Source: an uncultured Syntrophomonadaceae bacterium (lineage in GTDB: Bacteria > Bacillota > Dethiobacteria > DTU022). Taken from it: DNA of 64,000 bases. The position numbers and the translations under genes were made by a program. Location: contig CAZDKY010000021.1 in the NCBI GenBank assembly GCA_964506505.1, positions 4,010 through 68,009 of the forward strand, written 5' to 3'. Below are positions 1 through 64,000 of this stretch, one piece after another; the first letter of the stretch is position 1; every line of letters starts with the position of its first letter. The notes under the pieces were generated by a model. That model saw only the letters and a program-made list of their open reading frames with translations, had not been told where the DNA came from and did no database searches.

Positions 1-840
1 CCGGAATATAACGATCAACACGCCAATTGTAATACCAAAAATTATTTTACCCTTTTCGGTAAAAGGACTGGTAACCCAGTCGGTAGCCATGAAGAATGAG
101 CCGAGCAGCAGCCCGCCGGTTACCAGGTGATAGAGCGGGTTGCCACCTGAGAGCAAAGTCAGAACCACTACCGTAGCCAGAATTGATACGGGTATCCTCC
201 AGCTGATATGTTTTTTATAAAGCAAATAAGCCGCGCCGATAAGAATCGCCAGGGGCGATACTTCTGACATGGCCCCTCCCGGAAAAGCCAGGAATAGCTG
301 GCCCAGCGGGGGCATTTCCAGGCCCATTTTCATCATGGCCAGCGGTGTGGCCTGGGTCATCACATCAATTGGGCCAAAGTAAACATTCAATGGCTCAAAC
401 CAGCTGTAAACAAAGGCAAAGAGCGGTGCCAGCAAAATCAGGGCCACTCTTCCGAAAAGAGCCGGGTTGAAACGGTTCCAGCCCAGGCCGCCAACCAGTT
501 CCTTGGCCACCCCTACAGCAAGAAAGGTAGCCAGCACACCCTGCCACCACGGCGTAGAAGCGGGGAACAACAGGGCAACAAAGAGACCGGTGAGCAGTGC
601 ACTCCAATCTCCAGGCCTTGCTTTCCTGTTCATCAGGTTCCTGAACAGAAGCTCGGTTAAAATAGCGGTAACCAGGCAGACGGCAATAAAGAATACCGCA
701 TAGAGCCTGAAAAAATATATGGCTACCAGCGTGACAGGTATCAGGGCAATAAAAACATCACGCATAGCTTTCGATATCGTCCCCTCATCTTTAATGTGCG
801 GGGACGACGATACTATGAAATTTCGGGCTTCATTCACCAC
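1..840 (-). CDS. rnfD: RnfD/RsxD family membrane subunit (runs off window start)
   Basis: Not in the ORF track. Manual translation from GTG at 840 (RBS GAGGAG) gives VNEARNFIVSSSPHIKDEGTISKAMRDVFIALIP..., with GGLGWNRFNPAL, DVMTQATPL and FFMATDWVTSP motifs typical of RnfD. Confidence 0.9.
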   Translation of the reverse strand, partial: MVNEARNFIVSSSPHIKDEGTISKAMRDVFIALIPVTLVAIYFFRLYAVFFIAVCLVTAILTELLFRNLMNRKARPGDWSALLTGLFVALLFPASTPWWQGVLATFLAVGVAKELVGGLGWNRFNPALFGRVALILLAPLFAFVYSWFEPLNVYFGPIDVMTQATPLAMMKMGLEMPPLGQLFLAFPGGAMSEVSPLAILIGAAYLLYKKHISWRIPVSILATVVVLTLLSGGNPLYHLVTGGLLLGSFFMATDWVTSPFTEKGKIIFGITIGVLIVIFR

Positions 841-867
841 TTATCTCCTCCTTTTCCCCACTTTCGC

Positions 868-2184
868 TTATTTCTTGCTCTGCATTTCGCGGATCAGCGG
901 CTTGGTCCGCTGAATTAACTGCACGATTGGCCGCTTGGAGGGACAAACATAGGCACAGATACCACACTCTATGCAGTCCAGGGCATTCCACTCGTCTGCT
1001 TCCTCGATCATTTTTGCTTCACAGAATATACTCAGCTGATTGGGATAAAGCAGCATCGGGCAGTGCTCCACACATTTACAACAGCGGACACAGTCATAGT
1101 ATTCCATGTCTTCGATGGCCATGTCCGGCGGCAGGACAATTACACCTGTTGTCCCTTTGACTATCGGAACATCAAGGTTCTGCTGCGCTTTTCCGGTCAT
1201 CGGTCCACCAATCACCACTTTGGCCGGCTCTTCCACTATGCCGCCGCATTCTTCAATCAGGTGGCCAATTGGAGTACCTATTTTTACCATCAGATTCTGA
1301 GGATCATTCAGGTTTTGACCGGTCACCGTGACCACTCTTTCGATCAGTGGCTTCTTATACCTGACCGCCTCGTAGATTGCCACACAGGTACCCACATTCT
1401 GGATAATTGCCCCCACATCAAAGGGTAAGCCCCCGGAAGGGATTTCCCGGTCGAGGGCCGCTTTAACAAGGTGTTTTTCCGAACCCTGCGGGTACTTGGT
1501 CGGCATTCTGAGCAGTACTATCTGGGAATTGGTATTTTTTTGTCGAACTGCTTCGATGGCGTCATCCTTATTGTCTTCAATGCAGAGATAGGCCTTATCC
1601 ACACTGAGCATCTTCATTAACAGCTCGATGCCCTGCAGCAGTTCCCCGGGTTTTTCCAGCATAAGGCGATGATCACAGGTTAAAAATGGTTCACATTCAC
1701 AACCGTTTATAACCAGAGCATCGATTTTTTTATCCGGTGGCGGGCTTAATTTAACTGCCGTCGGGAAAGCGGCACCACCCATCCCGACGATCCCCGCTTC
1801 TTTGATAGCCTTGCTCAGATCTTCTCTGGTCACGGTCTCAATATCGACGTCGGCAAGCTCAAGCTCATCCTGTTCCTCATCAACAGCAATGACAATGCTG
1901 TTCACCATCTGACCGGTTAAGTAAGCGCGGGGCTCAATTGCTGTAACCGTTCCTGAGAGGCTGGCATGGATAGGCGCACTGACAAATTTGTCAGTTTCAC
2001 CGATCTTTTGCCCGGCCTTCACTTTATCGCCCACTTTAACCAGCGGTTCATTGGGAGCACCGGTATGCTGAAGAAGCGGGATGACAAGCTCCCCGGGAAG
2101 AGATGCTTTTTTAATTTCTTTATGCTCGGTAAAGCTCTTATAGTGGGGGATACTGATCCCACCGGTAAATTTTTTCACTTCCAT
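868..2184 (-). CDS. rnfC: RnfC/RsxC NADH/FMN-binding Fe-S subunit
   Basis: GIVGMGGAAFPTAVK, NGCECEPFLTCD, KYPQGSEK, GGPMTG and two CxxCxxCxxxCP motifs. Confidence 0.95.
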   Translation of the reverse strand: MEVKKFTGGISIPHYKSFTEHKEIKKASLPGELVIPLLQHTGAPNEPLVKVGDKVKAGQKIGETDKFVSAPIHASLSGTVTAIEPRAYLTGQMVNSIVIAVDEEQDELELADVDIETVTREDLSKAIKEAGIVGMGGAAFPTAVKLSPPPDKKIDALVINGCECEPFLTCDHRLMLEKPGELLQGIELLMKMLSVDKAYLCIEDNKDDAIEAVRQKNTNSQIVLLRMPTKYPQGSEKHLVKAALDREIPSGGLPFDVGAIIQNVGTCVAIYEAVRYKKPLIERVVTVTGQNLNDPQNLMVKIGTPIGHLIEECGGIVEEPAKVVIGGPMTGKAQQNLDVPIVKGTTGVIVLPPDMAIEDMEYYDCVRCCKCVEHCPMLLYPNQLSIFCEAKMIEEADEWNALDCIECGICAYVCPSKRPIVQLIQRTKPLIREMQSKK

Positions 2185-2202
2185 TTGCTTTCACCCCCCG
2201 GT

Positions 2203-2988
2203 TTATTTAGTTTCGCTTTTGGCCTGCTCAATTTTCTTCGAATGTGAACGATTTACCCACAATCCGAAAGCTACCGCGATAATAACAAGCACGCGGAAGG
2301 GTTTAAAGAGAGCACTCCAAATACGGGTTTGTAGTGATACCTGCGGATCGACCGGCAAGCCGTACTTTTCCGGTTTATCGGCCAGGACATAGAGCATGGC
2401 CGTTCCATCTACCTCATCCAGGCCGTACATGGTAGCATTGGTTTTACCGGCCGCTTTGAGTTCTTCCACTCTACTCTGGGCCTGATCGATCAATTCACGG
2501 TAATCCCCAAACTGGATTGAACCTGTAGGACAGGCATTGGCACAGGCCGGCTCCAGGCCGGCATTGAGCCGGTCATAACAGAAAGTACACTTCTGCGCCT
2601 TATTGGTCAGCCGATCAAAACCGATCACGTTAAACGGACAGGCCGCCACGCAGTAGTTACAACCGATACACTTTACCGTGTCAATATTAACCGTCCCGAA
2701 TTCAGTGCGGTACAATGCTCCGGTGGGGCAGGCCTGCATGCAGGCTGCATCAGTGCAATGCATACAGCCCTGCTTGGACATGAGAAAACCTACTTTACCA
2801 TCTTCTTCCTCATGTTCCCTGTAGACCACCCTCATCCAGGTCTGGGCCGAAAAACGGGGCGGGTTTTCATAACTTCCTTCAAAGGTTGTCGCTTCTGCAG
2901 GCAGCTGGTTCCACTGCTTGCAAGCTACCTGGCAGGCACGGCAACCGATACACTTGGAGGCATCAATTAAACAGATTAGCTGAGCCAT
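2203..2988 (-). CDS. fdhB: Formate dehydrogenase Fe-S (beta) subunit, FdnH/HybA-like, with C-terminal membrane anchor
   Basis: CIGCRACQVACKQWN, four 4Fe-4S motifs, C-terminal hydrophobic helix. Confidence 0.9.
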   Translation of the reverse strand: MAQLICLIDASKCIGCRACQVACKQWNQLPAEATTFEGSYENPPRFSAQTWMRVVYREHEEEDGKVGFLMSKQGCMHCTDAACMQACPTGALYRTEFGTVNIDTVKCIGCNYCVAACPFNVIGFDRLTNKAQKCTFCYDRLNAGLEPACANACPTGSIQFGDYRELIDQAQSRVEELKAAGKTNATMYGLDEVDGTAMLYVLADKPEKYGLPVDPQVSLQTRIWSALFKPFRVLVIIAVAFGLWVNRSHSKKIEQAKSETK

Positions 2989-5900
2989 TTATCCTGCCCT
3001 CCTTATATTGCACAGGAATGCTTTTGATTCGGGGATAGCCGTATTGGCATCACCAACCGATGCCGTCAGGTCGTTGGCTACGGCACCGGTACTCATTCCC
3101 TTGAAACCCCAGTGCCAGGGCAATGCGACATAGTGTTTTTTCTCACCGTTGATGATCAGCGGTTTAAGACGCTTGGTAACACAAGCTTTTGCCTCTATAC
3201 TTTCCTGATTGCCATCCTTGAAGAGGCGCTTGCTTTCGATGGCCACGACGTCGCCATTGTTTATACCCAGTTCTGAAGCCAGTTCCTCGCTGATCTCGAT
3301 GAAAAGTTCCGGCATCAGCTCGTTCAACCAGGGGATATTACGGGTAACGATACCCGACTGGTAATGTTCAACAACCCGACAGGTTGTAATGATGTAGGGG
3401 TATCTTTCCCTCTCTTCATCGGTTTCCACGGTGTGATCTTCGTAGAAACGCTGGCTAACCGGGTTATAAGTAGCATTGGGATAGAACAGGTTGGGAACCA
3501 GGCTCTCCGCCGGCTCGTAGTGAGTAGGCATGGGCCCGTCTTTCAAGGCACTGTGTGAATAAAGCCTGCCCACACCTTCCGGCAGCATGATAAAGGGATT
3601 CTCCGTAGACTGTTCAAGAGTCCAGCTACCGGGAATATCGGGAATGTCGTTGCCAACCCACTTCTGCTGGATTTCATCCCACCATATAACGGGGGCATCA
3701 GGATTCCATGGTTTTCCTTCCAGGTTGGCAGAACAACGATTGTAAACAATGCGCCGGTTCAGGGGCCAGGCAAAAGACCAACCCAGGTTAGTGCCAATAC
3801 CGTCTTTTTCTCGATTCCGGTTCTTAGTAGCCGGTTGATCATAGTTGTTATAGTACCCGCTGTATAACCAGTTTCCGCAGGCCGTCGATCCGTCATCAGC
3901 CAGGCCTACAAAGTTGGTAACCAGTGAATCGTCAACCACCCGGTAACCGTTGATATCTTTACAAACCTTGACAATATCCACTTCACCGTCAGGACCGTCA
4001 TAATCCCAGAACATTTTTGTGATCTGTTCTGGAACAACGCCACCCTCTGCTTCATAGAGGGACTGCAGTCTCTTAAAAAGTTCATTAACAATCCACAGGT
4101 CTGATTTTGCTTCGCCCGGCGGATCCTGGCACTTCCAGGTCCATTGGATCCAGCGGCCGCTGTTGGCCTTGCTGCCTTCCCTTTCATAACCGGCCGCGGC
4201 TGGGAGGATAAAGACCTCGGTGTCAATTTCAGCCGGATCCATGCCGGGACCCTGCCAGAAAGAAGCAGTTTCGTTTTCAAAGAGATCTACTGCAACGAGC
4301 CACTTGAGGTTCTTCTGGTAGTTACGCTTGTTAGCGGCACTGGGACCGGATACGGCCGGGTTGTCAGCCCAGCAGATCATCCCTTCCACTTTTTTTTCTC
4401 CCATATCTTTATACAGGGCAATGTGAGAGTGATCACGCCCGTCCAGCTTCGGCATCCACTGATAACCGAACTCATTATCTGAAGTAGCGTTATCGCCATA
4501 GAAAGCCTTCAGGAGGCTGACAAAATACTTCGGCTTGTTACTCCACCACCCGGAGGCCGGGGTTTCTTTTACCAGGTAATCATCAAGAGTAGGATGAGTC
4601 GCCTGCTGGGGAGTAGACATGTAACCGGGAACAATGTGATAGAGTATACTCATATCTGTTGAACCCTGCACATTGGACTGCCCGCGCTGGGCATTCACTC
4701 CACCACCGGCAATTCCGATATTCCCCAGGAGCAGCTGGACAATGGCACAGGAACGGACATTCTGTGAACCGTGCGTGAACTGGGTGATACCCATGGCATA
4801 AAGCAGGTTGCCTGCTTTACCGGCTTCACCTGTGCTGCTGTAAAGCTCATAAGAAGCTTCCAGCGCTTCGGGATCGGCACCTGTTATCTTGCTCACATTG
4901 TCGATGGTGTACTTAGCATAATGCTTTTTCATTAACTGCAGAACACAGTTGGGATCCTGCAAGGTGGGATCCTTTAGCGGCTTGCCCTCTTCATCCTGCT
5001 GGTACTGCCATGTTTCGGTATTGTATTTCTTCGCACTGCGAGCAGGATCGTCTTCGTCTCCGGAAAAAAGTCCTGTTGCCTCATCAAATGAAAACTCTTC
5101 GTTAACAAGGTAAGATGCATTGGTGTAATTTTCTACATACTCCTTGTGATAACGTTCGTTGCTGAGGATATAGTTGATCATTCCGCCCAGGTAAGCAATA
5201 TTGGTCCCGGGGCGAATGGAAACGTGCAGATCAGCAACCGCTGCCGTTCTGGATATGCGGGGGTCGATTACAATTAACTTCGCTCCCCTGGTCTCCCGGG
5301 CCTTTTGGATCCATTTCATAGAAATAGGATGGTTCTCAGCTGTGTTCCCACCTATATTGATAAAAACATCGGTATGTTTATAATCAATCCAGTGGTTGGT
5401 CATGCAACCTCTCCCGAACGTGGCGCCGAGACCGGCGACCGTGCTCGAGTGTCAGAGGCGAGCACAGTGATCAATATTAATCACACCCATGGCCCGGGCC
5501 ATCTTGTGGAAGAGGTAATTTTCCTCGTTGGTACAGAAAGCACTGCCCAGCCAGGAAATGGCCTCGGTCCGGTTGACGGTAACCTGCCTGCCGTCTACAT
5601 TGACCGATTCAACATAAGTTTGATCACGCGTGTCTTTAATTTTTCTGGCGATCGTATCCAGAGCCCAGTCCCAGTCTTTTACTTCATAGCTGCTGCTACC
5701 CGGAGCCCTGTATAGCACGTGAGTCAAACGGTTCGGGTTAGGCTTCGGTTTTCCTTTCTCATCGTAAATATAAGAAATGTTGTAATGCGAGCTCCCTTTA
5801 CTGCAAAGGGTACCCTCATTAATGGGGTGGTCCGGATCTCCTTCAGCATTGACAATTACGCCGTCCCGGACATGACAAACCACACCACAGCCAACTCCGC

Positions 5901-6054
5901 AAAAAGTGCAAATTGTTGTATACTCCTTGGTATACTTAATGCGCAGCGGGTCAATGGTTGACGCAGAAGCCTTATTCAGGCCAACACTGGCCAGCGTTGC
6001 CGCAGCGGCAGTTGCGCCAGTCAATTTTAAAAAACTGCGTCGTGTTAATTGCAT
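2989..6054 (-). CDS. fdhA: Selenocysteine-containing, Tat-exported formate dehydrogenase alpha subunit (FdnG-type), about 1021 aa
   Basis: ORFs 5452..6054 and 2989..5403 are in frame across TGA 5452-5454, reading [28 protein letters not shown] (canonical Fdh Sec site). Tat motif TRRSFLK; CTFCGVGC cluster motif. Confidence 0.95.
5420..5451 (-). promoter_or_regulatory. Bacterial SECIS element of fdhA
   Basis: Hairpin CGCCG-GTCT-CGGCG downstream of the UGA, loop G at +20. Confidence 0.8.
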
Positions 6055-6068
6055 AAGAATTCCACCTC

Positions 6069-6968
6069 CTAGTCGTGTCTGTCTACTATTTCGCTCTGGT
6101 TAACCCACTCCAGGCCGGAGCCGGGAGTGAAACCTTCCCGCCTGGCCAGTAAATCATAAGGCAGAGTGGCAAGGTTGTGGATGGTTAAGATTTCTGCTCC
6201 ATCCATGTTTAATTTTCTCCCATCAAAGATCTTGTAATACTGGCAGCATTGGCGACAATAGTAAACCCTGCATGTTTCCATCCCTTCAACACTAAAATAA
6301 CCGAGTTCCTCTCGCTCTTCATTTCCGCAGTACGGGCATTTGACGCGGCTATACACCCAGCGGGTGCCACAGAGCCAGCATTCGAACTGTTTTGCGCCAT
6401 CACTGCTGCGAAGCATACCAAAATGAGGCTTTTCACCGCATAACGGGCAATTCCCTCCTTCCCAGATGTCAGTCCGCAAGACCTCACTTACCGGCTGTAG
6501 GTACTGCCGGTAAAAGGAAGATACTATTATCGAAAAAAGAAACGTGGCCATGTCCTGCTCCAGGACGTTTTCTTTGACCAGATCGTCTCTGAACTCCATG
6601 AACTCGTTTCTTTCCATTTTTTCTGGTTTTTCAGCCAGGAACCGGTCACTTGCTTCTTCTAAAACCTTCACAGTAGTTTTTAAAGTTGGATTCGTTTTGT
6701 TCATGGCTATACTAACTTTCTTTAGCATTCCGATGACAGCGCTGGTATCCAGCGGGGGATTGCAGTTAAGCGACTGGCCCTTCTGCAGGGTTTCGTATAC
6801 TTTCATTTCATCAAGCGGCGCTGCAGCTTCAATCGGGTTTTCCAGAATATACTCATTAAGAGCAGAATATGCCTTTTCGACAAAGGTAACTGCTTCGCTA
6901 AAATTGTCATAGAGGCGGATGCAGCGGTCAATTTCTTCCCTGTAATTATTGTGCGGCAGGATAGTCAA
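6069..6968 (-). CDS. fdhE: Formate dehydrogenase accessory protein FdhE
   Basis: CPLCG, CWLCGTRW, CPYCG, CRQC motifs; lies directly upstream of fdhA. Confidence 0.9.
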   Translation of the reverse strand: MTILPHNNYREEIDRCIRLYDNFSEAVTFVEKAYSALNEYILENPIEAAAPLDEMKVYETLQKGQSLNCNPPLDTSAVIGMLKKVSIAMNKTNPTLKTTVKVLEEASDRFLAEKPEKMERNEFMEFRDDLVKENVLEQDMATFLFSIIVSSFYRQYLQPVSEVLRTDIWEGGNCPLCGEKPHFGMLRSSDGAKQFECWLCGTRWVYSRVKCPYCGNEEREELGYFSVEGMETCRVYYCRQCCQYYKIFDGRKLNMDGAEILTIHNLATLPYDLLARREGFTPGSGLEWVNQSEIVDRHD

Positions 6969-7027
6969 TTATATATCCCCCTTTAATTTAAATTAATACC
7001 AATTATTAGTATTAGGAATCACATATA

Positions 7028-7045
7028 TTGTGAATTTATTAACAT
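7028..7045. promoter_or_regulatory. Possible Rex operator
   Basis: TTGTGAATTTATTAACAT against consensus TTGTGAA-N4-TTCACAA; lies between the promoter and fdhE. Confidence 0.5.
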
Positions 7046-7082
7046 GTACTTACATAAAAAAATGCCTTCCTCATATTTAAGC

Positions 7083-7111
7083 ATTATGGCACATATCGTT
7101 TTCTGTGTCAA
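7083..7111 (-). promoter_or_regulatory. SigA promoter of the fdh-rnf operon
   Basis: TTGACA-17 bp-CATAAT with extended TG. Confidence 0.7.
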
Positions 7112-7404
7112 TAAATACTGACACCTTATTAATCAACCCTTATTAATCATTTTACTTTAATAAAATTTCCGGCTCCTCAAAGATTTTAAACGATATAAAA
7201 CGGATATGATATAAACTTAATATCAAATACATTCATTCTATAAAAAGGCGGCTGATCCTTTTTTTTAAAACATTTTTTTTCTGCCGCTTTTTCAGTCTCA
7301 AATGGTCCAATTCTTTAATTCAAATGTTAAAAATGGCCTTCCATTCGATAAATTTTTCTCCCTTTACTTAGTTTCAATTCAGCAGGGCAAGTCGAACTGG
7401 ATCA

Positions 7405-7827
7405 TTACTTCGTTAGTAGTTTCACATAATCTTGAATTTGATCACGGATAATTCGAAATTGATCCAGTATTTCCTCCTCCTTTCCCTCAGCCCTGGCCGG
7501 ATCTTCCAAAGGCCAGTGCCTCTTTTCAACTTTTACCGGGACAACCGGACAGTTTTCCCGGGCATCGCCGCACAGGGTAATCAACAGGTCAGTCTTATTC
7601 AATAGCGCACCAGTTATACGATCAGAAGTCTGATTGCTGATATCTATTCCCACTTCGTCCATTACCCTGACTGCCCGCGGATTCAGCCCAACAGGATTTA
7701 TACCGGCGCTAGAAACTGCGAAGCGATCCCCGCCGAGCTTTTTTAAAAACCCTTCGGCCATCTGGCTGCGAGCAGAATTGCCGGTGCAGAGGAAGAGTAC
7801 CCTTTTTGGGGCAGCTTTCTTATTCAT
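7405..7827 (-). CDS. arsC: Thioredoxin-dependent arsenate reductase (LMWP family)
   Basis: [34 protein letters not shown]. Confidence 0.9.
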
Positions 7828-7933
7828 TTGTTGATTCTCCCGTTTGGATATTTTTTAATTGTTACTATTCCATAATTAATTTGAGACAACATTACAAAAC
7901 TTCTTCGCTCAATCTCAAAAATAATGTGGCTTT

Positions 7934-8120
7934 TTACCTTACAACCTGCTTCATGGCCGGGAACCAGCTGCGGGTCTTCAGGCAGATCCGGACCAGGACC
8001 AGCATGATCGGCACTTCGATTAAAACCCCGACGACCGTGGACAGGGCCGCCCCTGAAGTGAGGCCGAAAATTGTCACCGCCGTAGCTATGGCCACCTCAA
8101 GATGGTTGCCGTCGCCTATA
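7934..8120 (-). pseudogene. acr3: C-terminal remnant of an Acr3 arsenite efflux pump
   Basis: Manual translation [54 protein letters not shown] matches the Acr3 C-terminus; no start codon or N-terminal part. Confidence 0.8.
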
Positions 8121-8226
8121 TTTCATGCCGGTATCAATACATTGGTCACCATACAGGAAATAGTTTATATACCCCATTTATTTTTAAATCCAAAACTGCT
8201 TTGTACAGACAGGTGCTGGTTAGCCT

Positions 8227-9414
8227 TTATAATCCCATGCTGCCAAAAATCATCCCCGATATTGTAGCCATAACAACAACCAGCGCAACGAAAACTATCG
8301 TTTTTTGGGTGCCGAGAACTGAACGTATTACAAGCATATTTGGCAAACTGAGGGCCGGTCCGGCGAGCAGCAGGGCGAGCGCCGGCCCCTTACCCATGCC
8401 AGCTCCAAGCAATCCCTGTAGAATGGGAATTTCTGTTAAGGTGGCGAAGTACATAAAAGCACCGACTACTGAGGCAACAAGGTTGGCCTGCAAACTGTTA
8501 CCACCAACCAGCGCTTCTATATAGCGAACCGGAATTAACCCGGCATCGCTTCCCGGACGCCCCATCAGCAAACCGGCTACCAGGACACCGGCAAAAAGCA
8601 GGGGCAGAATCTGCTTGGCAAAATCCCAGGTGGTATTAACCCAGTCCTTTCGTTCTTCCTGTTTAAACCACCGGGCGAGTATAAAGAAAAGGGCAACCAG
8701 TAAAGCTATTACTACCGGCCATTTTACCGCGTATATCATATTATAGAAACCAATTGGTTCAGCCGGTTTACCCCAGGTGGCAAAAATCAATATCAACACG
8801 AGGGTCAGGAAAAAGAGGATATTCTGCACCGGGCTGCGTGTTTCAGTCATATCTTCATCCAAACCAGCCATCTGTGAGGCAAGCCTTTTTTGATCATCTT
8901 CCCGATATAGAAAAGCCATAATCAGCCCGATCACCACTGCAAATACTATTGCACCAACTGCCCTGGCCATGCCAAGTTCCCAGCCCAGGACCCGTGCTGT
9001 TAAAACAATCGCCAGGATATTAATGGCTGGCCCTGAGTAAAGAAAGGCCACGGCCGGGCCAATACCTGCTCCACGACGGTAAATACCACTGAACAGGGGC
9101 AATACCGTGCAGGAGCAAACAGCCAGGATTATGCCGGAAACTGAGGCTACAGAATAGGCAACAATCCTGCTGGCACCGCTCCCAAAATACTTGATCACTG
9201 CACCCTGGGAAACAAAATTGGCAATAGCCCCGGCTATAAAGAATGCCGGGATCAGGCAGAATAAAACATGCTCCCGGGCATATTCCTGCAGCAGGTGAAA
9301 AGCTTCAATAATAGCCGTGCTTATCTGCGGACTGCCAAAAGGCACAAAATAGGCAGCGAGAAAAACGGCTACGATAACAATAAATTTTTGGTATTCTTTC
9401 ATGGACAGGTTCAA
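8227..9414 (-). CDS. DUF318/ArsP-family permease
   Basis: AVCSCTVLPLF, FLYSGPAIN, YFATLTEIP, LLAGPALSLP motifs; multiple TM segments. Confidence 0.85.
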   Translation of the reverse strand: MNLSMKEYQKFIVIVAVFLAAYFVPFGSPQISTAIIEAFHLLQEYAREHVLFCLIPAFFIAGAIANFVSQGAVIKYFGSGASRIVAYSVASVSGIILAVCSCTVLPLFSGIYRRGAGIGPAVAFLYSGPAINILAIVLTARVLGWELGMARAVGAIVFAVVIGLIMAFLYREDDQKRLASQMAGLDEDMTETRSPVQNILFFLTLVLILIFATWGKPAEPIGFYNMIYAVKWPVVIALLVALFFILARWFKQEERKDWVNTTWDFAKQILPLLFAGVLVAGLLMGRPGSDAGLIPVRYIEALVGGNSLQANLVASVVGAFMYFATLTEIPILQGLLGAGMGKGPALALLLAGPALSLPNMLVIRSVLGTQKTIVFVALVVVMATISGMIFGSMGL

Positions 9415-9461
9415 CTCCTCGATATAAATAAACTTGTTGGAATATTGTTTGTGTTAAATAA

Positions 9462-9701
9462 TTACAATTCTTCCTGGATCATTTTTTTTATTGCTTCAAG
9501 GCTCAGCACTTTACCGGAAGATTTAACCTTTTCATTAATAACAAGAGCCGGCGTCATCATCACATTATAGTCCATTATTTCATCCATATCCGTAACCTTC
9601 CTGACATCAGCGGCAACATTTAGTTCAGCCAGAGCATTTACTGTTTCCTTTTCCAGAGCCTGGCATTTGCTGCACCCGGTTCCCAATATTTTAATGATCA
9701 T
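9462..9701 (-). CDS. Small thioredoxin-like redox protein (MTH895/Thioredoxin_3 type)
   Basis: IKILGTGCSKC ... VMMTPALVIN. Confidence 0.85.
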   Translation of the reverse strand: MIIKILGTGCSKCQALEKETVNALAELNVAADVRKVTDMDEIMDYNVMMTPALVINEKVKSSGKVLSLEAIKKMIQEEL

Positions 9702-9837
9702 TTTTTTATTAACTCCTTTCGATTATTATTTTATTCGAGTGCTTCCTGCGGTTCTATATCTATGCATATACTCTGCAACATCACCTGTTCTTCATCATCC
9801 AGGGCGACAATAATCTTGCCCATTGAAGGTGCCCCAA

Positions 9838-9938
9838 GCCGGGCTTGCTCCTATCTCCCGCATATAAGAATCTACCGCCCGGCAAACGGATTCCGTCTTG
9901 GTATACAATGTTGCGGCATTGTCAAAATAAATGTTCAT
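9838..9938 (-). pseudogene. N-terminal fragment of a cysteine desulfurase-like (class V aminotransferase) gene
   Basis: MNIYFDNAATLYTKTESVCRAVDSYMREIGASP resembles the class V N-terminus (IYxDNAAT); similarity then stops. Confidence 0.55.
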
Positions 9939-9986
9939 AGAAAAATCCTTTTTAAAGCCCGGGTATTTTTAAAATACTAGTAAATA

Positions 9987-10017
9987 CTCAGCCTTATAAA
10001 TTTTTGTTAAGGCTGAG
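9987..10017. terminator. Inverted repeat, probable terminator
   Basis: CTCAGCCTTA...TAAGGCTGAG. Confidence 0.45.
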
Positions 10018-10019
10018 CC

Positions 10020-10099
10020 GTGCCAGCGGGGACGGTTCGAGCGTCACCGGAACGAAGCAGAGGTCCGAAGAAAAGACAATGGAACTGTCCTCTTGACAC
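10020..10099. repeat. REP-like imperfect inverted repeat (GGGACGGTTC family)
   Basis: GTGCCAGCGGGGACGGTTC ... GAACTGTCCTCTTGACAC; related motif at 25410-25433. Confidence 0.45.
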
Positions 10100-10519
10100 G
10101 CAAATACTATTAAAAGCAAAAATACAATTTTAATTCATACATGTCATAATAGTTATATAGTAATACAGTTTCTCTAAATAATCAACTGGGAATCGAGATC
10201 TCCAAAATATTCCCCCGCTAAAACCTGCAGTAGCTTTACAATATGTCGAGATCTCTTTTTAAGCTTTCCTCCTAACCCTCAGCACCCGTTTTAAAATTTA
10301 CTTCAATCTTTCACTGCCCTGATTTCCCATTTTTACAATGAATTTTTAGTTCTTAAACTGCACTCGAACAACATTTCCAACCAAATATTGTATACAATAA
10401 CTTGAAATTCACACAGCAATTCATGTTATAATGTTACGGTTAAATATAATATTTTTAGACCGCAAAATGGGGGGTGGCAAACTTGTCGCTTTCGCACAAA
10501 CGGTCTGGAAAGGTGTTCT

Positions 10520-11236
10520 ATGCTTGGAAACTACGTAAATACTCTGGCAATTATTGTCGCAAGCCTGCTTGGCCTGTTGATCCGGAAAGGGTTAAAAGAA
10601 GAATATAAAACAATAGTTATGCAGGCTATCGGGCTGTCGGTTATCTTTATCGGAGCGGTCACCGCCCTCGGGGGGCTGATGGATCCGGCAAGCGAACCAA
10701 TACTCTTTATTCTCAGTCTGGTTATCGGTGGGGCAATTGGCGAGATGCTACGCCTTGACAGAGCCCTCAATAAGCTGGGCACGCTGCTGCAGGAAAAAGT
10801 AGGCGGCAACGGCAGCAATGTTGCCCGTGGCTTCGTAACAGCAAGTCTCATATACTGTGTGGGGACAATGGCCATTCTGGGTTCCATTGAAAGCGGCCTG
10901 CGGGGAAATCATAACATGCTTTTTGCCAAATCAGTCCTTGACGGCGTAACTTCCATGATTCTTTCATCAACACTGGGTGTGGGGGTTATTTTTTCGGCGG
11001 CAGCAGTTTTTATCTACCAGGGGCTTATTATTCTCTTCGCCGGATCAATTGAGTCTTTGCTAACCGAACAGATCATCCGCGAGATAACAATTATCGGGGG
11101 AATCCTCATTTTCGGAATTGGCCTTAACCTGCTGGAAATCAAAAAAATAAACACAATTAATCTTCTGCCGGCCATTTTTGTGCCTGTTGTTTACTACCTG
11201 CTGATTATGCCACTGTACCAGATCCTGTTTTTTTAA
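10520..11236 (+). CDS. DUF554 family membrane protein
   Basis: MLGNYVN start, FVTASLIYCVGTMAILGSI, KSVLDG motifs. Confidence 0.85.
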   Translation: MLGNYVNTLAIIVASLLGLLIRKGLKEEYKTIVMQAIGLSVIFIGAVTALGGLMDPASEPILFILSLVIGGAIGEMLRLDRALNKLGTLLQEKVGGNGSNVARGFVTASLIYCVGTMAILGSIESGLRGNHNMLFAKSVLDGVTSMILSSTLGVGVIFSAAAVFIYQGLIILFAGSIESLLTEQIIREITIIGGILIFGIGLNLLEIKKINTINLLPAIFVPVVYYLLIMPLYQILFF

Positions 11237-11342
11237 ACCCCGGGTTTTCCCGCCGGCAGCCGGGCCATGGTTTAAACACTGCTGCCAGAGGCCGGGTAAA
11301 CCCGGCCTCTTCAGCCGGAAAAAGAAAAAAAGGTTTAAGCTA

Positions 11343-11371
11343 TTGCCGAACAGAGGGGAAATAGTTATAAT
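11343..11371 (+). promoter_or_regulatory. SigA promoter of tRNA-Arg
   Basis: TTGCCG-17 bp-TATAAT. Confidence 0.65.
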
Positions 11372-11387
11372 ACAGATCAGAAAACAG

Positions 11388-11463
11388 GCGCCTGTAGCTC
11401 AGGGGATAGAGCAACGGATTCCTAATCCGTGTGCCGCAGGTTCGATTCCTGCCAGGCGCACCA
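11388..11463 (+). tRNA. tRNA-Arg (CCT)
   Basis: Cloverleaf GCGCCTG...CAGGCGC-A-CCA; anticodon arm ACGGA-TTCCTAA-TCCGT; T-loop GTTCGATTC. Confidence 0.97.
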
Positions 11464-11722
11464 GTAAAAAAGCCCTAAAACTAAACGTTTATAGGGCTTT
11501 TTTTCTATCAACAGGCTGTAAAAAAAGACTTGGGGTGCGTATAGTGTGCGTAAACACCCGGCAAGGCAAAGATAACCAGATGATCTCCGGGCTTTAAACC
11601 TGTTTCACCAAGCGCTATTATGACTTCTTCTCCACGAACAACAGAACCAACGAGCATTCCCGGGAAAAATGCGCTTCTTTAATCTTGCTGCGGCAGCTGC
11701 AGCTTCTGGTGATAATACTATT

Positions 11723-12631
11723 TCAAATACTTCTGTCCATTTCCCCGGGTAGTATGAACAAATCAAGCAGTTCTTCGCCTCTGGTGAGGCAGTTTATCTG
11801 TGCAGCCACCAGCAGGCGCGGGCTAATAAGACTGTCAAGACCCAGCGTTTTATAAACAGGAATATTTTGCTGTTTCTTTACTTCGCAAATTATTTTCTTT
11901 GGGCCAAATTCACGAACCAGCAGAGCAGCGACAATATTGGTCCGGTCATCACTGGTTGCAGCTATTACAGCGTCTGCAGCATAAAGCTCTTCTTCCTTGA
12001 GCATGGAAATTTCTGTCACGTCACCATTTAAAACCAGAGTTTTCTGCAATTCTAAATCAAGTTTTTTACAAACCTTCATGCTTTTTTCGATTAACTTAAC
12101 AACAAAATGCTGCCGGCTTGATTCAAGCAGAAGAGCCAACTGATATCCCAGTGCTCCTCCACCGAAAATGACAACATGTCTGATCCTGTCTCCGGAAAAT
12201 GATTTATTTACACCGGCATCTGAGAATTGCAGCATTCTTAAAATCTCCAGGGCGGCAACTTTTTCTGGATTGATTACCATGTCAATACCGAACTGTGAAA
12301 TTAAACTTGAATCTTCTTTCAGGAAACCTTTTCCCCTGATACGACAAACAGTATGTGGAACATAATATTTTTTTGCCAGTAGGCAGGCAAGGGTATTTAC
12401 TTCATCCATATCTGTTACGGCTACAAGCAAATCCGCTTTTTTAATCCCGGCCTGCTCTAAAACCAAAGCCTGGGCACCATTTCCTTCAACTACTTTCAGA
12501 GCAGGGTTTTTCTTAAAACGCTCAACCCTGCCCTTGTCATTTTCAATGACTACAACATTTTGGCCTTGATAAATAAGGTGGTGAGCTAATTCGTAACCAA
12601 CCTCGCCACCACCAACTATGATAATATACAT
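11723..12631 (-). CDS. trkA: TrkA-like protein with two RCK-N domains, lacking RCK-C domains
   Basis: IIIVGGGEVG and VVIFGGGALG Rossmann motifs; 302 aa versus about 450 aa for full TrkA. Confidence 0.75.
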   Translation of the reverse strand: MYIIIVGGGEVGYELAHHLIYQGQNVVVIENDKGRVERFKKNPALKVVEGNGAQALVLEQAGIKKADLLVAVTDMDEVNTLACLLAKKYYVPHTVCRIRGKGFLKEDSSLISQFGIDMVINPEKVAALEILRMLQFSDAGVNKSFSGDRIRHVVIFGGGALGYQLALLLESSRQHFVVKLIEKSMKVCKKLDLELQKTLVLNGDVTEISMLKEEELYAADAVIAATSDDRTNIVAALLVREFGPKKIICEVKKQQNIPVYKTLGLDSLISPRLLVAAQINCLTRGEELLDLFILPGEMDRSI

Positions 12632-12728
12632 TTTATTCCTACCTTTTATCTAACCCTTTTTTGCTGCGCGTCATCTCTGAGAAACACACACTAACTGAAA
12701 AAGCCGAAGCGTAAGATACTAATCGATT

Positions 12729-13388
12729 TTATGACCATCCCAGTTTTTTCAAAGATTTATTCTGACCTATTGCCACTATCAAGTCATTGGCTCCAATGGT
12801 GTCACTGGCAATCGGTGCAATAATGGGATGGCAACCATTGTTAAACCGCCGTAAAGCTATAACTGTTATCCCAAAGCGAGCTCGCAAATTTAAATCCTGC
12901 AAAGATTTACCAACCATATCACCGGGGGCTTCAACCTCGACAATGCTATAATCAGCAGACAACTCAATCAGGTCGATTATTGAAGGAGAAATCAAGCTGA
13001 GAGCTATTTTCTGCCCTGTATCTCGCTCGGGGTAAACAACCCTGTTGATGCCAACTTTTTTGAGCACCTTGCCATGTAGATCATTTTGAGCTTTGGCTAC
13101 TATGTGCTGAGCTCCCATTTCTGTCAACAAGATCGCTACCATGATGCTGGCCTGGATATCAAAACCGATTGCTAAAACTACAGCATCAAAATCCCTTACC
13201 CCGAGTGCTCTCAGGCTAGATTCATTTGAAACATCAGCAACAAGAGCATTTGTAACCTCATCGCTGATGTGCTGGATAATAATCTCATCATTGTCCACCA
13301 CCATTACATCATGACCTAGTTTGAATAATGTTCGAGCCACACTGGTTCCAAATCTGCCGGCACCGATTACCAGAAAAGATTTTTTCAT
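12729..13388 (-). CDS. ktrA: KtrA/KtrC (TrkA family) K+ uptake regulatory subunit
   Basis: FLVIGAGRFG, VVYPERDTG, C-terminal RCK-C domain. Confidence 0.9.
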   Translation of the reverse strand: MKKSFLVIGAGRFGTSVARTLFKLGHDVMVVDNDEIIIQHISDEVTNALVADVSNESSLRALGVRDFDAVVLAIGFDIQASIMVAILLTEMGAQHIVAKAQNDLHGKVLKKVGINRVVYPERDTGQKIALSLISPSIIDLIELSADYSIVEVEAPGDMVGKSLQDLNLRARFGITVIALRRFNNGCHPIIAPIASDTIGANDLIVAIGQNKSLKKLGWS

Positions 13389-13662
13389 TTAACAACCTCC
13401 GGCGTGCTAATTTAACCACATATTTCCAACTGTTGTCATTTTTTTAGTTCATAATATAAAAACAGACTCTTCAATTACTCTTACTGTTCTTTTTTTTGCA
13501 GGTCGCTCTCAATTAGCAATACACGTTTAATTTACCAATTTTGAAATAAAGATAGTATTAATATTCCTGCTTATGTATAAAGATTTCATTAACAAACTGC
13601 CAAAATTAAAGCGCCTGCATTTTGAGATGCAGGCGCAGGATTATAAACCGTCAACCCCGGAT

Positions 13663-14349
13663 TCATTCATCAGCCAGGCGGTAGCCAACACCTATTTCTG
13701 TGATTATGTATCGTGGTTTGGCCGGATTCTCTTCAATTTTTCTCCTGATGTTAGCCATGAATACTCTCAATGATTGAACATCGTTATCAAGTGATGAACC
13801 CCATACTTCTTTCAATATATACTTATGGGTCAATACTTTGCCGCAATTCTTTAAAAGTAGAGCAATAACTTTAAATTCAATGGGAGTAAAATGTATTTCC
13901 TCCCCCTTCAGCATCACCCTGTATTTGGCCAGATCGATTTCCAGATCGGCAAGTTTGTAAATAGATGGTGTCTTGCCCTTTTGGGCATCAGCACGTCTAA
14001 ATACAACTCTGATGCGAGCTAATAATTCTTTAATGCTGAATGGTTTGGTCAGGTAATCATCCGCTCCGGCATCAAGCGCTTCGACCTTTTCAATATCCTG
14101 ATCACGGGCAGAAACAACTATTATAGGAATGGTAGAAAATGTGCGAACCTGTTTGATTATTTCCAACCCATCCATGTCGGGCAAGCCAAGATCCAGAATT
14201 ATAGTTGAAATAGGCTCAGTGGCAATGGCATTTAGAGCTGCTTGTCCAGTTGATGCTTCCAGGCAGTTATATGCCTGCGACTGTAAGGAGAACTTGATAA
14301 AATTCCTGATCTGCATATCATCTTCGACCACTAAAAATAAAGGTTCCAT
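13663..14349 (-). CDS. kdpE: KdpE-like OmpR-family response regulator
   Basis: VVEDD...ILDLGLPDMDG...ALDAGADDYLTKPF...LRVFMANIRRKIE. Start moved to ATG 14349 (RBS GGAG). Confidence 0.9.
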   Translation of the reverse strand: MEPLFLVVEDDMQIRNFIKFSLQSQAYNCLEASTGQAALNAIATEPISTIILDLGLPDMDGLEIIKQVRTFSTIPIIVVSARDQDIEKVEALDAGADDYLTKPFSIKELLARIRVVFRRADAQKGKTPSIYKLADLEIDLAKYRVMLKGEEIHFTPIEFKVIALLLKNCGKVLTHKYILKEVWGSSLDNDVQSLRVFMANIRRKIEENPAKPRYIITEIGVGYRLADE

Positions 14350-14359
14350 CTCCGGCCTC

Positions 14360-15841
14360 CTATCGGTTGAGGAAAAAACTAAAAGATGCTCCACCATCAA
14401 TGTTGTTTTGAGCATAAATTTCGCCGTTGTGCATGTTTACTATCGCTTTACATATAGCAAGACCAAGGCCGAGGCCTCTTTTGGCATCGGTCCTCTGGCT
14501 GTCGGCTGTATAAAAAATATCGAAGATCCTCTGTGGATCACCAGCATCAATCCCTGTCCCATCGTCGGAAACCTTAAACCAGACTTTATCATTTTCCAGT
14601 GTAACGGCAAGGTCAATGCTACCTTCAGGTCCGGTATGTTTGATTGCATTGTCCAACAAATTAATCAATACCTGGACTATAAGCTTGCTATCCATGGGAA
14701 CAAATACCACGTCATCCGGAATAGTAACAAATATTTTGTGCTCGGGCGAATACTTTTGAACACGTCTGAGAGATTCGGCAATTATTTCTTCAACAGCTTC
14801 GAGCTGGGTAACCACCTTGAGGCGACCTTCCTGAATGCGGGTTAAACTTAGAATGTTTTCTACCAACCGGGTAAGCCAGATAGAGTCTTCTAATATTCCA
14901 GCAGCAATTCCTTTTTCTTCAGGTTCTTTAAGACGCTGCTGCAGCATTTCTGCGGCACCGGCAATTACCGACAGGGGCGTTCGTAAATCATGGGAAACAG
15001 CTCTCAGAAGGTTGCTCTTAAATCTTTCCTGTTCGGTTTCGATCTTCGCAGTTTCTTTTTCTTTAGCAAGATATTCACGCTCCATGGCTACAATTATCTG
15101 AATAAAGGCAGATTCCATAAGATATTGACGCTCCTGATTATCGTAGGCCAATTCAGCAGGCAGGCAAAAAATACACACTTTATTGCCCTGTATTTCAATG
15201 GGCACAGAATAATACCGGGCAGTAAAATTGTCTAACTGATTTTTCACCAACTCACCTTTGATAGGAGACAACTTGCTTCCTGTTAATTTAATTGTTTCCA
15301 ATTTATCTGTTTTCTCATTTATGAAACTGTCAGCCATTATACACAATACTTCGCAGGCAAAAAGGTCCGACAAACACTGCATAGAAACTGTAATAACATT
15401 TTTTAGCCCCCGGGTTTTTGCCAGCGAACTGGTGATGATGTACAGTGTACGTGCCTGTTTTTCCTGGGCATTGGCTCGTTCCTTGGCATTAATCAAGTTG
15501 CTGGTTATTGTACTCGAAAATATTGCTGCCAGCAGCATGATCATGAAAGTAAAAATATATGATTTATCATATACTGTGAATGTGTAAACAGGCTCGGTAA
15601 AAATAAAGTTGAAGCACAGAGTAGCAACAAGCGAAGATAAAATACCGTAAATAAATCCTCTCGTATAGCGTGAAGCAAGTAGCACTGACATAATGTATAC
15701 AATAACAATGTTTACTTCGGTAAAACCAAAATACTTAATTAAGAAAGAAAGCATGGTCGCCAGCAAAATCAGCAGTACAACAATACTTACTTGCCGAAAG
15801 GCTGAAATATAAGTTGAATTTTGATTTGCTATTTCCACCAT
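14360..15841 (-). CDS. kdpD: KdpD-like sensor kinase (DUF4118 TM + HisKA + HATPase) lacking the N-terminal KdpD/Usp domains
   Basis: FNFIFTEPVYTF, LLRAVSHDLRTPL, NLLDNAIK, GLGLGLAIC. Start chosen at ATG 15841. Confidence 0.8.
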   Translation of the reverse strand: MVEIANQNSTYISAFRQVSIVVLLILLATMLSFLIKYFGFTEVNIVIVYIMSVLLASRYTRGFIYGILSSLVATLCFNFIFTEPVYTFTVYDKSYIFTFMIMLLAAIFSSTITSNLINAKERANAQEKQARTLYIITSSLAKTRGLKNVITVSMQCLSDLFACEVLCIMADSFINEKTDKLETIKLTGSKLSPIKGELVKNQLDNFTARYYSVPIEIQGNKVCIFCLPAELAYDNQERQYLMESAFIQIIVAMEREYLAKEKETAKIETEQERFKSNLLRAVSHDLRTPLSVIAGAAEMLQQRLKEPEEKGIAAGILEDSIWLTRLVENILSLTRIQEGRLKVVTQLEAVEEIIAESLRRVQKYSPEHKIFVTIPDDVVFVPMDSKLIVQVLINLLDNAIKHTGPEGSIDLAVTLENDKVWFKVSDDGTGIDAGDPQRIFDIFYTADSQRTDAKRGLGLGLAICKAIVNMHNGEIYAQNNIDGGASFSFFLNR

Positions 15842-16220
15842 TTTATTCCACCAAGTTTCAGTTATTATACATGACAACCGTATTATCAATATTTAAGAAC
15901 AATATAACACATAGGATCAGGATCTATCTACTGTGAAATATAACCGGAATGGGTCATACAATCATCATTTTCCATCAAAATGCAGCAGAAAAAGAATTTG
16001 TATCGGCATACAGCACTCCAGTTTAGATTTCGTGCACAGCAATATGTTAGCAGAATCATTAACATTACAGTCAGCCATACTCTCGACAATAACCTGCCAA
16101 ACATTGCGTGCTCAATGGATTCTTCGGTGTGAACTCCGAATTAAATCAGGATTTACATTATTGCCGGACAGAAAGAGAAAATCCATTATATGGCTTAAAT
16201 AACAGGTACCCTTATCTTTA

Positions 16221-16279
16221 GATAGAGCAATGGATTCCTACTCCGTGTGCCGCAGGTTCGATTCCTGCCAGGCGCACCA
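16221..16279 (+). repeat. Duplicated 3' portion of tRNA-Arg (att site)
   Basis: GATAGAGCAATGGATTCCTACTCCGTGTGCCGCAGGTTCGATTCCTGCCAGGCGCACCA; lacks the 5' acceptor strand. Confidence 0.9.
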
Positions 16280-16504
16280 TAAAATAAGGCCTTCCGGGGC
16301 TATAAATATATAGCAGGAAGAAAAAACGCACAAATTGAAGGAAGAGGCCGTCCGGCCTCTTCCTTTTTATTTGACATCACAATATAATACTACATCCCAA
16401 ACTACCCGTAAATGTGCCAACTCCAAGGGTTCCACCCTTCACAGCAAACGTCGACTGTTATTGCTAATATAGCTTCATCTGACTCCTCACGATAAATTTT
16501 AGAT

Positions 16505-16564
16505 CAACTCCCGCTACCGGGCATGTTCGGGACTTTTACCCGTTAGACTGCGCCCATGCCGCAA
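16505..16564 (-). mobile_element. Degenerate 5' end of a group IIC intron
   Basis: CGGCATGGGCGCAGTCTAACGGGTAAAAGTCCCGAAC resembles the IIC intron 5' end and lies immediately after a terminator hairpin. Confidence 0.7.
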
Positions 16565-16600
16565 AACAATGAGGCTGCCCCATGGGGGAGCCTCATTGTT
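16565..16600 (-). terminator. Rho-independent terminator of the TRAP operon
   Basis: AACAATGAGGCT...AGCCTCATTGTT followed by TT. Confidence 0.8.
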
Positions 16601-16624
16601 AAGCTGCTTTAGATCTTCATATGC

Positions 16625-17743
16625 TTATCTCAGCGAATCCCTTGCTTCCAAAAGATGTTCATAGACATCCCAGGCTGGAAGTCCGCCGGCTTCAAGCTGA
16701 TCAAGAAAACCTTCTACTACAGGGTTTGCCACTTCCAGCAGGTCTGCTGCATCTTGCTCGGTCCACTCATACACTTCTATACCATTCTCTTCCATTTTTT
16801 GAATACCGCGCAGTTCTGCTTCAGCATAAATCTCGGAACCCTTCAGGGCCAAGTCCAGTCCACTGCGCTCGTCGAAGATAGCCTGGATGTCTGCAGGAAG
16901 TGAATTCCAGGTATCCTCGTTCATAAAAATTGCTTTGGTCGCATAAAACATGCTCATACCGCTTGTAGCATATTCCAGGACTTCGTAGAGTTTGTACGTA
17001 TCAATAGCGGCATTGTCGGTTAAAAGTCCGTCGACCACTCCACGCTCCAGAGCATCATAGACTTCAGGCATTGGAATGAGAGAGCCCATGCCACCGAGGG
17101 CGGCTATAGTGTCCTCCTCCAGTTCGCCTGATACCCTTAAATCACGACCATCAAAGTCAGCTATACCCTGAATGGGAGCATTGTTGGTATAAGCATTTCC
17201 TTCGGGAAGGCCATAGAGGGCAAAGACCTTGTAACCGGTCCATTCTTCCTGAAAATCTGCATTTTCAGCCAGCAGGATATTAAGGGTTCTGGTTACTTCT
17301 TCCATAGACTGAAAATGGGCCGGGAATCTGGTCATATCCGTCAGCGGGAAACGGCCGGGAGTATAACCAAGCATAGTAAAACCAATATCTACTGCTCCGG
17401 TAGCAACGTCGTCTACGACAGCTGTGCTTTCAGACAAGGTTCCACCAGGATAGAAATTGATTTCCACCCGTCCATTAGATGCTTCCTCAATAGCCTCAAT
17501 CCATGGCTCGATTACATTTACATGCTGATGGTGAGGTTCGGGAAAAGGAGATGCAAAATCAAGGGTGATAACTTCTACGTCTTCACCCGATTCTTCATCT
17601 ACCGGCTCTTCATCTACCGGTTCTTCGTCTACAGGCTCTTCATCTACGGCTTCTTCACCACCGCAGCCTGCAAGAGCAAGCCCCAGCACAAAAACCAGCA
17701 ATACGGGGAGTAGAAACATCTTCCAACGTTTCAAGTTAAACAT
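16625..17743 (-). CDS. dctP: TRAP transporter substrate-binding lipoprotein DctP
   Basis: Lipobox LALAGC, acidic VDEEP repeats, YTPGRFP, EVYDALERGVVDG. Confidence 0.9.
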   Translation of the reverse strand: MFNLKRWKMFLLPVLLVFVLGLALAGCGGEEAVDEEPVDEEPVDEEPVDEESGEDVEVITLDFASPFPEPHHQHVNVIEPWIEAIEEASNGRVEINFYPGGTLSESTAVVDDVATGAVDIGFTMLGYTPGRFPLTDMTRFPAHFQSMEEVTRTLNILLAENADFQEEWTGYKVFALYGLPEGNAYTNNAPIQGIADFDGRDLRVSGELEEDTIAALGGMGSLIPMPEVYDALERGVVDGLLTDNAAIDTYKLYEVLEYATSGMSMFYATKAIFMNEDTWNSLPADIQAIFDERSGLDLALKGSEIYAEAELRGIQKMEENGIEVYEWTEQDAADLLEVANPVVEGFLDQLEAGGLPAWDVYEHLLEARDSLR

Positions 17744-17858
17744 TCCAATCCCTCCATTTTTTATTTTTAATTCTTGCAGGACCCCACACTACATATACAA
17801 ACACTAAAACTTTCGTTAAAGCATAAGCACCCCCTCCTTTAATGCTTATATCTATATC

Positions 17859-19166
17859 TCAATACATTAAGCTTGGTAGGAAAAGGGCAATATCCGGGAA
17901 AAGGGCTACAATAATTGCTCCAATGATCAGAGTAATCCAAAATGGCACCTGGTACCTGAAAACCTGGCCGGTAGGTACTTTAGTAACCTGTGCTACAACC
18001 AGGCTGGCCACTCCTACAGGTGGAGTGAGCAAGCCGGTTAAATTCATCATGGTGGTCATGACTCCAAACCAGATTGCATTGTAACCCAGTTCCAGAATAA
18101 TAGGATAGAAAATCGGGGTCATAATCACGATTGTGGCCAGTTCATCCATGAAAAAACCCATAAGCGTATAGATTAAAAGTATTATCAAGATTATTATAAA
18201 AGGGGATACTTGCAGTGAATTTATAAAATCAGAGAGCCCAAATGGGATGCGGCTTCTTGTTAAGAAAATTCCGAACATTTTCCCTCCTATAACAATGGCG
18301 AATACCATTGCTGTGATGGTGGTCGCTGAGCTTATGGATTCAACAAATTTTGACCACGAAAGCCGCCTCATAATCAGTACCAGCACCAAAGATAAAAATG
18401 CCCCTGCTGCACCGGCTTCCGTCGGCGTAAAATATCCGGCGTAAATACCGCCAATACTGATAACGAAGATAACCGGCAAAGGCCAGACATATTTGGCTTT
18501 CTCCAAATTTATATGAATCCGCTCCTGCGTACCTGCTACAGGAGGTCCCAGGCTGGGTTTCAATAGAAGCAGTATATAGGTGGTGATCATTAACATTACC
18601 GTCAGCATAATACCGGGCAGTAACCCGGCGATAAGGACCTGCCCTATAGATTCTTCCGTAATTACACCGTACAAAATAAGAGTGGTGCTCGGTGGAATAA
18701 TTATACCCAGGGTGGCCCCAACTGAAGCTATGCTGGCCGATAAACCCTGATTATACTGATGCTTAGTCATTTCAGGAACGGCTATGGAGCCGATTGTAGA
18801 GGCAGCGGCAGTTGCCGAACCGCAAACGGCGCCAAAGACAGCTGCTGCCCCAAGAGTGGCAATGGCCATCCCCCCTCTGACCTTTTTAAATATTTCGCTC
18901 ATAACATTGTAAAGATCTGCGGCCACCCCTGCTTTAGATAAAAATATACCCATGAGCACAAAAAGCGGTATAACACTTAAAGAATAATTGTTAACCATAA
19001 TGATGAGATCGCTTCCCACTTTACTCAACGCAGGTCCGGCATCTGTCAGCATGATATTTCCGAGAATGGCAATGCCAATCAATGCGAAGCCCACAGGCAC
19101 TTTGAGAGCGATCAGTATTAACATCAATACAATGCCCAGAATCCCTATTTCAACTGGCGCCATCAT
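17859..19166 (-). CDS. dctM: TRAP transporter large permease DctM
   Basis: IPLFVLMG, GIIIPPS, FTPTEAGA, GLLTPPVG. Confidence 0.95.
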   Translation of the reverse strand: MMAPVEIGILGIVLMLILIALKVPVGFALIGIAILGNIMLTDAGPALSKVGSDLIIMVNNYSLSVIPLFVLMGIFLSKAGVAADLYNVMSEIFKKVRGGMAIATLGAAAVFGAVCGSATAAASTIGSIAVPEMTKHQYNQGLSASIASVGATLGIIIPPSTTLILYGVITEESIGQVLIAGLLPGIMLTVMLMITTYILLLLKPSLGPPVAGTQERIHINLEKAKYVWPLPVIFVISIGGIYAGYFTPTEAGAAGAFLSLVLVLIMRRLSWSKFVESISSATTITAMVFAIVIGGKMFGIFLTRSRIPFGLSDFINSLQVSPFIIILIILLIYTLMGFFMDELATIVIMTPIFYPIILELGYNAIWFGVMTTMMNLTGLLTPPVGVASLVVAQVTKVPTGQVFRYQVPFWITLIIGAIIVALFPDIALFLPSLMY

Positions 19167-19656
19167 TTTTTCCTCCTACAGGCTGTGAAAAAATTAGATC
19201 GGAAAGAACAACCAGCAACAATCCAAGCAGTCCTAGAAATGCCAGCAATATCACAGGCCAGCTGGGAATTTGCAGGCTTGCGGTTCTGGCACCGGTATCC
19301 ATCATGTAAATTCCATGAGCGAAGACCCTCCAGGCTATAATCGCTGCAATAGCCACAAAAATCACCTGTTTAAGATAATATACAATCACCCGGACAGCTG
19401 TTGATTTTAAATATCTTGAATAGTAGCTGTAGAAAAAGTCAATTTCCACATTTTCTTTGTTTCTTTCAGCATTACCAAAAGCAAAATAAACAAGTATAAC
19501 AAGAAAAATCCCTGTTAATTCATATATTCCGCGAAATCGGAATTCAAACAAGGCTCTCCCAACTATGTCGATCACGGTTATTGCCATTAAAGCGACTAAA
19601 AACATACAGCTGATGGAGTGAAAAACACGATTAAACTTTTGAAGCGCTTTCCTCAT
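19150..19656 (-). CDS. dctQ: TRAP transporter small permease DctQ
   Basis: Four TM segments, DIVGR...ELT motifs, overlaps dctM start. Confidence 0.85.
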   Translation of the reverse strand: MRKALQKFNRVFHSISCMFLVALMAITVIDIVGRALFEFRFRGIYELTGIFLVILVYFAFGNAERNKENVEIDFFYSYYSRYLKSTAVRVIVYYLKQVIFVAIAAIIAWRVFAHGIYMMDTGARTASLQIPSWPVILLAFLGLLGLLLVVLSDLIFSQPVGGKNDGAS

Positions 19657-19701
19657 AACTATGCCCCCTTTTGAGATGAGACAAAAGCTGAATAATTAAG
19701 A

Positions 19702-19718
19702 CGCAATAGTCATGCCAG
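19702..19718 (-). promoter_or_regulatory. Sigma-54 (-24/-12) promoter of the TRAP operon
   Basis: CTGGCATGACTATTGCG = TGGCA-N6-TTGC, about 45 bp upstream of dctQ. Confidence 0.75.
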
Positions 19719-20667
19719 ATAAGTTTTTTATTTTATTATAACATTAAGTTTAATATAAACTAATGATCGTTCTTAACATCTTCTTTTATAATGCTTCAAA
19801 AATTACATGCATTAAAAAATATACCCCATTGTGTTTCTGAATATTTACTGCATGATGTTTTGTATTTTTATTTTTCTAATTGCAATATAATTTCATTCTG
19901 GTATTGCATAATAAACTATTTTAAGCAACATTTATATTCAGTTGATCCCGTCGACTGATTATAACTCTCTAATAAGGTTATCGTCCAAAGCTCAAGATTC
20001 ATAAATTAATAGTTCGATTTCCGGATATCAATCTGCAAATGATATAACCGCTTAACAGATCGAAACCTCAAGGGCCAAGCAAAAGGCTATAAATATGCCT
20101 CAGTTATGGATTCAGACCCCACAACTGCTTGAACAACTCAAAAACGTCGTTGTCCAAATACCCACAGCATAGACTACCAATATTTGTTTTCTTTTTAAAA
20201 GAAAAGAGCATAAAAAAGAGATATCATAACATTAAACAATTACCATATATTTCAAAGCAGTTAATGTTGCAATTTCCCTTTACATATGTCTTATTCAAAA
20301 TGAATTGACATTGGATATCTTGTTACTTTTTTCGTATCTGTTGTTGGGTTTACTCTAAAATAGTCAAAAAAATAGTCTGGATCGGTAATATTAAAATTTC
20401 CTGGCATTCTAAAATTTAATTCGAAATAATCTTAATTCTTTGCAGGATTGCTTGATATTTGATAGTGGATCCTTTATTATGGAAACAGTTTATAGTAACC
20501 TAAATTCGTTTATTTTTCTTTTTATGAAAGGGCCACTTGAAAAATTCAATTTACTCCACAGTAATAAATCCTCTTTTAAAACCGGCACTTTGTCCAAGAA
20601 AACAGTAATCCTGGATTGCAATTCTCTATTTCAAGGAATCCTATATTTTTACAAAGGGTGAATAGTA

Positions 20668-22896
20668 ATGAAAAAGTTAGCGCTGGCCATCTTGATTATC
20701 TCCATAGCGGGTGTTTCAGTTTTTATGGTTTATCAGGCAAGTGTTATTGATCTCGTTATTAATGGTGAGCTAATCGAGCTGGATAACCCGGTAATAGTAG
20801 AGGATGAAGTAATATTTGTTCCCGCGCAGCCTGTCTTTGAAAGATTGGGCGCCTACACAAGGTGGAATCCCGGCAATAAAGTATTCTCCGCAAGCCTTGG
20901 CGAATTCGCTGTTCACCTCCCCACCGACAGCCATGAAGTAAAAATTGACGGTGAAACTGTTACCTGGGAAACATCAGTAAAACTGATCGATGATACAGTC
21001 TATACACCCGTAGAGCCAACTGCGGAAGCGCTGGGAGCCTTTGTGGAGTGGAATGAAGAAACAAGAGAAGTAATCATTTCCACCCCGCAGGAATTTGATC
21101 CGGAAATAGACGAAGAGCAAGAGGAGCCACTATTACATGTTGCTTATCCACCTGAACAACAAATCAGTTATTACGCCGACTCTTTATTTGTATTCGGAAC
21201 AACAAAGTCTTATTCGCAAATTGATGTTACAGTAAACGGGGAACCGGTAGACTTGCTAAACAGGAGAACGGGAAACTTTCTTACGATGGTAGATCTTCCC
21301 CGTGGCGAAGATTTCATTGTTAAAGTGGAGGCCAGTGACGGCGTTGAAATCACTACGGTTGAAAGAACGGTGATTTTTCCCGAAGGCTTGCGGACCATGC
21401 CTGAGGAACCACTAGAAATTCATTCCTCCCATTTAATCCCCAACCAGGATCAGCTTTTAAATCCGGGAGACACCTTGCTAATAGTGGTCCGGGGAAGTCC
21501 GGGAGCTAGAGCACATTATCAAATCGGCGAAGGCCGTAATATTGCAATGACAGAATTGGAATATTCCACAGGACCCGTGGGAAGAGGCGGCATTTATACC
21601 GCTACATACACAGTAAGCGCGCACGATGCGCCGGATTCAGGATTATCTGATACCATGCCTGTTAATGTAACTTTAGAAAGAGAAGGGGAAAAGATCAGCC
21701 GCGAATTACCGGGCCGGGTGGCCTTCCTTTCCGATCTTCCCTATAAAGTGTTAGAGGTCCAGGAGGAGTCTGAACTGAAATTCACAGGCTGGTTTTGGAT
21801 TACCCGTGATGATTCTTATCAGCTTTATTCCGACACCCGGGGCGGCACCGGTTACCCTGATGACGTTGCCAGTTATCTTACTGAAGGGACCCGCTTCGAA
21901 GCTGTAGGATCCTCCGGAGACTATTACCGGGTAAGGCTTGAAGAAAACGAGACCTACCTGCTGCATAAAGAAGCAGTTCGAGAATTAGAAGACAAAGATT
22001 CCCTTGAACCTATCTTGTCGGAAATAGAATTGTCAGAAACCGATGAAAAAGTAAGCCTTCGTCTGAAGGCTTCTGAACGGTTCCCCTTCCTTATCGATAG
22101 CAGCACAAATCAGCTTGAGATTAAACTGTACGGAATAGAAAAAGATGAGGATTTGATCCTACCGGAGATACCTGGTTCGGTGCAAGAGTTGACCCTCGAG
22201 CCCATGGCAGGGGAGCCCAATACGCTGGTATTAAAAATAAAGCTTAATCAAACCTTTACCGGTTTTACCCCGTCGTGGGAAGACACCGCCCTGACATTTG
22301 AGCTCGACAAACCGCCCCAGATAGATGAAGGAAAACCCTTACAAGGCAAAACCATAGTTATTGATCCGGGACACGGAGGAGAAGATCCGGGAGCAATCGG
22401 ACCGGGCGATATTCATGAAAAAGATGTAGTGCTATCCATAGGTTTGCATCTCAGGGATCTTTTAACAGAAGAAGGCGCAAATGTGATCATGACCCGCACT
22501 GAAGATATAGATGTAGATCTCTATGAAAGGCCCAGAGCAGAACATCTAGATGAAACCGATTTTTTTATCAGTGTTCACGCCAACGCTCACGGCCCCGGTA
22601 CAGATGCAGTTGATACTCACGGGATAATGACCCTCTACAACTATGATCATAACGAAAAACTGGCAGATATTATGCTTAACACGGTGGCCGAAGAAATGGA
22701 CCTGCCGGCCATGTACACCTGGAGAAGGAATTATGCTGTAACCAGGTATACTCAATTTCCCTGTGTTTTAGTTGAAGCCGGGTATATGATGCATCCTGAG
22801 GATAATTGGCATATTTTTCACCCCAGGGGACAGAAAGAGTTTGCCATGGCGATGAAAGATTGCATCAAAGAATATTTCCTTTCCTTCGATCGATGA
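20668..22896 (+). CDS. N-acetylmuramoyl-L-alanine amidase (Amidase_3) with N-terminal copper-amine-oxidase-like stalk domain
   Basis: IVIDPGHGGED, EKDVVL, FISVHANA, VLVEAGYM; signal peptide. Confidence 0.85.
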   Translation: MKKLALAILIISIAGVSVFMVYQASVIDLVINGELIELDNPVIVEDEVIFVPAQPVFERLGAYTRWNPGNKVFSASLGEFAVHLPTDSHEVKIDGETVTWETSVKLIDDTVYTPVEPTAEALGAFVEWNEETREVIISTPQEFDPEIDEEQEEPLLHVAYPPEQQISYYADSLFVFGTTKSYSQIDVTVNGEPVDLLNRRTGNFLTMVDLPRGEDFIVKVEASDGVEITTVERTVIFPEGLRTMPEEPLEIHSSHLIPNQDQLLNPGDTLLIVVRGSPGARAHYQIGEGRNIAMTELEYSTGPVGRGGIYTATYTVSAHDAPDSGLSDTMPVNVTLEREGEKISRELPGRVAFLSDLPYKVLEVQEESELKFTGWFWITRDDSYQLYSDTRGGTGYPDDVASYLTEGTRFEAVGSSGDYYRVRLEENETYLLHKEAVRELEDKDSLEPILSEIELSETDEKVSLRLKASERFPFLIDSSTNQLEIKLYGIEKDEDLILPEIPGSVQELTLEPMAGEPNTLVLKIKLNQTFTGFTPSWEDTALTFELDKPPQIDEGKPLQGKTIVIDPGHGGEDPGAIGPGDIHEKDVVLSIGLHLRDLLTEEGANVIMTRTEDIDVDLYERPRAEHLDETDFFISVHANAHGPGTDAVDTHGIMTLYNYDHNEKLADIMLNTVAEEMDLPAMYTWRRNYAVTRYTQFPCVLVEAGYMMHPEDNWHIFHPRGQKEFAMAMKDCIKEYFLSFDR

Positions 22897-23292
22897 AAAA
22901 AATAACGGTGGAAGGTAAAGACGGTATTATTTGCCAGACGGCAAGTTAACGGCCATCACGGCAGTCTGTAGATCTCTTAATAGAGGAAAGTTATGAAGAT
23001 TTGCTCTCACAATAAACTATAGGGTCTTCATTTCCGCTGTTCTAAAGCCTTTAGCGGTTTTTCAGCCTTGATTTGTTGCACTTCTGTTGCACTAACCCAA
23101 AAAAGCCCCTATGGTTAAAGGCTTTCCGGGTGTAAAAATAACATTCAATTAAAATGGTAAATAATATATTCAACTCAATTAATGACTTTCATAGAGGATG
23201 TAGCCCAGTATTTGCCGGGCATAAATTAAAAAAGTGCTTAGATGTGAACAAAGACAATATACCTTTTATTGCCCTGCCTCCTGAGATGATAA

Positions 23293-23475
23293 TTACTCCT
23301 CTTCGATCAAATCGATGGCTCCCCGGCTGCATACTTCATAGCAGTCCCCACACTGCTGACATTTATCCTGATCAATATAATAAAGAGGATACCCTTTCAC
23401 AATCGCTCCTGAAGGGCAAACCGTTATACAGGTATCGCAAAAAACACATTTATCATTGATAACATATTTAGCCAT
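23293..23475 (-). CDS. 2[4Fe-4S] ferredoxin
   Basis: CVFCDTCITVCP and CQQCGDCYEVCS. Confidence 0.9.
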   Translation of the reverse strand: MAKYVINDKCVFCDTCITVCPSGAIVKGYPLYYIDQDKCQQCGDCYEVCSRGAIDLIEEE

Positions 23476-23514
23476 ATTGCTTCTCCTTCTATCACCCTGC
23501 AGTAAGGATTTTAT

Positions 23515-23781
23515 TTAGATTAAATGACAATTGCATAGATTGGAAATGCTTATCGACAGGGCATATTTAAAACCCTGTCGATTCATTTTAGAAGCAATCT
23601 CTTCAAGTAACGAAAATATTTTACTACTCTCACCGAATACAATTGTCGACATGGCTCCCGTTTCATATTGAAGATCGCTGGCAACTATAATCTTTAGCAC
23701 TTCCTTTACCTCTTCATTAACCCCGGTAGTAGCAAGGGGGTAATAACTAAACTGGCAGGAAATTATTGTTTGATCTTCCAT
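23515..23781 (-). CDS. YkoF/thiamine-binding (MTH1187-like) protein
   Basis: MEDQTIISCQFSYYPL...GAMSTIVFGE; start set at ATG 23781. Confidence 0.7.
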   Translation of the reverse strand: MEDQTIISCQFSYYPLATTGVNEEVKEVLKIIVASDLQYETGAMSTIVFGESSKIFSLLEEIASKMNRQGFKYALSISISNLCNCHLI

Positions 23782-24485
23782 AAGATACAGAAAAAGCCTC
23801 CTCTCACCCGACCGGCGAACCTCTTTTCCTCTTCCCATGAAATTTCATCCTCCGGAGCATCAGGAGGAATGAAAAGGCATTCTTGTGTGGCCACAAGGTT
23901 GGGACGATCAATTTTTTCAAGCTCTTCGGGGATCCTTAAAATGGCATGGTGGAAAACCGATGTTTCACTTCTACTCTGCTCTCTGTACAGTTCTCCCCAG
24001 GTAGAATCACGGTTAATAGTCCCAATTAAAATCTTTCCACCTGGTTTGACAACTCTTTTCATCTCCTGGTAAGCCCTCTTAATATCGGGCACGAATTCAA
24101 CAGCAGCCATTGATATTACGCCATCAAAAAAATCATCTTCAAATTTCAAATCTATAATATCCTGCCTGTAGAAAAGAATATCAAATCCCCGGGCCGATGC
24201 TTTAAGACGGGCTTTCTCCAACATCGGTTCCGCTACATCAACCCCGGTCACCCGGCAGCCTTTTCCAGCCAGTTTAATACTGAAATTACCTGTGCCACAA
24301 CCAACATCGAGGATTTTCTCTTTGGTAGACGGCTGGAAAAGTTCAAAAGCGGTTTTCGTCTCTATTTCATCTACAATATTCCCTTTTTTTGTGTTATACC
24401 AGCTGTCATAATTATCCGCCTTATGCGAATTGAAAACCAGTCTGTCTTCCTTTTCTGAATACGATTGCCGCTTCTCTTCAGACAT
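23763..24485 (-). CDS. Class I SAM-dependent methyltransferase
   Basis: ILDVGCGTG, RVVKPGG. Confidence 0.9.
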   Translation of the reverse strand: MSEEKRQSYSEKEDRLVFNSHKADNYDSWYNTKKGNIVDEIETKTAFELFQPSTKEKILDVGCGTGNFSIKLAGKGCRVTGVDVAEPMLEKARLKASARGFDILFYRQDIIDLKFEDDFFDGVISMAAVEFVPDIKRAYQEMKRVVKPGGKILIGTINRDSTWGELYREQSRSETSVFHHAILRIPEELEKIDRPNLVATQECLFIPPDAPEDEISWEEEKRFAGRVRGGFFCILWKIKQ

Positions 24486-24941
24486 ACTGCTAAAACCTCA
24501 CCTTCAATCATTATCATGCATTCCAGATCATTAAATCTGTTTATAGTTCAAATATTTATTAATATATTTCTTTCCACCCTATATTTATTACCCTATCCTT
24601 TTTTAATTTTATTCACTCATCTAGGTCTCGTCAGGAGGCCTAACTCTTATTCCTGCGTTAAGGTTTAATAGCCTTTGGTTCTTTATTTACGGATTTTACT
24701 AAACACAGCGATGGGAAAATGCTTTCAAATACTTTAAATATTTATTCTTTTAATGTTAAAAGAAGCGTTCAAATTTTATTATAACCAATTAACCATACAA
24801 ATCAAAATAGCGGTTAATCACGTTTATGTTTTTTCTTGTTGATTATCATGCAAATGTCTTTAAAATATTATCAATATTGTGTTATAATAGCAATAGAAAG
24901 TTAGTAAATACTAACATCATATTAAAAAGGAGCGGCTCAAA

Positions 24942-25400
24942 ATGAAAATTTTGGCTTGTACGGACGGTTCAAAAAACAGTCGGAAAGCCCTGGAAAAAGC
25001 TTCATTAATTGCCGCCGGATGTAATGTCAGTGAAGTAGCAGTAATTCATGTTTACCAGCCAACCTTTAATTTTTCCACCAGCTGGGAAGGCAGACAACGT
25101 ACCCTCACGGAAGGAGAGATAGAAACCCTTCGTAAGCTGCACGCTGAAGAACGAGAAGAAAGAAAAGAAATTATGAAAGATGCTGTTGATTTATGTAAGG
25201 AAAAGGACATTATTCCCTGCGAAATAATGAAAGAAGGTCCCGTCGCTCATACTATTGTCACGACAGCCCGTGAAGAAGGTTTCGACACCATCGTGATCGG
25301 CAGCAGGGGACTGGGTGGATTGAAAAAATTATTCCTGGGTAGTGTAAGCAGCGCTGTAGTTCAGGAAGCACAAGATTGTTCTGTCCTGGTCGTTAAATAA
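24942..25400 (+). CDS. Universal stress protein
   Basis: KILACTDGS, IVIGSRGLGG...LGSVS. Confidence 0.92.
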   Translation: MKILACTDGSKNSRKALEKASLIAAGCNVSEVAVIHVYQPTFNFSTSWEGRQRTLTEGEIETLRKLHAEEREERKEIMKDAVDLCKEKDIIPCEIMKEGPVAHTIVTTAREEGFDTIVIGSRGLGGLKKLFLGSVSSAVVQEAQDCSVLVVK

Positions 25401-25563
25401 ACTCAATAAACACAGGGAAAGGTTCTTTTGTGTCAGTGAACACGATAAACACAAGGAAACGGTGCCGACTCCTCCAGGAATAACGATCATTTCCTAATTA
25501 CGATAAAAGGGCCGACCTTCAACAAGGCCGGCCCTTTCTGGTTAATTGATCAAAACAGGATTA

Positions 25564-26559
25564 CTATTCGGTAACAACGGGAAGTCCTTCTTTTTCAACC
25601 CAACCATCACGGATACCAAACTGCACTGAATAAGCATCAAAACCGAGCAGGCGAAGGACACCTACTGTCTGACCGGCGGTCTGGCCGGAATAGCAACCCA
25701 CGGCGATAGGCCGGGTGCTGGGCAGATCTTCGAGCAGATTACTCACTTCGCTCCAGGGGCTGTGCACAGAACCGGCAATATGGCCTGCAGCATAGTCATC
25801 GGCGGAGCGGATATCGAGCACATAGAAAGAATTGGGATTTGCTTCCAAAGCATCATTAAGCTCCGGACCGGGAATAATATTGTTATCCGAAGCTACAGCG
25901 GCGAAGAATTCTTTAGCCGCTTCCCAGATGATCTCTTCTTTTTCAGCTGCCGGTGAAGATACACTGTCCAGGTCGCCTGCAGCGTTCATACCCGTTTCAT
26001 CAAGGGGCAATCCGGCCGCTTCGACCCAGCCCAGGCTGATCCCCGACTGCAACGATTTAACATTGTCAAATCCGGCCATTCTCAGAACTGCAACGGTCTG
26101 ACCGGCGGTCTGACCTGAATAGCAAGTCACCACTACCGGCTTATTCTGGGGAATCCGATCCATTATATTCCCTACTTCAGCCCAGGCGCTGTGAACTGCA
26201 CCGGGGATATGTCCTGCCTCAAAATCTTCAGCACTGCGGATATCCAGAATAAAAATGGAATTTGGATTGCTATCCAGCATCTCTTTAACATCTGCCGGAG
26301 GCATTATGTTGTTATCTGTAGCTGTTTTAGCAAAATAATCTTTTGCCGCTTCCAGCAAAACTGCTCCGGCATCGAGAGCCTCTTCAGGCTCATCAGTTTC
26401 CTCCTCGGGTTCTTCCACCGCCTCTTCATCTGCCTGTTCTTCATCTACTACCTCTTCTTCCGGCGTTTCGACAGCTTCTTCGGTTTCACAGCCAACCAGG
26501 CCGAAAACCATAACCCCCATGAATAATACGACAAGCAACAAACTAAAAAGCTTCTTCAT
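25564..26559 (-). CDS. Lipoprotein with two rhodanese (sulfurtransferase) domains
   Basis: Lipobox LVGC, acidic linker, two LDIRS...GHI.G repeats with CYSGQTA active-site loops. Confidence 0.88.
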   Translation of the reverse strand: MKKLFSLLLVVLFMGVMVFGLVGCETEEAVETPEEEVVDEEQADEEAVEEPEEETDEPEEALDAGAVLLEAAKDYFAKTATDNNIMPPADVKEMLDSNPNSIFILDIRSAEDFEAGHIPGAVHSAWAEVGNIMDRIPQNKPVVVTCYSGQTAGQTVAVLRMAGFDNVKSLQSGISLGWVEAAGLPLDETGMNAAGDLDSVSSPAAEKEEIIWEAAKEFFAAVASDNNIIPGPELNDALEANPNSFYVLDIRSADDYAAGHIAGSVHSPWSEVSNLLEDLPSTRPIAVGCYSGQTAGQTVGVLRLLGFDAYSVQFGIRDGWVEKEGLPVVTE

Positions 26560-26822
26560 AATTTTTCCTCCTTTATTAATATATCTTCTTAAAAACAGGT
26601 ATTTTTGATTTTAGCTTGTGTATTGTAACTTATTATTTATGAACTTTCAAGGTATTATTTAACATATATCTTTTTAATTTATTATTTTCAGATCACTAAT
26701 ATCAATTTACTTATGGTATCAGCTTATGAGTATACAACATGTTATACCTGGAATTTATTAAAAATAGGCAGCAATCCCTAAACATAACTGCTGCCATTCC
26801 TGATTATAAATTTATCTTGTTA

Positions 26823-27038
26823 TCACCTGGCCATCAGGGTCCCACATTTGGGGCACTTAATCTGATTGCATGGTGTTCCTGCCTGATGAGCAATGCGGTG
26901 ACCACAGTTCGGGCATACACATTCACCACCCACGCCAAACCCGGCTCCGCCCATGCGGGCTTTTCCACCACCCTGACCGAGGCCACGGCCTGTTCCCGGC
27001 CCTTCTCCCCTCGGTCCGCTACCATCTCCTCTGGGCAT
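26823..27038 (-). CDS. Small Gly-rich, Cys-rich protein (DUF5320-like N-terminus plus CxCPxC...CPKC metal-binding tail)
   Basis: MPRGDGSGPRGEGPGTGRGLG...CVCPNCG...PCNQIKCPKCG; RBS GGAGG. Confidence 0.7.
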   Translation of the reverse strand: MPRGDGSGPRGEGPGTGRGLGQGGGKARMGGAGFGVGGECVCPNCGHRIAHQAGTPCNQIKCPKCGTLMAR

Positions 27039-27116
27039 AATAATCACCTCCTCTTCGGGATAAAAAGGCCGACCTCTTGTAAGGCCGGCCCCTTTTTATT
27101 AACTTGCCAAGTATTA

Positions 27117-29300
27117 TTATTCAGTAACAAGAGGAAGTCCATCATTTCCAATCCATCCGTTACTTATGCCAGACTGCACGGAATAAGCGTCAAAACCGAG
27201 CAAACGAAGAACGCCTATTGTCTGACCGGCAGTCTGACCGGAATAGCAACCCACAACAATGGGCTTGGCACCAGGTAAATCTTCCAGCAGGTTGCCCATT
27301 TCAGCCCAGGCGCTGTGAATTGCACCGGCAATATGACCCTCAGCATAATCTTCGGCCGAACGGATGTCGATTACATAGAAGGCATTTGGATTGGATTCCA
27401 GTGCTCCATGTAACTCCGGACCGGGGATTATATTATTACCTGAAGCCACAGCGGCAAAGAATTCTTTGGCCGCTTCCCAGATAATTTCTTCTTTTCCATC
27501 AGCCGGTGATGAAACACTGTCCAGGTCGGCGGCAGCGTTCATGCCCGTTTCATCCAAAGGCAGTCCGGCCGATTCTAACCAGCCCATGCTGATTCCCGAC
27601 TGAATGGATTTGACATTTTCAAACCCGGCCATCCTCAGAACGGCAACGGTCTGAGCAGCGGTCTGACCAGAATAACAGCCAACCACTACCGGTTTGGTTC
27701 GGGGAATGCGGTCCAAGATGTTACCCACTTCAGCCCAGGCACTGTGAACGGCACCGGGAATATGCCCCGCTTCAAAATCATCTGCACTGCGGATATCCAG
27801 CACAAAAATGGAATTCGGGTTACTATCCAGCATCGCTTTAACATCTGCCGGAGGCATAATATTATTATCTGTAGCTACTTCGACAAAATAATTTTTTGCA
27901 GCTTCCAGCAAAACTTCTCCGGCGTCGATAGCCTCTCCCGACTCTTTGTCTTCTTGATCCGACTCTTCACCCGATGTTTCTTCCTGAACTATTTCTCTCA
28001 ACACATCCACCTGTGGTATCGATCTGACAACCAGATTCAGATTGGCCTTGCTGTCATTTTCTACTAAATCGCTTTCCCCCAGGAAGAGGTATTCATTACC
28101 GTGACAGGCTTCGCAGCTTTCGTTCTGCATGGTCAGCCGCTGGACATTATGCATTGACGAATATTTCCAGTTAGGAATTTCGTCATAATTTGGCAGTTCA
28201 CCATCAATTGCAGCCAACGTATCCGGAGCTGTTGGAACATGACGCAGGGAAATATATTCATAGGGACGTTCTTCTGTCCGATCGGGGTTTAAACCGATTT
28301 TAAACATAATCCTTTCAGTACCTGTGGTACTGGCCAGCGCTCCATCTTCAGTCATCATTACGTGGCAATCATAGCAATTGTTATTAGCAGAACCATGGCA
28401 GACCTGGCAGTTCATTGTATCTTCAGAATGGGCTTTGTGAGCCAGAACATCGCTATCTTCATAAACATTGCCATGGCAATCAGAGCAACTGGGCAAATCA
28501 GCTTCAAAACGGTTATTTTCCGGCTCCCCGCTGCCGTGGAAGTTGCTCTGGTCATGACAGTCGGTGCAGGTCATTCCCGCATCGAAATGAACATCCGATG
28601 TGTAGCCAACCAAACCCATAAATTCACCGGCTACACGGGCACCGTGGCATCCGTAGCATGTCTCTTCAACCGGCGGGTTCTCAGCAAACATGTGCTCAGA
28701 ATGAAGTCCCCCGGTATAAACCTGCGGCCTGCTGACATGGCATGAGCCACATCCCGAATGGCAGTGAGAACAATTGTCATCAAAGGCATACTGATATGGG
28801 CTTCCTTCCTCCATGGTAGAACCATCGTAGGTAAAGGCTTCCAGCCCTTCCCTCATGCCCTGGACTGTATAATGAATAGACCCGGCAAAAGTAGCACCCT
28901 GTTCTTCGTGGCAGGTCGCGCAAAGAGCTCCCCCTCCCTCCGCGGAAGGTTGAGTAATCAACCCCTGGTGTGCTTCCTCCTTGTTGGTAACATTCTGTCC
29001 GCTGTGGCAGGTAATGCAGCCTAATTCGCCGTGGGCGGTTTCAACAAAATCTGGATTAACATAGAACAGTTCCTGACCCCCCAACTGGGGTCCGGCGACA
29101 CCTCAACCGGCACCAGCAGATGCTTCAGGAATTTCGTACATCGATTCCATTGTTCCAGCATCCAGGTGACAAGCCATGCAACCATCACTGGGTGTGGCTC
29201 CAAGAGCCGGAGCTGTATTAACATACCAGATTACTACTGCAAAAACTAAAACCACTGATGAAACCAAAAATATTAATGATTCCTTTCTACGTTTTGCCAA
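27117..29300 (-). CDS. Putative selenocysteine-containing 11-heme cytochrome c fused to two rhodanese domains (about 727 aa)
   Basis: ORFs 29103..29300 and 27117..29084 are in frame across TGA 29103-29105 (ASAGAG-U-GVAGPQLGG). 11 CxxCH motifs, N-terminal signal/anchor, two CYSGQTA rhodanese loops. Confidence 0.8.
29070..29102 (-). promoter_or_regulatory. Putative SECIS of the multiheme-rhodanese gene
   Basis: GGACCCC-AGTT-GGGGGGTC hairpin, loop G at +18 from the UGA. Confidence 0.65.
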
Positions 29301-29523
29301 AACCCCACCTCCTAATGCTGTTTAAACGATACAACCATATTTTACATATGCCAGATTAAATGATAGCTTATAACTTTCAATGTGATTCTTATTCATAACC
29401 GCTTTTTATTATATCATAATCGTGCCGGAGAGGCTATAGAAATGGTTATTTAAATTACCATCAAAATTACCATCAAAATTAAAAATTTCAAATATAATTT
29501 GATATCTAATCCGTTTGATTCCC

Positions 29524-31683
29524 TCAGGTTGTGAAACGCCTCCAAACGGCAATCGCCGTGCCGGCAACCAGCAGAACCGCACCAATGGCAAGGATCGAAA
29601 TGAGTGGCTTTATTTTGACCTCGGCAATAAATATTTCTTCCTCCTCTACAACACTCTCGCCACCCTCAAAGGTAAGCTGCACCATACCACTATCAGCATC
29701 GATCTCTTCCATGATAATTCTTTCCCCCCCGGGCAGGATAGCAGGATTATTGATTCGCTCCGCCGGATTCTGAACGATCGTAGGCATGTACTCGCGGAAA
29801 CCATCGCCACCATCCACCTCCAGCAGTGCACCCACCTCAATTACTTCGGCCTCGGAATGGGATGCAAAAGAAAAATCGCGGAACACTATCAGGTAATCTC
29901 CGACCCGATATTGTTCATCTTTAGCCAGGATAAACGTTTCTCCGCCTCCGACAATCTGCAGCTCCATGGGACTGATGTATAAATCACTTAAAATGTTGTG
30001 ATGAATTGCCGGTGAACGCATCACTTGCTCTCCAGCAGTATAAATATTGGGCCTGGCAATGATCACCTGTGTTCCGTCTTCGACCTGGACCACCGGGTAG
30101 TTGTTTTTCCCCTCGACAGTGAGCCCGAGATAGGTAAATTCCAGGCCCAATGCCTCTACCGTCTCTCCCTTTTTGAGATTAAGAAGCTGCGACTCAGTGT
30201 AAAAAGTGGAAGCAAGGACCCCGATAAAAAGCAGAGCAAGTCCGACATGGGCCAGGTAAGCCCCGCTAAATTTCAAGCCCGCCTTCACAGTCCTTACCAG
30301 CCAAACGACATTTACGGCAAGGGCCAGGGTCATTATCCCAATGAAAAGTAAATCAAAAAAAGAATTAACGCCGGCCAGGTAAGCAACAATCAATGCTACA
30401 GGGAAAATAATGAGGATCTTTTTTAACCTGGTAAAGACAACTTTAAACACCGCGTTTTTCCAGCCCAGCAGCGGGCATACAATCAAAACAATAAAAAGAA
30501 GTAAAAACAAAGGGCTATTGGTCTGAAAATAAAACTGCTCATCTACACTGGCCGGGGAACCGAACAACCCGGTCAGAATAGGAGAAAGTGTGCCCAGCAG
30601 GACCAGCAGAGATGAAAGGCAAAGCACAACCATTGTTATTACGAAACTGCCCTGGCGGGAGAAAAATCCTTCCGAAGAGCTCTGAACCGGCATAAATTTA
30701 AACCTGGCTATATAAAGTACCAGACCCGGAACCAGATAGATGAGAACAAAGATTCCCAGTACATAGGTCAGGGCTGTTTCGGCAAAGGCGTGCACGGAAT
30801 AGTCGGCCATAACCCCACCGCGAGTGAGGAAAGTAGCGGTAATTATAAGAACAAAAGTGATAATGGCCAGTAAAAGATTGCTTTTTACAAAGCGGCCTTT
30901 TTGCTTCTGGCCAACAAGCCCATGCACAAGAGCCGTAGCCGTCAGCCAGGGAACCAGGGATGCGTTTTCCACAGGGTCCCAGCCCCAGTAACCGCCCCAG
31001 CCCAAAACCCGGTAGGCCCATGCCGCTCCGATAAATATTCCCGCTCCCAGGAAAAGCCATCCAGCTCCGGCCCATGGAAGAGCGCGCAGGAAACCCACTG
31101 ACCAGTCTTTTTTCCAGAGAGCAGCAACTGCATAGGCAAAAGGAATAGTAAGCAGGGCATATCCGATAAAGACAATCGGAGGATGGATAACCATCCACGG
31201 ATCCATCAACAAAGGATTCATTCCCATACCGTCAGCCGGAACCCGGCCGAGGTCATAAAAAGGAGTTTCCAGGAAAAGAAAGATCATCAGGAATAACTGC
31301 CCCAGGAGAATAAAAGGCATCACCGCTGGCAACAGCTCTTTTTCTTTTTTCATCAGCAAATAACCGGCCAGGGCAGCCATCAAAGCCCATAGCAGAAAAG
31401 TGCCTTCCTGGCCGGCCCAGAAAGAGGAGACCAGGTACTTTAAAGGCAATTCGAGGTTGGTATGTGCAAAAACATAGTAATACTGGAACTGGTGAGTCAG
31501 CAGGACATACATCAGGTAAACGGAAGCGATTATAATACCCGCCGTATGCAAATGGTAAAAGACATAGGCATAATCAATACCAGCCGATTTGCCGGATTGC
31601 GATGAAATTGCTTTTTTCAAAAATAGTATTGCCGCCGCAAGTGCGGATCCAAAAGCAATCAGAATACCAATATTACCGATCAT
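29524..31683 (-). CDS. ccmF: Cytochrome c heme lyase CcmF
   Basis: FWAGQEG, MVIHPP, WAYRVLGWGGYWGWDPVENASLVPW, SVHAF. Confidence 0.95.
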   Translation of the reverse strand: MIGNIGILIAFGSALAAAILFLKKAISSQSGKSAGIDYAYVFYHLHTAGIIIASVYLMYVLLTHQFQYYYVFAHTNLELPLKYLVSSFWAGQEGTFLLWALMAALAGYLLMKKEKELLPAVMPFILLGQLFLMIFLFLETPFYDLGRVPADGMGMNPLLMDPWMVIHPPIVFIGYALLTIPFAYAVAALWKKDWSVGFLRALPWAGAGWLFLGAGIFIGAAWAYRVLGWGGYWGWDPVENASLVPWLTATALVHGLVGQKQKGRFVKSNLLLAIITFVLIITATFLTRGGVMADYSVHAFAETALTYVLGIFVLIYLVPGLVLYIARFKFMPVQSSSEGFFSRQGSFVITMVVLCLSSLLVLLGTLSPILTGLFGSPASVDEQFYFQTNSPLFLLLFIVLIVCPLLGWKNAVFKVVFTRLKKILIIFPVALIVAYLAGVNSFFDLLFIGIMTLALAVNVVWLVRTVKAGLKFSGAYLAHVGLALLFIGVLASTFYTESQLLNLKKGETVEALGLEFTYLGLTVEGKNNYPVVQVEDGTQVIIARPNIYTAGEQVMRSPAIHHNILSDLYISPMELQIVGGGETFILAKDEQYRVGDYLIVFRDFSFASHSEAEVIEVGALLEVDGGDGFREYMPTIVQNPAERINNPAILPGGERIIMEEIDADSGMVQLTFEGGESVVEEEEIFIAEVKIKPLISILAIGAVLLVAGTAIAVWRRFTT

Positions 31684-32066
31684 CAGCGATTATCCTCTGC
31701 TTCTTCATATTTTGAGGGACATTTGACAAGAATTTTTTCGGCCTGGAACACTCCTTCGCAGTATTCTCCAACCACGACAACATTTTCCGAATGTTCCATG
31801 TTATTCGGTTTTACCCCACTGTAGGTAACAGAAGCCCTGGTTCCCTCTTCGTCAACCAGGTAAAAATGGAGTTCACCGGCAGTACTATCATATTGAATGG
31901 GCTCTTCCTTGACAAGGTAACCGAGCACCTGGACCTGCTGCAATGTTTCCGCCGCTTCGGCAAATGAAACATAAGGATTGAGAGCAGAGCGAAATGAAAA
32001 GAAAGCAAAACTGGCAAAGACGATAATCACCGCCAAGCCGATTATCCATTTTGTTTTATTCTTCAT
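31683..32066 (-). CDS. ccmE: Heme chaperone CcmE, CxxxY variant
   Basis: N-terminal TM, ILVKCPSKY motif; start set at ATG 32066. Confidence 0.9.
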   Translation of the reverse strand: MKNKTKWIIGLAVIIVFASFAFFSFRSALNPYVSFAEAAETLQQVQVLGYLVKEEPIQYDSTAGELHFYLVDEEGTRASVTYSGVKPNNMEHSENVVVVGEYCEGVFQAEKILVKCPSKYEEAEDNR

Positions 32067-32172
32067 CTTTTTTCTCCAACTTTCTGATCCGCAGATCAAT
32101 CCTGAGCAGATAAAAGAAAATTCCACCCCAGGCAATCAGGGCAACAATGAGAACAATATATAGATCAGACAT
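32056..32172 (-). CDS. ccmD: CcmD heme exporter small subunit (38 aa)
   Basis: Manual translation MSDLYIVLIVALIAWGGIFFYLLRIDLRIRKLEKKDEE, located between ccmC and ccmE. Confidence 0.8.
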   Translation of the reverse strand: MSDLYIVLIVALIAWGGIFFYLLRIDLRIRKLEKKDEE

Positions 32173-32830
32173 TTTCTTCACCTTCCATTCCAGTTGTCAC
32201 CGAAGAAATACGTGAAACAATATTTGCTATCCAAGCGTAAAGGCCGGTAAATCCCACCATGGAAGCCATAAAAACCTGGAACATTTTCGCATCCATCTGG
32301 AATCCTGATTCGACACTAATAATCGGATCTGGATGGAGGGTGGCATAGACCCTGGGAATGATGAAAACCAGAAAAGGGACGGAAATAAAAGCAATTATAC
32401 TGAAAACTGAGGCCATCCGGGCCCGTCTTGTTTCATCTTCCACTGCCGATCGCAGCACAAAATAGGCGCAGTAGATCAAAAGAAGGACAAAGATAGAGCT
32501 CTCTCGGGGATCCCAGTTCCAGAACATGCCCCAGGTGTAACGGGCAAAAATTGACCCGGTTAACGTAGCCAGAACAGTAAATATTAATCCGATTTCAGCA
32601 TTGAGAGCCGCCTTTCGATCATCGATCATCATTCCTTTTTTTAAATAACGAATGCTGTAAATCATGGAGATGAGATAGGCCAGGACACTGACCCAGGCCA
32701 AAGGAACATGAAAAAATATTATCCGGGCCAGATCACCCAGGCCAAGGGCGGGCGGAGCATAAATAAAGGCGGCAATAGTGACCAGCGCCATCCAGAGGGC
32801 AAGAATAATTTTCAGGACCAGTAAAACCAT
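32165..32830 (-). CDS. ccmC: Heme exporter CcmC
   Basis: IIFFHVPLAW, WGMFWNWDPRE, TLHP. Confidence 0.92.
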   Translation of the reverse strand: MVLLVLKIILALWMALVTIAAFIYAPPALGLGDLARIIFFHVPLAWVSVLAYLISMIYSIRYLKKGMMIDDRKAALNAEIGLIFTVLATLTGSIFARYTWGMFWNWDPRESSIFVLLLIYCAYFVLRSAVEDETRRARMASVFSIIAFISVPFLVFIIPRVYATLHPDPIISVESGFQMDAKMFQVFMASMVGFTGLYAWIANIVSRISSVTTGMEGEENV

Positions 32831-32913
32831 TTTTATACTCCTTTATATTCCTTCACAAGAACCGCCGCAGATATTTTCCGCTTTATATACTTTGCCACAC
32901 CTTGCCGTTTTGG

Positions 32914-33600
32914 TCAATCCTCCCAGACAAAAGAAAATAGTAAAAGTGAAGCGGTGACGATAATCACCAGGTAAGAAAAAAGAAAGGTCAGTTCGGACAA
33001 AACACTATCTGCATTTCCACCTGCCAGAGCAATGCTCGTCCCCCTAATGGCCGTAAGCAAAACGGGCAGCAGAACAGGGAAAGCGATCACGGGAAGCAGA
33101 GAATTTTTCGCGCCGGCCCGGGAAACCATTGCTGCCAGGATAGTTGTCGCTCCGGCCAGGCAAACCGAGCCGAGAACAAGAAAGGCAACAACCAGCAAAT
33201 AGTTACTTCCGGGAGGAAGATTCATCAAAAAAATGTAAAGTGGGAAAACAACCACCAGCAGGCCAAGCAGGAGAAGTACATTATAGAGAAGCTTACCGGT
33301 GAAAATAATCTCCGGGGAAGCTGAAAGCCGCAGAGCGGCAGCCGTCCCCTTTTCTTCTTCCTTGATAAAGCTGCGAGCCAGGGCCGACATGGAAGAAAAA
33401 AAGATGATTATCCATAAGAATGAAGCGTGCAATCCCGCATCCAGGGCAAAAATGCCGGTGGAGAAGCTGACCATCACCAAAGTAGTCAGGGCAAATAGAC
33501 CCATAGAAGTAATGGCATAGCGGGTGCGCAGTTCGTCTACCAAATCTTTTTTAACCAGGGCCCATACTCCCCGGAGCGAGTTGTAAAATATCCTGCCCAA
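32914..33600 (-). CDS. ccmB: Heme exporter CcmB
   Basis: KKDLVDELR, RSFIKEEEKGT, LLPVIAFPVLLP. Confidence 0.9.
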   Translation of the reverse strand: MGRIFYNSLRGVWALVKKDLVDELRTRYAITSMGLFALTTLVMVSFSTGIFALDAGLHASFLWIIIFFSSMSALARSFIKEEEKGTAAALRLSASPEIIFTGKLLYNVLLLLGLLVVVFPLYIFLMNLPPGSNYLLVVAFLVLGSVCLAGATTILAAMVSRAGAKNSLLPVIAFPVLLPVLLTAIRGTSIALAGGNADSVLSELTFLFSYLVIIVTASLLLFSFVWED

Positions 33601-34186
33601 AGCGTTCTACCTCCGATGGTTCATTGGTAGCCATGAGAACGATCCCTTTGCTGACCTGATCCCCTATAATGAGGTTAACCATATCCTTACCTGCCCGATC
33701 GAGATTGGTAAAAGGTTCATCAAGAAAGAGAAAAACAGGTTCGTGTAGGAGAGCAAAAGCCAACCTGAAGCGCTGTTTCATGCCTGAAGAAAAGGTAGCC
33801 AGGGGACGGTTCATTTCCTCCCTCAGCTGGACCTTTGCCAACAGTCTCTGCAGAAAGTCATTGCCCTTATCAAGCCCCCGCAAAGCGGAAAAAAAGACAA
33901 GATTTTCCAATGGCGAAAGCTGCCCATAAAATTGCAGATCAGGGGAAACCAGTCCCATACTGCTGCGCATGCAGGACGGATCGATAATATCTTCCCCCAT
34001 ATAACAGGCGATTGTTCCGGCAGTCGGTTTTTCCAGGCCGCAGAGAAGCCGCAGCAATGTCGATTTTCCGGAACCGTTTGGCCCGGTTACCACATAACTT
34101 TTTCCCTTTTCCAACTGCCAGGAAAGATTTTTAAACACATTATTTCGCTGATAACTTTTCGCCAAACCTTTTAGCTCTATGCGCAT
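33551..34186 (-). CDS. ccmA: Heme exporter ATP-binding CcmA
   Basis: GPNGSGKST, FSSGMKQR, LDEPFTNLD; adjacent to ccmB. Confidence 0.88.
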   Translation of the reverse strand: MRIELKGLAKSYQRNNVFKNLSWQLEKGKSYVVTGPNGSGKSTLLRLLCGLEKPTAGTIACYMGEDIIDPSCMRSSMGLVSPDLQFYGQLSPLENLVFFSALRGLDKGNDFLQRLLAKVQLREEMNRPLATFSSGMKQRFRLAFALLHEPVFLFLDEPFTNLDRAGKDMVNLIIGDQVSKGIVLMATNEPSEVERFGQDILQLAPGSMGPG

Positions 34187-34445
34187 CTTCCTGATCTCCC
34201 CACAAAATACTCTTCTTTAAACCCTTTTAATCTTAATCATCCTTTTCTGAAGCGTCAAGCCGGCTTCAAAAAAACAATCCTTTCCCTGAATCGTTTAGGC
34301 CTTGAAATTGGCAAATACGGAAGAACGATTAATTCTAAACCTCTCGTAAAAACAGCGAATTTAAACCCGGTTGAGACAGTCTTAAATGATATAATTGATT
34401 AACCCGGTTAATTAATATACTCCAATGGCCGACGGAGGAGATCCT

Positions 34446-34988
34446 ATGAGAATCATTGCCGGTTCGAAAAAAGGAATGAAGCTGAAAACTCCCGGCGGAA
34501 CATCTGTCCGTCCCACTGCCGACCGGGTCAGGGAAGCACTTTTCAATATCCTCGGTCCCCTGGTCAGGGATGCTGTTTTTATTGATCTTTACGCCGGCAG
34601 CGGCGCAGTGGGTATAGAAGCGCTGAGCCGCGGCGCCCACCAGGCTGTATTCGTGGAAAAGAAAAGAGAAAATATTTCTTTTATTAGAGAAAACCTGGCA
34701 AAAAGCGGTTTTAAAGACAGGTCCTTTCTTTTGCACCGCGATGTCAACAGGGCTCTCCCACACCTGGCAGAGAAACAGTTCAGGGCGGACCTCATTTTCA
34801 TGGATCCGCCCTACCTCAGCAAGGAAATCCCCACTGTGATCGAAGCTATAAACGGGCTACCACTCCTCTCACCAGATGGCCTGATCATAGTAGAGCATGC
34901 CTGTTCCAACGGGGAGTGGGCTGCAGTTTTTTCAAACCTTCGCCGGAAAAAGTACGGCCAAACCTGCCTGAGCATCATTAAACCTTAA
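34446..34988 (+). CDS. rsmD: 16S rRNA m2G966 methyltransferase
   Basis: MRIIAG, RPTADRVREALFN, DLYAGSG, DPPY. Confidence 0.95.
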   Translation: MRIIAGSKKGMKLKTPGGTSVRPTADRVREALFNILGPLVRDAVFIDLYAGSGAVGIEALSRGAHQAVFVEKKRENISFIRENLAKSGFKDRSFLLHRDVNRALPHLAEKQFRADLIFMDPPYLSKEIPTVIEAINGLPLLSPDGLIIVEHACSNGEWAAVFSNLRRKKYGQTCLSIIKP

Positions 34989-35045
34989 TTAATGCTTGTC
35001 TAAGAACTGCCCCCTCCGGAAAGATCCACCAATTCGCCGGCAAGT

Positions 35046-36167
35046 CTAAGCCTGTTCCGCCAGCACCTCTCCCAGGGCAGTTAAAAACCGCTCGTTTTGC
35101 TCTTCGGTACCGTAGGTTAACCTGATGTGAGTTGGTTGACCAAAAATGTCGCCGGTGCGGACAATTACCCCTTTCCTGAGCAAGGCTTGAAATACCTGCC
35201 GTGAATCTGTTTTTACATCGATAAAGCAAAAGTTGGCCTGATCGGGAATTGGCTTGAGACCCATTTTCCGCAATCCCTCTTTTATCTGGAAACGTGCTCC
35301 CGCCACCAAAAGACGGCTGCGGACAACCTGTTCGTCATCGTCCAGGGCGGCCACCGCCGCTTTCTGGGCCATGGCATTGACGTTAAAAGGTTCCCGTACG
35401 CGGTTCAGATCAGCGATGATTTCAGCGGGTGCAATTCCATAGCCAATTCGCAGTCCCGCCAGACCATATATCTTGGAAAAAGTGCGCAGGGCCACTACAG
35501 GATAACCCTGTTTGATATAGTTTAATCCGGAAATTTGCTCCGGATCCTCGCTGTACTCTATGTAGGCCTGATCGAGAATCAAAACAATATTATCCGGCAG
35601 GCGTTCAATAAAGCGTTCCATATTTTTCCTGTCCACTACCGAGCCCGTGGGATTATTGGGATTGCATATAAAAATTAATTTTGTTTTCTCACCGATTACC
35701 TCAAGCATGGCATCCAGATCGTAGATAAAGTTTTCTCCTCTGAGCGGCACCGTTTTCGGAATGCCTCCCTGCATGCGCATGGCAAATTCATACTCCGAAA
35801 AACTCGGCACCGGCATGACTGCCTCTTCTCCCGGGCTGACATAGGCCAGACATAACATGGCCAGAAGTTCATCCGAGCCGTTGCCGAAAATTAACTGATT
35901 TGAATCTACGCCAACCTTCCCGGCCAGTTTCTCTTTCAGGTAATAGTTATTGCCATCCGGATAAATATGCATTTTATCAACATTGTCACGCATTGCCCTG
36001 GCAGCAAGTGGCGAAGGTCCAAGTGGATTCTCGTTGGAAGCCATCTTGATAACATTTTTTAAATCAAGTTCCCTTTCCACTTCTTCAACCGGTTTCCCAG
36101 GTTCGTAGGGTTTGATCAGCTGAAGGCATTCGCGTATTTCCGGTTTTTTCAATTTATATTCCTCCAT
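35046..36167 (-). CDS. hisC: Histidinol-phosphate aminotransferase
   Basis: KMASNENPLG, GNGSDE, CNPNNPTG, RTFSKIYGLAGLRIGY. Confidence 0.93.
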   Translation of the reverse strand: MEEYKLKKPEIRECLQLIKPYEPGKPVEEVERELDLKNVIKMASNENPLGPSPLAARAMRDNVDKMHIYPDGNNYYLKEKLAGKVGVDSNQLIFGNGSDELLAMLCLAYVSPGEEAVMPVPSFSEYEFAMRMQGGIPKTVPLRGENFIYDLDAMLEVIGEKTKLIFICNPNNPTGSVVDRKNMERFIERLPDNIVLILDQAYIEYSEDPEQISGLNYIKQGYPVVALRTFSKIYGLAGLRIGYGIAPAEIIADLNRVREPFNVNAMAQKAAVAALDDDEQVVRSRLLVAGARFQIKEGLRKMGLKPIPDQANFCFIDVKTDSRQVFQALLRKGVIVRTGDIFGQPTHIRLTYGTEEQNERFLTALGEVLAEQA

Positions 36168-36313
36168 ATTCTGTGTTAGATGTTGCCGGCAAATATACCG
36201 GATGATGATTAAAGTAGTCTCTTAAGAACCGGCCTGAAGAAAAACATCTTCAACCCGGAGAGATGAAATTACTTTTTTGACCATAATTTTATATATTTAT
36301 TTTACCATACCCC

Positions 36314-36342
36314 TTGTAATCTCCTTTCAGGTCTGCTATAAT
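36314..36342 (+). promoter_or_regulatory. SigA promoter of the T-box leader
   Basis: TTGTAA-17 bp-TATAAT with extended TG. Confidence 0.65.
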
Positions 36343-36365
36343 TCCAAAACAATAAGAGAATGAAA

Positions 36366-36606
36366 AAGGCTTTGATGGGGTAAAACACTTTAACTTCCCG
36401 CTCAGAGAGGGGCTTCGCCGGCTGCAAGAGCCCCCGGTCCGTTAAAGGAATAAGCCGCCCCGGAGCTGCTGTGCTGAAAGTTTTCCTAACCTTTAAGTGC
36501 AGCCGGTTGCAAAACCGTTACTGCGTTGAGAGGCTCCGAAAAGGGCAAAAAGAGTGGTACCGCGGGAATAAACCCGTCTCTTCCAAATAAGAGGCGGGTT
36601 TTCTTA
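36366..36606 (+). ncRNA. T-box riboswitch, probable Ala (GCC) specifier
   Basis: AGAGA and GCTG motifs in stem I, CCGTTA, T-box AGAGTGGTACCGCG, terminator AACCCGTCTCTT...AAGAGGCGGGTTTT. Confidence 0.9.
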
Positions 36607-36723
36607 TTGATCAAAAGTAACTACCACCAGAACCGGCCAGATAAGCTCGGACAGCCGGGATAAAAATGTAATTCAGATCAACGAACTTACCGGACTGCGG
36701 CATCAATTAAGGGAGGGAAAAAG

Positions 36724-37968
36724 ATGAAAACGAAGTGGGATCAGCTGTTTGCAGAAAGAACCAGAAATATCTGCGGTTCACAGATCCGCCAGTATTTTGC
36801 CCTGACAGAAAGACCGGAGGTGATCTCCTTTGCCGGAGGGTTCCCCGGCAATGAATTCTTCCCAACCGCCGAAATCGCGGCAGCCGTGTCCGGACTGATG
36901 CAGGAAGAAGGAAATCGGTCTCTGCAGTACAGTTCAACGGAAGGCAGCATTGAGCTACGTTCTCTTATTGCCGAAAAGATGAACCGGCAAAAGGCCCAAT
37001 GCAATCCGGAAAATATTATCATAACCGATGGCTCTCAGCAGGGGATCGATCTGCTGAGCCGCATCCTCATCAATCCGGGTGATCCAGTTCTGGTAGAGGA
37101 ACCGTCTTATATCGGGGGCACAAGCGCTTTCAAATCTCACGGGGGTATACCTGTAGGCATAAAAATGGACCAGGACGGTCCACTCCCTCTTTCAATGGAA
37201 AAAGCTATTAGTATGCAAATCACAGAAGGAAAACAACCGAAGATGTTTTATACGGTATCCAATTTCCAAAATCCCACCGGCGTAACCACCTCATATGAAC
37301 GGCGGCTCGAGATATTGGAAATTGCTTCACGCCATAATATCATCATAGTTGAAGACAATCCTTACGGTGAACTTTGCTACGAAGGGGAAATACCTCCAAG
37401 CTACAAATCACTTGACAGGGAAGAACGAGTCGTCTACCTGGGGTCTTTCTCGAAGATTCTCACACCCGGCATCCGGATAGGCTGGATGGCCGGCCCCGGC
37501 CCCCTGATCGAAAAAGCAATTTTAACCAAACAATCAACAGATCTTTGTTCCAGCTCACTTGGCCAGCAACTGGCTTACCGCCTTTCAAGGGAAGGCTTTG
37601 TGGAAAAACACACCCGTAAGCTGATCGATCTATATCGCCGAAAAAGAGACATCATGATCGAAGCAATGGATCATTACTTCCCTCCGGACATTGTGTATAA
37701 TAAGCCCAGAGGAGGTTTCTTTATCTGGGTTGATTTCCCGTCTTTTTATCCCACCAGTAAAGAACTTCTCGAGCTGGCCCTGCAAAATAATGTTGCTTTT
37801 GTCCATGGAGAAGGATTTTCAAACAGCGAAGACGGAGGCACCCACAGCGCCCGCTTTTCGTTCAGCCAGCCCCTCCAGGAACATATTGAAACCGGTATCA
37901 ATAAACTGGGAAAACTGTTCCGGGAAATCGAGACCAGGCAATCTCTCAAAACAGTGGAAAAAGTATAA
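36724..37968 (+). CDS. PLP-dependent aminotransferase class I/II
   Basis: ISFAGGFP, FQNPTG, EDNPYGEL, GSFSKILTPGIRIGW. Confidence 0.9.
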   Translation: MKTKWDQLFAERTRNICGSQIRQYFALTERPEVISFAGGFPGNEFFPTAEIAAAVSGLMQEEGNRSLQYSSTEGSIELRSLIAEKMNRQKAQCNPENIIITDGSQQGIDLLSRILINPGDPVLVEEPSYIGGTSAFKSHGGIPVGIKMDQDGPLPLSMEKAISMQITEGKQPKMFYTVSNFQNPTGVTTSYERRLEILEIASRHNIIIVEDNPYGELCYEGEIPPSYKSLDREERVVYLGSFSKILTPGIRIGWMAGPGPLIEKAILTKQSTDLCSSSLGQQLAYRLSREGFVEKHTRKLIDLYRRKRDIMIEAMDHYFPPDIVYNKPRGGFFIWVDFPSFYPTSKELLELALQNNVAFVHGEGFSNSEDGGTHSARFSFSQPLQEHIETGINKLGKLFREIETRQSLKTVEKV

Positions 37969-38027
37969 CAGAGTATGCCGCATAATGTTATTCAAGACAG
38001 AGACAGCTGATTTGAAAGGGAAATATT

Positions 38028-38660
38028 ATGCCCTCGCTTGTAATAATAGACAGTGAATGCGCCAATTTAAACAGTGTCTACCGGGCGACAGCAAAGGCTG
38101 GCCTGCAACCAGTGATATCAGGGAATCCTGACGTGATTACAGGTGCCAGGGCAGTTATCTTTCCCGGTGTTGGCTCTTTTGCCCATGCCGCGCAGGTGTT
38201 GTCGAAAAAGGGATTGGATAAAGTAATAATGGAAGTGATCTTAAAGAAAATCCCCTTTCTTGGCATCTGCCTCGGCATGCAGCTGCTCTGCAGCGAAAGC
38301 GAGGAATCCGTCAATACTGCAATAAAAGGTTTGGATCTGATACCTGGTCGGGTGAAGCGTTTCCCCAGCGGATTGCCCGTACCTCATGTAGGTTGGAACC
38401 AGGTCGTGCCGGTTGTTGATCACCCTCTATTCTCGGGTTTGCCGGCAGGAAGCTATTTTTATTTTACTCATTCCTACTACGTTGATCCCTGCCATGCGGA
38501 AGAAACCCTTGCCCGAACCGCATACGGATTTTCTTTTACTTCAGCGGTATTTAAAAATAATGTATTCGGGGTACAGTTTCATCCCGAAAAAAGCGGCCCG
38601 GCAGGCTTGCGCCTGCTCAGCAATTTTGGTAAGATTATAGACGGGCAGAGGCAAAAATAA
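38028..38660 (+). CDS. hisH: Imidazole glycerol phosphate synthase glutaminase subunit
   Basis: [28 protein letters not shown]. Confidence 0.95.
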
Positions 38661-38683
38661 CTTGCTATTATAAGGAAATAATA

Positions 38684-39484
38684 ATGCTCGCCAAAAGAAT
38701 AATCCCATGTCTTGATGTCCATGAAGGTCGGGTCGTTAAAGGAACCCGTTTTATCAACCTGAAAGATGCCGGAGACCCCGTTAAACTGGCCTCTTATTAC
38801 GATTGTGAGGGAGCGGACGAAATAGTATTCCTGGACATCACCGCTTCCATCGAGGGCCGTAAAGCTATTCTCGACGTGGTCAGAAGAACAGCAGAATCGG
38901 TTTTTATACCCCTCACTGTTGGTGGAGGGATAGTTTCAGTGGAATTGATGCAGGAGCTGCTGCACTGCGGAGCTGATAAAATTTCTCTCAATACCGCCGC
39001 ACTGCAGGATCCCTTGCTGATCCGCCTGGGGGCGGATCGCTTCGGCAGCCAGTGCATTATTGCCGCTATTGATGCCCGGAGAAAAAATATTATCTCGGAA
39101 GGCAATCCGGCCTGGGAAGTGTATTCACACGGGGGAAGAAAGGCAACCGGCCGTGACGCCGTAGAATGGGCGATAGAAACTGAAAAACTTGGCGCCGGTG
39201 AAATTCTGCTTACCTCCATGGATGCCGACGGCACCAGGAAAGGTTATGAAATCGAACTTTTAAAAGCTGTTACCGAAGCGGTTAATATTCCGGTGATCGC
39301 CTCCGGTGGCGCCGGGAAAATAGAACATCTATTTGAGGCGCTGACTGCCGGCGGGGCTCATGCTGTGCTGGCCGCTTCGATTTTGCACTACGGGACCTGC
39401 CGGATTTCCGAAATAAAACAATATCTTGCCGAAAATGGTCTGCCGGTGAGACCTGTTACCGGCAATGAAGATTATGATTTGTGA
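38684..39484 (+). CDS. hisF: Imidazole glycerol phosphate synthase cyclase subunit
   Basis: [29 protein letters not shown]. Confidence 0.97.
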
Positions 39485-39499
39485 GAGGAGATAGTTATA

Positions 39500-40384
39500 A
39501 TGAAAGAACAGGGCACCTATCGGGTTAAAAAAGGAATGGCCCAGATGCAAAAGGGCGGTGTAATCATGGATGTAACCACCGTCGAACAGGCCAGGATTGC
39601 CGAAAATGCCGGGGCGGTTGCTGTAATGGCTTTGGAACGTGTTCCAGCCGATATCAGGGCGGCAGGTGGAGTTGCCCGGATGGCCGATCCCGAAATGATC
39701 TTGAAAATTATGGATGCAGTGACAATCCCGGTTATGGCCAAGGTCCGGATCGGCCATTTTGCCGAGGCACAGATAATTGAAGAGCTTGGAGTCGATTACA
39801 TCGACGAGAGTGAAGTGCTTACGCCGGCTGATGAACAGTACCATATCAACAAGCACCTTTTCACGGTCCCCTTCGTCTGCGGGGCCAGAGATCTTGGCGA
39901 GGCGCTGCGCCGTATCTCCGAAGGAGCTGCGATGATCCGCACCAAGGGCGAACCTGGAACAGGCAACGTCGTTGAAGCGGTCCGCCACATGCGCCGGGTA
40001 ATGGACCAAATTCGCGAGGTCCTGAGTAAGAAAGAAGACGAGCTTGTCGATCTGGCCAAGGTAATGGGGGTTTCAGTTGAAATGCTAGAAGAGGTCCGCA
40101 AAGAAGGCCGCCTTCCTGTGGTCAACTTTGCCGCCGGTGGAATCGCTTCCCCGGCAGATGCCTCCCTGATGATGCAACTTGGTTCCGACGGGATTTTTGT
40201 CGGCTCCGGCATCTTCAAGGCTGCCATCCCTGAAAAAGTAGCCGAAGCTATCGTCCAGGCTACCCTGCACTACGATGATCCAAAAGTTTTGGCTCAGGTT
40301 TCAAAAGGCCTGGGTGAAGCAATGCCCGGTGTGGAAATGTCGACACTGACCTCCGCCGACCGGATGCAGGAAAGAGGAATCTAA
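39500..40384 (+). CDS. pdxS: PLP synthase lyase subunit
   Basis: [31 protein letters not shown]. Confidence 0.97.
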
Positions 40385-40389
40385 GGTTA

Positions 40390-40974
40390 ATGAAAATCGG
40401 AGTTCTCTCTGTTCAGGGTGCCGTAACGGAACATCTGCGGCACCTTGAACAGTGTAATGTAGAAAGTATCGCCGTAAAAAACAGGAAAACCCTGCAGCAG
40501 GTTAGTGGCCTGATTATCCCCGGTGGAGAGAGCACTACTATCGGTAAACTGATCTCCATCTTCGGCCTGGCCGATTTAATCAGGAAGCGAAGCAATGAAG
40601 GTAACCTTGCCATTTTCGGGACCTGTGCCGGCATGATCCTCATGGCCAGGGATATTTCAGACGGCCTGCCCGGACAGCCAAGCCTCAACCTGATGGATGT
40701 TCAGGTAAAACGTAACGCTTTCGGTCGCCAGCAGGAAAGCTTCGAGATGGAACTACAGTTTAATTCACTGGACCACCCCCTGACTGCTATATTCATCAGG
40801 GCACCGATTATTGAAAAAACAGGATCGGGAGTAACAGTCCTGGCTTCTCTGCCCGAAGGCATTGTTGCAGCCAGACAGGACAACCTGCTGGCCACTTCGT
40901 TTCACCCGGAACTGGTAGAAGATCTGCGCATTCACCAGTATTTTATTGACATGTGCCACAATTTAAGTTTCTGA
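40390..40974 (+). CDS. pdxT: PLP synthase glutaminase subunit
   Basis: IPGGESTT, GTCAGMI, RNAFGRQ, FHPEL. Confidence 0.97.
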   Translation: MKIGVLSVQGAVTEHLRHLEQCNVESIAVKNRKTLQQVSGLIIPGGESTTIGKLISIFGLADLIRKRSNEGNLAIFGTCAGMILMARDISDGLPGQPSLNLMDVQVKRNAFGRQQESFEMELQFNSLDHPLTAIFIRAPIIEKTGSGVTVLASLPEGIVAARQDNLLATSFHPELVEDLRIHQYFIDMCHNLSF

Positions 40975-41034
40975 AATGAAAGTGAACAACAAATCTACAG
41001 GTTTTTGCGGTTTAATAGTGATCCGTCTAAAATT

Positions 41035-41071
41035 ATAGCCCGCCAATCTTCAATCATAGTGGCGGGCTATT
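41035..41071. terminator. Bidirectional terminator between pdxT and guaA
   Basis: ATAGCCCGCCA...TGGCGGGCTAT with A/T-rich flanks. Confidence 0.7.
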
Positions 41072-41077
41072 TATTTC

Positions 41078-42658
41078 TTATTCCCATTCTATCGTTCCGG
41101 GAGGTTTGGAAGTAATATCATAAACCACCCTGGCCGCTTCGGGGATTTCACCGGTGATGCGGGCAGACACTTTTTCCAGAAGATCATGAGGCAGACGGGC
41201 CCAGTCGGCAGTCATAGCATCCTCGGAAACAACCGCCCGCAGGGCAATTACCGGGCCATAATGGCGGTCATCCCCCTTCACTCCAACCACATTAATCCCC
41301 GTTAAAACGGCAAAATACTGCCATAATTCTCCGTCCTGCCCAGCTTTGCTTACCTCTTCACGAAAAATAGCATCTGCTTTCTGCAGCAGGGTTAATTTTT
41401 CAGCAGTTATCTCACCGATTATGCGCACAGCCAGTCCGGGCCCCGGAAAGGGTTGTCTTTTCAAAATTGATTCGGGCAATCCCAGTTCGGCACCCACCAG
41501 CCGGACCTCATCCTTAAAAAGTTCCCGCAGCGGTTCGATGAGATCAAAACCCAGTTCTTCAGGCAGGCCGCCAACGTTATGGTGCGATTTTATGACGGCA
41601 GCACCTTTTACCGTACCGCTCTCGATAATATCCGGATATATCGTCCCCTGGGCCAGGCACGAAATATCGCCCATGGAAAGGGCCTTTTCCTTGAAAACCG
41701 CAATAAATTCTGCACCGATGATTTTTCTTTTCTCCTCCGGATCAGTAACCCCGGCCAGCTTCTGCAGGAAGCGCTCCCGGGCGTCAATATGCATGAACCG
41801 ACCACGCAGCCTCTCACTGAAAAGCCTGCTGACCTGCCGGGCTTCATCAAGTCTGAGCAGCCCGTGATCGACAAATATATATTTAGCTCTCTCTCCAAGA
41901 GCCCGGTCGAGCATAAAAGCAACCACCGTCGAATCAACCCCACCGCTCAAAGCACAAACGACTTTATCCTTTTTGCCAACAGCCTGCCTGATCTCGAGCA
42001 CGGCATCTTCGACAAAACTGCGTGGGCTCCAGGTTCGGATGCACCGGCAAACATTGTAAAGAAAGCTCTGCAGAATACTGCCTCCTCCCGGGGTGTGAAA
42101 TACCTCGGGGTGAAATTGAACTCCGTATATCTTTCGGTCATGATCGCCGATGGCCGCAATGGCACCGTTTTCGGTGCGGGCCAGTACCGAAAATCCGTTA
42201 GGCGCTTCCAGGACTTCGTCCTGGTGGCTCATCCATCCATAGAGCGATTCCCTGCTTTTGAAAAGGTCATCTATAAAAAGTGGTTCAGCCTCGATTATCT
42301 CGAAAGTAGTCCTGCCAAATTCCGAACGGTTACCCTTTTTTACTGTTCCGCCAAGATCCCGTGCTAACAGTTGCATGCCATAGCATATTCCCAAAACGGG
42401 AATTCCTCCCGTATATATTTTAGGATCGCACTGCGGCGCATCGGGACCGTAAACGCTGGCGGGACTACCCGAGAGGATGATGCCGGCCGGCTCGGCCTCT
42501 TCGATTTCATTCCAGGGAGTATTGTGAGGCATCAGTTCACAATAAACCCCGGCTTCTCTTATCCTGCGGGCTATGAGCATGCTGTACTGACCGCCAAAAT
42601 CAAGGATAATTACTTTCTCACGCATACTGGTTGATTTCTCAGAAAGAAAATGTTCCAT
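41078..42658 (-). CDS. guaA: GMP synthase (glutamine-hydrolysing)
   Basis: ILDFGGQY, SGGVDS, IKSHHNVGGLP, KPPGTIEWE. Confidence 0.97.
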   Translation of the reverse strand: MEHFLSEKSTSMREKVIILDFGGQYSMLIARRIREAGVYCELMPHNTPWNEIEEAEPAGIILSGSPASVYGPDAPQCDPKIYTGGIPVLGICYGMQLLARDLGGTVKKGNRSEFGRTTFEIIEAEPLFIDDLFKSRESLYGWMSHQDEVLEAPNGFSVLARTENGAIAAIGDHDRKIYGVQFHPEVFHTPGGGSILQSFLYNVCRCIRTWSPRSFVEDAVLEIRQAVGKKDKVVCALSGGVDSTVVAFMLDRALGERAKYIFVDHGLLRLDEARQVSRLFSERLRGRFMHIDARERFLQKLAGVTDPEEKRKIIGAEFIAVFKEKALSMGDISCLAQGTIYPDIIESGTVKGAAVIKSHHNVGGLPEELGFDLIEPLRELFKDEVRLVGAELGLPESILKRQPFPGPGLAVRIIGEITAEKLTLLQKADAIFREEVSKAGQDGELWQYFAVLTGINVVGVKGDDRHYGPVIALRAVVSEDAMTADWARLPHDLLEKVSARITGEIPEAARVVYDITSKPPGTIEWE

Positions 42659-42680
42659 AAGTGGGTCTCCTTCCTTTTAT

Positions 42681-44105
42681 CTAATGACCTTCATCGGGAT
42701 AATGACCCGTAAAGCAGGCCGTGCAATAATTTTCCGCACCTCTGCCGGCAGAGCTGTACAGATCTTCCGCCCTGGCAAAGGTCACTGAGTCAGCCCCAAT
42801 TGAAGCAGCAAGGTAAGACAGGCTTTCTCCGGGCACTGCCAGATCAGATGCCACGGGAATGTCAATACCATAATAACACGGGAAGCGATAAGGTGGTGAA
42901 GCTATGCAGAGATGAACTGTAGCAGCGCCGGCAGCGCGGAGAAGTTCAATCAGCACCCTGGCCGTGGTTCCCCGCACCAGGGAATCATCAACAAGGGCTA
43001 CCCGTTTACCCTTGATTAAAGCAGTAATGGGATTGAATTTCAGACGGACGGCCTCTTCACGCCCGGCCCTTGTGGGCTCAATAAAAGTACGCCCCAGGTA
43101 TGGATTACGGTGTATCGCCCATTCCAGAGGGATCCCCAGTTCATCGGCCAGGCCGATCCCCGCCGATATTCCTGAATCCGGTGATGGAACTACCAGATCC
43201 ACGGAAGCAGGAATGCGTCCGGCCAGTTTCCGCCCCACTTTTTTGCGGAAAATGTGAACGCTTACCCCATCGATGACGCTGTCAGGCCGGGCAAAATAAA
43301 CATATTCGAAGATACAGAGGGAAGCTTTCTCGGCCGCGGGAACAGAGAACGAACTTAAAACTCCACCGGCCGTGGAAACTATTTCCCCGGGTTTGATATC
43401 TCTTACAAAGGAGGCCCCCACCGTATCAAGAGCCGCCGTTTCAGAAGCAAAAACCGTGGCTCCATTCAACCTGCCGAGAACAAGAGGTCGAAACCCGCCC
43501 GGATCGCGAAAGGCAACTACTTCCCGGCCGTCTGTGGCCACGGCAGCGTATGCACCTTGAATAAGAGGAACCGCTTTGCGTACCGCCTCACCCAGACCCC
43601 CGCGGCGATATTGGAAAATATAGGTCAGAATGATTTCACTGTCCGAGGTGCTGTGAAAAATATGACCTTCTTCAAGTAATTTTTGATGGAGAACTGCCGT
43701 ATTGGTCAGGTTGCCGTTATGAGCCAAAGCGATTGCACTCCCGTCGCGGGAACGCGCCAGCAATGGCTGGGCGTTGGCCGGTTTGTTTGAACCGGTAGTG
43801 GAATATCGGACATGGCCGAGGATCGTATCGGCCGTGATTGATGTAAGAGAGCGGCGGGTAAAAACCCGGTCAACCAGCCCCATACCTTTCAGCAGAACCA
43901 GCCCTTCCGGACTACCATATGCCATACCGGCGCTTTCCTGCCCCCGGTGCTGCAACGCAAGCAATCCCAGGTAAGCAAGAATTGCCGCCCTTCCCGGGCC
44001 CCGGTAACCGGCAAGGGCAAATATCCCACACTTTTCCCGCGGTTTTCCCGGAGCTTCTTTTACAAAACCGGCGTGATTATTTACGGTTTTATCGATCTGC
44101 GGCAT
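42681..44105 (-). CDS. purF: Amidophosphoribosyltransferase
   Basis: EKCGIF nucleophile site, LQHRGQESAG, GHVRYST, VDDSLVRGTT. Confidence 0.92.
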   Translation of the reverse strand: MPQIDKTVNNHAGFVKEAPGKPREKCGIFALAGYRGPGRAAILAYLGLLALQHRGQESAGMAYGSPEGLVLLKGMGLVDRVFTRRSLTSITADTILGHVRYSTTGSNKPANAQPLLARSRDGSAIALAHNGNLTNTAVLHQKLLEEGHIFHSTSDSEIILTYIFQYRRGGLGEAVRKAVPLIQGAYAAVATDGREVVAFRDPGGFRPLVLGRLNGATVFASETAALDTVGASFVRDIKPGEIVSTAGGVLSSFSVPAAEKASLCIFEYVYFARPDSVIDGVSVHIFRKKVGRKLAGRIPASVDLVVPSPDSGISAGIGLADELGIPLEWAIHRNPYLGRTFIEPTRAGREEAVRLKFNPITALIKGKRVALVDDSLVRGTTARVLIELLRAAGAATVHLCIASPPYRFPCYYGIDIPVASDLAVPGESLSYLAASIGADSVTFARAEDLYSSAGRGAENYCTACFTGHYPDEGH

Positions 44106-44136
44106 TCCCCAATCCGTAATCTCTTTTCAATCGTTT

Positions 44137-45450
44137 CTAAATACTCTGGTCAGCAAAGCTTCGACCCGAACCATCCAATTTAATCTTGTACAATGTATCA
44201 TCTTCGTCGTGATCAAGATAATAGATCCAATCACCAGCCACTACTATGTATCGTACCGCTTCCGGGGTAACCTGTTCCAGGCCGCTCCCATCAGTTCTTA
44301 TCCTGGTCAGGGCAAAACCTTCATCTTCTGCAGCATAATAAAGCCATTCGCCAACCAGGTTGACAAACCAGGCCGGGTAATCAGTCAACACTTCTTTTTC
44401 CGTTCCGTCAATACGAATCCTGTAAAGACGGGAATTATCATCCATATTGTTGTAATATATCCAACCGTCATCTGATACGTTTAGCCCGCCGGATGGTTCA
44501 GTATTAACCTGCTCCTTCTCCGTCCCATCAGTCTTCATCCGATAGATAGTTTCATTGTCGTCGACATTAACATAATAAAGCCAGTCGCCAACCGCATTGA
44601 GGAACCAGGCTGCATCGTCTCCCAGGCGCACCTGCGAGCCACCATCAGCATTGATACTGTAAATCCTGTTTTGATCATTTTCATTGAGATAAAAAAGTTG
44701 ACTGTCAACAAGAGTGACAAACCAGGCCCCTTCGTCAGTCATGGACGTGCGTTCACTGCCATCAGTCTTAATGCGGTAAAGACGGTTACCATCGTCACGG
44801 TTGCTGTAAAAGACCCAGCTCCCGATGCTGTTGATAAACCAGGCGGAATCGGCGCTGAGTAGACGGACGCCTCCTGAATAATCGGCATAAGCCAAAGCCC
44901 CACCCTCGTTGCTGCGGAAAATTATCCCATTTGAAACAGAAACAGCCAGACCACCATTGATAATATTACCGGCTGTGTTTCCCCTGCCCGAAAGAAAGAG
45001 TGAATCGCTTTCTTCGACCGGTTCCTCTACGGGATCCCACGGAGATTCTTCAACCGTTTCCTCCACCTGAGTAGCCGGGACTATATGATCCTCTTCAGCC
45101 TGTTCGGCACCATGGTAAAAAACAAAATAGTAGATCGCTCCCGCGGCAACCAGCAGGAATAGTACAGCGGCAATAACAATAACAGGTCTCATATTTTTCT
45201 TTCTGGCAGAGCCCTTTCCTGCTGCCTTCTCTGTCCCGGTTCCAGCAGGTGGAGGCGGTGCAGAGTTCACAAAATCGGGGATGCCGGTAAGCCCGGGCAC
45301 ATGATCAGCCCTGGTCCAATCGCCAAGTGCCTGATGCCAGACCTTGTCAGCCGGCTCGATCTTGCCAGTCTTTGATTTCTCCCAGAGCTGTTGCCAGCTG
45401 AAAGGACCGCTCTGTTGATCGTCTTTATACAAATACCAGCCTTCAGTCAT
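44137..45450 (-). CDS. GYF_2 (DUF4339) + single TM + DUF5050-like beta-propeller protein
   Basis: WYLYKDDQQSGPFSW...VWHQALGDW; repeated GDWLYY...LYRIKTDGS blades. Confidence 0.75.
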   Translation of the reverse strand: MTEGWYLYKDDQQSGPFSWQQLWEKSKTGKIEPADKVWHQALGDWTRADHVPGLTGIPDFVNSAPPPPAGTGTEKAAGKGSARKKNMRPVIVIAAVLFLLVAAGAIYYFVFYHGAEQAEEDHIVPATQVEETVEESPWDPVEEPVEESDSLFLSGRGNTAGNIINGGLAVSVSNGIIFRSNEGGALAYADYSGGVRLLSADSAWFINSIGSWVFYSNRDDGNRLYRIKTDGSERTSMTDEGAWFVTLVDSQLFYLNENDQNRIYSINADGGSQVRLGDDAAWFLNAVGDWLYYVNVDDNETIYRMKTDGTEKEQVNTEPSGGLNVSDDGWIYYNNMDDNSRLYRIRIDGTEKEVLTDYPAWFVNLVGEWLYYAAEDEGFALTRIRTDGSGLEQVTPEAVRYIVVAGDWIYYLDHDEDDTLYKIKLDGSGRSFADQSI

Positions 45451-46317
45451 TTAAACCGCCTCCCGATTCTTTGTCAACCTTATCATTTTATATAACCAGC
45501 AAGTAAATATCAATAAAGCCAGGCCGTAGACCAGAGGCCCGCGGACCAGGTTTGATAAATGGCTGGCCTGGGAAAAGTCGCGAAAAAAATAAGTAATAAA
45601 CCGTCCCATCGTAAAAACAAGACCGAATACGGCCGCCGCCACCCCATCACCGGGCCTTCTCCGGTAAACCAGCCATGAGACCAGAGCTGCCAGCAATCCA
45701 GCAGCCATTTCGTAAAGCTGGGTCGGATGAACAGGCTGCGGTATTAATAAAAAAGGTGATTCTGAAAAATAAACCTGGTTGATATGAACAGGCGAACCGA
45801 TAGGGAAAACCACTGCCCAGGGTAAATCAGTTACTTTCCCGTAACAACAACCGTTTAAAAAACAGCCAATTCTTGTTATCGCCGCTCCTATACCAACATG
45901 GGGAGCCAAACGATCAGTCAATTCCAGGAAAGGCAAAACTAATATTTTGGCTATCAGCCACCAGGAAAACAAAGCGGCAGCAAGACCGCCAAAGAGAGTA
46001 AAATTGCGAAAACTGACTTTACTCAACAGGGCGGGATTGGCAATAATTTCCTCAAAATAAAGCAGTCCATAGAGCAATCGTGCCCCAATGAAAAAAGACG
46101 TTATTAACACGACCAGGATGGCAGTTGTTTTAAACAATCCCAGGCGGCAATGGCGAAAATGGTACACTGCGGCCACTACCAGGTATAAGAGTGTCACCAT
46201 CCCAAAAAAACGGTAGGCAGTGACGGGAATAACGCTGCCGTCACCCAGGCTGATAGTAAAAAGAACAGGGTGCATTGATACTCCTTGGGCTGCTAAGAAC
46301 AGTCCTTCCGGGACCAA
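45451..46317 (-). CDS. Prolipoprotein diacylglyceryl transferase (Lgt) family protein
   Basis: MHPVLF, IGARL, RIGCFLNGCCYG, HPTQLYE. Confidence 0.85.
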   Translation of the reverse strand: MVPEGLFLAAQGVSMHPVLFTISLGDGSVIPVTAYRFFGMVTLLYLVVAAVYHFRHCRLGLFKTTAILVVLITSFFIGARLLYGLLYFEEIIANPALLSKVSFRNFTLFGGLAAALFSWWLIAKILVLPFLELTDRLAPHVGIGAAITRIGCFLNGCCYGKVTDLPWAVVFPIGSPVHINQVYFSESPFLLIPQPVHPTQLYEMAAGLLAALVSWLVYRRRPGDGVAAAVFGLVFTMGRFITYFFRDFSQASHLSNLVRGPLVYGLALLIFTCWLYKMIRLTKNREAV

Positions 46318-48771
46318 TTACGGGCTGACTCGCTGAACCCGCCAGACTCCGGACATAACATCTGGTTTATTGTTGCCTGCAGGTACCGAAAAAGTACCAC
46401 TCAGGGTATCCTGGCCACTCGGCTGGCCGGTAAAGATCATTTCCAACCCTTCATCGGAAAAACTGAATCTAACCGTTCCATTCTCATAAACAGCCTCAAT
46501 GTAATGATCCTCCGATGCCTCAGCAGCATTTTCTTCCGGCAGAACTGCATCAAATTGAATCAAAGCTGAACCGGTATAGAAATTTTCTGTTTCCGTCTCC
46601 TTGAATTCCAGAACCATGGGAACATCATTATCCAGGAGGGTCTGCATTAATTCTTTAATCGCTTCGATCATCATCTGGAACATCGCTTCACCAAGATTTT
46701 CCTCGCAGCCATCCACTGCTTCTTCCGCTTCCGGTGAGGGGTTTGGACTATCCATTTCGAGAAAAGCGGAATAGGTGAGCATCCAGTTCCCTTCCCATCT
46801 GCCGGCAAGCTCGGGTGCTTCCATATCAAAAACAACTTCAACCACTCCGCCAGGATCCGGAAGCTTCAGATCAACTTCCATCTCGTCTTCCCCATCGGGC
46901 CCGAGGCCGGAAAGGACCACTTTCCCTGAAGGCTCTGCATTCATCAATCCTAAAAGGGTGCACTGCATTTCCCAGATCCCGTCTTCATCAGTAAATCCGG
47001 ACCAGAGATCCTGGTTGCGACCCATATCAATGGCCACCGGCAGTTCTTCGATTTTAATCGGCGCTTCTGATTCTTCCATTTCTTCAGGAACAACCACCCG
47101 AACCCTGATTTTATAAACGCTGTTCAGCATGCGGGTTATACGACGCGCTTCGTTGTTGTAGAAGCTCTCCGTCCGTTCATATCTGATCTGGCGGGCCAGA
47201 CGTCGAAATACCGGCTGCAGTGAATTGACCAGCTCAGCCTTATGATTCTCGGCAATACTTTTTTCCAGGGGAGGATTGTCACCGCCCGAGTAGCTAAAAC
47301 CCTGACCCATATCGCCAAAGACAAAACTCATCCCCTGGGGATCATTCCAAAAGGCGTAGACATAACTATCAATTGCTTCGGCAATCTTCTTTTCGGCCTC
47401 GGCGGGAGAAGAAGAATCTTTAGTGATCCAGTAAAAAGTTTTGTACCAGCCAACATTATTTTTTACTTTAAAACCGGGAAGGGTCGAATATTTCGAGTTC
47501 CGGTAATAATACTTTTTATAGGCATCAACATACATCTGCTCGCGACCGGCAATAGCCGTGGTGGCAAATTTGTTGAGGCTGTAATCAATGGCAAAAACGC
47601 CTACCGAAGCAATCTTCATTGCTGAAGTGCCCCATTTACCCAGGGCATAATTACCAAGATCTTTGGTAAACCCAAGAACGGCCGGTGCGGTATTGTCCTG
47701 ATCGAGATTAATGGCCAAATTGACAAAGGCTAAACCGAGCCCCATCTCACCCATGGCACTATTGATGCTGTTAAGGGTAGAGACTGCAAGTACTTCTTCC
47801 AGGAAGGTAGACCCGGTTCCGATTATCCCAAACATCTCAGTCGCCGAGTCCCAACCCATTTTGACCGCACCATCGCCGGGAGTACCTCCTGAACCCATTT
47901 CAGAAAGAAGCTCAGCAACTTCATCCGTTTCAAGACTGTAAACACTTGCCGGTAAGAATATCGGCCGGCTTACCATGGCCATTGGCGAATCGGGATCGCT
48001 CGATGAACGCTTCACTTTAGCAAAATCTGTCAAATGATAAGTATATAGAGTGAGGACATTTTTTGCCGGATCCAGATCATGAACTACCTGATCCCAGGTT
48101 CCGCTTTCCTCATTATAATAGAGGGCACCATAATAATATTCAGCGCTTTCACCCTGGGGAATGTCCGACAGCTCATAGGGCATTTCAATCTCCAACACTC
48201 CGGGAAGTTCCTGATAATCACCCAGGGTTATTTTGTAAACCTCTTCCAGTTCTGCATCTGCAGGCCTTGTTTCGTAATCACCGAGGAAGGTCACATTGAG
48301 ATCGGTCGGCTCTTCAAGCATATCTCCGGGTATTTTGACCATCACAGAACCTTCGCGGCCAAAAATTTGTTCTTCTTCCGAAGGCTCGACAGTGGTGGAA
48401 ATAAGAACCTTGTCCCTTCCGCCAAAAGAAAGGAAAGGAAGATCAAGAAAGGTCACAACGATAAAAAGCAAAGCAGCCAGCATGATCACTCCCCCGCCGA
48501 TTAAACCTATTATCAACAGGGAATTTTTCTTTGGAACCTCTTCTGCCTGTCCGGTATTATTCGATTCAACCGGGTTGTAATCGGGCGCAGGGGGAACATT
48601 TGAACCGGTAAGCTCCGGAATACGGTTTGCCCGCTGCCAGCTTCCCAGTTCACTGCTCCAAAGATAATCGTCATCCCTGATATTGCCCGTATGATAAAAA
48701 TATAGAATTTCTTCCCAGCTGTAGGGTCCCTGTTTTTCCCCGGAACGACTGAAATACCATTGACCTGACAA
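46318..48771 (-). CDS. GYF_2 (DUF4339) + TM + large extracellular region (ZU5-like segment and unknown domains)
   Basis: WYFSRSGEKQGPYSW...LWSSELGSW; TM near aa 85-110; YYNEESGTW...TYHLTDF. Confidence 0.65.
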   Translation of the reverse strand: MSGQWYFSRSGEKQGPYSWEEILYFYHTGNIRDDDYLWSSELGSWQRANRIPELTGSNVPPAPDYNPVESNNTGQAEEVPKKNSLLIIGLIGGGVIMLAALLFIVVTFLDLPFLSFGGRDKVLISTTVEPSEEEQIFGREGSVMVKIPGDMLEEPTDLNVTFLGDYETRPADAELEEVYKITLGDYQELPGVLEIEMPYELSDIPQGESAEYYYGALYYNEESGTWDQVVHDLDPAKNVLTLYTYHLTDFAKVKRSSSDPDSPMAMVSRPIFLPASVYSLETDEVAELLSEMGSGGTPGDGAVKMGWDSATEMFGIIGTGSTFLEEVLAVSTLNSINSAMGEMGLGLAFVNLAINLDQDNTAPAVLGFTKDLGNYALGKWGTSAMKIASVGVFAIDYSLNKFATTAIAGREQMYVDAYKKYYYRNSKYSTLPGFKVKNNVGWYKTFYWITKDSSSPAEAEKKIAEAIDSYVYAFWNDPQGMSFVFGDMGQGFSYSGGDNPPLEKSIAENHKAELVNSLQPVFRRLARQIRYERTESFYNNEARRITRMLNSVYKIRVRVVVPEEMEESEAPIKIEELPVAIDMGRNQDLWSGFTDEDGIWEMQCTLLGLMNAEPSGKVVLSGLGPDGEDEMEVDLKLPDPGGVVEVVFDMEAPELAGRWEGNWMLTYSAFLEMDSPNPSPEAEEAVDGCEENLGEAMFQMMIEAIKELMQTLLDNDVPMVLEFKETETENFYTGSALIQFDAVLPEENAAEASEDHYIEAVYENGTVRFSFSDEGLEMIFTGQPSGQDTLSGTFSVPAGNNKPDVMSGVWRVQRVSP

Positions 48772-48980
48772 CGGCCTTCAACTCCTTTGCCTGAAGGAAT
48801 ATTTAAGATTGAACTGCTTCATTGACATATTTAACTCTGCACCACTTGCAGTTGCCAGAATGATCTTTTGTTTGGATTGATGTTTAATCATAGCAACATT
48901 TTTCCGCTCCTGTCAATTACCTCACTCCAGTATTTTTAATTATGATGCGACAGGTTACCATGTTTATATAAAAATTTTTG

Positions 48981-49072
48981 TTGACAAAAATTAAAACACC
49001 CTGTATACTTTTTTCGGGCAAAGACGCCCGCTTGAACAGCATTAAGTGCTGTCAGCGGGCGTCTTTACTTTT
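48981..49072 (+). promoter_or_regulatory. glnA promoter and leader attenuator with an ANTAR-type hairpin
   Basis: TTGACA-17 bp-TATACT; GGGC-AAAGAC-GCCC hexaloop overlaps the 5' arm of terminator AAAGACGCCCGCT...AGCGGGCGTCTTT. Confidence 0.7.
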
Positions 49073-49103
49073 ATTATCTAATCTATTTGAAGGAGCTGTT
49101 AGT

Positions 49104-50433
49104 TATGGGAATGACCAGAGACGATGTCCTGGCAATAGCCAGGGAAGCGGGAGTGAAGTTCATCCGGCTGCAGTTTACCGACCTGGTAGGACAGTTAAAA
49201 AATGTGGCAATCACTAACGAACAATTGCCCAAGGCCCTTGACGGAGAGTTGATGTTCGACGGTTCATCTATTGAGGGCTTTGTGAGGATCGAAGAATCAG
49301 ATATGTACCTGCGGCCGGATCTCGATACTTTTGCTGTTTTCCCCTGGAGCCCCCAGGAAAACGGTGTAGCGAGGCTGATGTGCGACGTTTATACTCCCGA
49401 GGGGGAACCCTTTGCCGGCTGCCCTCGCAGTCAGCTACAGAAAATGATTGCCCTGGCCGCCAAAGAAGGTTATACCATGAATTGCGGGCCGGAAGCTGAA
49501 TTTTTCATGTTTCATACAGACGAAAACGGGGCTCCAACTCTCCATACTCACGACCAGGGAGGATATTTCGACCTGGCGCCTACTGATCGCGGCGAAAGCG
49601 CCCGCCGTGACATGGTTCTCGGCCTTGAACAGATGGGCCTTGAAATTGAAGCTTCCCACCATGAAGTTGCTCCCGGTCAGCATGAAATTGACTTTAAATA
49701 CAGCAATGCCCTGCGCACTGCCGATGATCTTTCAACGTTTCGGTTTGTAGTAAGGACAATTGCCCAGAGGCACGGGCTATATGCCACCTTCATGCCCAAA
49801 CCGATTGCCATGATCAACGGGTCCGGGATGCATACCCACCTTTCGCTATTTAAAAATGGGAAAAATATTTTTTACGACCCCTCCGCTCCCGATGAGATGA
49901 GCCAGGAGATGCTCTGGTTTATCGGAGGACTGCTTAAACATGCCCGCGGTTTCACCGCAGTGACTAACCCTCTGGTTAACTCATACAAGCGGCTGGTACC
50001 CGGTTATGAAGCTCCGGTATATATTGCCTGGTCACACCGCAACCGCAGCCCTCTTGTCAGGGTCCCGGCCAGGAGAGGAATCGGCACCCGGGTGGAACTG
50101 CGCAGCCCTGATCCTTCCTGCAACCCTTACCTTGCTTTCGCCGTAATGCTGAGAGCCGGACTGGATGGTATCCTGAATAAAATTGAGCCGCCTGAACCGG
50201 TAAACCTGAATATTTACGAGTTGTCCGATGATGAAAAGATCGATCACAATATTGAAAGTCTTCCGGGGACCCTGCACGAAGCAATCCTCGAACTGGACAA
50301 TGATATGATAATTCGAGAAGCGCTGGGAGAACACATATATGATCGTTTCCGCTATGGACGGGTGAAGGAATGGCTGGAATACCGTATCCAGGTCCACAAC
50401 TGGGAAATTGAACATTACCTGGCCCGGTTTTAA
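49104..50433 (+). CDS. glnA: Glutamine synthetase type I
   Basis: MFDGSSIEGF, HHEVAPGQHEIDF, ATFMPKP, NSYKRLVPGYEAP. Start likely ATG 49104 after GAAGGAG. Confidence 0.97.
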
Positions 50434-50580
50434 CAGGCATCGGGATAACTAATAAGTATCGGCCGAAAACCGCCCGCCGGGGCGGTTTTCCTGCTGTCCG
50501 GACCGATTAATTCCCGTAGCTAATACTGACCATGGTATAATATAACAGTGAAAAACATCTTCAGGATGGAAAGGTAAATC

Positions 50581-51150
50581 ATGACCAGGTTTTATTACGA
50601 TTTCTGTATCGGCACAGCCAATCAAAATCTAAAGAAGTCCCTCATTACCATACTGAATGAAGCGAACTTTTACTCTTCCGGTGAAGGGAAAAGTATTCCC
50701 CTCCTGTTGCGCTCTTTGCACACCGTTCAGCCCTGGCTTGTCGTTGTCGACACAGCTCTTCCTCCCGGCAATATTATCGAACTGGCCGACATAATAGAAC
50801 AGGATTGCCTTGCGGCAGCTCTCTATGTAAATACAACCGGTATATCGATGAACAATTATGTTGTCTTGGAATGGCCTGTGAAAAGTTCAGTCCTGTCGGA
50901 GGTTGCCAAAGCCCTGTGCAGTGAATTCACCCATAAAAAAAAGCTACGTCGTGAAATTATCGCCCTGCGTGAAAAACTAAGTGAACGGAAAATTATTGAC
51001 CGGGCCAAGGGTATTGTAGCCCGTGTCTTTTCTATCAACGAAGAAGAAGTTTACAATTACCTGCGTAAAAAAAGCATGGAACGCAGGATCACCATGGCCG
51101 AAATGGCCGCGTTGATTATTGCAAATCCCGATTCTTTTTATAAGCAATAG
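50581..51150 (+). CDS. ANTAR-domain antitermination regulator with degenerate receiver (NitR-like)
   Basis: [10 protein letters not shown]...[23 protein letters not shown]. Confidence 0.85.
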
Positions 51151-52732
51151 CCGCGCCGATAAAATCCTTGAACAGGGGATGAGAGCGGGTAGGCCGTGAT
51201 TTGAACTCGGGATGGAACTGGACAGCAATAAACCAGGGATGATCTTTTAATTCGACCATCTCCACCAGGTTATCCTCTTCATTGATCCCGCTAAAAACCA
51301 TGCCGGCTTTTTCAAGAAGGGGAATAAAATCATTGTTGAACTCGTAACGATGCCTGTGCCGTTCGCTGACAATCTTTTCCCCGTAAGCTTTTTCAGCCAG
51401 GGTGCCGCTTTTGATCGTACAGGGATGGGCTCCGAGGCGCAGAGTCCCGCCAACCCGGGTTATTTCTTTCTGACCGGGCAGGTAGTCAATAACCGGGCCG
51501 GGAGTATCGGGATTAAATTCGGTGCTGTGAGCACCGGTTATCCCGGCCACATTGCGGGCGAATTCGATCACCGCACACTGCATCCCGAGACACAAGCCGA
51601 AAAATGGTATTTTGTTTTCCCTGGCCAGGCGAACAGCGTTGATTTTCCCTTCTATGCCCCGCTCTCCAAAACCACCCGGCACCAGGATGGCATCCATATT
51701 TTTCAATTGATCGCCGCCCTGGCCTGATTCCAGGCTTTCAGCAGGAATGAGAACCGTTTTTACATTGACATTGTGGGCCAAACCGGCATGGGACATGGCT
51801 TCATTAATGCTAATGTAAGCATCACGCAGGGATACATATTTGCCAACAAGACCAACGTTTATTTCCTCTTCAAAATTATGGGCCTGATGGACCAGGTCTT
51901 CCCACCGCTGCATATCTGAGCGTTGACTGGAGAGGTTCAGCTTCTCAAGAACCATCTGATCAAGATTTTGCTTTTGTAATAGCAAAGGCACCTCGTAAAT
52001 CACTTTGGTGCTGATGTTCTCCATTACTTCATGCGGCTGGATATTGCAAAAAAGGGCTATTTTCTTTTTCAGTTCGTCCGAAAGGGTATATTCTGTCCGG
52101 CAAACGATAATATCGGGCTGAATACCGATACTGCGCAGTTCCTTAACACTGTGCTGCGTCGGCTTAGTTTTCAGTTCCCCTGACATGGGCAGGTATGGGA
52201 CAAGGGTCACATGAATGAATATTACGTTTTCCCAGCCCAGGTCATATCGAAGCTGGCGAATAGCTTCCAGGAAGGGAAGGCTTTCGATGTCGCCGACTGT
52301 TCCTCCGATTTCTGTTATAACCACCTCGAGGTCGCGATGGCGATCCAGCTTGGTAATACAGTTTTTTATTTCATCAGTGATATGGGGAATAACCTGAACG
52401 GTGTTTCCATCGTAGAGACCATCCCTTTCACCCTGGATCACCGACCAGTAAATGCGACCCGCTGTAACATTGTTGTCACGGGTCAGGTGTTCATCGATAA
52501 AACGTTCGTAGTGACCAAGGTCAAGGTCTGTTTCCGCTCCGTCTTCGGTAACGAATACTTCCCCGTGCTGATAAGGGCTCATGGTCCCCGGGTCGTAGTT
52601 GATGTAGGGATCAAACTTCTGAATGGTCAGTTTTAATCCCCTGCTCTTCAACAGACATCCCAGGGAAGCTGCAGTGATCCCTTTGCCCAGTGATGAAACA
52701 ACGCCGCCGGTAACAAAAATATACTTAGTCAT
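51116..52732 (-). CDS. pyrG: CTP synthase
   Basis: [40 protein letters not shown]. Confidence 0.98.
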
Positions 52733-52778
52733 AAGCGCCCCCTTGCCTTAAGGATCCCTTTCAAACATTATGGTCTGC

Positions 52779-52988
52779 TCAGCAACTGCTGGAGCTGCTT
52801 AACGATCACCCACCGCTGCTAACCGGGGAAGAAAAACTTCCACCGGAAGCTCCGCTGGTTCTGAAAGTGGAAAACACTCTTGCCGATTCTTTCCCACAGT
52901 CAGGGCAACATACCTTTTTAACAGAGCTGCTACACAGCTCTTCAAACTTTTTATCGCACCTTGAACAATAAAATTCATATAGAGGCAT
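52779..52988 (-). CDS. FmdB-family zinc-ribbon protein, possibly Sec-extended
   Basis: MPLYEFYCSRC...CPDCG. The TGA at 52806-52808 is followed by SLSSSSSC and a SECIS-like hairpin; the conservative end is 52806. Confidence 0.75.
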
Positions 52989-53421
52989 GACTGCACCTCC
53001 TTCACTTATTTGTCATTGATTTATCCAGGGATGCCTGATATGCAATCCGGTGGAAAAGTTTCTGTAAGCTGAATGAGAAACAACTAGTCAGCTTCCACCG
53101 TTTTTATTTACTTAAGTCCGGCCTTTCAATCTCTTTCTTTTTTTAGCCCGTCTTCTTTTTTTCCGCTGTCTTTTAAGTTGTTTTCTCGTTTTTTCATGTG
53201 CCATAGTATGTAGCATTCCCCTCCTTTGCTTTGATTTCAGGTATTATAATGGCTGTAAAGCCTTAAAACCCATGTGTAATTATAACACTGCTTAGCCGGT
53301 GAAAAAAGAGTTATTTTTTTTAACTCGAAATACCATGTTATTTAGAAAGGAAAAAAAAGGCCAACAGAGAAAGATTAATAATATAATAAATTATAACAGT
53401 TAAGTGGGGAGGAACAAGTTG

Positions 53422-55641
53422 ATGGAAATAAGCCAGAATGCCCGGATTACTTATGAAAAGCGTTATTTAATCAAAGATGAAAAGGGCAACCCGGTTGAAA
53501 CTCCGGAAGATTTGCTACGCAGGGTAGCGTCCAATATTGCCCTGGTGGAAAAAGAATACGGGAAAAACGAAGATGAAATCAAGGCGATAGAAGAGAAATT
53601 TTTCACCATTATGTCCGAGGCTCTTTTTATGCCCAATTCTCCCACGCTGATGAATGCAGGCCGAGAGCTACAGCAACTGAGTGCCTGCTTTGTCCTCCCA
53701 CTTGAAGATAGTATGGAAGGCATCTTTACCGCACTGAAAAATATGGCCCTGGTCCAGAAAACCGGCGGAGGGACAGGATTCTCCTTCGATCGCCTGAGGC
53801 CCAGTAATGATATTGTCAAGTCAACCAACGGTGTGGCCAGTGGTCCCATATCCTTTCTAAAAATATTTGACGCCGCTACTGAAGCAGTTAAACAGGGCGG
53901 AACTAGACGCGGAGCTAACATGGGATCTCTTATCTATAATCACCCAAACATAATTGAATTCATTTGCTGCAAGGAAAAAGAAGACGAAGTCAACAACTTC
54001 AATTTATCAGTCACTGTATCCGACGAATTCATGCGCAAAGCAACCGGTGAAGATCCAGACCCTCTCTATACCCTGATCAACCCCCGTACCAGGCAGCCCT
54101 ATCTCGATCCTGAGAGTGACAATGAGGTCCAGCTCGATGCCCGTGAAATCTTTGATCTGATTGTCCAGAAGGCCTGGGGAAAGGGCGATCCAGGAATTAT
54201 TTTTATTGAACAGATGAACCGCTTCAACCCCACCCCACAAATTGGCCTTTATGAAACAACCAACCCCTGCGGCGAACAACCGCTGCTTCCTTACGAAGCC
54301 TGCTGTCTTGGTTCCCTGAACCTGGGCAAATTTGTTAAACAGGATCAACGGATTGATTTTGAACACCTGGCAGAAATAGTTCAAATTGCCGTCCGATTTC
54401 TGGATAATGTAATTGATGCCAGCAATTATGTAATTCCAGAAATCGCTAAAATGCACAAGGAGGGCAACCGCAAGATCGGCCTGGGGATCATGGGCTGGCA
54501 TGATATGCTGGTCCGCCTGGGCCTTAATTACGATAGTGAAGAAGCACTTGAAACAGCTGAAAAAGTCGTATCTTTCATCAACAGCGAGGCCAAGAAGGAA
54601 TCGGTTAAACTTGCTGCAGAAAGAGGCACATTCCCCAATTTCAAGAACAGCGTATACGACACCGGCAGGGAAGAAGATCACGTTCGCAATGCGACCAGGA
54701 CTACCATTGCTCCTACCGGGACCATTTCCATCCTGGCCGGAGCCAGCAGTGGTATTGAACCTTATTTCAGCATTGCTTTCATTCGTAAAAATATCCTTGG
54801 CGGAGTTGATTTACCCGAAGTCAATCCGCTATTCCTTGAAATAGCAGAAAAAGAAAGTTTCTACAGTGATGAACTGATCCGTGAGATCGCCGTCAGCGGG
54901 AAAATACCCGCCGATGCCAGTGTTCCCGAAAAATACAAGGACCTTTTCAAAACAGCCATGGATATCGATTACAGTTGGCATGTCAGACATCAGGCTATAT
55001 TCCAAAAATATACAGACAATGCCGTCAGTAAAACAATCAACCTGAGCAAAGATGCTACGGTAGATGATGTAAAAAATGCATACATAACAGCCTGGGAAGC
55101 CGGTTGTAAAGGCATAACTATCTATCGAGACACTTCGCGGACCAAGCAGGTGCTAAATGTCGGAGACGGCAACCCTGAAGAAAACCTCAAACCGATCGAG
55201 CGGCCAAAAACCCTGAGCGGACGCACCACAAGCATTCGGACAGCCCTGGGCAATCTCTTTGTCACCGTCAATACCGCCGATGGCAAACCTTTTGAACTCT
55301 TCGCCCAGATCGGCAAGGCAGGAAGTGATGTCATTGCTTTTACCGAAGCGATCGCCCGCCTCATTTCGCTGGCCCTGCGTTGCGGTGTAAGCGTCGACGA
55401 AATTGTTACCCAGCTTGAAGGAATCGGCGGTGCCCGTTCAGTTGGATTCGGTCCGAACCGGATCATGAGTGTACCAGATGCTGTTGGCCAGGCTCTCCAC
55501 AAACTGGCCAGCGCTGAAAGCAACAATGTTATTCAGGGTCACAGCGAAAATCGTGAAATCTGTCCTGAATGCGGCACATGCGCCCTCGTCAGAGTTGAAG
55601 GCTGCCTGAAATGTGAAGCATGTGGTTATAGCGAATGTTGA
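53422..55641 (+). CDS. nrdJ: Adenosylcobalamin-dependent class II ribonucleotide reductase with C-terminal TSCPD/zinc ribbon
   Basis: PNSPTLMNAG, LSACFV, TNPCGEQPL, TIAPTGTIS, CEACGYSEC. Confidence 0.95.
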   Translation: MEISQNARITYEKRYLIKDEKGNPVETPEDLLRRVASNIALVEKEYGKNEDEIKAIEEKFFTIMSEALFMPNSPTLMNAGRELQQLSACFVLPLEDSMEGIFTALKNMALVQKTGGGTGFSFDRLRPSNDIVKSTNGVASGPISFLKIFDAATEAVKQGGTRRGANMGSLIYNHPNIIEFICCKEKEDEVNNFNLSVTVSDEFMRKATGEDPDPLYTLINPRTRQPYLDPESDNEVQLDAREIFDLIVQKAWGKGDPGIIFIEQMNRFNPTPQIGLYETTNPCGEQPLLPYEACCLGSLNLGKFVKQDQRIDFEHLAEIVQIAVRFLDNVIDASNYVIPEIAKMHKEGNRKIGLGIMGWHDMLVRLGLNYDSEEALETAEKVVSFINSEAKKESVKLAAERGTFPNFKNSVYDTGREEDHVRNATRTTIAPTGTISILAGASSGIEPYFSIAFIRKNILGGVDLPEVNPLFLEIAEKESFYSDELIREIAVSGKIPADASVPEKYKDLFKTAMDIDYSWHVRHQAIFQKYTDNAVSKTINLSKDATVDDVKNAYITAWEAGCKGITIYRDTSRTKQVLNVGDGNPEENLKPIERPKTLSGRTTSIRTALGNLFVTVNTADGKPFELFAQIGKAGSDVIAFTEAIARLISLALRCGVSVDEIVTQLEGIGGARSVGFGPNRIMSVPDAVGQALHKLASAESNNVIQGHSENREICPECGTCALVRVEGCLKCEACGYSEC

Positions 55642-55812
55642 GAATGTGCAAATATTTAATAATTATTTACGTATAAAAAAAGGAAATTTGACCTATATGT
55701 AGAATTACTGGTAATTGACAATTGAGATACTGCTTTTCAGTAATCAGACCGATGATCGATTTGCAGCAACAAGCCGGATCTACCGGCTGAAGTTTACTGC
55801 GGGAGAACTGCC

Positions 55813-56460
55813 ATGGCCAGTGAAAACGAGGATAAAGTCAGGAAAATTGAAGGGATTATTTCACAAATCCAGGGAGTTGTGTCCGGACGTCTGGTTTGTG
55901 AAGATGACAAGATTATAGAGATTCACGTTCTTGCCGATTCGACCAGGTCCCCAAAACAGGTTGTCCGGGATATTGAATCGGCCGTTCTGATAAAACTGGG
56001 TATTGAGCTCGATCGTAAACAGATCAGCGTAGCCCAATTGGAACCGGGAGTGGCTCCTCCTCCTTCCAGCGGGATCAGACTTCTGCTGAAAAGTATTAAT
56101 TACAAGACTGAAAACGGCCAGGCCACGGTGAATGTAGTAATAAGCAGCGAGGATGCCCAGTTTTCTGCAACGGCTGCCGGTCAAAACAACCGGCAGAATC
56201 GTCTGCGTCTGACAGCATCAGCGACACTTTCAGCAATTGAACAATATCTCAAAGTGGACAACATTTTGTTTGTCGGCGACATTCAGGGGACTGCCCTGTA
56301 CGGTTGTGAACTGGTTATTGTCGCCGTGTGCCTGCATCTGGATAACCGTGAGGAAATTCTGCTGGGTACAGCTCTGAACAGAGGTGACGATCTCGAATCG
56401 GCTGTCCGGGCCTCCCTGGATGCTATAAACAGAAGGCTCTCAGTATTTACCCATAGTTAA
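55813..56460 (+). CDS. Conserved hypothetical cytoplasmic protein upstream of the peptide/HD-GYP/DUF5317 genes
   Basis: Clean 215-aa ORF with RBS; IEIHVLA...RSPKQVVRDIES and AVRASLDAINRR segments. Confidence 0.7.
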   Translation: MASENEDKVRKIEGIISQIQGVVSGRLVCEDDKIIEIHVLADSTRSPKQVVRDIESAVLIKLGIELDRKQISVAQLEPGVAPPPSSGIRLLLKSINYKTENGQATVNVVISSEDAQFSATAAGQNNRQNRLRLTASATLSAIEQYLKVDNILFVGDIQGTALYGCELVIVAVCLHLDNREEILLGTALNRGDDLESAVRASLDAINRRLSVFTHS

Positions 56461-56582
56461 AAATTTGAAGCCGGCGGCGGTTATAACACAGGGATTATTT
56501 TTTATACGAACGGAATCATAGCGGAGCGTTGCCAGCGGCTATAGCGGAAAACCGCTGAGCACCTGGAAAAGGGGGCTATCCC

Positions 56583-56660
56583 ATGAAGCTCACCCTGATA
56601 AAGGCGCTCATCGCACTGTCCGGCCTGATTCTCGCCGGTGCTGCGGTTTATAAGTGGTAA
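56583..56660 (+). CDS. Unannotated 25-aa peptide MKLTLIKALIALSGLILAGAAVYKW
   Basis: RBS AAGGGGG 7 nt upstream of ATG; basic N-terminus, hydrophobic core, AGA then AVYKW; ends TAA-TAA. Confidence 0.7.
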   Translation: MKLTLIKALIALSGLILAGAAVYKW

Positions 56661-56721
56661 TAAGAGAAAATTAACTGCCGGCCGGTTTCAAATATATCAT
56701 CAGCAGGAGAGCCTTATAACA

Positions 56722-58041
56722 ATGGATAATCATATTCCCGTAAAAGCTCAGATTTTCATCACTTTACTTGCAGGAAGTACCGCTGCCATAATCGCATACG
56801 CGGCATCGGTAATGGACTGGAGCAAAGTAGAGTGGTTCCCGATTTTGGTTTTCCTGCTGTTACTTATCTTTTCTGATGTTTTTCCCGTTACCCTTCCCCG
56901 CGGTGGAAGTGTAACGGTAAGTTTTGCCACAATTGCTGCTTCTGTTCTTCTTTTTCAACCCTTGATAGTAATTGGAATTGCTGTTTCCTATGAATTATAT
57001 TTATTAATAAAAGATCAACCCCGTATAAAACATATCTTTAATATTTCTCAACTGGCAACCTCTACAGGGATCGCAGCGTTGCTTTATCAACAGTTATCAC
57101 CGACAACTTCCAATCTCTCTTTAAATCATTTCACCGCTTATATTGCTTCAGTGATCGTTTTTTTTATCTTAAACAGTGCTTTCGTTACCCTGATTTTAGC
57201 ACTTGTTCAGGAAGAAAAACCTCTTAATGTCTGGAGATTAAACCTTAAATGGAGTGCACTAACATTCCTGAGCATGGCTCCCCTGGGAGGGTTGATTGCT
57301 GTAATTTATATTAATATTGGTTTCTGGGGCCTGGTTCTTTTCCTGCTGCCGTTAATCCTGGCCCGCCATTCTTTCCAAACATACATGAATATGAGGCAGA
57401 CCTTCCTTGACACCATTAAAAGTCTTTCTGTAGCCATTGATGCCAAAGATCCTTACACTAAAGGCCATTCCTCACGGGTAGCAGATTATGTTGTCTCCCT
57501 GGCCCGCGAACTGAAATGGCCGGAAGATCGGGTTGAATTCATACAATATATATCCCTCATTCATGATGTGGGCAAGGTGGCCGTTCCTGAAGATATCCTA
57601 AAAAAATCCAGCCTGTTGTCCAAGGAAGAATTTGCCGTGATGAAAACCCACAGTGAAGCAGGAGCCAATATTTTGAAAGGGATTAAATATTTTTCCACAG
57701 GTGTCGATATCATCAGGCATCATCATGAACGCTGGGATGGAAATGGCTACCCCGATAAAATCGCCGGAGAAGAGATTCCCGAAGGAGCTCGAATCCTGGC
57801 CGTGGCTGATGCTTTCGATGCCATGACCAGCGATCGACCCTATCGTAAATCGCTTAGCTACGAGGTGGCTCTGCGGGAACTGCAGGACTGTGCTGGGACC
57901 CAATTTGATCCTAAAATTGTCAATGCTTTTATTAAGATATATCCACAAATCAAGGACAACTTGTCTGAAGAACCCGACGAAGAAAAATATGAAGAGTACC
58001 TGACAGAGAAAAATATCTGTGCCAAAACCACCTATCACTAA
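56722..58041 (+). CDS. Multi-TM sensor domain + HD-GYP cyclic dinucleotide phosphodiesterase
   Basis: About 7 TM segments, then DAKDPYTKGHS, HDVGK, HHERWDGNGYP, ADAFDAMTSDRPYR. Start ATG 56722 (RBS CAGGAG). Confidence 0.9.
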   Translation: MDNHIPVKAQIFITLLAGSTAAIIAYAASVMDWSKVEWFPILVFLLLLIFSDVFPVTLPRGGSVTVSFATIAASVLLFQPLIVIGIAVSYELYLLIKDQPRIKHIFNISQLATSTGIAALLYQQLSPTTSNLSLNHFTAYIASVIVFFILNSAFVTLILALVQEEKPLNVWRLNLKWSALTFLSMAPLGGLIAVIYINIGFWGLVLFLLPLILARHSFQTYMNMRQTFLDTIKSLSVAIDAKDPYTKGHSSRVADYVVSLARELKWPEDRVEFIQYISLIHDVGKVAVPEDILKKSSLLSKEEFAVMKTHSEAGANILKGIKYFSTGVDIIRHHHERWDGNGYPDKIAGEEIPEGARILAVADAFDAMTSDRPYRKSLSYEVALRELQDCAGTQFDPKIVNAFIKIYPQIKDNLSEEPDEEKYEEYLTEKNICAKTTYH

Positions 58042-58074
58042 GACTTACCTTAAATATTCAGGGGAGGCTGATTA

Positions 58075-58626
58075 TTGCTCTGGGAAGCAGTTTTACTGGG
58101 GTTGGCTATTGGCTGGTTCCGGAAAGGTTCATCCAAAAATTTAAACCATGTGAATCTAATAGGATGGCCAATAATAATTTTAGCTCTTTTGATTCAGGCA
58201 ATCATTCGCCTTGACTTCGCTTATTTTGATGGTACTTTCGAATTACTCTATTCATACTTCTATGTTTTTTCTTTTGTTTTTCTTCTTGTTGTTGTATTTT
58301 TGCAAGAAAAGCAGACTGGAATCATTATTTTTGGGCTTGGCATTCTTCTTAACCTGCTGGTGATAACTGCCAATGAGGGCAGAATGCCCGTAAATCCTTC
58401 TGAAATGCCACTCCAAAAAGCTAATGAATTAAGTTCGGGAACAGCAAGTCCCTTCCATACAGTCATGGATGAGGATTCGTGGCTGGCATTCCTCGGTGAT
58501 CACATTTCTTTGCCTTACAGTAAAAACAGATTAATCAGCATCGGTGACATTATTCTCGGGGCCGGCATTGCAATTTACATTCAGCATAACATGCTGAAAA
58601 AAAATAAATTAAGAAAATGGCGTTAA
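58075..58626 (+). CDS. DUF5317 family membrane protein
   Basis: NLLVITANEGRMPV, FLGDHI, ISIGDII motifs. Confidence 0.8.
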   Translation: MLWEAVLLGLAIGWFRKGSSKNLNHVNLIGWPIIILALLIQAIIRLDFAYFDGTFELLYSYFYVFSFVFLLVVVFLQEKQTGIIIFGLGILLNLLVITANEGRMPVNPSEMPLQKANELSSGTASPFHTVMDEDSWLAFLGDHISLPYSKNRLISIGDIILGAGIAIYIQHNMLKKNKLRKWR

Positions 58627-59127
58627 AATTGCTCCCCAGTTGCCGTTATTTTTGCCTTATTCAAATCGTACATTATTCTCAATTGGCAAAAAGTTTAACT
58701 AAAATAGATCATAAAATTATGTATGTTGGTAAAAATTGCATACAAAAAATGGCAGGGAACGCTCAATTAGGACAAAAAATGACCACCCGAAGGGGTGGTC
58801 GTTATCTTAAAAAGCCTTATTTCATGGTGCCGGAGACCCGTCCCCTATAGTTTGCACTGAACATGGACCTAAAATATTACTACAAGTTTAAACAAGTCAG
58901 GAGGGAGACTTGGTTTGAAATGTATAGTTTTAATTAAATTTTGATTCTGTTTGTTTCCAAGAACTAACCATATCGCTTGCAATGATTATTGAGCAAATCA
59001 TACTTATTAACTTAATTTATATATTATTAGACTTCATGAAGCCAGCTTCACCATCCGATGGATGTAAATGGTAATTTGCATTTTCAGGATAGTTTCTAAG
59101 TTTATACTTAAATTCATTATCAATAGG

Positions 59128-59553
59128 TCAATCTATATTTTTATTTTCTCTTTTAATTTTTTTTACTAATATAGGCATATACTCTTCTTTATTTTGATAT
59201 TTAATACGTATTGAATATCTTCCTAATTCTTTTATGCCAAAATTCGTTAGACAAACTATCAGATTAGCTTCTGAATCTATATCACTATTTATCATTTGCT
59301 TTATATCTATTTTTGCTTTTGCAATCTCATTTATTACTTCATTATCTTCTCCCATTAAATCAATTATAACATCATTCTTCCCTCTATCTGACTCTTCAAG
59401 CTTAAACTTGAGAACAATATACATCTTAGCATGTTTTGCTGGCAAATTACTCACATGTATAGTATCAAATATTCCTATTATACTTATTTTCCCACTATTA
59501 TCCGTTAAAGCATAATCACAAGTTAATGCTATTCTAAGCTTCACAGTTTTCAT
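59128..59553 (-). CDS. DUF6941-like beta-sandwich protein
   Basis: CDYALTDNSGKISIIGIFD...GRYSIRI pattern. Confidence 0.55.
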   Translation of the reverse strand: MKTVKLRIALTCDYALTDNSGKISIIGIFDTIHVSNLPAKHAKMYIVLKFKLEESDRGKNDVIIDLMGEDNEVINEIAKAKIDIKQMINSDIDSEANLIVCLTNFGIKELGRYSIRIKYQNKEEYMPILVKKIKRENKNID

Positions 59554-59941
59554 CCCCTTCGTAGTTTACTTCTATTATTTCTTTTTTAAAATCTTTATCT
59601 TTTAAAGCTGTATCTACCGTATCTATTGAATCAGAATAACTTTCAGCTTTTATATTCTTTATTTCTGATCCTAAAACATACCTAAATATACAAAATAACA
59701 AAAGAAACAGTATTGTAAAGACTAAAACAATGTCATGCATGAAATTGTAATACTTAACATTTTCTATTTCTGCTAACAAATATTTTGCCGGTAAAAAATA
59801 TGACAGGTAAACTCCTAAAAGAATCATAAATATTGATAGAAATATTTCACACCAAATGTTCTTTTGACTTATACTATTTATTTCTGTCTCTAATATTTCA
59901 TATTGCTTAATGTTTCTAGTTAATTTTTTTAAATAAGCCAT
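59534..59941 (-). CDS. Hypothetical two-TM protein
   Basis: Two hydrophobic helices; overlaps the downstream ORF. Confidence 0.55.
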   Translation of the reverse strand: MAYLKKLTRNIKQYEILETEINSISQKNIWCEIFLSIFMILLGVYLSYFLPAKYLLAEIENVKYYNFMHDIVLVFTILFLLLFCIFRYVLGSEIKNIKAESYSDSIDTVDTALKDKDFKKEIIEVNYEGDENCEA

Positions 59942-60127
59942 GAAATAGTCCTGCTTTCATTTATTAATCATATTAGCTTTAAAAATATATTTCGTTTTTA
60001 AATAACGTATTCTAATTTTTGTGTTTCCATCTATTCAGTTTTCTTCATCACAATATATTCATTAACTTCTATGAGTATTTTAGTGATGGCATCTGGCTAT
60101 CTATTTCAATTAAATATAAACTTACCT

Positions 60128-61699
60128 CTATTTATCTTTAAAACCACCTAAAAGAGTACTATTGAAACGTCCTGTTTTTGCCAATAGCCCCAAAGGGAAT
60201 GGTTCATCCTGCCTCTTATTATCAGGACTACTCCATTTTTCTGCCAAGTTTTTTAGCTCCTTCGCTGTAATTAAAACAATATTCCTATTAATATTATCAG
60301 CGGTGTAGCTTAAAGCAGTTCTTTCAGATTCTTCAGTAAACCCTGGGGCAATAACCAGAAATATTGGTACGGGCTTGTTAGCTTTTTCCATGTATTGATG
60401 AAATTGATTAATGTGCTGTTTTAAATCAACAAGACCGGGATGTTCTTTACTTTTGTTATCCCACATAACATACATATCTTTGAAACTTAACAAGCCATCA
60501 GGATTGTTTGAACCAGCTTGTTTCAGAGGTGTATGATTCAGTTTATTTTGAAACAAATAGGAAGTTGCTTCCTCAAACTTTGATTCTATCTCCAGGTCTT
60601 TTGAAATAATGTTATGTGCACGAAGCACTGAATGATCGCGGAATGCAAGCTCTTCAAACATCTCGTAACAGACTACTCTTTCATCTTCACGTACAGGTGC
60701 TGTTTGTCTAAGTGAGTCATAATATGAGATTATTCTTTGAATGCGCTCCTGTTTTGTTCCTCCCACCGGTAAATCTAAGCTTGAACACCATTTATGTAAA
60801 TCGTCATTGCTAAGACCATCCTTTGGCGTAACCCCTCCTATGAGCACACTTGGCTTTATATGTTCAATTACTTTGTCAGCTAAAACTTCTAATGAATCAC
60901 TGTTATTAAATGATATACTGGCTTTTTCGAGGGCAGTTTGGAGATACTTTTTCTTATATACTAATTTATTGCGTATTAATATTGAATAATTAGGTGTTTT
61001 TATTTCTCTTTCTAATACTTCATTCATCACTGTTGCAAGTTCTTCAGGAATTAGATCTAAATCATTTCCTTTCTCATCACGAATAGGAAATAATAACCCT
61101 AATGTATGTAAATACCTGCGAACATCAAGTATTTCACTCCTACTATGAATATCATTGTTCAGTTTAGGAAACTTACCAAGCTTAGCTTCTAAAACCTTAT
61201 GATTCGTCTCACTTACATTAAGCTTATCACGGAATTTCCTAAGAAGATTAACTTCATCAGGACTCTTTGAATCCTCATATTCCCATGCGACTTTTAAAAT
61301 ATAAAAATATAGCTCCAACTCTTTTTGTCGATGGCTATCTTTATGAGAGACAAGGTCTGAGATATCTATTTCATTTGACATATTTACTATATTCTGTTCA
61401 ATCGCCATAACTTTTTCTTCTAATTCTCCAGCATTTATTATATAACCATCTTCGTTAAGCATAACATCCTCAATTATAATCTGGCTTATCGTTCTATAAT
61501 CTATACATTCGTTTTTATAGAAAGCTGTATCAAGGTTTGATTGAACAGTTTCAAGATGAAGGTACTGTGGCTTAACTTTTATGAGAGCTTTTCTCAACTC
61601 TTCTTCATTTAAGTTGCGATGGTCAACTACATGAGCAGAAGCAACCCTACGAAGATCCAAAACCGTGCCAATGGCCATAACAGCATCATCAAACTTCAT
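60128..61699 (-). CDS. Hypothetical protein with SAP-like motif and C-terminal PD-(D/E)xK nuclease-like domain
   Basis: LSNDDLHKWCSSLDLPVGGTKQERIQRI; KFEEAT...PDGLL...WDNKS. Confidence 0.6.
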   Translation of the reverse strand: MKFDDAVMAIGTVLDLRRVASAHVVDHRNLNEEELRKALIKVKPQYLHLETVQSNLDTAFYKNECIDYRTISQIIIEDVMLNEDGYIINAGELEEKVMAIEQNIVNMSNEIDISDLVSHKDSHRQKELELYFYILKVAWEYEDSKSPDEVNLLRKFRDKLNVSETNHKVLEAKLGKFPKLNNDIHSRSEILDVRRYLHTLGLLFPIRDEKGNDLDLIPEELATVMNEVLEREIKTPNYSILIRNKLVYKKKYLQTALEKASISFNNSDSLEVLADKVIEHIKPSVLIGGVTPKDGLSNDDLHKWCSSLDLPVGGTKQERIQRIISYYDSLRQTAPVREDERVVCYEMFEELAFRDHSVLRAHNIISKDLEIESKFEEATSYLFQNKLNHTPLKQAGSNNPDGLLSFKDMYVMWDNKSKEHPGLVDLKQHINQFHQYMEKANKPVPIFLVIAPGFTEESERTALSYTADNINRNIVLITAKELKNLAEKWSSPDNKRQDEPFPLGLLAKTGRFNSTLLGGFKDK

Positions 61700-62099
61700 G
61701 TTACCCCCCCCAAATCGATTTAAATCATTACCTATTAGAACAATATCAATATTACAAGGGTGCTCATATTCTGTTCGTGATCAAAACCAATATTCCTTTT
61801 AAATATTTTTAATAATTCCTTTATTATGTAATATATGGAGTTACGACATCATACAATAATTATTTTAATAAATATTATATGACGTCGCCGGGCTATCCGC
61901 TCCAATCGAAAAACAGATCGATTCCGCTTCTATCCCTAACTCACTATACCGTTAATATCTATTATTCTATTGAAATAAATAAGTTAGCTTTTCAAATATA
62001 GCAAAACCCGCTAAATTTAACAGCTAACCTATTTTTATATGTTTCTTGATCATTTTTTATCTATGAAGATAATCTCAAATTACGAGAATATCGTTTAAT

Positions 62100-63158
62100 A
62101 CTAAATTCCTTCCAGCTTTTTTAAATCTTTTAAATAGCTCATCCTTCTTTTCTGAACTTCATTTTTGAAGCTTGTATTTTTAAGCTTTAACTTAGCTTCA
62201 GTATTGTTTTTAATATATTTTTGGATATCGTCTATGTTGCTTTTATTCATGTAGGCACCGATCGAAATTAATAAACCGTTTACCTGGTTGGTTAATTTTT
62301 TCAGATCTCCCTGCTTTACTTTTTCTCAAAATAATGGTTTTATATCCGGGTTTATAGGTTTCTTAATTACTGTCCATTTTGGATGATTCATTTTTAACCA
62401 GTTTGTAGTTAAATAGTGCCAGAGCTGATCTTCATTTTCTCTGATATCTTCAACCTGTAATATTTTAAGCTCCTTTAATGCTGCTCTTCTTAACTGAGAT
62501 TCTATACGCCATACATCTTTATTATCATCCCAACCATTTTCTTTCCAGATCGCTTTAAACCACTCTTTACCTTTTGTTTTTATTTCCTGTGTTTTATTAT
62601 AGATCCTGGCCAGCATCGGATTACCCCTGCCGATTGTAAAGCCTGAAAAATTCTTGCCGTAAGTGTAAGAGTCATCTACATAGTGATTTGCTTTCGCCCT
62701 GGCCCTGGTTATGAATAGCTCTCTATCTTCTTCATTAAATGCTATTTCGTCGGTATCAAGGCAGATATCAAGTCTTGATAATCTTGTTTTCTCAATTTCT
62801 CCCGGGAATATTTTAAACCAGTTAAGAAATCTGCTATATGCTTCTTCATAACCATATGACCATAAATAGCCGGAATAAAATATAACTCTGATTGGCGGGT
62901 TTTCATTTGTTGTTTTTTCAGTAAAGGCCATCATAAAATACTTGCAGGTTATTTTATAGGCATAAAATCTAATACCTTTAAGCCTACTTCAAAAAGTAAA
63001 TTATTATAATCTATGTGATACGCTATGCCGATCTCCTGACCGTTTTCTTTTTTATCTCTTAACTCTAACAGAATCGGTTTAAATTTATTTTCATAATCTA
63101 TAATATCTATTCCAAATTCTAATCGATCAATTCCTCTGATATTTATATTAATCACCAC
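62100..63158 (-). pseudogene. Frameshifted Rep_trans-like rolling-circle replication initiator
   Basis: Pieces 62949..63158 and 62326..62934 plus a further downstream frame; SRLDICLD, ARIYNKT, VWRIESQLRR. 3' boundary approximate. Confidence 0.7.
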
Positions 63159-63259
63159 CTAATTAAATTAGAGCCTAGCATGTTATATATAATGCCCCGG
63201 CAGGAGCAACTCGAAAAAGTAATTATCTTTTAACTGGCAAAAACTTTTTAGGCGAGCCA

Positions 63260-63898
63260 ATGTTTATCTGTTGTAATTGCAATGGCAATGTAGTGAGCTA
63301 TGGCAACTCATCTAAGAACTGGAAAAAATATATATGCGGTGTAAATAGATCAAAAGGACCCGATGGATGCAGTAGTAAATGGTTTGTTGATCAATATTGG
63401 CTTGAAGAATTACTGGTTAAAGAAATTGAGCAGCGTTATACTGCTCCGGATAAACTTGATAAGATTATCTCTGATCTATCAAATAAGATCAGAGATAATA
63501 ATTTATCTGTTACAAAAGATATTAATACCGTAGAGAAGAATATAAAGCTGCATAACCATGAGATAAAGAACCTTTTAAATGCAATCAAGTCAGGTATTGA
63601 TGCTTCAATTATTTCAGATGAAATTAATAAAATTAATGAAGAAAAAGATAACCTTGAAACACAATTAAAAAATCTGAAGAATAAACATACATCTGATAAT
63701 AAAATTAATCCAGATCTACTTAAAAGCTTTTTTATTAATTTCAGGAAATCTTACGACCTTGCTTCTATCCAGGAGAGAAAAAAATTAATAAGAACATTTA
63801 TAAAACGGTTAGAATTAGATCCTAAAACAAAAGAAATCAGGGTAGAATTTTACCCTGATGACATAGTGAAATCTATTGGTGCCGGAGACCGGAATTGA
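63260..63898 (+). pseudogene. C-terminal fragment of a large serine recombinase (zinc ribbon + coiled coil)
   Basis: CCNCNG...YICG...C; ERKKLIRTFIKRLE; no catalytic N-terminal domain; ORF ends inside the tRNA 3' end. Confidence 0.8.
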
Positions 63899-63966
63899 AC
63901 CGGTACGGGCATTGTATGCCCGAGGGATTTTAAGTCCCTTGCGTCTGCCTGTTCCGCCACTCCGGC
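63877..63966 (-). tRNA. tRNA-Leu (TAA)
   Basis: GCCGGAG...CTCCGGC-A-CCA; anticodon arm AGGGA-CTTAAAA-TCCCT; long variable arm. Confidence 0.97.
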
Positions 63967-63973
63967 TAAAAAA

Positions 63974-64000
63974 TGGAGGCGACACCCGGATTCGAACCGG
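63974..64000 (-). tRNA. 3' end of a tRNA, probably tRNA-Cys (partial)
   Basis: CCGGTTCGAATCCGGGTGTCGCCTCCA with U discriminator; anticodon lies outside the window. Confidence 0.65.

Follow-up and report, generated by a model that had tools for sequence, protein, structure and literature searches.

A diverged RnfC-RnfD pair linked to exported formate dehydrogenase genes: a candidate transmembrane NAD(H) port

The window, by which we mean the whole stretch of 64,000 nucleotides that was analysed (G000:C21:4010-68009), opens on a compact minus-strand operon, fdhE-fdhA-fdhB-rnfC-rnfD (Table 1). Gene calls on the window place the genes 14, 0, 18 and 27 nucleotides apart, and a GGAGG-like ribosome-binding site precedes every one of the five. 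This is the layout that an earlier reading of the DNA, made from its sequence alone, had described, and all five genes stand where that reading put them. Four kilobases of the same contig, C21, to the left of the window carry the view past the 3' end: rnfD is completed there by a further 138 nucleotides and a stop codon (at C21:3869), giving a protein of 326 residues, and the operon terminates with it. The next genes, convergent and on the opposite strand, encode two Proton_antipo_M (Mrp/Nuo-type) subunits. Within those 4 kb we found no rnfG, rnfE, rnfA or rnfB 3' of rnfD; across the window and the 4 kb to its left, the operon contains no cytochrome b gene after fdhB, as the sequence-only reading had maintained. 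At the 5' end, a promoter candidate called by consensus match only precedes fdhE. It matches the sigma-70-like hexamers at 11 of 12 positions and is the top minus-strand site of the region; a site before rnfC has just 9 of 12 matches. We consider the operon closed: rnfD ends it, the genes beyond are convergent, and the only strong promoter-like site is the one before fdhE.

Table 1. Features of the operon, in window coordinates and in order of transcription.
Feature	Position	Strand	Details
Sigma-70-like promoter candidate	7083..7111	-	TTGACA, 17 nt, CATAAT with TG; about 115 nt 5' of fdhE; equals L001 11120..11092
fdhE-like accessory gene	6069..6968	-	299 aa, C-terminal half Cys-rich
fdhA	2989..6054	-	Formate dehydrogenase-N type catalytic subunit, 1021 aa, Tat signal
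In-frame TGA read as selenocysteine (U201)	5452..5454	-	fdhA codon 201, context ...CARL-U-HSST
fdhB	2203..2988	-	FdnH-like, predicted to hold four [4Fe-4S] clusters, 261 aa, without its own signal peptide
Predicted FdhB C-terminal membrane helix	2248..2322	-	Residues 223-247, sole hydrophobic stretch
rnfC paralogue	868..2184	-	438 aa, cytoplasmic NADH/FMN and 2x[4Fe-4S] subunit
rnfD paralogue, fdh/FeS-linked clade	1..840	-	First 280 of 326 codons lie in the window

The product of the first gene resembles FdhE weakly: it scores 59.5 bits on TIGR01562, whose cut-off is 187.65, and its scores for the Pfam FdhE_central and FdhE_C families (PF24859 and PF24860) fall slightly under the cut-offs. An FdhE-like gene likewise heads the cluster in the commonest gene order among related loci. 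FdhA scores 1146.6 bits on TIGR01553 (cut-off 814.2) and contains Molybdop_Fe4S4, Molybdopterin and Molydop_binding domains. Its Tat signal occupies approximately residues 1-31 (5962-6054), beginning MQLTRRSFLK, and the TAT_signal model PF10518 matches residues 2-22 with 24.6 bits (cut-off 22.7). The selenocysteine, U201, directly precedes a histidine. Homologous fdhA genes at three loci (L046, L047 and L048) are split at the equivalent place into frames of about 200 and 800 amino acids, and the genome of the window has two further fdhA-like genes, each with one in-frame TGA. A hairpin 3' of the fdhA TGA was considered as a SECIS element and rejected, its energy being no better than that of shuffled sequence (z -1.3).

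FdhB is the putative anchored iron-sulfur subunit. Its sixteen cysteines are invariant across 27 homologues, which gives it the capacity for four [4Fe-4S] clusters. Among solved chains, E. coli FdnH (1kqf_B) is the nearest and matches residues 2-243 with 235 bits. On the corresponding model, TIGR01582, FdhB scores 242.6 bits, under the cut-off of 334.7, and it also matches the HybA model NF008134 below cut-off (149 bits). The C-terminal helix was called on 19-residue windows with a mean Kyte-Doolittle value above 1.6, and such windows start at residues 223-228 only. Within the helix segment P230 and R232 are invariant in the 27 homologues, at least 90% of which also have N246.

The last two genes encode clear paralogues of Rnf subunits. 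RnfC scores 537.7 bits on TIGR01945 (cut-off 245.95) and 441.8 bits against RnfC of the solved Rnf complex (7zc6_C). Its domains are Complex1_51K (170 bits), RnfC_N and SLBB, and the CxxCxxCxxxCP motif occurs in it twice, at residues 365 and 404. RnfD, taken as the partial protein of the window, reaches 236.1 bits on TIGR01946 (cut-off 207.05); it scores 245 bits against 7zc6_D, and PF03116 is its only domain up to the end of the protein at residue 326. The flavinylation motif A-T165-P-L is conserved, with T165 invariant in 27 homologues. So are N125, E193 and D254, which align to Asn124, Glu185 and Asp248 of 7zc6_D. The report of the C. tetanomorphum structure ties the conserved polar residues to riboflavin and the Na+ path (PMC9588780). 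It is possible, given the residues that are kept, that flavinylation and ion-path roles persist in the linked RnfD.

The rest of the genome was searched for the usual partners of both halves of this operon. A separate, complete rnfCDGEAB operon, the only place where rnfG, rnfE, rnfA and rnfB were seen, is present on contig C38, so the fdh-linked rnfCD is an extra, diverged pair; linked RnfD and RnfC are 40% and 47% identical, respectively, to the canonical copies. Neither an FdnI-type cytochrome b (PF01292) nor NrfD (PF03916) has a match in this genome, which is 94% complete. A FocA-type formate channel was not found in the genome either, a result that we count in favour of an enzyme built on half of Rnf, as we do the two ApbE genes of the genome together with the threonine motif of RnfD. 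One gene for a UbiA-family prenyltransferase (MenA or another enzyme) is present, and quinones are possible. A canonical rnfCDGEAB downstream, combined with an FdnI partner elsewhere and a synteny that is not conserved, was the outcome named as contrary to the sequence-only reading, and it is not the situation in this genome and its relatives.

The pairing of formate dehydrogenase with RnfCD recurs in hundreds of genomes. Among species-representative genomes we identified 518 relatives, and within the window's class the module is present, by our own count, in approximately 78 of 149 genomes. Conservation of the fdhAB-rnfCD synteny, which the sequence-only reading had left to be established, proved strong, with variation in gene order. 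An FdhB-like gene (FdnH/HybA-like, four-cluster) lies beside linked RnfD in all 34 loci with wide flanks, and FdhA is present in 30 of them. Of the 79 best loci, 67 extend upstream by 1.4 kb or more, and in 66 of these RnfC is the immediate upstream neighbour; rnfG, rnfE, rnfA or rnfB occurs in or beside the linked cluster in none of the 79. No further gene conserved beside the core was found in the related loci. Four gene orders are seen, and in two of them fdhB adjoins rnfD while fdhA is apart or absent (for example, the rnfC-rnfD-fdhB arrangement without adjacent fdhA at L045, L121 and L122). The linkage holds across several phyla-level labels, and the catalytic partner is not always the same: most loci have a formate dehydrogenase, six encode a periplasmic [NiFe] hydrogenase instead (among them L098, L103 and L110), and a single locus has a different molybdoenzyme. 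In the six hydrogenase loci, rnfC-rnfD is followed by genes for a HybA-like iron-sulfur protein with a Tat signal and the small and large subunits of the [NiFe] hydrogenase.

Judged by sequence, linked RnfD forms its own deep clade, separate from canonical RnfD. A 36-row RnfD tree sets 10 FeS-linked copies apart from 26 canonical ones (SH-aLRT 100), and a 95-row tree separates 87 from 8 (support 100); the groups in these trees are set by gene context and the sample was chosen by likeness to the query. Across the 149 genomes of the class, RnfD identities are bimodal, at least 52% or at most 47%. RnfC was rejected as a marker of the clade in favour of RnfD, which does separate both kinds: RnfC alone fails because canonical RnfC is up to 48-55% identical to linked RnfC.

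Taken together, these data make it likely that exported enzymes are served by a transmembrane NAD(H) port made up of RnfC, RnfD and the anchored iron-sulfur subunit, and that the assembly works here as a reversible formate:NAD+ oxidoreductase. We infer a physical contact of FdhAB with RnfCD, an electron path, a direction of flow and an ion coupling as follows. FdhA, Tat-exported and selenocysteine-containing, would sit with FdhB on the outer face of the membrane, FdhB being held by its C-terminal helix. The membrane partner of FdhAB would be the specialised RnfD, with RnfC on the cytoplasmic side, in place of a cytochrome b, and FdhB would fill the position that RnfG holds in Rnf. Electrons from formate would pass through the Mo/W cofactor, the [4Fe-4S] cluster of FdhA and the four clusters of FdhB to a covalent FMN of RnfD near the outer face, and from there through riboflavin in RnfD, the two [4Fe-4S] clusters of RnfC and the FMN of RnfC to NAD+. 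The part of this path from RnfD FMN to NAD+ coincides with the second half of Rnf as published (PMC9588780). The enzyme would be reversible and electrogenic. In reverse, NADH would drive the extracellular formation of formate from CO2, with the uphill step paid by the membrane potential and perhaps by Na+/H+ influx through RnfD; RnfD retains the residues proposed for the flavins and the Na+ path, which makes ion coupling possible. Such a reverse run would suit interspecies formate transfer.

A hybrid formate:NAD+ oxidoreductase working through RnfCD had been the central claim of the sequence-only reading. The lack of rnfGEAB in the neighbourhood and of cytochrome b and NrfD in the 94%-complete genome speaks for it, as does the conserved synteny; the part that RnfG was perhaps given in that reading falls away, RnfG being absent from all clusters. 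One structural point counts against the model. In solved Rnf (PMC9588780), the RnfD FMN is described as fully enclosed, and what reaches it is the mobile flavin of RnfG; an iron-sulfur cluster of FdhB would have to come close enough to it.

Co-folding of RnfD with FdhB gave an ipSAE of 0.42 (runs of 0.45, 0.42 and 0.41), against 0.00 for the best of three controls; partner pLDDT was 80-81, at least 75% of contacts were common to the runs, and no interface was returned. The mark for a pass was reached by 58 of 80 solved complexes and by 2 of 110 mismatched pairs, and scores of 0.60 or less came from only 7 of the 80 solved complexes and from both mismatches that passed. A pass of this weak grade is wrong in more cases than it is right, except where the pairing already had good odds. 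Docking of FdhB on RnfD, which the sequence-only reading had suggested for modelling together with other Rnf partners, was upheld to that extent. On the grounds of gene linkage and the weak co-fold pass, the two proteins may be in direct contact.

Alternatively, linked RnfC and RnfD could be alternative subunits that assemble with canonical RnfG, RnfE, RnfA and RnfB, in which case FdhAB would exchange electrons with a full Rnf, for example through RnfG, as part of a formate-ferredoxin-NAD hub. Such borrowing is possible because RnfA/E are also encoded in most cluster-bearing genomes tested (11 of 15, plus the window's genome and genomes G085, G041 and G196). Within the class they are present in 5 of 5 genomes checked, and among these no close kin was found with linked RnfD and without canonical Rnf. 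Linked RnfD also keeps most of the residues that are invariant in canonical RnfD. However, it has invariant residues of its own (e.g. GLGW and MATDW), as well as its deep separate clade, and the missing rnfG/E/A/B at all 79 loci argue in the same direction. Genome G085 encodes two canonical rnf operons, each with its own rnfCD, in addition to two linked rnfCD pairs. Four of five cluster-bearing MAGs labelled Dehalococcoidia have no RnfA/E match, which speaks against borrowing as well, but the four are kin and may be incomplete; with their cluster nesting among Bacillota sequences in the 95-row tree, mis-binning is possible. We regard the borrowing of canonical subunits as unlikely. Still more improbable is that the genes are co-regulated neighbours and nothing else, with FdhAB passing electrons to another carrier (a quinone reached through some unrecognised protein, an acceptor outside the cell, or a partner cell) and RnfCD doing an unrelated job. 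The weak co-fold result, the prenyltransferase gene and the resemblance of FdhB to FdnH, normally the partner of a cytochrome b, would fit it. Against it, the genes remain linked in all four gene orders and under several phyla-level labels, and the iron-sulfur subunit keeps its place next to rnfD in loci where fdhA has moved away. Moreover, the 94%-complete genome shows neither cytochrome b nor NrfD, and both RnfD (no periplasmic partner) and anchored FdhB (no membrane partner) would be orphaned.

NADH lies at about -320 mV, and formate or H2 outside the cell at about -420 mV; how Gram-positive syntrophs and alkaliphilic anaerobes move electrons from the one to the other is an old bioenergetic question, and the usual answers call for quinones, cytochromes or confurcation with ferredoxin. 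A half-Rnf joined to an exported formate dehydrogenase or hydrogenase would, if our model is correct, connect the two directly at the expense of the membrane potential or an ion gradient, and in the opposite direction would conserve energy from formate or H2. The pairing probably links NADH inside to formate outside without quinones or cytochromes. More tentatively, and with the balance tipped slightly towards doubt, one could envision that RnfC, specialised RnfD and an anchored four-cluster iron-sulfur protein constitute a general, possibly Na+/H+-translocating NAD(H) port with interchangeable exported formate dehydrogenases, [NiFe] hydrogenases and other molybdoenzymes. It would then be a distinct family of respiratory complexes, and could be the main route between NADH and external formate or H2 in quinone- and cytochrome-poor anaerobes, many of them likely syntrophs. 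The idea is testable at the bench, since the cultured strains Anoxynatronum buryatiense Su22 and A. sibiricum Z-7981 (L085 and L087) carry the module as a full fdhE-fdhA-fdhB-rnfC-rnfD cluster.

Each half of the proposed complex has a well-known counterpart. Like E. coli FdnGHI and FdoGHI, the system described here has a Tat-exported selenocysteine alpha subunit above the TIGR01553 cut-off, a beta subunit that may hold four [4Fe-4S] clusters and a C-terminal helix, closest to FdnH among solved chains, and an FdhE-like accessory gene. The gamma subunit of FdnGHI is a di-haem cytochrome b that reduces quinone. Unlike FdnGHI and FdoGHI, the present system has no gamma subunit in the operon or the 94%-complete genome, its beta subunit falls below the TIGR01582 cut-off, and its presumed acceptor is NAD+ via RnfCD instead of quinone. 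The Rnf complex (RnfABCDEG), in turn, is a ferredoxin:NAD+ oxidoreductase coupled to Na+/H+ transport, with structures from C. tetanomorphum (7zc6), A. woodii (9eri) and A. vinelandii (8ahx). Clear RnfC and RnfD homologues, the flavinylation threonine and the equivalents of Asn124, Glu185 and Asp248 are shared with it, as would be the route from RnfD flavin to NAD+; in contrast, RnfA, RnfB, RnfE and RnfG are missing from the cluster, and an exported enzyme with an FdnH/HybA-like iron-sulfur subunit replaces the ferredoxin entry half. The six hydrogenase loci recall hydrogenase 2 (HybOABC), whose HybA, a membrane-anchored protein with four clusters, is exported by the Tat route and whose integral membrane partner is HybB, of the NrfD family. 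These loci likewise pair a HybA-like iron-sulfur protein bearing a Tat signal with a [NiFe] hydrogenase, whereas RnfD and RnfC stand in place of HybB.

The notion of half a machine serving as a transmembrane path is shared with the two-subunit NQR/RNF-like systems. These employ half of an Nqr/Rnf machine to carry electrons one way between NAD(P)H in the cytosol and a redox partner beyond it; their NqrB/RnfD-like domain is fused to an NqrF-type NAD domain (PF00175) and is paired with a flavinylated FMN-binding protein, and the membrane domain itself has no flavinylation site (Meheust et al., 2021, PMC8238504; Huang et al., 2024, PMC11334425). Compared with those descriptions, RnfD here is unfused, a separate RnfC is the NADH subunit, the threonine site is kept, the outer partner is an iron-sulfur protein, and no extra gene for an FMN-binding partner is conserved beside the core.

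A 2025 preprint names an "FdhAH-RnfCD complex", reports that its proteins were detected for a Natronincolaceae MAG, and describes it as a membrane-bound complex from NADH to formate in a putative syntrophic acetate oxidiser (bioRxiv 10.1101/2025.07.15.664484). In the main texts of the literature, we found no published characterisation of the combination of formate dehydrogenase with RnfCD beyond one sentence of that preprint. The composition and role proposed there agree with ours. That account comprises the sentence and a figure legend and concerns one MAG, whereas the missing subunits, the RnfD clade, the distribution of the module and its hydrogenase and other variants are analysed here.

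The sequence-only reading described fdhE, fdhA, fdhB, rnfC and rnfD as one run of five genes, and this description is correct: gene positions, gaps, models and motifs agree. The intergenic gaps from fdhE to rnfD are 14, 0, 18 and 27 nt, and a GGAGG-like site lies ahead of every one of the five genes. rnfD encodes 326 aa and closes the operon, and the 4 kb left of the window (locus L001), where the remaining subunit genes were to be sought, contain no rnfG, rnfE, rnfA or rnfB. Beyond a 290-nt gap follow two convergent Proton_antipo_M subunit genes. These are large Mrp/Nuo-type antiporter subunit genes; eight near relatives likewise have antiporter genes converging on rnfD, seen there as antisense frames. 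A promoter-like site upstream of fdhE (11/12 matches, with TG) is the best minus-strand site of the region, and no site of comparable quality precedes rnfC. The genes past this site are unrelated. They encode a low-molecular-weight phosphatase (ArsC-like fold), an ArsP_1 permease and a thioredoxin-like protein, and may be an arsenic-related set.

Coordinates of the operon and of related features; unprefixed positions are those of the window (G000:C21:4010-68009, where G000 is the genome under study and C-numbers are its contigs), and L-numbers are extracted loci
Feature	Position	Strand	Remark
fdhE	6968..6069	minus	first of five head-to-tail genes
fdhA	6054..2989	minus	second of five
fdhB	2988..2203	minus	third of five
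rnfC	2184..868	minus	fourth of five
rnfD	840..1	minus	fifth; continues left past window edge
Promoter-like site	7111..7083	minus	
Phosphatase, ArsP_1, thioredoxin-like genes	7405-9701	minus	just upstream of promoter-like site
Antiporter subunit genes	G000:C21:86-3579		L001
Selenocysteine fdhA-like gene	G000:C3:110604-112622		
Selenocysteine fdhA-like gene	G000:C41:10480-12543		
Complex1_51K gene	C41:14238		
mrp-like subunit genes	L014 7595-10288		
Hydrogenase-type rnfCD cluster	L098 9055-13297		
Hydrogenase-type rnfCD cluster	L103 5790-9415		
Molybdoenzyme-type rnfCD cluster	L054 561-6465		
Lone FeS protein gene with rnfC-D	L049 7633-10883		
Second fdhA-fdhB pair	L064 9484-13344		
Second fdhA-fdhB-rnfD set	L125 4864-9285		
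rnfC-D-E-A-B operon	L053 5643-10248		G196:C9, a related genome

The encoded proteins have the features of an exported formate dehydrogenase and of RnfC and RnfD. FdhA has one in-frame TGA that is read through (codon 201, context CARL-U-HSST), scores above the cut-off of the formate dehydrogenase-N alpha model (1146.6 bits against 814.2) and begins with a twin-arginine signal, MQLTRRSFLK, for which the TAT_signal model is also above its cut-off. FdhB, whose closest solved relative is E. coli FdnH, has the Cys pattern for four [4Fe-4S] clusters, and its one hydrophobic helix spans residues 223-247; the protein scores 242.6 bits against the FDH-beta model, under the cut-off of 334.7. RnfC, with an NADH/FMN domain and two cluster motifs, and RnfD both exceed the cut-offs of their NCBIfam subfamily models. 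In RnfD, T165, N125, E193 and D254 are invariant in 27 linked-clade sequences; T165 lies in an A-T-P-L motif, the threonine of which we take, from work on V. cholerae RnfD cited in the C. tetanomorphum Rnf structure paper, to be the FMN-bearing residue. The other three align with Asn124, Glu185 and Asp248 of 7zc6_D, the RnfD chain of the solved C. tetanomorphum Rnf complex.

The source genome (1.82 Mb, 70 contigs, 94% complete) also contains the separate rnf operon that the earlier reading had asked about. Contig C38 carries a complete rnfCDGEAB, which makes the fdh-linked rnfCD a second and diverged pair; identity to the canonical proteins is 40% for RnfD and 47% for RnfC. Small mrp-like subunit genes lie downstream of the canonical rnfB on C38. 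Neither an FdnI-type cytochrome b (Ni_hydr_CYTB, PF01292) nor NrfD (PF03916) is matched in this 94%-complete genome, which does not prove their absence. The genome has two ApbE flavin transferase genes and one UbiA-family gene, and no FocA-type channel was found. There are two more selenocysteine (in-frame TGA) fdhA-like genes. Neither is matched by the model in its N-terminal signal region, and both look cytoplasmic. One has a NuoF-like Complex1_51K gene nearby, so its product may be an NAD-linked or bifurcating formate dehydrogenase of the cytoplasm.

Linked RnfD proteins form a lineage of their own. Of 401 genomes of the phylum searched for RnfC, 223 gave a match, and the best 29 foreign loci were examined. 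In seven, RnfD is closer to the linked copy (48-58% identity) than to the canonical one (35-45%), and an FdhB-like or FdhA gene adjoins rnfCD in each; the other 22 are canonical by RnfD identity, with RnfG in 18 by tblastn and in two more by blastp. Gene order is fdhE-A-B-rnfC-D in related genomes G209 and G085, rnfC-D-fdhA-B in G371 and rnfC-D-fdhB in G294; G085 carries two canonical rnf operons alongside two linked pairs. The fdhA genes of L046, L047 and L048 are likewise split at TGA. A 36-row RnfD tree, from which seven short loci duplicating extended or identical ones and matches with at most 200 aligned residues were dropped, places 10 linked copies apart from 26 canonical ones (SH-aLRT 100). 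Scanning species-representative genomes with two linked-clade motifs gave 571 pattern matches and 518 confirmed relatives, of which 79 loci were kept. A 95-row FastTree phylogeny separates 87 linked sequences from 8 hand-picked canonical ones (support 100), and its two large subclades track gene order.

Counting as carriers those genomes with a best E-value of at most 1e-100, or a fragment at a contig end with at least 58% identity, we find the linked type, by hand count, in 78 of 149 genomes of the window's class and in 54 of 73 of its family. RnfD identities in the class are bimodal (at least 52% or at most 47%). Carriers are labelled Syntrophomonadaceae, Dethiobacteria, Tindallia, Alkaliphilus, Halobacteroidaceae, Anoxynatronum buryatiense and A. 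sibiricum. A few MAGs bear other labels: Dehalococcoidia (L062, L063, L065, L073, L102), Desulfovibrio/Desulfovibrionaceae (L098, L108), Thioalkalivibrio (L097) or Hydrogenedentota (L066); their RnfD sequences nest among those of Bacillota, and these occurrences may thus reflect gene transfer or binning errors.

Synteny of fdhAB and rnfCD, proposed earlier as a check, is conserved. Where the flanks reach 5.5 kb or more upstream and 4.5 kb or more downstream (34 loci), an FdhB-like gene is present in all and FdhA in 30. RnfC lies directly upstream of RnfD in 66 of the 67 loci whose upstream flank is 1.4 kb or longer, L113 being the exception. The order fdhE-A-B-rnfC-D occurs in 24 loci (three more have extra fdh genes and ten are cut within fdhA), rnfC-D-fdhA-B in seven (plus three cut), rnfC-D-fdhB in nine and fdhA-fdhE-rnfC-D-fdhB in three (plus one cut). 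No additional conserved gene stands beside this core. By tblastn, none of the 79 loci matches RnfG, E, A or B; this search could miss the poorly conserved RnfG, but not RnfA or RnfE, which share over 50% identity across canonical operons. L064 has a second fdhA-fdhB pair directly after rnfD, and L125 a second fdhA-fdhB-rnfD set without rnfC. L053 is a canonical-type operon with no space for rnfG between rnfD and rnfE.

The partner enzyme is not always a formate dehydrogenase. In L098, L103, L104, L110, L113 and L118, rnfD is followed by a HybA-like four-cluster protein of 293-299 aa with its own Tat-like signal and then by [NiFe] hydrogenase small and large subunits (Pfam on L098 and L103, tblastn on all six). 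A maturation protease comes next wherever it was scanned for, and then hypA/hypB-like genes. By gene content, these clusters are a hydrogenase version of the RnfCD module. L103 and L123 are overlapping loci of a single contig, which carries hydrogenase-type and formate dehydrogenase-type rnfCD clusters in tandem. Ahead of rnfC-rnfD, L054 encodes a NarJ/TorD-like chaperone, a 751-aa Tat molybdoenzyme and an FeS subunit, and L049 and L052 encode a lone Tat-signal FeS protein, with no catalytic gene nearby. Because the partner enzyme varies, the constant unit is RnfC, RnfD and an anchored four-cluster protein. RnfA/E (PF02508) is present in 11 of 15 cluster-bearing genomes; the four genomes without a match are four of the five Dehalococcoidia-labelled MAGs, of unknown completeness. 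This distribution leans towards autonomy of the linked RnfCD pair from canonical Rnf.

In C. tetanomorphum Rnf, electrons are described as passing from the FMN of RnfG to that of RnfD (<5 A), to riboflavin (7.7 A), and on through two RnfC clusters and the FMN of RnfC to NAD+, with Na+ proposed to run the opposite way inside RnfD past Asn124, Glu185 and Asp248 (PMC9588780). Given this route and the RnfD residues that are kept, we propose that FdhB replaces RnfG. FdhB would be the outer electron donor or acceptor of a formate:NAD+ oxidoreductase; this enzyme would carry electrons across the membrane, and perhaps Na+ or H+ as well. The midpoint potentials of CO2/formate and NAD+/NADH are about -430 mV and -320 mV. 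Inward electron flow would thus be exergonic by ~110 mV per electron, but against the membrane potential, which would aid outward flow from NADH to external CO2; either direction could operate in vivo.

The suggested co-fold of FdhB with RnfD (27-row alignment) gave weak support for this contact: ipSAE was 0.42 (runs 0.45, 0.42 and 0.41) against 0.00 for the best of three controls, and no interface was returned. The runs had 75% or more of their contacts in common, and pLDDT of the partner was 80-81. Of 80 solved complexes, 58 attain the mark used, as do 2 of 110 mismatched pairs, and scores of 0.60 or below include only 7 of those 80 complexes, plus both passing mismatches. This result adds little to genomic linkage. 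The hybrid enzyme put forward in the sequence-only reading, in which FdhAB couples via RnfD to RnfC, is supported as far as genomics reaches, and the system is testable in cultured strains.

The one relevant literature statement found on this combination is a sentence naming an "FdhAH-RnfCD complex" in a preprint (bioRxiv 10.1101/2025.07.15.664484; supplements not covered), which also states that proteins of its formate dehydrogenase complexes were detected. For hydrogenase-RnfCD clusters, nothing was found in the literature. In 'Ca. Syntrophonatronum acetioxidans', the relevant passages of Timmers et al., 2018 (PMC6295475) list only RnfC, RnfD and RnfG together with a Tat formate dehydrogenase, and do not link them to each other. 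The FdhAB-RnfCD system is a new combination of known modules, widespread and uncharacterised. The two-subunit 'NQR/RNF-like' one-way conduits described by Meheust et al., 2021 (PMC8238504) and Huang et al., 2024 (PMC11334425) differ from RnfCD-FdhAB, but offer a conceptual precedent for it.

Follow-up and report, generated by a model that had tools for sequence, protein, structure and literature searches.

A predicted selenocysteine-containing eleven-heme cytochrome with tandem rhodanese domains, encoded beside a System I cytochrome c maturation operon

The window, by which we mean the whole 64,000-nt stretch of DNA that was analysed, carries a single minus-strand frame that opens at TTG 29300, crosses an in-frame TGA at 29105-29103 (codon 66) and closes at TAA 27119-27117. 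The read-through product is 727 aa long and combines a membrane anchor with 11 CxxCH motifs and a pair of rhodanese domains, as an earlier note on this DNA had counted for a single chain. That note had also described a signal/anchor ORF with one CxxCH that ends at the TGA, the same frame resuming six codons on; this arrangement is present, and the mechanical ORF restarts at TTG 29084. The features are listed below, on the minus strand unless stated otherwise.

25564..26559, minus: paralogous tandem-rhodanese lipoprotein, 331 aa, with lipobox LVGC, an acidic linker and two CYSGQTA loops
27061..27090, no strand assigned: G+C-rich inverted repeat of 8 pairs with an 8-nt loop and T/A runs on either side, read off the sequence just 3' of the stop
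27117..29300, minus: entire predicted selenoprotein gene, 727 codons plus stop (TTG start, UGA codon 66, TAA stop)
27147..27419, minus: rhodanese domain 2, residues 628-718; active-site Cys685 at 27246-27248, CYSGQTA loop
27588..27851, minus: rhodanese domain 1, residues 484-571; active-site Cys542 at 27675-27677, CYSGQTA loop
27852..27989, minus: acidic linker, residues 438-483; pLDDT below 50 at residues 444-454
27990..29042, minus: predicted OTR-like multiheme core, residues 87-437, heme motifs 2-11; AF2 domain model pLDDT 90.5
29075..29093, minus: SECIS-like hairpin, apical loop with GUU (columns 13-31 of alignment A2)
29103..29105, minus: UGA, predicted selenocysteine 66, in G-A-G-U-G-V-A-G-P-Q-L
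29166..29180, minus: heme motif 1, CMACH, residues 41-45, 5' of the UGA
29214..29288, minus: N-terminal hydrophobic helix, residues 5-29 (AF2 helix H5-29), signal anchor or signal peptide
29306..29313, minus: Shine-Dalgarno-like AGGAGGTG, 5 nt 5' of the TTG start, read off the sequence
29524..34186, minus: System I cytochrome c maturation genes ccmA, B, C, (D-like), E and F, directly upstream of the selenoprotein gene
29524-31683, minus: CcmF, over the Pfam cut-off
31683-32135, minus: CcmE, over the Pfam cut-off
32059-32181, minus: CcmD-like ORF, 41 aa, 18.4 bits against a Pfam cut-off of 23.5 (E 0.0023)
32165-32830, minus: CcmC, over the Pfam cut-off
32914-33600, minus: CcmB, over the Pfam cut-off
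33551-34186, minus: CcmA, over the Pfam cut-off

The inverted repeat at 27061..27090 looks terminator-like on both strands, judged by its sequence, and is missing from the list of the consensus scan.

Translation table 11 yields two ORFs from this frame and public gene calls end at the TGA, which would fit a true stop separating two genes or breaking one. The comparative data already contradict this reading, which we find scarcely credible. A genome search recovered an in-frame TGA at the same motif in 5/5 relatives, and among 80 related loci on genome contigs from four or more phyla, 79 keep the reading frame and place the in-frame TGA in one and the same column, within a shared G-x-G-U-G motif (here S-A-G-A-G-U-G-V-A-G), with conserved flanks. 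The position is kept at identities as low as 33-38%, and neither TAA nor TAG occurs there in any of the 80 loci. Of 48 longer database forms, 15 have cysteine at the site (P0003 and 14 representative clusters). The downstream part on its own has no signal peptide and no ribosome-binding site, no Shine-Dalgarno-like site being legible at 29084; the earlier note had likewise found no export signal there. Starts right after the Sec site, seen in 48/93 representative clusters that show the heme-2 motif, are as expected for truncated gene calls.

The genome also encodes the full Sec machinery, with SelB (375 bits), SelA (589 bits), SelD (381 bits) and a tRNA-Sec with anticodon TCA (71.8 bits) all over curated cut-offs, and FdhA is a second selenoprotein inside the same window. 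The SelD gene itself has one TGA. Judged from these comparisons, the product of 29300-27117 is almost certainly a selenoprotein. The hidden selenoprotein proposed in the earlier note thus gains a conserved UGA, Cys homologues and a covarying SECIS-like hairpin, and the homologue check for TGA or Cys that it called for came out in its favour. The UGA would be decoded by SelB and tRNA-Sec, aided by the hairpin 11 nt 3'. RNA-library contigs, all from one study, bridge the UGA, which is not proof of transcription.

Under the bSECIS rule, a stem-loop lies shortly 3' of the UGA and carries a G in its apical loop. The hairpin here (GACCCC-AGUUGG-GGGGUC, alternatively CCCC-AGUU(G)-GGGG) begins at an offset of 11 nt and has its loop G 18 nt after the UGA, where the earlier note had placed it. 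The 76-nt stretch alone folds no more stably than shuffles (z 0.43), so support for the hairpin comes from comparison rather than from energy. In an ungapped alignment of 48 nt and 76 sequences, 78.5% of helix cells were paired, compared with 63.0% in shuffles, and 79 cells were changed on both sides of the helix, compared with 32.2. The covariation score was 0.330 against 0.108 in shuffles and was reached by 0/500 of them; the covariation sits in the coding sequence of related genes, where the shuffle control overstates and the slid controls (at most 0.136) are fairer. At column pair 16-28, for example, 41 sequences have GC and 30 have CG. No Rfam model matched the hairpin.

The gene belongs to a large cross-phylum family of predicted Sec-containing, less often Cys-containing, 11-heme cytochromes. 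We confirmed 380 stretches in species-representative genomes and counted 596 clusters at 50% identity, mainly in Chloroflexota, Bacillota, Desulfobacterota and Actinomycetota. Cultured carriers are Gudongella sp. SC589, Thermanaerothrix solaris 4228-RoL, Dethiosulfatarculus sandiegensis SPR and Desulforhopalus sp. 52FAK. The nearest named relatives are Bacillota MAGs, which agrees with the Gram-positive host suggested earlier. In many homologues a lipobox Cys replaces the hydrophobic-helix arrangement at the N-terminus. Our literature search found no paper describing this cytochrome family. Public entries mostly end at the UGA and are named "hypothetical" or "sulfurtransferase", and truncated members carry the JGI label "thiosulfate sulfurtransferase". 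This annotation gap spans hundreds of species in at least four phyla. A gene call truncated at the UGA lacks the signal peptide, heme 1 and the putative catalytic residue, so that metabolic reconstructions see a cytoplasmic "hypothetical protein" or "sulfurtransferase".

The rhodanese assignment is clear, since PF00581 matches two stretches (91.5 bits, cut-off 22.2). Both domains are of the GlpE/PspE-like single-domain type, and the catalytic Cys is kept in both. The paralogous lipoprotein at 25564..26559 is 77% identical to residues 428-727 of the selenoprotein, and the acidic linkers of the two proteins resemble each other. The earlier note had singled out the single-chain architecture, which is real here and recurs in G001 but is not the general form. 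Cytochrome and rhodanese are separate yet adjacent in G002 and G008, a same-strand rhodanese gene lies within 5 kb in 64/76 loci, and tblastn finds a rhodanese in 70/80. None of the 15 aligned rhodanese partners deviates at the lipobox Cys or at either active-site Cys. The family thus normally takes the form of a stand-alone Sec cytochrome of ~430-530 aa beside a rhodanese lipoprotein, and the fusion is a local variant of this genus and a few other lineages.

All 11 CxxCH motifs are invariant in 71/71 aligned sequences. The same alignment has just 10 conserved non-motif His for 11 hemes, so at least one heme is not bis-His, and it contains no further conserved Cys. The modelled core has an OTR-like fold. 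VIA-align of the core against OTR 1sp3_A gave Z 9.3 over 268 residues (rmsd 4.2 Å), the next row having Z 4.8, and OTR 1sp3 was also the best match in Foldseek (E 5.3e-3, TM 0.42) and the best sequence match of the profile in the PDB (E 5.4e-7). The OTR of Shewanella oneidensis has eight hemes, compared with eleven here, where the N-terminus is extended by a heme and the Sec site and a rhodanese partner is conserved. MccA (4rkm_A) reached only Z 2.3 in the structural comparison and was not listed by the PDB sequence search, which extended to E 1. In both models, which were built without hemes, confidence is lowest in the Sec loop (pLDDT below 50; block mean 63).

OTR is nearest both among solved folds and among PDB sequences, which could suggest an enzyme that reduces tetrathionate, nitrite or hydroxylamine at an open heme site, with Sec auxiliary and the rhodanese incidental. 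Sec-containing members of the OTR family TIGR04315 are annotated in GenBank, according to passages of a 2026 review that lists them (PMC13188914). The protein itself, however, is not matched by TIGR04315 at E up to 0.01 (model cut-off 375 bits). A lysine heme ligand is a mark of OTR, whereas the family alignment has no Lys column conserved at 80% or more. Furthermore, Sec lies in the N-terminal extension, outside the OTR-aligned part (model residues 58-408, protein residues 87-437), and the conserved rhodanese partner would be left unexplained. We consider an OTR-type enzyme decidedly unlikely. The genome holds no TIGR04315 member at E up to 0.001, a weak negative given that 14 control genomes were without one too.

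Weaker structural likenesses were to OcwA (Z 3.8), the undecaheme cytochrome of C. ferrireducens (Z 3.6) and MtrA of the Mtr complex (Z 4.1), and the Pfam MtrC/MtrF domain scored 28.8 bits, below its cut-off of 30. These would fit an OcwA- or OmhA-like conduit at the cell surface that passes electrons to insoluble acceptors such as Fe(III) or electrodes and in which Sec and rhodanese are non-catalytic. Such a role seems distinctly improbable: the Z values fall within the background range given in the structural tool's own note, and an invariant Sec with a conserved rhodanese partner would be unexpected in a plain conduit.

Directly upstream, as the earlier note had described, lies a ccmABCDEF cluster, which we assign to System I on the strength of CcmA, B, C, E and F, the D-like ORF being below its cut-off. 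No other stop-to-stop frame in the 1.82-Mb genome has three or more CxxCH motifs, so the operon, as far as the assembly shows, serves the selenocysteine cytochrome alone, in line with the suggestion that the protein has its own Ccm system. It would attach the hemes outside the cytoplasmic membrane. NrfD/PsrC, DsrA and PhsA were all absent over cut-offs in the genome, which is 94% complete, and among electron-donor candidates it yielded no second multiheme cytochrome, NrfD or NiFe hydrogenase. With one multiheme cytochrome, one adjoining Ccm operon and the carrier fused to the enzyme, the system is here at its simplest.

By analogy with known systems, we propose that the selenoprotein may act as an extracytoplasmic, cytochrome-based reductase of thiosulfate or polysulfide (sulfane sulfur), to which we give a probability of roughly 55%. 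A persulfide would form on the rhodanese Cys, its sulfane sulfur being drawn from thiosulfate (with sulfite left over) or from polysulfide or S0. This sulfur would pass to the selenolate of Sec66, carried on the glycine-rich loop between heme 1 and the ten further c-type hemes, to form a Se-S intermediate beside a heme. Two electrons arriving via the heme chain would then release sulfide and regenerate the selenol. The earlier note had thought of a surface-exposed polysulfide, sulfur or selenite enzyme, and both parts are reasonable inferences only.

Such an enzyme would be analogous to MccSep with ExtH of Geobacter and to Sud with Psr of Wolinella. In Wolinella succinogenes, Sud is an extracytoplasmic rhodanese-type carrier that passes Cys-bound sulfane sulfur to the reductase Psr. 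Psr is a molybdoenzyme with an NrfD-type anchor, PsrC, whereas no NrfD was found here and the reductase would be the heme/Sec protein fused to its carrier. MccSep of Geobacter sulfurreducens (ExtKL, GSU2937-2936; PDB 9wt8/9wt9; NF040886) is likewise an exported multiheme c-type cytochrome with one Sec, encoded by an in-frame UGA at which annotation splits the gene. It too has Cys-type relatives and a SECIS-like hairpin, and the rhodanese-family lipoprotein ExtH is encoded nearby. Sections of PMC13510729 establish this Sec-plus-heme protein as a reductase of polysulfide (and selenite) that S0 respiration requires. ExtKL, which the earlier note had invoked, therefore stands as a functional analogue but not as a relative. 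The profile reaches only E 0.057 against 9wt8, and NF040886, a model with five CxxCH and a C-terminal Sec/Cys, gives no hit at E up to 0.01 to this protein with its 11 CxxCH and Sec at residue 66. MccSep has five hemes, a conserved heme-ligating Cys and Sec near the C-terminus on an Ig-like domain (D-G-U-P), whereas the present family has eleven hemes, no conserved extra Cys and Sec in an N-terminal G-x-G-U-G loop. MccSep is found mainly in Desulfobacterota and Nitrospirota, compared with the four main phyla named above. The present proteins would thus be a further multiheme cytochrome selenoenzyme family, unlike MccSep (published only in 2026) in fold and Sec placement.

MccSep also bears on another substrate. 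The same selenoprotein could reduce a chalcogen oxyanion (selenite or tellurite), its rhodanese handling selenium, for example as a selenotrisulfide/perselenide carrier. Parts of the literature report that MccSep reduces selenite too (PMC13510729) and that the Geobacter ext cluster was first linked to selenite/tellurite reduction (PMC13510729; PMC5877670), and NCBIfam shows a weak likeness to the ExtN, ExtO and ExtM cytochromes. Those hits, at 27-30 bits, are far below cut-offs and at noise level for heme-rich proteins; polysulfide is the better MccSep substrate in the same sections of PMC13510729; and the family is common in ordinary anoxic habitats, where selenite is scarce. An oxyanion reductase is therefore unlikely. 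Against assigning a sulfane-sulfur function counts the promiscuity of OTR-like enzymes, which act on nitrite, hydroxylamine and tetrathionate (as cited in part of PMC13510729).

Non-Sec relatives have Cys, and occasionally His or Tyr, at the Sec site. Locus L085 and several clusters lack both Sec and Cys there, which means that the fold does not strictly require this residue. Cys, His and Tyr can all ligate iron. Together with 11 hemes for 10 conserved distal His and the lack of any other conserved Cys or Lys, this hints, at rather long odds, that Sec66 might itself be the sixth (distal) ligand of one c-type heme. The resulting heme-Se centre, supplied with persulfide by the rhodanese, would then be the long-missing thiosulfate/sulfur reductase of those organisms that respire such compounds but have no Psr, Phs or Dsr, among them Dethiobacter, Anaerolineae, Gudongella and some Desulfobacterota. 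To our knowledge, a His/selenolate-ligated heme is not a described cofactor state in nature.

The heme without a conserved distal His could instead point in the oxidative direction: like TsdA or SoxAX, which have His/Cys hemes, the protein would be a dehydrogenase that oxidises thiosulfate or sulfide and passes the electrons on to the cell. Thiosulfate oxidation is catalysed by hemes with His/Cys ligation (cited in part of PMC13510729), and portions of PMC10376724 report a putative orthologue in Dethiobacter alkaliphilus Z-1002 seen only under Fe(II)-oxidising conditions. In the same portions, however, the strain AHT1 protein was up-regulated on thiosulfate respiration (PMC10376724). The nameable carriers are anaerobes, and no terminal oxidase or other acceptor chain was noticed, though without systematic search. 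We rate the oxidative direction as improbable.

A reductive role would make the family a testable candidate for the enzyme that reduces thiosulfate/sulfur in Dethiobacter-like alkaliphiles and in Anaerolineae, both without canonical enzymes. Dethiobacter is the only cultured genus near the source organism; the 80 loci retained for comparison did not include D. alkaliphilus. Its cytochrome DealDRAFT_1917 / OMD50_RS07060 is called a "SirA-like octaheme", earlier "thiosulfate sulfurtransferase", adjoins a rhodanese gene and is up-regulated on thiosulfate, according to parts of two papers (PMC10376724, PMC5609068). The available text of these papers counts eight hemes and has 0 occurrences of selenocysteine (PMC10376724, PMC5609068). 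DealDRAFT_1917 is a putative family member, judging from its neighbour gene and from its JGI label, which is identical to that of the truncated members.

When the in-frame TGA was read as selenocysteine (Sec, U), two ORFs of one minus-strand frame gave a single unbroken translation product of 727 residues, running from TTG at 29300 to TAA at 27119-27117. The parts of this product and its upstream neighbours are as follows.

29300-29103, minus strand: ORF 1 of the frame in the ORF list, 65 aa, TTG start
29084-27117, minus strand: ORF 2 of the same frame in the ORF list, 655 aa, restarting six codons past the TGA
Residues 5-29, minus strand: hydrophobic N-terminal helix in the structure model
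Residues 41-45, minus strand: heme motif 1, CMACH
Position 66, minus strand: UGA codon, context S-A-G-A-G-U-G-V-A-G-P-Q-L
Between residues 95 and 400, minus strand: ten more CxxCH motifs
Between the cytochrome part and the rhodanese domains, minus strand: acidic linker
C-terminal to the linker, minus strand: two rhodanese domains (PF00581; 91.5 bits, cut-off 22.2)
Upstream, same strand: five larger ORFs, CcmF, CcmE, CcmC, CcmB and CcmA
Between ccmC and ccmE: CcmD-like ORF of 41 residues, scoring under the Pfam cut-off

The ribosome-binding-site-like sequence AGGAGGTG ends 5 nt 5' of the TTG at 29300, and reading of the sequence revealed nothing comparable in front of the mechanical restart at 29084. 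Each rhodanese domain holds one cysteine within a CYSGQTA loop (Cys542 and Cys685). The earlier note had described the frame, the TGA, 11 CxxCH motifs, the rhodanese pair and the upstream ccm genes from the sequence alone, and was right in every particular. Across the whole assembly (1.82 Mb in 70 contigs, 94% complete), the gene under study is the one stop-to-stop frame with at least three CxxCH motifs, and the adjoining Ccm operon seems to exist for one multiheme cytochrome. RNA-library contigs (three runs of one study, mostly at least 90% alike) map to parts of the gene and span the UGA (28983-29306). These contigs, which come from relatives and may hold DNA, give a weak hint of expression, and a lack of coverage carries no meaning. 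An inverted repeat is present 3' of the stop codon and is absent from the list of the terminator scan. A small glycine-rich ORF of 74 aa (26823-27047, minus strand) lies between the fused gene and a rhodanese lipoprotein gene; its DUF5320 match falls just under the cut-off (25.5 against 27 bits).

The genome encodes the machinery for selenocysteine insertion. Genes for SelB (375 bits) and SelA (589 bits) adjoin each other, SelD (381 bits) has one in-frame TGA of its own (contig C29, 139-1068), and a tRNA-Sec with anticodon TCA passed the gathering score of 47 with 71.8 bits. Six-frame searching of 40 related genomes gave matches to the cytochrome in five apart from the window's own; a TGA lies inside each match and in the same motif, at 97, 90, 69, 56 and 54% identity. 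One genome from each of 185,579 species was then scanned, giving 418 pattern matches, 380 of them confirmed by tblastn, and the best 80 were kept. An aligned in-frame TGA was found by script in 75 of these 80 loci. Four more (L063, L097, L105 and L106) had been missed by the motif search and show G-E-G-U-G-G in their translations. The tblastn comparison across the UGA that the earlier note had suggested as a check thus revealed TGA in 79 of the best 80 of 380 loci, with Cys at the site in some database forms. The remaining locus, L085, has neither Sec nor Cys. TAA or TAG, which the same note had named as evidence against its claim, occurred at the site in none of the 80. The 79 TGA loci take in Bacillota, Chloroflexota, Desulfobacterota and Actinomycetota, with identities down to 33-38%.

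Among 48 longer database forms, the site column held Cys in 15 (the protein P0003, with G-G-C-A-V-A-P, and 14 representative clusters), a gap in 14, Tyr in two (P0011, P0083), His in one (P0053), Trp in two and various residues in the remainder. With inspection by eye included, the proteins with Trp at or beside the site are P0025, P0033, P0059, P0066, P0140 and P0009. This Trp is probably a TGA translated by a gene caller using another code, in which case some public protein sets contain silently mistranslated selenoproteins.

The 76 nt around the UGA, folded alone, were not significantly stable (z 0.43), so comparison across homologues was used as the test for a SECIS element instead. Starting at the UGA, 48 nt could be aligned gap-free in 76 sequences, and a hairpin starting 11-14 nt past the UGA folds in all of them. 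In the helix that pairs columns 13-20 with 24-31, 78.5% of cells were paired compared to 63.0% in shuffles, and 79 cells had changed on both sides compared to 32.2. The covariation score was 0.330 compared to 0.108 +/- 0.013 in shuffled alignments (none of 500 reached it) and at most 0.136 with the partners slid; the helix is also coding sequence, and the sequences are akin to one another. At pair 16-28, 41 sequences have G-C and 30 have C-G. The two arms are exchanged between GGAGCC...GGCUCC in Desulfobacterota and GGCUCC...GGAGCC in Chloroflexota, at the cost of different amino acids. The RNAalifold consensus of the 76 sequences was weak (four pairs kept, -0.88 kcal/mol), and no relevant Rfam family matched at E up to 10. 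A single common hairpin fits poorly because in the Gudongella-type loci (L044-L053, L055, L056) it sits 3 nt further downstream, as CACAGCU-GGA-AGCUGUG with a GGA loop replacing GUU. In these loci the rhodanese gene precedes the cytochrome gene, and Ccm is replaced by ResB/CcsA (System II). Collectively, the Sec machinery, the UGA in 79 of 80 loci, the Cys forms and the covarying hairpin strongly support the hidden selenoprotein proposed in the earlier note. On this sequence evidence we put the probability that UGA 66 is a selenocysteine codon, and the protein a selenoprotein, at about 0.95.

Nearly all members of the family are stand-alone cytochromes of about 430-530 residues with 11 CxxCH motifs (a few have 10, 12 or 13), and translations show a lipoprotein signal in many of them in place of the plain anchor seen in the window's protein. 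Searched exhaustively with HMMER, 1.84 billion cluster representatives yielded 596 clusters at E<=1e-3, 265 at 1e-10 and 108 at 1e-30. The heme-2 motif is visible in 93 of the best 150 representatives, and 48 of these 93 begin directly past the Sec site. In a 90%-identity collection, 509 proteins matched at E<=1e-20; lengths of 360-390 residues predominate among the best 120. These starts and short entries indicate that public annotation loses the export signal, heme 1 and Sec. NCBI names the proteins "hypothetical protein", and JGI either the same or "thiosulfate/3-mercaptopyruvate sulfurtransferase". The latter name, probably carried over from fused forms, is also borne by truncated cytochromes that have no rhodanese domain (P0198, P0199, P0208, P0210 and others), and a name of this type has already misled one genome paper.

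Besides the window, one congeneric genome (G001, 97% identity) has the fused form of 727 residues. In another genome of the genus (G002, 90%) and in genome G008 (69%), the cytochrome stops at about 430 residues and a separate tandem-rhodanese gene follows directly downstream. The window also holds such a separate copy.

25564-26559: rhodanese protein, 77% identical to residues 428-727 of the fused product, with lipobox L-V-G-C, acidic linker and two CYSGQTA loops

Given this copy and the unfused genes of the two relatives, the fusion appears to have arisen recently, by a duplication that became joined in frame to the cytochrome gene. Fusions of independent origin occur in Desulforhopalus-like proteins (P0005-P0007, P0010) and in P0172. 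By ORF clustering of 75 loci and the window, a rhodanese protein is encoded on the same strand within 5 kb in 64 of 76; its gene follows the cytochrome gene in 47 cases and precedes it in 18, usually at a distance of 10-150 nt, and encodes about 120 to 880 residues. A tblastn search with the window's paralogue found a rhodanese at 70 of the best 80 of 380 loci, and several of the ten misses are contigs shorter than 4 kb. All 15 aligned partners retain the lipobox Cys together with the two catalytic Cys. Among the other neighbours, a divergent LysR regulator recurs at 29 loci, CcmF/CcmC- or CcsA-type proteins at 16 and ResB at 10. The gene is a local fusion within a large selenoprotein family that spans several phyla, is systematically mis-annotated and has a conserved rhodanese partner. 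The earlier note had not recognised the single-chain architecture; the fusion is real, but it is the local form of a large family rather than a one-off.

In an alignment of 71 members, all 11 heme motifs are invariant, as is the Sec column, the latter a consequence of how the set was selected. Also invariant are H90, H111, H143, H203, H238, H255, H291, H354 and H384, together with R222, R353 and W378, and H288 is conserved at 93%. The eleven hemes therefore have at most ten distal histidines between them. No further Cys, and no Lys, is conserved in this alignment.

The full-length structure model was moderate (pLDDT 81.5, pTM 0.59, Sec loop below 50). Since Foldseek with this model returned rhodaneses only, the cytochrome domain was folded separately with a deeper alignment, which gave a good model (pLDDT 90.5, pTM 0.87) with the Sec loop again the weakest block. 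In this model, the sole clear structural relative is the Shewanella octaheme tetrathionate reductase OTR (1sp3; VIA-align Z 9.3, rmsd 4.2 A over 268 residues, protein residues 87-437; Foldseek E 5.3e-3, TM 0.42; family profile against PDB sequences E 5.4e-7). HAO in the next row had Z 4.8, OcwA 3.8 and MccA 2.3. The fold is common to both proteins, whereas the segment with heme 1 and Sec (residues 30-86) lies outside the match.

The available parts of a 2026 review list three cytochrome-type selenoprotein families, ExtKL (NF040886), GSU2204 (NF041027) and OTR (TIGR04315) (PMC13188914). None of the three models matched the window's protein, which is thus not an OTR-family member, and no NCBIfam model scored over its cut-off on the cytochrome part. 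Literature searches yielded no account of a Sec cytochrome with 11 hemes; the supplementary lists of the MccSep paper or of the review might name one. Apart from unrelated papers, the searches turned up MccSep/ExtKL and, in those parts of the review, its OTR- and GSU2204-family entries (PMC13188914). The comparison with Geobacter ExtKL drawn in the earlier note holds as a functional analogy, while kinship was not supported: besides the unmatched NF040886, similarity to MccSep was not significant (E 0.057, profile against PDB sequences), which places the protein in a separate family.

The sequence shows or directly implies a single-chain product containing Sec66, its export or its anchoring to the membrane's outer face, and two catalytically competent rhodanese domains. 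The location follows because Ccm attaches c-type hemes there, and homologues and partners are lipoproteins. The proposed reaction cycle builds on the established chemistry of rhodaneses. A rhodanese Cys would pick up sulfane sulfur from thiosulfate, with sulfite leaving, or from polysulfide; the bound sulfur would be handed to the selenolate of Sec66; and electrons from the heme chain would reduce the Se-S intermediate, releasing sulfide. In MccSep, according to the available parts of its description, Sec attacks the sulfur substrate beside a His/Cys heme (PMC13510729). By analogy, the cytochrome and rhodanese may work like MccSep with the rhodanese lipoprotein ExtH, outside the MccSep family. 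Among readings of the gene product's function, the evidence best supports a sulfane-sulfur (thiosulfate/polysulfide) reductase, towards which we lean slightly. The genome context fits this reading, since there is one multiheme frame and neither NrfD/PsrC, DsrA nor PhsA was found over cut-off in the genome. Thiosulfate, sulfur and polysulfide are reduced by Dethiobacter alkaliphilus, which lacks psr and dsr; a cytochrome of this species mislabelled "thiosulfate sulfurtransferase" adjoins a rhodanese gene and is up-regulated on thiosulfate, as described in the available parts of two papers (PMC5609068, PMC10376724). From these descriptions, that cytochrome is a putative member of the 11-heme Sec family.

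An extracytoplasmic Sec formate dehydrogenase whose genes lie 21 kb away, at 2203-6051, is a speculative candidate for the electron donor; its alpha subunit is a second selenoprotein in the window.

2989-6051, minus strand: formate dehydrogenase-N-type alpha subunit, split at 5400/5452 under table 11, with U in H-C-A-R-L-U-H-S-S
2203-2985: FdhB-like protein
6069-6965: FdhE-like protein
868-2181: RnfC

No cytochrome b subunit gene lies beside these genes. Two further molybdoenzyme genes elsewhere in the genome contain one TGA each (contig C3, 110598-112058, L113; contig C41, 11041-12570, L114) and probably encode more Sec formate dehydrogenases. An ORF at 8227-9411 (minus strand) weakly matches two transporter families, SO_0444 Cu/Zn efflux and SaoE, at 110-114 bits, which is under the cut-offs; the SO_0444 family is counted among selenoproteins in the available parts of the 2026 review (PMC13188914).

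Follow-up and report, generated by a model that had tools for sequence, protein, structure and literature searches.

The window, i.e. the whole stretch of 64,000 nucleotides that was analysed, contains a short open reading frame (sORF) that is not annotated. The gene of a hypothetical protein (hyp215) lies upstream of it; the genes of a phosphodiesterase with MASE9 and HD-GYP domains (MASE9-HD-GYP) and of a DUF5317 protein follow downstream. These four genes, hyp215, sORF, MASE9-HD-GYP and DUF5317, probably constitute one module. The preliminary description had reported the sORF with a good ribosome-binding site and had placed it directly upstream of the HD-GYP and DUF5317 genes; all the parts described were found at the places given, and the gene order is as claimed. 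The features of the locus are the following:

55813-56460, + strand: hyp215, a soluble protein of 215 residues that leads the cluster
56463-56483, + strand: 5' arm of a long-range helix, beginning right after the hyp215 stop codon
56471-56680, + strand: metatranscriptome contig of 210 nt (run X9), starting within the 5' arm and ending within the 3' arm
56505-56585, + strand: conserved leader motif, from alignments, RNAalifold and a covariance model
56520-56528, + strand: leader box AGCGGAGCG
56533-56538 / 56552-56557, + strand: stem of the leader hairpin, with UAGCGGA in the loop (56542-56548)
56569-56575, + strand: Shine-Dalgarno sequence AAGGGGG of the leader, preceded by GAG
56583-56660, + strand: sORF, 25 codons plus stop, with an ATG start and, 8 nt upstream, the strong ribosome-binding site AAGGGGG
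56672-56693, + strand: 3' arm of the long-range helix, 12 nt past the sORF stop codon
56722-58041, + strand: MASE9-HD-GYP, 439 residues, ATG with AGGAG upstream; MASE9 comprises approximately residues 1-230
58075-58626, + strand: DUF5317, a membrane protein of 183 residues (PF17248)

The membrane part of the enzyme matches MASE9 (PF20972) with 56.5 bits (cut-off 24.3) over model positions 16-192 of 203. The output domain matches PF13487 (HD_5, E 8e-41), PF01966 (HD) and HDIG; in 15 sequences, little or no variation was seen in the His-Asp pair (H281 and D282), the HHE run (H334, H335 and E336) and the GYP motif (G342, Y343 and P344). Judged by its domains and motif residues, the enzyme is assigned to the HD-GYP phosphodiesterases, and its putative reaction is the hydrolysis of c-di-GMP or another cyclic dinucleotide. 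A membrane receptor with roughly seven transmembrane segments had been proposed: the MASE9 match bears out the membrane domain, but not the number of segments, which is given as eight, two of them short, in the accessible part of the MASE9 preprint (10.1101/2021.11.05.467447). The same part of the text describes the outer loops as short and poorly conserved and argues from this poor conservation and from charged intramembrane residues that the ligand binds within the membrane. It also describes TM1467 from Thermotoga maritima and HdgA from Streptomyces venezuelae, which are MASE9-HD-GYP proteins and thus of the class of the window enzyme; an upstream small ORF, DUF5317 or hyp215 are not mentioned in it. 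In an evenly drawn sample of 401 genomes of the window's phylum, MASE9 was present in 132 and DUF5317 in 129; both also occur in Thermotoga maritima, whose genome served as a control.

The DUF5317 protein covers model positions 2-151 of 151 of PF17248 with 104.1 bits, the cut-off being 25. Its AF2 model (pLDDT 90.5) contains five predicted helices of 14-21 residues and an additional short one at residues 20-25. A conserved loop of 55 residues (100-155) between the last two helices bears invariant polar residues. In 15 aligned sequences N93, N100, G102, M104, P105, H128, D142, S155, G157 and D158 are invariant, so that the polar motifs noted at first sight are indeed conserved columns. Comparison of the model with the PDB (Foldseek, VIA-align) gave no row with E<=0.001; the best Z was 6.9 with 56 helix residues. 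A search of the ESM Atlas gave clusters of DUF5317 and one cluster of DUF5317-MFS fusions, and no others. A literature search retrieved no paper on DUF5317, and a search for HD-GYP together with small membrane proteins, judged by titles and abstract openings, none on a peptide of the kind described below. The HD-GYP enzyme and DUF5317 form a tight pair: the DUF5317 gene is located directly downstream of MASE9-HD-GYP in 44 of 60 sampled loci, where its start codon often overlaps the stop codon of the enzyme gene, and at one locus (L090) the two proteins are fused.

The conserved hypothetical gene that had been noticed at the head of the cluster proved to be a nearly constant element, being present at 12 of 12 loci of the family and at 40 of 44 loci of the phylum. 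For hyp215 neither Pfam (E<=0.01) nor NCBIfam contains a matching family, and 881 homologues were retrieved at E<=1e-5, among them one from a Carboxydocella species. The legible source names among the 120 homologues listed read "hypothetical protein", with the exception of P0117, whose JGI name begins with "predicted nucleic-acid". According to the AF2 model (pLDDT 88), hyp215 has two domains, alpha-beta-beta-alpha-beta at the N-terminus and a duplicated beta-beta-beta-alpha at the C-terminus. The latter resembles the regulatory domain of LeuA and citramalate synthase (3f6h_B; TM 0.66 by target, rmsd 3.6, 126 columns); 3fig_B was a further match, and weaker dsRBD-like rows occurred as well. 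This likeness to the allosteric domain (PF08502) is one of fold and concerns the C-terminal 125 residues, whereas hyp215 itself lacks a Pfam match and a catalytic domain and possesses a different N-terminal domain. PF08502 was assigned to two of the 120 homologues listed.

The sORF product has a Lys-rich start, a hydrophobic helix, the core LAGAA, which is LAGGA in most relatives and nearly invariant in type, and a tail ending with Tyr-Lys-Trp. Its hydrophobic stretch is short, comprising approximately 14-16 residues from Lys7 to the tail, or 21 if Lys7 is intramembrane, and its composition fits the n, h and c regions and the small-residue pattern (-1 and -3) of a Sec-type signal peptide. The family was characterized on 60 rows, which correspond to 59 independent loci. 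In all 60 rows, the maximal Kyte-Doolittle mean over 15 residues is 1.99-2.99 and the first eight residues contain one to three Lys or Arg. Asp and Glu are absent from 56 of the products, 41 have an AGGA core, and 51 have a tail of four or five residues; this tail contains an aromatic residue in 57 rows and a Lys or Arg in 47. The last nine residues are the most conserved part. The product matches no Pfam and no NCBIfam family, and none of ten products tested occurs in a collection of 15 billion proteins.

The sORF shows the substitution pattern of a coding frame. Pairwise comparison of 11 ungapped sequences yielded 371, 285 and 750 differences at codon positions 1, 2 and 3, respectively, i.e. 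third positions take most of the changes. In the sORF frame, 424 synonymous and 486 non-synonymous codon differences were counted, compared to 96 and 882 or 43 and 905 in the other two frames. Furthermore, a Shine-Dalgarno-like word is found upstream in 59 of the 60 rows.

A counterpart of the sORF was found at 12 of 12 loci of the family, at 44 of 44 sampled MASE9-HD-GYP/DUF5317 loci of the phylum (39 by HMM and five by reading of the frame) and at seven of seven further loci from other lineages for which upstream sequence was available. Beyond the phylum, these loci are labelled as Actinomycetes, Acidimicrobiia, Atribacterota and Thermotogaceae. At every comparable locus examined, the same place is taken by an ORF that has 23-33 codons and shares these features, and in total there are approximately 70 related clusters in several phyla. 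This recurrence far exceeds chance. The sORF really belongs to the HD-GYP/DUF5317 cluster, in which it is conserved though not annotated, and the refuting condition set in the preliminary description, the lack of a comparable sORF at other such loci, was not borne out. It is also present at nine of 14 MASE9-HD-GYP loci that do not adjoin DUF5317, and it is kept in genomes where DUF5317 is located elsewhere or was not found. At two loci for which DUF5317 was not found (L115 and L118), the ORF has 20 codons and is too polar to span the membrane, yet the RNA leader is kept and the product still ends with Gly-x-aromatic-Lys-Trp. Since these two loci keep the end, selection may act on the C-terminus of the product or on its translation. 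No sORF was found at nine of nine loci of MASE9 proteins with other outputs, nor at four MASE9-HD-GYP loci where neither hyp215 nor DUF5317 is present; MASE9 therefore has no general need of it. The identities to the window for sORF, HD-GYP, DUF5317 and hyp215 are 92, 80, 68 and 89 % at locus L027 and 46, 44, 34 and 33 % at locus L017. Judged by these values, the sORF product diverges at about the rate of its neighbours, and not faster.

The sORF is located in a structured RNA domain of approximately 230 nt, newly described here, which is closed by a covarying long-range helix. The MFE fold of 56458-56698 pairs the 5' arm with 56672-56693 (z -4.08; none of 200 shuffled sequences folded as well). 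In 57 of 60 loci, the cognate arms can form at least ten uninterrupted pairs, and the arm sequences vary between lineages; note that the control with non-cognate arms is weakened by an arm core, CCGRC:GYCGG, that is common to many loci. In most loci the 3' arm starts within about 0-20 nt of the sORF stop codon. Upstream of the sORF, the domain contains a leader with an AGCGGA-repeat motif, for which RNAalifold found that four of five stem pairs hold pairing despite changes on both sides. In its own genome, the covariance model of the leader (R1) detected this place only (E 2.6e-10). In each of five other genomes it gave a single significant hit, located at the sORF, so that six of six genomes agree. 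Neither inspection by eye nor word counts showed the leader at the four loci without hyp215 (L082, L087, L095 and L098). A search of 55600-58900 against Rfam 15 yielded no family for the leader or the domain; the sole row at E<=1 was a snoRNA match within hyp215, on the opposite strand and due to chance. In the same region, promoter and terminator scans gave counts no higher than in shuffled sequences, and no consistent terminator-like U-run follows the 3' arm.

The contig from run X9 matches the window without a differing letter at a depth of 23.6; it stems from one study, and a contig does not prove RNA ends. Its flanks are without cover in X9, which for contigs of a single study is no proof of silence. 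The sORF message may well be a discrete structured unit, in which the leader, the entire ORF and its ribosome-binding site would be enclosed by the helix. Such a unit would probably permit processing, stability or translation to be controlled separately from the enzyme genes.

A conserved structure of this strength and a possibly discrete RNA would also be expected if the region were only a structured non-coding RNA with an incidental, untranslated ORF. We regard this as very improbable, because the frame is open at every locus, nearly always follows a Shine-Dalgarno-like word, shows the third-position excess and, as the only one of the three, the synonymous changes, and because the peptide is kept across phyla despite different codons. 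Similarly, a small hydrophobic ORF inside a long-range 5'-3' helix, possibly on a discrete RNA, resembles hok-type messages and might indicate a type I toxin-like element, i.e. a membrane-damaging hydrophobic peptide with an mRNA that the fold-back helix holds inactive. However, type I toxin loci are sporadic and often multi-copy, whereas the sORF occurs in one copy per genome and in strict synteny with hyp215, HD-GYP and DUF5317 across phyla. A toxin is for this reason highly improbable.

A cis-acting leader peptide has to be considered as well. Here, translation of the sORF, perhaps with pausing at the C-terminal end, would be what counts: a ribosome at the stop codon would open the helix and alter processing, termination or translation of the HD-GYP and DUF5317 genes, and binding of a ligand or of hyp215 to the AGCGGA leader would control ribosome entry. 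The conservation of the last nine residues, the retention of this end and of the RNA features in the 20-codon, non-membrane versions, and the short distance between the stop codon and the 3' arm in most loci are in line with this mechanism, as are a leader that runs directly into the Shine-Dalgarno sequence, occurs once per genome and is not seen where hyp215 is missing. Like TnaC and SecM/MifM, the sORF is short, has a conserved C-terminal end and lies just upstream of genes that would be regulated. It is not homologous to these or to hok, its membrane-type N-terminal part is conserved, and no Rho or terminator signal was identified. In all 60 rows the N-terminal two-thirds are hydrophobic, which an arrest peptide would not need, and a terminator-like U-run is not consistently present. 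SecM/MifM-type sensors respond to insertion forces. A chain of 25 residues is still inside the ribosome tunnel at termination, and the sORF product could therefore not sense such forces. On balance, we consider a leader peptide unlikely.

The preliminary description had read the cluster as a parallel to agrD, agrC and agrB, with DUF5317 as the processing or export enzyme. The outward resemblance to agrBDCA is a small peptide followed by a polytopic membrane receptor and a small polytopic membrane protein, but none of the Agr families was detected. The sORF product does not match AgrD (PF05931), and its tail in the window contains neither a Cys nor a Ser that could form a thiolactone ring. For the membrane protein encoded downstream, PF17248 is the only match, and there is none to AgrB (PF04647); the candidate receptor has MASE9 and HD_5/HD domains only, without the HisKA/HATPase_c output of AgrC, so that the output would be an HD-GYP hydrolase. 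Moreover, the peptide is conserved rather than diversified. Agr-like quorum sensing is thus unsupported for this module, and so is the proposed role of DUF5317, which lacks a fold match in the PDB and is not required at the locus for the sORF to persist.

A more general version would be an exported signal that is cut after LAGG or LAGA by signal peptidase or DUF5317. Outside, MASE9 or the outer DUF5317 loop would sense the freed aromatic and basic tail of four to six residues, coupling cell density or the state of the envelope to the hydrolysis of cyclic dinucleotides. The n-region, the h-region and the small-residue core do resemble a signal peptide, and LAGGA, the most conserved element, also suits a small-residue cleavage site. 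The positive-inside rule puts the invariant polar loop of DUF5317 outside, where the C-terminus of the peptide would emerge, if the topology deduced in this way is correct. If the X9 contig reflected an abundant discrete message, it would be reminiscent of the genes of precursor peptides at RiPP and pheromone loci. On the other hand, no AgrD, AgrB, histidine kinase, exporter or known peptidase family was found in the cluster, and DUF5317 has no protease-like fold match. Known pheromones form specificity groups, unlike the tail of the sORF product, which is of the same type in Bacillota as in Atribacterota and Actinomycetes, with the peptide no more diverged than its neighbours. The sORF also stays with hyp215 and MASE9-HD-GYP in genomes where DUF5317 was not found, and the outer loops of MASE9 are, in the accessible part of the preprint, short and poorly conserved. 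An exported signal is accordingly judged quite unlikely.

We consider it decidedly unlikely that the whole module is a peptide-signalling device in which DUF5317, with its loop of Asn, His, Asp, Ser and Asp as a new kind of membrane peptidase, cuts LAGGA at the outer face. In such a device the tail or the remaining helix would switch MASE9-HD-GYP, and the structured RNA, answering to hyp215 or a small molecule, would set the supply of peptide. If true, peptide signalling would be wired directly to c-di-GMP turnover, with a reach of about one third of the sampled Bacillota genomes and several other phyla.

The sORF with its conservation and its coding constraint, the synteny of the module, the covariation of its RNA and one HD-GYP-DUF5317 fusion are observed. 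It is very likely that the sORF is a real part of the c-di-GMP phosphodiesterase switch. For its product, the role of a membrane partner is more probable than that of a secreted pheromone. The best explanation, which we put forward tentatively and at slightly less than an even chance, is that the sORF encodes a single-pass membrane micro-protein acting together with MASE9 and DUF5317. In its favour are the membrane-type features of all 60 rows, a divergence similar to that of the neighbours, the intramembrane ligand binding argued for MASE9 and the tight HD-GYP-DUF5317 pair; the short hydrophobic stretch, the polar 20-codon versions, the MASE9 loci without an sORF and a core that also suits cleavage count against it. 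The peptide of 25 residues would insert into the membrane, where its helix may pack via the small-residue LAGGA face on the transmembrane bundle of MASE9 and/or on DUF5317. The aromatic and basic tail would then be placed at the surface of the membrane, close to the conserved DUF5317 loop, and the peptide might determine or indicate the state of the membrane sensor that governs the hydrolysis of cyclic dinucleotides by the HD-GYP domain. When the sORF product was co-folded with the MASE9 domain and DUF5317, the score was 0.08 (mark 0.32); the partner is shorter than those of the calibration set, and the value speaks neither for nor against binding.

MgrB and SafA, which act on PhoQ, are small membrane proteins that modulate membrane sensors. 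Like these, the sORF product is a single-pass peptide of a few dozen residues that is encoded in its own regulatory system and for which a helix-helix contact with a polytopic sensor is proposed. In contrast, it has no sequence relation to them, its proposed partner is MASE9-HD-GYP plus DUF5317 instead of a histidine kinase, and its gene lies within an RNA of conserved structure.

Neither the annotation nor the literature found mentions the sORF, the RNA domain, hyp215 or DUF5317 as partners of MASE9. An uncalled gene of 25 codons, a structured RNA domain, hyp215 and DUF5317 are thus new partners of MASE9-HD-GYP and offer a concrete, testable handle on the control of MASE9-type c-di-GMP phosphodiesterases. 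The leader is a candidate for a new class of cis-regulatory RNA, and the sORF is a well-supported addition to the families of bacterial micro-proteins.

The preliminary description had placed an unannotated small ORF (sORF), an HD-GYP gene, a DUF5317 gene and a leading hypothetical gene in one cluster, and all four were located in the window. They form four successive frames on the forward strand:

53404–55641, +, class II ribonucleotide reductase gene, upstream of the four-frame cluster
55813–56460, +, hyp215, the leading hypothetical protein, 215 aa, no family matched
56463–56483 with 56672–56693, +, long-range helix of 21 pairs in the predicted fold
56583–56660, +, sORF, 25 codons, AAGGGGG 8 nt 5' of the ATG
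56722–58041, +, MASE9 and HD-GYP protein, 439 aa (PF20972, 56.5 bits, cut-off 24.3; PF13487, E 8e-41)
58075–58626, +, DUF5317 (PF17248, 104 bits versus a cut-off of 25)

The reductase is of the class II type with a TSCPD domain at its C-terminus, and an AT-rich spacer separates its gene from the cluster. A G+C-rich hairpin of 8 pairs (58781–58800), 155 nt 3' of DUF5317, was scored as a minus-strand terminator by the scan and may represent a bidirectional closure of the operon.

Other DUF5317/HD-GYP loci were checked for a comparable sORF, which was present in all three samples (12/12, 7/7 and 44/44). The first comprised 41 genomes of the window's relatives, 15 of which, the own genome counted, contain DUF5317; 12 of the 14 foreign loci had sufficient upstream sequence. 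In each of the 12, hyp215, the HD-GYP gene and DUF5317 occur in identical order, and an ORF of 25–27 codons with a Shine-Dalgarno sequence lies between hyp215 and the HD-GYP gene; tblastn by itself recovers seven of these ORFs. A scan of named genome contigs yielded 17 loci, four of them overlapping the earlier set, and the sORF was found in all seven new ones that extend upstream of the HD-GYP gene. Labels among these seven include Syntrophomonadaceae, Actinomycetes, Acidimicrobiia, Atribacterota and Thermotogaceae. The region is partly N-masked in the last two, where the sORF is doubled around the N run (L042:2774-3151 and L044:2823-3133); the doubling could reflect tandem duplication or faulty assembly. 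Among 401 genomes of the phylum, 129 contain DUF5317 and 132 MASE9. From 60 of these genomes, 60 DUF5317 loci were hand-picked over the full score range. A MASE9-HD-GYP gene lies immediately 5' of DUF5317 in 44 of them, with hyp215 in 40; the sORF profile matches 39 of the 44, and reading of the frames revealed the sORF in the other five.

The sORF alignment contains 60 rows from 59 independent loci (one locus is included twice), and a Shine-Dalgarno-like word precedes the frame in 59 rows. Pairwise comparison of 11 ungapped sequences yielded 371, 285 and 750 differences at codon positions 1, 2 and 3. Differing codons were synonymous in 424 and non-synonymous in 486 cases in the sORF frame, and in 96 and 882 or 43 and 905 cases in the other two frames. 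None of ten products checked occurs among the roughly 15 billion predicted proteins of the collection searched. Because of synteny, coding-type substitutions, the Shine-Dalgarno word and the absence from the protein collection, the sORF is, as judged from sequence, a conserved gene overlooked by gene callers. Given such codon statistics, it is hardly to be expected that the structured region is purely a non-coding RNA.

The peptides comprise 23–33 residues (median 25), with one to three Lys/Arg among the first eight and no acidic residue in 56 of 60. Peak 15-residue hydropathy lies between 1.99 and 2.99 throughout the 60 rows. Ala-Gly-Gly-Ala forms the core of 41 peptides, and small-residue variants that of the remainder. 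A tail of 4–5 residues follows in 51; an aromatic residue is present in 57 of the tails (Trp in 46) and Lys/Arg in 47. In the closest locus, identity to the window's peptide is 92%, compared to 80/68/89% for HD-GYP/DUF5317/hyp215; for the most distant family member the values are 46% and 44/34/33%. Since peptide identity tracks that of the neighbours, the peptide is under purifying selection. In contrast to pheromone specificity groups, which are diversified, it diverges at its neighbours' pace, and this conservation pattern argues against a strain-specific pheromone. The parallel to agrD/agrB/agrC failed in every membership test that was run. A cleaved signal is an unlikely role for the peptide, and a toxin-like peptide a very improbable one. 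As the best-supported model we tentatively prefer, at somewhat less than even chances, a membrane micro-protein acting jointly with MASE9 and DUF5317. This model fits the published deduction that the MASE9 ligand binds inside the membrane (10.1101/2021.11.05.467447).

The polar motifs of DUF5317, previously described as conserved-looking, correspond to invariant columns across 15 aligned sequences. In the structural model (pLDDT 90.5), which has five helices of 14–21 residues and a short one at 20–25, a 55-residue loop with short strands contains all invariant polar residues. This loop probably faces outward, because of the positive-inside rule and an in-frame fusion behind the cytoplasmic HD-GYP domain in locus L090. 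Comparison of the model with the PDB gave no fold match, and a literature search found no mention of DUF5317 or of a small ORF at MASE9-HD-GYP genes. In the single genome with this fusion, which is one of the 44 adjacent pairs, MASE9-HD-GYP and DUF5317 are joined into one frame of some 600 aa (L090:2754-4556); a sequencing error erasing the stop codon could also account for it. A genome of the same genus (G328) has DUF5317 as a separate 194-aa frame. In the ESM Atlas, a search with 58075–58623 led to a 52-protein cluster, commonest in Chloroflexota, with DUF5317 fused to a major-facilitator transporter.

The sORF profile had no match at the 16 DUF5317 loci without MASE9, several of which adjoin other HD or GGDEF proteins. 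The neighbours are an HD-domain protein of 219 aa plus glutamate dehydrogenase in L053 and L057, two REC-GGDEF-type proteins in L055, and an HD_5/Spo0E-like and a STAS protein in L058. Among 23 MASE9 loci away from DUF5317, the nine with other outputs lack both sORF and hyp215. Of the 14 MASE9-HD-GYP loci, nine contain hyp215, RNA leader and sORF, four are without hyp215, DUF5317 and sORF, and one is ambiguous. DUF5317 lies elsewhere in the genome for four of these nine and was not found genome-wide for five. In two genomes from a single family, both among those where DUF5317 was not found (L115:1279-1504, L118:1300-1500), the sORF is shortened to 20 codons and is too polar for membrane crossing; it retains its C-terminal end, together with the leader motif and a long-range helix made of a G run and a C run. 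These short sORFs count against the membrane micro-protein and suggest that the core function resides in the C-terminus or in translation of it. They thus favour a leader peptide that acts in cis and is coupled to the helix, which we nevertheless consider rather unlikely. Ranked by interest, the remaining alternatives are the cleaved signal, the leader peptide, the toxin-like peptide and the non-coding RNA. Several lineages have two tandem HD-GYP genes between sORF and DUF5317, with MASE9 regions on both in L052, L071, L072 and L036; the second copy in L081 has no MASE9 match.

The structured RNA around the sORF is new in this analysis. The leader consists, in order, of a GAGCGGAGCGG box, a hairpin with UAGCGGA in its loop, GAG and the ribosome-binding site; four of five stem pairs stay paired despite two-sided changes. 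An Rfam search gave no match. With the leader covariance model, the window's genome gave a single match (E 2.6e-10), and five other genomes gave one significant match each, invariably at the sORF locus. Because of this one place per genome (6/6), the leader is a private cis-element rather than a regulon signal. By eye and word count it was not spotted in the four loci without hyp215. The arms, words just 3' of the hyp215 and sORF stops, pair with each other, and their sequences vary from lineage to lineage. The fold energy in the window (−89.2 kcal/mol, z −4.08) was equalled by none of 200 shuffles; arm duplexes have a median z of −3.2, with z < −2 in 48 of 60 rows. Cognate arms form a longest uninterrupted helix of 13 pairs (median; at least 10 in 57/60), compared to 9 for 708 non-cognate pairings (at least 10 in 269). 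A 210-nt RNA-library contig spans 56471–56680, arm to arm, with zero differing letters. It hints at a discrete RNA, comes from a single run of one study holding part of the stretch, and as a contig cannot reveal RNA ends.

For hyp215, the model (pLDDT 88) shows a C-terminal domain resembling the amino-acid-binding regulatory domain of LeuA/citramalate synthase, with weak dsRBD-like rows as well; PF08502 was assigned to 2 of 120 homologues among the matches listed. In the domain of about 230 nt (56463–56693), the covarying long-range helix encloses the AGCGGA-repeat leader with its covarying hairpin and the entire sORF. This domain is a candidate cis-regulatory RNA of a new kind; it might act as a riboswitch or be bound by a protein, for which hyp215 is a candidate.
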